Below are positions 1 through 14,490 of a stretch of DNA of 14,490 bases, in pieces (the first letter of the stretch is position 1; every line of letters begins with the position of its first letter). Source of the stretch: a virus (lineage: Duplodnaviria > Heunggongvirae > Uroviricota > Caudoviricetes); IMG/VR virus record IMGVR_UViG_3300044638_009648. The stretch is one strand, 5' to 3'. The translations under genes and the position numbers were made by a program. The notes under the pieces were generated by a model. That model was not told the DNA's origin and made no database searches. It saw nothing but the letters and a program-made list of their open reading frames with translations.

Positions 1-1628
1 CTACTGGAACTAGCGGTACTTCAGGAACATCAGGTACAAGAGGAACATCCGGTACAAGTGGTACATCAGGAACCTCAGGTACTTCTGGTACTTCAGGAAC
101 AACGGGTACTTCTGGTACTTCAGGAACAACGGGTACTTCAGGTACTTCAGGTTCGACTGGAACTTCGGGTACAAGAGGCACTTCCGGAACTTCGGGTACA
201 TCAGGTACTTCTGGCTCATCTGGTTTTGATGGCGCATCAGGAACAAGTGGTACTTCAGGTACAACCGGTACATCTGGTACTTCAGGTTCTTCTGGAACAA
301 GTGGTACTTCGGGTACATCAGGCACAAGAGGAACATCTGGTACTTCAGGTACTTCTGGTACTTCAGGTACTTCTGGTTCAACAGGAACCTCTGGTACTTC
401 AGGCACAACAGGAACCTCTGGTACTTCAGGCACAACTGGAACCTCTGGTACTTCAGGTACTTCTGGTTCGACTGGAACTTCGGGTACAAGTGGAACAACT
501 GGAACTAGCGGAACCTCAGGAACTACGGGTACATCTGGTACTTCAGGTTCTACTGGAACTAGCGGTACTTCGGGTACATCAGGTACAAGAGGAACTTCAG
601 GAACTAGTGGTACTTCAGGCACAACCGGTACATCAGGAACAACTGGAACTTCAGGTACTTCAGGTTCTACTGGAACAAGTGGTACTTCGGGTACATCAGG
701 TACAAGAGGAACTTCAGGAACTACGGGTACTTCTGGAACTTCAGGAACTACGGGTACATCTGGTACTTCAGGTTCTACTGGAACAAGTGGTACCTCGGGT
801 ACATCAGGTACAAGAGGAACTTCTGGTACTTCAGGAACATCTGGTTCTTCAGGGGTAGTTAACATTCTTGATAATTCTAACGACAGAATATTAACAGCAA
901 CTGGAAATCCAGCAGAAGCACAAGCTGAATCTAACTTCACCTTTAACGGCTCCCAAGGTAGAATAAGTTATTCTACAAGTGGAACCGGAGCATTTTTTGC
1001 TGTAATAAATTCAGGTGCGGGAGACGCTGCATATTTTGCTAATGCAGGTGGTGAAGAATATATCTTCGGTGTTGATAATAGTCTAGCATCAAATGCATTT
1101 GTTATTGGTCGTGGACAAGATTTAGCGACCGACCCAATGATGAGTTGGGAAAATGCATTGACCCGGAGTCTCCAAGACATGGGCTTCGAAGACCTATATT
1201 CAATCAATAATTTATTGAATTTGTCAATGACAGGTACTTTGGAAGGTAATGGTATTGCAAACCTATTCAACTTTGACCAAATTACTGCAAATTCAAAATC
1301 ATTTGATATTCCTCACCCAACTAAAAATGGTTGGAGATTGAGATATGGTAACCTGGAAGGACCTGAACACGGAGTTTATTATCGCGGAAAAACAACATGT
1401 AATGTAATTGAATTACCGGATTATTGGACTGGACTTGTTTACCAAGAAGGATGGACTGTACAACTTACACCAATTGGCGGTCCTTGTGTCCACTGGGTTG
1501 AAAAAATTGAAAACAATAAGGTTTATATCAATTGTCAGGATGGTGAACCAAATTGTTTCTACACAATTTTCGCAGAACGTAAAGATGTACCAGGTGTTCT
1601 TCTGGAATACAAACCAACACAAGAATGA
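1..1628 (+). CDS. 5'-partial collagen-like (Gly-Thr-Ser)n fibre protein, probable phage tail/surface fibre, with globular C-terminal domains
   Basis: I translated frame 3 (codons from nt 3) by hand. It is open from the window edge through the GTS repeat and on through GVVNILDNSNDRILTATGNPAEAQAESNFTFNG...GEEYIFGVDNSLASNAFVIG. It then runs in frame into the track's 1137..1628 ORF (KSFDIPHPTK..RLRYGNLEGPEHGVYYRG..IELPDYW), which ends at TGA 1626-1628. The ATG at 1137 is internal. Confidence 0.88.
   Translation, partial: TGTSGTSGTSGTRGTSGTSGTSGTSGTSGTSGTTGTSGTSGTTGTSGTSGSTGTSGTRGTSGTSGTSGTSGSSGFDGASGTSGTSGTTGTSGTSGSSGTSGTSGTSGTRGTSGTSGTSGTSGTSGSTGTSGTSGTTGTSGTSGTTGTSGTSGTSGSTGTSGTSGTTGTSGTSGTTGTSGTSGSTGTSGTSGTSGTRGTSGTSGTSGTTGTSGTTGTSGTSGSTGTSGTSGTSGTRGTSGTTGTSGTSGTTGTSGTSGSTGTSGTSGTSGTRGTSGTSGTSGSSGVVNILDNSNDRILTATGNPAEAQAESNFTFNGSQGRISYSTSGTGAFFAVINSGAGDAAYFANAGGEEYIFGVDNSLASNAFVIGRGQDLATDPMMSWENALTRSLQDMGFEDLYSINNLLNLSMTGTLEGNGIANLFNFDQITANSKSFDIPHPTKNGWRLRYGNLEGPEHGVYYRGKTTCNVIELPDYWTGLVYQEGWTVQLTPIGGPCVHWVEKIENNKVYINCQDGEPNCFYTIFAERKDVPGVLLEYKPTQE
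6..854 (+). repeat. Coding 9-nt periodic repeat encoding (Gly-X-Y)n, with X/Y mostly Thr/Ser
   Basis: A Gly codon occurs every 9 nt from 6 to 852 (95 positions) with no break in register. The triplets are GTS, GTT, GST, GSS, six GTR (AGA at 39, 174, 327, 588, 705, 813) and one GFD-GAS (222-239). Confidence 0.97.
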
Positions 1629-1632
1629 AAAT

Positions 1633-1663
1633 AAATGGGGGTCAGTGACCCCCATTTTTCTTT
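1633..1663 (+). terminator. Intrinsic (Rho-independent) terminator after the fibre gene
   Basis: There is a perfect 11-bp stem, AAATGGGGGTC (1633-1643) / GACCCCCATTT (1647-1657), with loop AGT. The 3' arm runs into TTTTTCTTT, and the stem starts 4 nt after the stop. The A-rich 5' flank could make it bidirectional. Confidence 0.85.
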
Positions 1664-1694
1664 ATATTACTTTCAGTTTTTATATCATTTAATA

Positions 1695-2600
1695 ATGAAT
1701 TGGATTGAATTATTTATATTTGAAATTGAAGGAAATAAATACAAAATAACGTATACCGGTACAGAACCAATTACGGTTAATATATCGACAAAACTAATTG
1801 GTATAAACGAAGTTGAATCAACAATCAGATTCAACTTCAAACAAAAAAACATGTGGTTTATTCCAAGTTTAGATTATAGAGGTTGTTCTTTCATTTCTTT
1901 CAGAAACCAACAGACTGGAGAATTTCTATTCGACAAGTTAATTGATAAAAATTTGTCAAATGGCGTGAAAGGTCAAAATCTTATTTGTCTAGGTTTAAAC
2001 AAAGCCGGAACGACTTCATTTAGTGTTGGCATGCAAAAATTAGGATTTAAAAAATTTCCTGAACCATATCAATTTCAATACATACAAACTGACACATATC
2101 ATGGTGATTTTGGTAAGTTATTTTCAATTCTAGAAAATCCAAAATACAATTTATTTAACGACAAACCCTTTTCATTTCCAAGAATTTATGAAAAAATTTA
2201 TTCGCAAAGACCGAATGATATTTATGTTTTGACTTTACGTAAAAATGCAAAAGTTTGGGCAAAAAGCGTAATAAAATTTTATGATTGTTTAAAGAATAAC
2301 GATTTCAGAATGGATAAATCTTATATTAACACCAAGTTTTCTGATGACAGTAGTCGTTATTTAATCAATTTTTTAGAACCCATGTTTGAATCTTGGAAGC
2401 TTGATTCTATGGAAAATTTAGAAGAAAAATTAGTAAAAATTTACGATAAACACATTGAAGATTGTGTATCTTTTTTTAAAGATAAAAAAAATTTCTACAT
2501 AGTTGAAATTGAAAAAAATGGGGAGCTGAAAAAATTTGCCACTTGGTTGGGTATCGAAACAACTGAACAAAATTTTCCCTGGGAAAATAAAAATACTTAA
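1695..2600 (+). CDS. Sulfotransferase family protein (P-loop-like, PAPS-dependent) with an extra ~90-aa N-terminal domain
   Basis: ICLGLNKAGTTSF (motif at about 1992-2018) matches the 5'-phosphosulfate-binding loop G-L-x-K/R-x-G-T-T-S. YVLTLRKNAKVWAKS resembles the 3'-phosphate-binding strand/helix. I moved the start from 1635 to ATG 1695 because 1635 lies inside the terminator stem. Confidence 0.8.
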   Translation: MNWIELFIFEIEGNKYKITYTGTEPITVNISTKLIGINEVESTIRFNFKQKNMWFIPSLDYRGCSFISFRNQQTGEFLFDKLIDKNLSNGVKGQNLICLGLNKAGTTSFSVGMQKLGFKKFPEPYQFQYIQTDTYHGDFGKLFSILENPKYNLFNDKPFSFPRIYEKIYSQRPNDIYVLTLRKNAKVWAKSVIKFYDCLKNNDFRMDKSYINTKFSDDSSRYLINFLEPMFESWKLDSMENLEEKLVKIYDKHIEDCVSFFKDKKNFYIVEIEKNGELKKFATWLGIETTEQNFPWENKNT

Positions 2601-2602
2601 GA

Positions 2603-3562
2603 TTAATTCAGTATTAATAAAATTTCACCAATTAATTTGGAGTTTGAATCAAAACTTTTGATAATAATTTCGTCTAACTTGTTTTGATTGTCAAAAAACA
2701 AGCAATAGACCAACTTGGCTTCCAGGTTTGCGAAGTTATAATATACAAGTAAATTACCATCCCTATCATACAGTTTGATTGTAGTTTCCTCTAAATTTTT
2801 CAATGGCGAAAAAGAAATTGAATTTTCTTGATAGCGCCAACCACCAATACTGCCACCAACAAAATAATATAAATCACTCATCAATTCAGCTCTTTTAGGC
2901 AATGGATAACCGGTAACGTGAACAATAAAATCTCCTATTTCCCAAACATTATTATTTGCATAAGGGTTACTAAAAATCATGTGAGGAGAATTTATTATCC
3001 AAAAACGATTTAATAGTTTTTCTTCGATTACATTACAATGCTCTTTGAATTTTTCTTTATTTATTGTTATTCGAGCTTGTCTTTGTTCGTAGTCAAAAGT
3101 GTTTAAAGGCATATTTTCGGGCCAATCCGGCGCATTCCATATATCTTGTAAAATTTCTTTTCCTATTTTGGTGTTCTGCACTATGAATTGACTTGTAATA
3201 ACAGTTTCCGTACCCTGAGGGTTGATAACCGGATTGTCAATTGCCTTTGTATTATGAGCAGGTACTATAAAAGAATATTTGTCATCTAAAAGCGATTCTA
3301 ATTTTACGGAAGGGTTCATTATTAGACAGTCCGCATCTAAAAAGAAAACCCATTTATAATTAGAATTTTGTAAAGTTTCTAAACTAACTTTAATTTTATG
3401 CCACTGTGCCCCTCTATCATTATCGACATTTTCTTGTTTATCTATAAGAAAACTATAACCATGTAATCGACAATAATTTTCAACGTTTTTTGTAGAAACA
3501 TCAGCAATAGCTTGATAATTTAAATCGTAAGAAAGGATTATACAAATTTCAGATGGATGCAT
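2603..3562 (-). CDS. GT-A glycosyltransferase, GT34-like (GMA12/MNN10 galactosyltransferase type), with a ~78-aa C-terminal extension
   Basis: The motifs NYCRLHGY, QWHKI, WVFFLDADCLIMN (DxD), YEQ and GDFIVHVTG occur in the order typical of the GT34/GMA12-MNN10 family. Confidence 0.75.
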   Translation of the reverse strand: MHPSEICIILSYDLNYQAIADVSTKNVENYCRLHGYSFLIDKQENVDNDRGAQWHKIKVSLETLQNSNYKWVFFLDADCLIMNPSVKLESLLDDKYSFIVPAHNTKAIDNPVINPQGTETVITSQFIVQNTKIGKEILQDIWNAPDWPENMPLNTFDYEQRQARITINKEKFKEHCNVIEEKLLNRFWIINSPHMIFSNPYANNNVWEIGDFIVHVTGYPLPKRAELMSDLYYFVGGSIGGWRYQENSISFSPLKNLEETTIKLYDRDGNLLVYYNFANLEAKLVYCLFFDNQNKLDEIIIKSFDSNSKLIGEILLILN

Positions 3563-3572
3563 TTCGTATGAT

Positions 3573-6500
3573 TTAATTGAGTAGGTATTCTATTTTATTA
3601 ATCACCATTTTTGCTGAAATGGACGTGTGACACTCGAATTGTCTTGGGGTTCCTTTATGTTCAGGACACCAATCCCAATCACCTTTGTCAAACGTAAATT
3701 GAGGTTTATTCCAGCAACCATTACAAACATTTGGGTTTGTAATTCTTGTGCAGTTGGATACAAATTCGTGGTCAGGAGCGGTAAAATTGGAAATCATTAC
3801 AACATGTTTGCCCATTCCCCAAGATAACCAAGACAAACCGCTTGATAGTCCAATAAAAAATTCACTATGGTGAATTACATTCATTGTGTTTTCTATCGAG
3901 GTATCCTTAATCTTAACAACACCATTAAATGGGTTGTCTTCTTTAGATACGTTAACAACCATATACCCTTTTGAGTTTAAAAAATTAGCTAATTCTTGCC
4001 ATGCTTCTCGGGTCCAAAATTTTAATCCTGCGGTAGAGTTTGTTGCGATTGTTACGTACTTTTTATTAAAAGGTCTCTTACCTATTTTGTAGTTGATTCT
4101 TGGTTGAATTTCTTTATGTTCTAAACCCAAAATATTTGAGGCACATTCCTGTAAAGATATTAAGTTAGGTTGGACTGGTTCCAAATCAGAATTATAAAAC
4201 CAACCTAATTTATACATTGCAATTAAATTATGTATTGTAGAACCCGGTTCTACAAACTGAAGTTCAGGATACACTGATTTGAATAATTTATTCCAAAATG
4301 TTGAAACAATAACCTTGCATTTATGTTTATTTTGAAATTCCAAAACATAAGGAATCCAAGCAACACTATCACCCAAAGATTTGCTATCAAAGGTTATTAA
4401 CACTCTTTGATTAGTTAAATCCAAAACTTTATCATAGATAAGTTTATTATCCTGGTAAATTTTTGTATTCCACTTTGTATAATATTCTCGATTTAATTTA
4501 ATCCAATGGTTAGATTTAAGGTTATTTCTATAATAACAAGAGCCATCTTCTTCGAAAATTTCAATTTTAAAATCACTATCAGAATCACCTAAAACTTCCA
4601 AAAAAGGTTGATTAACAAAGTGTTGAATTATTTTTACTTCAGTTTCTTGTTTTTCATTTTCAAAAACTGGTTGATTAATCATTTTAAGATATAAATTAGC
4701 ATGTTTGTTAGCAAAATCCTTAGATTGTCCCTCAGGTACTAAATAACAAACATCCTTTGAAACCAATTCAATAAGTTTGTTTTTTGTAAGTTCCAAATCT
4801 TCAGTAATTGGTGTGATATATTCATCAAACATTCCCATGTACTCTTTTAAGTTTCTGGCCAAAATCTTTTTTCCAAAAGAAATTGCTTCACGTAAAACAA
4901 GTGGGTTACACTCCCATGTTGAGTTAAACATGAATATATCGGCTGCTTGGATAAATAATGAAGCATCCTTACGTTCCCCCCATACTCTAACATTTGAAGG
5001 AACGTTTTTCATTAAAGGTCCCCAATATTCCTCAAAATTAACTGCTTGATTCCCTATGAAATGAAACTCATATTCTGGGTTTGTTTTTTCAAACAAACGA
5101 GCAATTTCTAAACCCTCCTTTTGATTTTTACCTGGTGTCCACAAACCGACATTAACAACATGAACTTTATCGGTGTCAAAACCAATAGCTTCTTGTATTC
5201 CCTTTTTAATTTCGTCCGGGGTAGATAAGGTATCAATCGGAAATTCAACAATTTCAGAATAAGAAGGCATTGTTGCAAACGAAACTTCTTTATGCCATGG
5301 ACTACAGAAAGCATAGGCATCAGGGTGAAATTGCTTAGACAATTGTGCATTGAATGATACGTTATGACAAGTTTCAATAATTCTCCAGGTACGGTTATTA
5401 TCATATAAAGCATTCATCAAAGCAACGGGTGTTTGATGAAACCCACTCAAAGCTTCGATATTATCATCGATGTGAACCAAGTCAATTTTATATTTTTTCA
5501 AAATATCAATTAACTCAAGTTTATTTTCACCTAAAGTAAAAAATCTTTTTTCAGAAATGATGTTTTTTAAGTGGTTTTTTTGAACAATATACTCATCACT
5601 GTAATTTGCATATTCCACAATAAAGATTTCAAACTCATTTCTAAATTCCTGAAGAGTTAAAATTCTTTTCAAAAGAAAACCAGGCATTCCACCTGTTGAA
5701 AGGTGGGGGGCCAGAAAAAGTATTCTTGGTTTATTCTTTTTGTTATTTTCCAAAAGTTCAAATATTTTATCAATTTCGTTTTGATTTTTAACACCATGAA
5801 AAACTTTAATGGTTTGTTTTTCTTTTGGTAATCTATAAAAATCTGAAACAAGCGTGTCATGGTCAGTTTCGTTTTCCAAAAAATGTTGAACCGTATCGGA
5901 AGAAACGGCATTGATATAAACCATGGGTAAAGCACAATCCTTGAATTTCCATTTAAGAACGTTAAAAATTGTTTCTTCATGTAAAGGTGCCTTTGCAAAC
6001 GAACTTGTTACCTTGGGAATAAGGTTCTTAACATCCCTCCATAGCTCAAGAAACGGTAAAACTTTATCAGTACCAACAAGAATATTAGTTGTGCAATAGA
6101 CGCCTCTCTGAGTTGGTTCCATATGAAAAAAATTCATCATAGGCCACTCTAAAGTTGCCGTCAAATCCAAAGAGCCGTCATTCTTCCAAAAAGGATTTCC
6201 ATCCAGGTGCCCATCCTGATATGTTATAAGAACATATTCATGGGGACCCTTTGTTGCCAATGGAATATTATCAACATCCGGGATGTAATCAAAAAGTTCA
6301 TCTACGTTTATATTCGCAATACTATCACTATCGATGTAAACCCATTCTTTTAAGCCGTCCTTAACTGATTGTATCATCACATCAATTTTAGCACTCAGGG
6401 TATAATAAACATTAATGCTATCCCGGTTTACATAGAAATTATTTGAATTAATAAATAAATCCTTTTCAGTTATCTGGGGAATGTTTAAATCTAACCTTTT

Positions 6501-6653
6501 ACAAATTGCATGCTCCTGCAAAGTTTCCGAAGCATCGTAATCAATAGTATAAACAGTTAACGGGTTGTTGGAATGTTTTTTTAAACTCTTTGCTAAATTT
6601 ATGGTGACGTTTTCATAATTTTGCGTTGTATGGGTAATAAAAGATTTTGACAT
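3573..6653 (-). CDS. Triple glycosyltransferase fusion: N-terminal GT-A (DxD) domain, GT4 (GT-B) domain and C-terminal Aah/TibC-like autotransporter heptosyltransferase domain
   Basis: The GT-A domain (about 6653-5742) has WVYIDSDS and HEETIFNVLKWK. The GT4 domain (about 5729-4671) has RILFLAPHLSTGGM, NVGLWTPGKNQ and ADIFMFNSTWECNPLVLREA. The heptosyltransferase-like domain (about 4640-3573) has RVLITFDSKSLGDSVAWIPY, STAGLKFW, FIGLSSGLSWLSW and CNGCWN..WCPEHKGTPRQFEC. I placed the start at ATG 6653, 1 nt after the upstream stop at 6655; the track's ATG at 6695 overlaps the upstream gene. Confidence 0.85.
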   Translation of the reverse strand: MSKSFITHTTQNYENVTINLAKSLKKHSNNPLTVYTIDYDASETLQEHAICKRLDLNIPQITEKDLFINSNNFYVNRDSINVYYTLSAKIDVMIQSVKDGLKEWVYIDSDSIANINVDELFDYIPDVDNIPLATKGPHEYVLITYQDGHLDGNPFWKNDGSLDLTATLEWPMMNFFHMEPTQRGVYCTTNILVGTDKVLPFLELWRDVKNLIPKVTSSFAKAPLHEETIFNVLKWKFKDCALPMVYINAVSSDTVQHFLENETDHDTLVSDFYRLPKEKQTIKVFHGVKNQNEIDKIFELLENNKKNKPRILFLAPHLSTGGMPGFLLKRILTLQEFRNEFEIFIVEYANYSDEYIVQKNHLKNIISEKRFFTLGENKLELIDILKKYKIDLVHIDDNIEALSGFHQTPVALMNALYDNNRTWRIIETCHNVSFNAQLSKQFHPDAYAFCSPWHKEVSFATMPSYSEIVEFPIDTLSTPDEIKKGIQEAIGFDTDKVHVVNVGLWTPGKNQKEGLEIARLFEKTNPEYEFHFIGNQAVNFEEYWGPLMKNVPSNVRVWGERKDASLFIQAADIFMFNSTWECNPLVLREAISFGKKILARNLKEYMGMFDEYITPITEDLELTKNKLIELVSKDVCYLVPEGQSKDFANKHANLYLKMINQPVFENEKQETEVKIIQHFVNQPFLEVLGDSDSDFKIEIFEEDGSCYYRNNLKSNHWIKLNREYYTKWNTKIYQDNKLIYDKVLDLTNQRVLITFDSKSLGDSVAWIPYVLEFQNKHKCKVIVSTFWNKLFKSVYPELQFVEPGSTIHNLIAMYKLGWFYNSDLEPVQPNLISLQECASNILGLEHKEIQPRINYKIGKRPFNKKYVTIATNSTAGLKFWTREAWQELANFLNSKGYMVVNVSKEDNPFNGVVKIKDTSIENTMNVIHHSEFFIGLSSGLSWLSWGMGKHVVMISNFTAPDHEFVSNCTRITNPNVCNGCWNKPQFTFDKGDWDWCPEHKGTPRQFECHTSISAKMVINKIEYLLN

Positions 6654-6654
6654 T

Positions 6655-7275
6655 TTAATATTTTTTTTTGAAATACCAAGTACCAAACCATTCACTAGTA
6701 AATCTTGGTGTATAATTGTTTTCTAAACAAAATTCATCCACAGCGGGATTAACCCCAAAAACTCCGGCATATTTTGTTCCTTCTGGATTAGAATCATCGT
6801 ACATCCAAATGTGTTTGTCTTTACCATTTTCGGCAAAGGGGGGGGTCTCCCAATTCATGTCAATATAATCATGACCCATTACCCACCCTCCGGGCTTTAC
6901 TTTAGGGTACCAACATTCAATATCTTCTTTCACAAAGTCGTAAGCGTGATTTGCGTCAATATAAATAAAATCCAAACTATTGTCCTGAAAAATTTCTGAA
7001 CCAATCTTGGATGTTGTTCTAATCATGATTGCCCTATTTTCATAACCTTTTATGTTTTTCATGCAATCTCCATATACTCCACCATCGAAATTTTTATGAT
7101 TTGATGCGTCAGTATACTCATCACCTAGTTCATCCCAGACATCAACCATATAAAGTTTCCCTGACCAAATGTCCATAATTTGTTTCGAAAATTCACCTTT
7201 AAATGTACCGATTTCAACACCAGTTTTTACGGTTGAATCTTCAAAAATCTTTTGAAATAATTCTATTCTATTCAT
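6655..7275 (-). CDS. Class I SAM-dependent methyltransferase (Methyltransf_24-like)
   Basis: It contains GVEIGTFKGEFS (motif I), MVDVW, LDFIYIDANHAYDFVKEDI and VKPGGWVMGHDY. This family is commonly found in glycan-modification clusters. Confidence 0.88.
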   Translation of the reverse strand: MNRIELFQKIFEDSTVKTGVEIGTFKGEFSKQIMDIWSGKLYMVDVWDELGDEYTDASNHKNFDGGVYGDCMKNIKGYENRAIMIRTTSKIGSEIFQDNSLDFIYIDANHAYDFVKEDIECWYPKVKPGGWVMGHDYIDMNWETPPFAENGKDKHIWMYDDSNPEGTKYAGVFGVNPAVDEFCLENNYTPRFTSEWFGTWYFKKKY

Positions 7276-7278
7276 ATT

Positions 7279-9531
7279 TTAAAAATTAATCTTTTGTGTT
7301 TGTATGTCAATAATTTTAGACATTTCGTTCATCTTATTTGGATTTTTTTCTCCGTGTAAAAAATAAATGTGTTTTAGTTCTCCAGGAACGGCAAACCAAG
7401 GCGCTAACATTTGAACCTGACCGTTGAACTCATGTGAAAATATCCTATCAATATTTTCGAGCGTACTATTAACATACACAATATGTAAACCTGAGAAAAT
7501 TTTATGTTTCCAAAGTAACACATTCATAATTGTTTCTTCATGATATGCCGCATACTCAGCAGGATTTTTAAGTATTTTAGGATGAGTACACATCCAATAC
7601 CATTCTTCTAAAAATTCGATTGTTTTTTGAGATGCTATAAAATATCCGGTTTGTCTATACCAGGTTCTTACAGATTGGTCCACATTAAAAATCTGACAAG
7701 CTTTACTTTCTAAAGTATTATTGAAATTATCACCATCAGCCGCATGACCCACATTATTATATGACAAGTAATCGTAGAAACATTCAGTGAAAAAAGGGTG
7801 CTCACAATTTACATCATAGTGGTTAAAAATATTTTCAACCCAAGGCATAACAACAGTGTCACTATCAAGGTAAATTAATGTTTCCAGAAAATTTTCAAGA
7901 CAGTGTTTTACAATTAGCGGTCTTTGAATTAATAAATTATAAAATCTTTTGTCGTGTCTAACAATATAAAAATTATCTTCATTATTTTGATACATTTGAT
8001 TATCAAAAGTCTCAAGGTCGACTGACCAATTGACACTTGTGACATTTTCAATCTCAAAATTGTGTTCGCAATTAATAAGATAAACGTATACCGGTAAATT
8101 GGAGTACTTCCTTAAAATTTGTACTGATTGTTCTACAATAGGAATATATTTTTCATTACAGTAGTATACGAATCCCTTTGATTTTTTACCTCGATTTGCT
8201 AAAACCTCTGTTTTAGGAATTGGAAGTGCGTTCCAATAAGAATTCTCGATAATATTTTCATAATTTTCATATTTTTCCTCGTTATCAGAATAGCCGCCTG
8301 ACTGGTTAAAAATCATAGGAATAGTTATACCAAAATTAAAAGTTTTGAGTTCGTAAAAATGTCTAAATCTGAATTTATCATTCGAAATATCGTTTAAAAA
8401 CATGTCAATTGTACATTTGTATAATTCATGTTCAGGGTTGTCAAAATTTGATAAGTGTTCTACAATATGTTCCACAACATGACGGTGGTAAAAAAATCCA
8501 TGTGCACAAAGTAATTCTTTGAAACTTCCGTGACTATTACCATTAGGTTGAATTTTACTCCTGGGTAATAATTTTGTTCCTAGAGCTATTACATCGTAAG
8601 TTTCCGATGTTTCAGTCCAGTTTTCAAATATTAAATCCAAATCTTTTTCACTTACCCCATCCAAAAGTTTTATGTCATCCTCCAAGAGCACCATCGACGT
8701 GTTATTTGAGGCTAAAAATTTTTTAAAAATATTAAGTTGAGATAATGTGCAACCAAATTTTTTTAAATCTGAGTTATCGATTATTTCTCCATCAAAAAAA
8801 TTGTATCCTCTAAATCCTAATGAACTTAGTAACGCATCAACTTTTTTTCGTCTATCATCTCTAAAAGGTAAATTTAATATAAATGCTTGGTCAGCAACTT
8901 TTTTATTTTTGTAAAAAAACCCTTTTTTAGTTAATAGAACGTCCTCCGGCAAAATTTCGTAGTCGTAAATATCAAATTGTGTTAACAATTCGTTTAGTTC
9001 TTCCTGAGTTGCGTAGCCGTTATTTTCGAATAATATTTTGTCAGCATACAATTCTGGATGTTTTTGACATATTCGCAAATAATCTTTTAATATTATAATA
9101 TCATGACCTTCAGTATCGATTTTCAAAAAATTAATTCCACCAATCCCATATTCTTTGACAAGGATTTCCCAACTAATTTTTGGTACTTCACTAATAGACA
9201 CAATATTGTCATACAATTCTTCCCCAATAAATTTTCGTGTGTATTCGTGAGGTGAATTTATGCTATTGCATCCCCTTACCCAAAATGGTAAGTTATATTT
9301 TTCCATGTTTTCTTGTGAAATATAATAAATTGAAACGAATCCGGCCTCATCACTCATTGCCGCATTGACCTTTATTACATTTTCTTTATCCGGTAAATTA
9401 TTCAAATAAAACCCCAAAGGTTCTATACTTAACCCAACAGTAGTTTCAGAAGCACTTTCAATTAAAGTATGAAAATCTGAAGTTCCGATTTCTATAAAAT
9501 CGTAATTAATTTTATTTCTTGTCATTCTCAT
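7279..9531 (-). CDS. Three-domain fusion: FkbM-like methyltransferase, GT25-like glycosyltransferase and GT-A (DxD) domain
   Basis: The FkbM-like domain (about 9507-8923) has FIEIGT, SIEP, VNAAMSD and LKIDTEGHD. The GT25-like domain (about 8895-8227) has FILNLPFRDDRR, GCTLSQ and VLLEDD. The C-terminal GT-A domain (about 8181-7306) has LIYLDSDT, HEETIMNVLLWK and LHGEKN. The start could be 9531 or 9525. Confidence 0.8.
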   Translation of the reverse strand: MRMTRNKINYDFIEIGTSDFHTLIESASETTVGLSIEPLGFYLNNLPDKENVIKVNAAMSDEAGFVSIYYISQENMEKYNLPFWVRGCNSINSPHEYTRKFIGEELYDNIVSISEVPKISWEILVKEYGIGGINFLKIDTEGHDIIILKDYLRICQKHPELYADKILFENNGYATQEELNELLTQFDIYDYEILPEDVLLTKKGFFYKNKKVADQAFILNLPFRDDRRKKVDALLSSLGFRGYNFFDGEIIDNSDLKKFGCTLSQLNIFKKFLASNNTSMVLLEDDIKLLDGVSEKDLDLIFENWTETSETYDVIALGTKLLPRSKIQPNGNSHGSFKELLCAHGFFYHRHVVEHIVEHLSNFDNPEHELYKCTIDMFLNDISNDKFRFRHFYELKTFNFGITIPMIFNQSGGYSDNEEKYENYENIIENSYWNALPIPKTEVLANRGKKSKGFVYYCNEKYIPIVEQSVQILRKYSNLPVYVYLINCEHNFEIENVTSVNWSVDLETFDNQMYQNNEDNFYIVRHDKRFYNLLIQRPLIVKHCLENFLETLIYLDSDTVVMPWVENIFNHYDVNCEHPFFTECFYDYLSYNNVGHAADGDNFNNTLESKACQIFNVDQSVRTWYRQTGYFIASQKTIEFLEEWYWMCTHPKILKNPAEYAAYHEETIMNVLLWKHKIFSGLHIVYVNSTLENIDRIFSHEFNGQVQMLAPWFAVPGELKHIYFLHGEKNPNKMNEMSKIIDIQTQKINF

Positions 9532-9578
9532 TAAACAAATTAGTTCAAAAAATAAGAAATAAATTAAAAAGTTAAAAT

Positions 9579-9746
9579 CTAATTAATTTTCTTTTTGGTT
9601 TCTAACATATCCATCAGCTTTAAGGATTTTCTATAATTTTCTTCTAAACGGTCAACTTCTTCTAAAGGTAAACCTTTTTCTACGCTGGAGTTATATTGTA
9701 CTTCAGCTTCTTGAATAATTTTTTCTATAGTTTTTAAAAGCCTCAC
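9579..9746 (-). CDS. Small hypothetical charged helical protein (about 55 aa from GTG 9746; 74 aa if ATG 9803 is used)
   Basis: The ORF is co-oriented with, and at the head of, the glyco operon. Its sequence (LKTIEKIIQEAEVQYNSSVEKGLPLEEVDRLEENYRKSLKLMD) looks amphipathic-helical. The 9747-9803 extension looks like AT-rich intergenic DNA. Confidence 0.55.
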   Translation of the reverse strand: MRLLKTIEKIIQEAEVQYNSSVEKGLPLEEVDRLEENYRKSLKLMDMLETKKKIN

Positions 9747-9848
9747 ACCAATAAATATATTCAATATTTTCTTTATTTTGTTATTGTTTATACAAGCCCT
9801 CATTTAGAAAAAAACTAATGGGGTATTTATCAATAGTAAAAAACAGGG
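9747..9848. promoter_or_regulatory. Divergent intergenic control region between the glyco operon (-) and the Cys/Thr-Pro genes (+)
   Basis: Genes diverge from this AT-rich gap, so promoters are expected here. TATTTAT occurs on - (9757-9751) and on + (9824-9830), each just upstream of a start codon. The function of the motif is unproven. Confidence 0.4.
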
Positions 9849-12800
9849 ATGTGTACGATAGTAAGTAGTATGCGGTATAGTACCGTCAGCAAAAATGCTG
9901 CATGTACTTCACCGAGTATTGATAGTTTTTATGTAAGTCCGCTTTCAGCACCGGCTGTCGGTCAATTCTTGTTTTTAGATTCTGGATGTAGTACTGCTCT
10001 ACCTAATGGTTGGTATATCGATTATAATGTGGACCCTAACATTGTCTATGTTGTTACAGGTGGCTCTGGAGAAATTACCTCACAGGATGTTTGTTCTATT
10101 GAAACACCAACTCCAACACCAACTCCTACTGAAACACCAGTCATTTATACGTATTTTATACAAAATTGTTGTAATGCTGCAGATGTTTGGCGCATTACCT
10201 CCCTTACGGACTTATCCTGGGTGGACGGGGAAACACACAGTGTTAAATTATCATCCCCCGGCGGACTAAATCCGACCGATGGGTGTTACACAATAATTCC
10301 AACTTCTGATACATTTAGTGACTACACTTGGGGAATTTCTGACATCACCAGTGGTCCATTTGGTAATTGTGATGATTGTTTTACCAACGTACCTTCTTTT
10401 ACCGTTTGTCCGACCCAAACCCCCACAGTAACACCCACTCAAACTACTACTACTACACCCACGCCTACACCTACTATTCCTTGTGGAAGATTAGGGAACA
10501 CGTCGTTTGAAGAATTTGCGACTTGTGGTGGCCCTTGTGTTGGTAACGATTGTCTAGCCCCAACAACCTTTAGGCAATACCCACAGGAATGTATTCCTTA
10601 TTGGCAAACCACGGCACCTGACAATTTGATTGAAATTTGGAAATCTGGATATCTTACGGTACCATCTTATTCGGGTGATTATTTTGCTGAAATTAATGCT
10701 AGCTCATCAGCAGCACAAGCATTATTTCAGAATTTTACAGCAAATATTAGCCAAGAGTATCAGTTACAATTTGCTCACCGAGGAAGAGTATCTTTCTTGA
10801 ACACAATGAGAGTTGGCTTAAGCGGTGTGACAAGTGGTATTGTATATTTTCCTGGTGTCTATACTGGTAGTACAACTGCATGGAGTTTTAATACGGTAAA
10901 TTTTGTTGCGGCAGAAACTGAATATAATCTTATTTTTTCTGCAACAAGTTCGGAAGCTGGTGGAAACTTTTTAGATTCTATTAATATTGTTTGTTCGGCA
11001 GAATTTGCAGCAACACCAACTCCAACACCAACACCCACAACAACACCCACAGAAACTGCAACAAACACACCAACACCAACAAATACAACAACACCCACAA
11101 GCACGCCCAATTATGACTTTTATGTGGCACAAAATTGTTGTTCGCCATTTAATATTATTACAATAGGATTACCTCAAGGGACTTCATTCAACCAAGATGC
11201 CGGTGTCATATACAATGGGGAATATTATGTAATAGTGGGTAATGGTAGCGCTCCAGCTGTGCAACTTTACTTGACCACAATTGATGACATTTGTTTATCA
11301 GTAACATGTCCAACATCGACCCCTACACCGACAGGAACAGAAACACCAACTCCAACACCAACAAATACTGAAACCCCCACACCCACAACAACAGGCACAC
11401 AAACTCCAACCCCAACAAGCTCTGAACCATTAAACATTTACCTTTTAGAATCTTGTTGCAACGGTAGTCAATTTAGATTCCAAAATGTTATGGGTAATTT
11501 AGTTGAAGGAGATACCTATAAAATTTCAGGTTCACTCGATTTTAATGGTTGTGCAACAGTTTTACCATACGCTAGTATTGATGTGATTTATGATTCTTTG
11601 GGTGTAACATTTACCCCTTTTGTTGGAGATTGCAACGCTTGTATTTTGGATGAACCATGCCCAAGTCAAACTCCAACCCCAACTCCTACGGTCACACCAA
11701 CAAATACAATTACGCCAACAATTACATCTACTCCGACACACACTAATACCAGTACACCAACACCTACAGGCACTCAAGCACCTCCTTCGGAAAATGCCCT
11801 TTTAGCACGATGCGATGACGGTACCATTTTTTATGCGATAGTACAACAAGATGTTGCCTTTGTTGGTGCGACATACATTTACAATGATGAGTGTTACCAG
11901 TTTGTTGAATTTTCTGGACCTGGCGGACCTAGTTTCGGTGAGCCAGATTTTATTAGTTGTGATTTTTGTATTATACCACCAACACCATCACCTACTCCCA
12001 CCAACACCACGACACCCACAACCACCCCAACGGTAACCCCAACACCATCATCGACGCCCCCAGCATGTGATGTTAATAGTTTTTGTTTTGACACTATTTT
12101 ACCCTCACTTTCGGGTTACAGTGGTACCTACACTCCAGGTGGTTCTTATAACTCGCGAATTTACTATACAGGCACTTCGATTCCCACCGCATACATTTAT
12201 TATACTGGAGAATATTGGTGTTTGAGTGAAACGCTTGGTGGAACTTGTTTATTAGAAGGTAATAAACCATGTTATTCAGCGTGTCCGGATATTTCGGCAA
12301 ACTATTTTAGCGAGGGGGCGTGCCCACCACCAACACCACCTCCAGTAGATTGTAGTTTATTGGATTTCACCGCATTTTTTGATTGTGATTTTGTTCCATT
12401 CACAACACCAACGCCATCAATACCTTGTGATTTAGTGGATATGAGGGTTACAGCATTTCCTGTTTCCCCAACCCCAACGCCAACTCAAAATGCTTGTGTT
12501 GTTAGTTTGAGTTTCTCGATGGTTAGATACACACCTCCAGGACCAACACCTTCACCAACATTAACCTTAACGCCATCAAAAACGGTTCCAGTAGAAGGTC
12601 AGATAACTTATACTTTCTTTGAGGAAACATTTGTTTGTCCAACAACTAAAGTTCTTGTTGATTGTAACAGTAATTTAGAATTTTATACGTCACAAACTTT
12701 AGAGTTTGACGGAAGCCCAATTAATATTGGTGTCTCATTTGCCACATACATTGATGGAACATTCTTCTGTTTAAGGTATGACCGAGATGATGATAACCTT

Positions 12801-13619
12801 TCATCAAATGTAACAATTGATTCTATTTTCAACATATACGGTAGTTGCGAACAATGTAATTCAATCGCAACCCCTACACCAACCAATACTCCAACAATAA
12901 CTCCAACACCAACGGTAACGGCATCTATGACACCAACTCCAACTAGAACACCTCAAAATTTAGTTTATGTGTTTGCAACTTGTGCTTTGAATCCACAAGG
13001 AGGTAATCAATCGACTATTGTTCAAACAAGTCCAGTTGCCTTTAACATTGTACCAAATCAAACGTTTAGGGACAACGCAAATAATTGTTGGATTTATGTG
13101 GGTAGCTTCACAAATTATTCGCCGGAATACATTACAATTTTAGTTAATTATTCAGGAAATTATTTTACTGGATTGTTACCAACGGTTTACGCAAATTGTC
13201 AAGCATGTCAGTCTGCGCCTGTGGGTCAAGGACTAACACCAATTGATGGTCAAGAACCAATTGCTCGATGCGTAAGTTATGATGTTTTACCATGGACACA
13301 AAACCTACCAGATTCCTGTGGTGGCTACACAAGAGAACAAAACAGGGTTATTGTTCAACTGAGAAATTCTGTGACAAATGCAATAATTCAAGCAACTAGT
13401 AATGTTGTAATTACCTTTGATGTTTTGTATAATGATTGTTTAGGTAGTCAAACTGAAACTTTGACTGTAACAATTTTACAGGGCCAAACACAAGGGCAAG
13501 CTATTTTCGATGCTACAAGTTGCGAAATTTGCCCATTATCAATATTACCAGAAACCGTTACAAGGTCTATTGTTGGAATACAATCCATAACACCTTCTTC
13601 AATTAACCAATGTCAATAA
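9849..13619 (+). CDS. Large modular Cys-rich protein with Thr-Pro linkers, six related Cys modules and a jelly-roll-like domain; probable virion surface/appendage protein
   Basis: This is a 1256-aa ORF with 56 Cys (my count) and repeated TPTPT linkers between 60-90 aa modules. There is no hydrophobic signal peptide or transmembrane segment. An alternative start is ATG 9870. Confidence 0.85.
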   Translation: MCTIVSSMRYSTVSKNAACTSPSIDSFYVSPLSAPAVGQFLFLDSGCSTALPNGWYIDYNVDPNIVYVVTGGSGEITSQDVCSIETPTPTPTPTETPVIYTYFIQNCCNAADVWRITSLTDLSWVDGETHSVKLSSPGGLNPTDGCYTIIPTSDTFSDYTWGISDITSGPFGNCDDCFTNVPSFTVCPTQTPTVTPTQTTTTTPTPTPTIPCGRLGNTSFEEFATCGGPCVGNDCLAPTTFRQYPQECIPYWQTTAPDNLIEIWKSGYLTVPSYSGDYFAEINASSSAAQALFQNFTANISQEYQLQFAHRGRVSFLNTMRVGLSGVTSGIVYFPGVYTGSTTAWSFNTVNFVAAETEYNLIFSATSSEAGGNFLDSINIVCSAEFAATPTPTPTPTTTPTETATNTPTPTNTTTPTSTPNYDFYVAQNCCSPFNIITIGLPQGTSFNQDAGVIYNGEYYVIVGNGSAPAVQLYLTTIDDICLSVTCPTSTPTPTGTETPTPTPTNTETPTPTTTGTQTPTPTSSEPLNIYLLESCCNGSQFRFQNVMGNLVEGDTYKISGSLDFNGCATVLPYASIDVIYDSLGVTFTPFVGDCNACILDEPCPSQTPTPTPTVTPTNTITPTITSTPTHTNTSTPTPTGTQAPPSENALLARCDDGTIFYAIVQQDVAFVGATYIYNDECYQFVEFSGPGGPSFGEPDFISCDFCIIPPTPSPTPTNTTTPTTTPTVTPTPSSTPPACDVNSFCFDTILPSLSGYSGTYTPGGSYNSRIYYTGTSIPTAYIYYTGEYWCLSETLGGTCLLEGNKPCYSACPDISANYFSEGACPPPTPPPVDCSLLDFTAFFDCDFVPFTTPTPSIPCDLVDMRVTAFPVSPTPTPTQNACVVSLSFSMVRYTPPGPTPSPTLTLTPSKTVPVEGQITYTFFEETFVCPTTKVLVDCNSNLEFYTSQTLEFDGSPINIGVSFATYIDGTFFCLRYDRDDDNLSSNVTIDSIFNIYGSCEQCNSIATPTPTNTPTITPTPTVTASMTPTPTRTPQNLVYVFATCALNPQGGNQSTIVQTSPVAFNIVPNQTFRDNANNCWIYVGSFTNYSPEYITILVNYSGNYFTGLLPTVYANCQACQSAPVGQGLTPIDGQEPIARCVSYDVLPWTQNLPDSCGGYTREQNRVIVQLRNSVTNAIIQATSNVVITFDVLYNDCLGSQTETLTVTILQGQTQGQAIFDATSCEICPLSILPETVTRSIVGIQSITPSSINQCQ
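10491..10991 (+). other. Galactose-binding-like / DUF642-like beta jelly-roll domain within the 1256-aa protein
   Basis: The pattern GNTSFE...W...IEIW..G...SGDYFAEINA...LFQ...YQLQFAHRGR...W...LIFSA..GGNFLDSINI is typical of CBM-like beta-sandwiches in bacterial surface proteins. Confidence 0.55.
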
Positions 13620-13840
13620 TGGCGGTACAAGTTACTATTAACAGCATTGTAGGAACACAACCTTATCAGGTTTACATTTGTCAACCTGGCAATACGGGTT
13701 GTTTTTATATTGATGAAATAAACAACGGGGACGTCCCTTATGTTTTTGACATTCCAGCACCTTATGATAATGCAAATAGTTATTTATTAAAAATAATCGA
13801 CAACTTTGGTTGCATAATTTCAGGAACTACATCAGTATAA
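13619..13840 (+). CDS. Small (73 aa) beta-rich Cys-containing hypothetical protein, probably structural
   Basis: ATG 13619 overlaps the upstream TAA (TAATG). The protein is paralogous to the N-terminus of the next ORF, which supports it being real. Confidence 0.8.
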   Translation: MAVQVTINSIVGTQPYQVYICQPGNTGCFYIDEINNGDVPYVFDIPAPYDNANSYLLKIIDNFGCIISGTTSV

Positions 13841-14485
13841 ATGCCAATAACAGTCAACATACAATCCGTTACCGGGAATACTCCAGTAAACATTTTTGTT
13901 TGTGAAAGTGGGGGTGGTGGTTGCACTTACGTAGCTACCGTTGCAATTTTCCCATATCAGTTCCTTGTTGACGATACTTATGCGACTGAGGATTTCTTGG
14001 TGAAAATAATAGACACTGCTGATTGTGTGGATGAGGTTCCAATATTAATAACTCCATCGCCAACACAAACTCTTACCGCAACACCTACAAGAACGCCGCC
14101 ATCAACACCGACCCCGACTAAAACGCCAACCCCTACAATTACACAAACTAGCACTGCACGGGTTACGCCCTCACCAACACAAACAGGTACACCGACACCA
14201 ACACCAACAAGTTTAGTTTATTCACATTTAATTGGAAGATTCTTATACGCATCCTCAACTTCAGCTTGTTTAGACACTTATTTATCCACATCTTATTATA
14301 CTTCATATGTAGAAACACCCACTATACCGGTAATTGGTGCTAGAGTTTATCAAACAACTTTTGGTGGCGGTTTATTTACGCCAGTAAATCAAAACAACCA
14401 GTGGAGAAAAATGGTATTTAATAGCTCAAACTATGCGGTTCAAATTGACACCTCTGGTTACATAATAAATTTTGTAGCTTGTTAA
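13841..14485 (+). CDS. Two-domain Cys-containing protein with a central Thr-Pro linker, probably structural
   Basis: The start directly abuts the upstream TAA. The protein has an N-domain (aa 1-70), a Thr/Pro linker (aa 71-123, about 14051-14209) and a C-domain ending in FVAC. An ATG at 14487 may begin the next gene. Confidence 0.82.
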   Translation: MPITVNIQSVTGNTPVNIFVCESGGGGCTYVATVAIFPYQFLVDDTYATEDFLVKIIDTADCVDEVPILITPSPTQTLTATPTRTPPSTPTPTKTPTPTITQTSTARVTPSPTQTGTPTPTPTSLVYSHLIGRFLYASSTSACLDTYLSTSYYTSYVETPTIPVIGARVYQTTFGGGLFTPVNQNNQWRKMVFNSSNYAVQIDTSGYIINFVAC

Positions 14486-14490
14486 AATGA

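Follow-up and report, generated by a model that had tools for sequence, protein, structure and literature searches.

Gene content of the locus

The window analysed here, the whole stretch of 14,490 nucleotides, is a segment of a large T4-like freshwater (lake) phage. Five adjacent genes at 1695–9531 carry nine catalytic domains: a sulfotransferase (g2), a GT34 protein (g3), a GT-A/GT4/TibC-like fusion (g4), a Methyltransf_24 protein (g5) and an FkbM/GT25-type/GT-A fusion (g6). On one side the cassette is flanked by a 5'-truncated (Gly-Thr-Ser)n collagen-like gene (g1), and on the other by genes for proteins with Thr-Pro linkers (g7, g8). An earlier sequence-only reading had described nine domains in five neighbouring genes between such flanks. 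Profile and structure matches located all nine where it had placed them, both kinds of flanking gene are present, and its enzyme-domain calls were each borne out by Pfam, TIGR04414, the TibC structure 4RAP or a model of g6. The features are listed below.

3–1628, plus strand: g1, 3' part (541 aa) of a giant collagen-like fibre gene (Pfam Collagen, 3e-41; PHROG)
1633–1657, no strand: terminator-like hairpin (11-pair stem, 6 G-C pairs, T-rich tails on both strands)
1695–2600, plus strand: g2, predicted sulfotransferase, Sulfotransfer_4 (Pfam)
2603–3562, minus strand: g3, GT34-like GT-A glycosyltransferase (PF05637, 59.9 bits against a Pfam cut-off of 23; DXD motif D-A-D)
3573–6695, minus strand: g4, whole open frame
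5706–6695, minus strand: g4 residues 1–330, predicted GT-A domain, motif D-S-D (paralogy with the g6 C-terminal domain)
4629–5705, minus strand: g4 residues about 331–689, GT4 (GT-B) glycosyltransferase (Pfam)
3573–4628, minus strand: g4 residues 690–1040, predicted TibC/Aah-family protein O-glycosyltransferase domain (TIGR04414, 4RAP)
6655–7275, minus strand: g5, SAM-dependent methyltransferase, Methyltransf_24 (Pfam, 61 bits)
7279–9531, minus strand: g6, whole gene, three domains
8917–9531, minus strand: g6 residues 1–205, FkbM-family methyltransferase (PF05050, 35.2 bits)
8212–8916, minus strand: g6 residues about 206–440, GT25-type GT-A domain by its model, motif E-D-D (COLGALT1 alignment)
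7279–8211, minus strand: g6 residues about 441–750, GT6/GT8-like retaining GT-A domain by its model, motif D-S-D (structure alignment)
9579–9803, minus strand: 74-aa ORF at the head of the minus-strand cassette, called as a gene
9849–13619, plus strand: g7, 1256-aa Thr-Pro-linker protein, candidate extra substrate
13841–14485, plus strand: g8, 214-aa protein with two Thr-Pro linkers, candidate extra substrate

The open frame of g2 begins at 1635. Because the strong terminator-like hairpin, directly 3' of the g1 stop codon, covers the ATG there, the gene probably starts at 1695 (301 aa). For g4, a contig of the same phage has the start called at the ATG at 6653, which would give 1026 aa and is the probable start here too. 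The 74-aa ORF was called as a gene in all six contigs with an identical cassette. Promoter-like sites in the window showed no excess over shuffled sequence (63 versus 57 ± 9).

Phage origin and genomic context

A complete 321-kb relative with terminal repeats has the same gene order as the window (g4 identity 49%) and encodes a T4 gp23 capsid protein (4.6e-62) and a terminase, while a 58.6-kb contig of the same phage as the window reads on into primase, exonuclease and SbcD genes. Because its relatives have T4-type capsid and terminase genes, the contig is phage DNA and not the cellular polysaccharide locus that the sequence-only reading had itself raised as a rival origin. A giant eukaryotic virus was ruled out by the same genes together with the PHROG context. 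Megablast of the window against GenBank phages matched the collagen repeat only, and a PHROGs search returned no match for the glycosyltransferase genes.

A proline-free collagen-like fibre gene

Bacterial collagens have proline at about 19–31% of X positions (PMC8968730), and the repeat of g1, with zero proline, is thus atypical. It consists of 95 uninterrupted Gly-X-Y triplets in which Ser or Thr occupies 97% of X and 92% of Y positions, and it matches PF01391 (Collagen) with an E-value of 2.9e-41; the fibre is essentially lysine-free. The contig ends within this repeat, and the L001 copy of the gene exceeds 4 kb. After the repeat comes a phage-specific C-terminal domain of 216 aa, the atlas neighbours of which are viral without exception. 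PHROG matches are to tail-fibre families for the repeat and to phrog_28536 and phrog_17490 for the C-terminal domain. The tail-fibre label is based on the collagen repeat and the phage-only C-terminal domain. A wrong frame for the repeat was excluded, the Gly-Thr-Ser frame being stop-free into the PHROG-matching domain.

A TibC/Aah-family domain in g4

The C-terminal domain of g4, previously called Aah/TibC-like from its sequence, belongs to this family by curated score and by its catalytic residues. It scores 278.2 bits against the TIGR04414 equivalog (cut-off 200) over profile positions 27–372 of 374, and matches the TibC structure 4RAP at E = 8e-50, whereas the match to lipopolysaccharide heptosyltransferase I is weak (24.8 bits, cut-off 185). 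The TibC residues that matter are Asp-110 (catalytic), Thr-226, Lys-230, Trp-305 and Cys-339/342/358/370, and its iron finger has a role in protein-substrate recognition (PMC4358343). By alignment to TibC, their equivalents in g4 are the catalytic Asp776, the donor contacts Thr888, Lys892 and Trp956, and the predicted iron-finger cysteines Cys991, 994, 1010 and 1022. The first four columns are kept in all of the 73–75 phage homologues with a residue there (Thr-226 being Ser in three), and the four cysteines are invariant in the 74–75 homologues with a residue in the column.

The position of TibC Arg-286, which contacts adenine N1 and is given as the basis of ADP-sugar specificity (PMC4358343), is Thr937 in g4; 71 of 75 phage homologues likewise have Thr there, the column being aligned with high posterior probability. 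Heptose-pathway genes (rfaE domain II, GmhA/SIS_2) were absent from the five related phage genomes searched; therefore, any heptose would have to be supplied by the host, and the donor of g4 may differ from that of TibC. Neither the window nor related loci contain an autotransporter gene, and a collagen-like fibre gene adjoins instead. Known TibC substrates are beta-helical autotransporters, unlike collagen-like helices.

Of the 150 cluster representatives nearest to the TibC-like domain, 135 exceed 450 aa. The first 330 residues of g4 are paralogous to g6 residues 440–750 (BLASTP 1e-23, 25% identity) and, judging from the model of that paralogue, would adopt a GT-A fold, while the middle of the protein matches Glycos_transf_1 (40 bits) and Glyco_trans_1_4 (30.5 bits) in Pfam.

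Companion transferases and tailoring enzymes

The product of g2 scores 44.9 bits against Sulfotransfer_4 (PF17784; cut-off 22.8) and has a PAPS-loop-like motif, NKAGTTS. The middle part of g6 falls under the Pfam GT25 cut-off (PF01755, 21.6 bits versus 24), and PF01755 is present in homologues at 61–65% identity. In the AlphaFold model of g6 (pLDDT 87.5), 194 residues of the stretch 204–424 superpose on the human COLGALT1 catalytic domain (Z 18.0, rmsd 3.0), and Foldseek ranked Mimivirus R699, LH3 and COLGALT1 highest; by this modelled fold and its E-D-D motif the domain is GT25-type. Residues 448–731 of the model resemble GT6/GT8-type retaining GT-A enzymes, namely ABO transferases, alpha-1,3-galactosyltransferase and BoGT6a (Z about 16). 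In relatives, FkbM domains occur in many different fusions with sulfotransferase, GT32, GT4 and TibC domains, which argues for one shared pathway.

Linkage to Gly-Thr-Ser fibres

No more than 5 kb separates the TibC-like gene from a Gly-Thr-Ser-type collagen gene in 32 of 35 informative clusters dereplicated at 90% identity, and in 18 of 19 informative lineages when dereplicated at 70%, a linkage that persists across differing gene orders, orientations and domain fusions. In three ~100-kb genomes (two complete, one 82% complete), all collagen matches along the entire record are within 5 kb of the TibC-like gene. These smaller phages have three glycosyltransferase domains, compared with six in the window. 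In the 321-kb genome the cassette adjoins the Gly-Thr-Ser type, and the three collagen genes ~45 kb away are of the Gly-Ala-Gln type. Taken in reverse, the 99 viral contigs that code for Gly-Thr-Ser repeats included 25 with a TibC-like gene, whereas the 46 that code for Gly-Pro-X included one (Fisher p = 3.5e-4). Across GenBank phages it occurs in four of 50,697 records, one of them the cultured Microcystis phage Mel-JY01, whose FkbM-to-TibC fusion gene has, 1.7 kb upstream, a fibre ORF of Gly-Thr/Ser-Ser type that carries no annotation. About three-quarters of the Gly-Thr-Ser-coding contigs had no TibC-like gene (mostly fragments, some 84–100% complete), no fibre gene lies near the enzyme gene in the L076 group and L007, and in a 735-kb megaphage the two genes are 179 kb apart. 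Co-occurrence of the cassette with Gly-Thr-Ser and Thr-Pro genes, which the sequence-only reading had proposed as a check, was found for the fibres, in many lineages and in both test directions, and for the Thr-Pro genes in close relatives only.

Glycosyltransferase clusters of aquatic phages are usually read as modifiers of the host surface or of DNA; the window locus and many of its relatives point instead to self-glycosylation of a host-recognition fibre. For pelagimyophages and cyanomyophages, the published reading of host-recognition-cluster glycosyltransferases is host-surface modification (PMC7029224; PMC12801897). Applied here, such a reading would have the cassette make or alter host glycans (lipopolysaccharide core or O-chain, capsule, S-layer), blocking superinfection or aiding release, in a fibre neighbourhood that is a plastic host-recognition region. 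The GT4, GT25, GT9-like and GT34 families are indeed frequent in lipopolysaccharide and cell-wall synthesis, the weak heptosyltransferase I match of g4 is in keeping with this, and the linkage may only mirror siting in a hypervariable host-recognition module. However, the same g4 domain reaches 278 bits on the protein-glycosylating equivalog against 25 on the heptosyltransferase, and retains the predicted iron finger that TibC uses to recognize protein substrates. Moreover, whether the comparison is made inside one genome or between contigs, the linkage is with Gly-Thr-Ser fibre chemistry specifically, and so counts against a host-directed enzyme, which gives no reason for it. We consider host-envelope remodelling quite unlikely.

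Phage DNA, or host proteins such as adhesins, could also be the acceptor. T4-like phages glycosylate their DNA, viral glycosyltransferases that hypermodify DNA are known (as cited in PMC12619734), and bacterial adhesins are the natural substrates of TibC (PMC4358343). None of the nine domains, though, comes from a known DNA glycosyltransferase family, and neither DNA nor host proteins account for the fibre-chemistry linkage, which makes such targets highly improbable.

Thr-Pro-linker proteins

The sequence-only reading had gone further than the fibre, to a cassette that decorates both the Gly-Thr-Ser repeat and the Thr-Pro linkers in the products of g7, g8 and the gene after them, giving a mucin-like virion coat. 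Secreted bacterial enzymes are known to be O-glycosylated in their Pro-Thr linkers, which we count in favour of this wider model. So, too, do we count the three consecutive Thr-Pro-linker genes flanking the cassette here and in L008–L018, a group of close T4-like jumbo relatives, and the larger set of glycosyltransferase domains in the window than in the ~100-kb phages. In g7, small Cys-rich modules are joined by about ten Thr-Pro linkers (267 linker residues). Its N-terminal half is variable, with a DUF642-like carbohydrate-binding module at residues 214–385, and its conserved core spans residues 530–1125. A model of residues 740–1256 (pLDDT 66) gave no PDB match at E <= 0.001 and no recognizable virion fold, and the one clear viral match of this region is an uncharacterized phage protein.

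Against the wider model, the Thr-Pro genes accompany the cassette in one clade only, L008–L018, where g8 homologues are also found and where their position may be plain shared synteny. Equally domain-rich cassettes lie beside the fibre alone in L065–L070, and the g7 family is unannotated. The complete 321-kb relative has four Thr-Pro-coding sites, two of them a long way from its cassette. A mucin-like coat thus seems unlikely, and g7 and g8 are candidates that may serve as further substrates. Because the Thr-Pro genes accompany the cassette in close relatives only, the sequences favour glycosylation of the fibre and do not yet favour a whole-virion glycocalyx.

Proposed fibre glycosylation and related systems

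We propose, with a probability of roughly 0.6, that the cassette is a toolkit for protein O-glycosylation and glycan tailoring directed at the phage's own Gly-Thr-Ser fibre. From family knowledge and gene linkage we infer the following steps. Inside the infected host, g4 would use its TibC/Aah-type domain to add the first sugar to Ser (perhaps Thr) of g1, the glycan would be extended by the GT4 and GT-A domains of g4 and by the GT34, the GT25-type and the second GT-A domain, and the two methyltransferases and the sulfotransferase would cap it. In other collagen-like proteins, glycosylated threonine gives hydration, stiffness and protease resistance. Dense glycans on the Gly-Thr-Ser helix could do the same here, and the sugars may also contribute to host binding. 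A bolder version, which we offer tentatively and think less likely to be right than wrong, is that proline-free (Gly-Thr-Ser)n is a distinct and widespread class of phage collagen that folds and works only if densely O-glycosylated by a TibC-type enzyme, the sugar taking the role of hydroxyproline; here the glycans would be methylated and sulfated, which would make this the first report of a sulfated glycoprotein structure in a bacterial virus, and the consistent loss of the adenine-binding Arg would mark a new donor sugar.

A close comparison is with the TibC/Aah (BAHT) family itself (TIGR04414; PDB 4RAP, 4RB4; PMC4358343). With it g4 has in common a GT-B catalytic domain and N-terminal barrel region, the catalytic Asp, the Thr and Lys that contact the beta-phosphate, the Trp that contacts the sugar, the four cysteines of the predicted iron finger and, if the proposal holds, hyperglycosylation of Ser in a long repetitive fibrous protein. 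In contrast, g4 is phage-encoded and fused behind GT-A and GT4 domains, its neighbour is a collagen-like Gly-Thr-Ser fibre rather than a beta-helix autotransporter, Arg-286 is replaced by Thr, and related phages lack heptose-synthesis genes. BAHT enzymes transfer heptose from ADP-heptose and assemble as dodecamers.

Virions of mycobacteriophages are glycosylated by phage-encoded glycosyltransferases (Freeman et al., 2023, PMC10527164, as cited in PMC12619734). Phage enzymes acting on the phage's own structural proteins are the common element, proposed in our case from the genes. As far as that citing account goes, the mycobacteriophage systems differ in their enzyme families and in their targets, the C-terminal tails of capsid and tail-tube subunits as opposed to a collagen-like fibre; the window in turn has aquatic hosts and adds methyltransferases and a sulfotransferase.

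The collagen-like regions of BclA are glycosylated, which is thought to help a hydration network (PMC8968730), and BclA-type spore filaments of Bacillus and Clostridioides combine collagen-like Gly-X-Thr repeats bearing O-linked glycans with a nearby glycosyltransferase gene (PMC8968730; PMC7157674). BclA repeats are proline-rich and the enzymes unrelated, whereas g1 is proline-free with Ser/Thr at both X and Y. The nearest structural match of the modelled GT25-type domain in g6 is the catalytic domain of COLGALT1, but COLGALT1, LH3 and Mimivirus R699/R655 act on hydroxylysine, and g1 is essentially without lysine; the common fold of the g6 model and COLGALT1 is no proof of a common acceptor.

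If true, the proposal would mean that virion glycosylation is not confined to mycobacteriophages but reaches abundant phages of lakes and oceans, jumbo phages among them. It would also give the BAHT family a second kind of substrate and explain the stability of a proline-free collagen-like helix. The idea bears on contact between phage fibres and host glycans, on protease resistance and on escape from recognition, and it is directly testable in Mel-JY01, a cultured phage that has the TibC-like/Gly-Thr-Ser gene pair.

Gene content and phage origin

Eight main genes lie in the window, five of which (g2–g6) form an enzyme cassette between a fibre gene and two genes for Thr-Pro-linker proteins.

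Features of the window
3–1628, plus: g1, Gly-Thr-Ser collagen-like fibre; 5' end open, 95 Gly-X-Y triplets, then a 216-residue domain
1633–1657, two-way: strong terminator-like hairpin, 11-pair stem, directly 3' of the g1 stop codon
Open frame from 1635, likely start 1695, plus: g2, sulfotransferase
2603–3562, minus: g3, GT34 (Pfam)
3573–6695, minus: g4, GT-A, GT4 and TibC-like domains
6655–7275, minus: g5, Methyltransf_24 (Pfam)
7279–9531, minus: g6, FkbM, GT25-type and GT-A domains
9579–9803, minus: 74-codon ORF
9849–13619, plus: g7, Cys-rich modules and Thr-Pro linkers
13841–14485, plus: g8, Thr-Pro-linker protein

Because the hairpin overlaps the first ATG of the g2 frame, g2 most likely starts at 1695, which gene callers also chose on sister contigs; the true g4 start is most likely an ATG 14 codons downstream of the frame start. 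G+C is about 30% over the enzyme genes as against 40–47% in the flanking genes, the repeats of which are made of G+C-richer codons.

The DNA belongs to a phage, as the sequence-only reading had it, and not to a cellular polysaccharide locus. The identical cassette was found on seven metagenome contigs, and a 58.6 kb contig of the same phage continues into RuvC-like, primase, exonuclease and SbcD genes. Relatives of g4 are encoded on at least 80 IMG/VR contigs. The nearest clade shares its gene order with the window and includes a complete genome of 321 kb that has terminal repeats, a large terminase and a T4 gp23-type capsid gene (4.6e-62), the product of which is closest to the capsid proteins of a 484-kb megaphage, Microcystis phage Mel-JY01 and Flavobacterium phages. 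Further carriers are complete phages of ~100 kb from another lineage, with no gp23 match. At a distance of 2 kb from the enzyme gene, the related contig L021 encodes a 370-aa phage protein that has two PAS domains (6419–7531, minus; PAS_3, 3e-20).

Enzyme domains of the cassette

Pfam identified Collagen in g1 (3e-41), Sulfotransfer_4 in g2, GT34 in g3, GT4 with a weak GT9 match in g4, Methyltransf_24 in g5, and FkbM with a GT25 match under threshold in g6. Residues 1–330 of g4 are paralogous to the C-terminal 310 residues of g6 (1e-23). In an AlphaFold model of g6, built on an alignment of 35 homologue sequences (mean pLDDT 87.5), residues 204–424 align with human COLGALT1, a collagen galactosyltransferase, over its catalytic domain (Z 18.0, rmsd 3.0 Å), and residues 448–731 with retaining GT-A enzymes of the GT6/GT8 type (Z about 16); a DXD-type motif is readable in all four GT-A domains. 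Together, Pfam, structure matches and paralogy bear out the earlier count for the five genes: six glycosyltransferases, two methyltransferases and one sulfotransferase. Among homologues of ~471 aa (P0072–P0087), FkbM domains are fused straight to sulfotransferase domains (PF13469/PF00685), which suggests that methylation and sulfation share one pathway in this gene pool.

The C-terminal 350 residues of g4 match a solved TibC structure (E 8e-50) and score 278 bits on the NCBIfam Aah/TibC equivalog (cut-off 200), as against just 25 bits on lipopolysaccharide heptosyltransferase I. The two aligned TibC entries differ at Asp-110, the catalytic base of TibC (Asp in 4RAP, Ala in 4RB4). According to the structural study, cysteines 339, 342, 358 and 370 form the iron finger, Thr-226 and Lys-230 touch the beta-phosphate, Trp-305 the heptose and Arg-286 adenine N1 (PMC4358343). 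Two alignments, that with the TibC entries and one of 81 rows made with MAFFT (window plus 80 phage homologues, of which 73–75 have a residue in each column), show Asp-110, Thr-226, Lys-230, Trp-305 and all four iron-finger cysteines to be kept in the g4 domain and in the homologues (Thr-226 is Ser in three), while at the Arg-286 position the window and 71 of 75 phage homologues have Thr; rfaE and gmhA were absent from the five related phage genomes searched. We therefore file the domain as a putative protein O-glycosyltransferase of the bacterial autotransporter heptosyltransferase (BAHT) family, an assignment that leaves out heptose transfer and ADP-sugar use. One TibC-like gene elsewhere (G127, the record of locus L162, 32512–33567) has an in-frame TGA within the match, and may be broken or carry a recoded stop.

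Linkage with Gly-Thr-Ser fibre genes

We called ORFs and flagged collagen-like genes in all 80 related loci. In almost all sufficiently flanked loci a large collagen-like gene lies 0–3 kb from the TibC-like gene, usually convergent with it, and the repeats in it belong nearly always to the unusual Gly-Thr-Ser type, with Ser/Thr making up 70–97% of both variable positions and essentially no proline. When the enzyme domain was dereplicated at 90% identity, such a gene was found within 5 kb in 32 of 35 informative clusters, and at 70% identity in 18 of 19. The linkage is kept while the enzyme domains are reshuffled (GT-A-GT4-TibC, GT4-TibC alone, separate genes, and FkbM- or GT25-prefixed fusions reaching 1581 aa) and where strand and order differ (L071, L074). 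Over the whole records of three ~100 kb genomes (two complete, one 82% complete), no collagen match lies farther than 5 kb from the enzyme gene. Of the four collagen-like genes in the 321-kb genome, the cassette's neighbour is Gly-Thr-Ser, and three lie ~45 kb off in tandem (G001 268000–276000; 703, 810 and 878 aa; Gly-Ala-Gln/Gly-Pro-Thr type), so that one phage has two fibre chemistries. The enzyme occurs with no fibre gene nearby in the L076 group and L007, and in a 735-kb megaphage the two are 179 kb apart.

The reverse test, in which viral contigs were sampled by DNA pattern and their whole records searched for the TibC-like domain, agrees: the domain was present on 25 of 99 contigs with (Gly-Thr-Ser)3-coding DNA versus 1 of 46 with (Gly-Pro-X)4-coding DNA (odds ratio 15, Fisher p = 3.5e-4), the contigs being similar in size (medians 32 and 26 kb). 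The association is not absolute, as the majority of Gly-Thr-Ser contigs, most of them fragments, are without the gene.

Just four of 50,697 GenBank phage records contain a TibC-like gene. In the cultured phage Mel-JY01, a 1226-aa gene annotated as FkbM methyltransferase has a TibC-like domain at its C-terminal end. Upstream of this gene, at a distance of 1.7 kb, is an open frame, at least 1016 aa long, with Gly-Thr/Ser-Ser collagen-like repeats (PP395634.1, 2–3049, plus). This frame is unannotated; two hypothetical CDS are annotated instead on the opposite strand of the same DNA, apparently a miscall of frame or strand within the repeats. Wrong frames were also called elsewhere (L001 has three plus-strand genes over a minus-strand fibre gene), and contigs end within the Gly-Thr-Ser repeat at window position 1 and at the ends of L003–L005, L011, L012, L015–L017 and L324; fibre lengths are thus underestimated in assemblies.

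A candidate fibre glycosylation pathway

O-glycosylation of the phage's own Gly-Thr-Ser fibre by the cassette is the reading with the best support. From family memberships and gene linkage we infer all the biochemical steps: glycan synthesis would start with the TibC-type domain, go on with extension by the five remaining glycosyltransferase domains and end with capping by the methyltransferases and sulfotransferase. A collagen-like helix without proline should be unstable. Riftia cuticle collagen is stabilised by galactosylated threonine. Glycosylation is thought to reinforce the hydration network of collagen-like regions (BclA; PMC8968730). Phage glycosyltransferases of this sort are usually read in the literature as remodelling host surface glycans (PMC7029224; PMC12801897), the main rival here, but this would leave unexplained both the BAHT family assignment and the specificity for one fibre chemistry. 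The components of the proposed fibre glycosylation are of known kinds (BAHT enzymes, mycobacteriophage virion glycosylation, glycosylated collagen-like filaments); their combination, and its breadth, are new. A full-text literature search found no paper uniting heptosyltransferase, collagen-like and phage, and the literature mentioning TibC alongside phages was unrelated to fibre glycosylation.

Thr-Pro-linker proteins and other possible substrates

The sequence-only reading had counted the Thr-Pro proteins among the likely substrates, and here co-occurrence, which held broadly for the Gly-Thr-Ser fibre, is confined to close relatives: outside the jumbo-phage clade L008–L018 the cassette is not flanked by g7 and g8 homologues, two of four Thr-Pro-coding sites in the complete 321-kb relative are far from it, and equally elaborate cassettes (L065–L070) have the fibre gene as sole companion. 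As extra substrates g7 and g8 are plausible on composition alone; the comparison of loci does not mark them out.

The g7 protein consists of small Cys-rich modules with about ten Thr-Pro linkers between them. Its N-terminal half is variable, and residues 214–385 (window 10488–11003) resemble DUF642/galactose-binding-like carbohydrate-binding domains, the DUF642 likeness (Atlas score 0.95, 177 shared features) serving as a lead only. The core, residues 530–1125, recurs in conserved form in over 700 metagenomic proteins, all of them unannotated; residues 740–1256 are modelled as beta-rich modules with disordered linkers in between, and the model has no significant match in the PDB. On contig L324, the gene after g8 (13746–15449) encodes a third Thr-Pro-linker protein, which shares the Tyr...Cys-Cys modules of g7 and has SprB repeats (4e-15). 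In the ~100-kb phages, an 80-aa protein (L021, 3378–3620, minus; same position in L029, L030, L036, L037, L044, L053 and L082) ends C-terminally in three runs of 7–8 threonines, and its neighbour is a conserved protein of 338 aa (phrog_4417); the 80-aa protein is possibly another O-glycosylation target.
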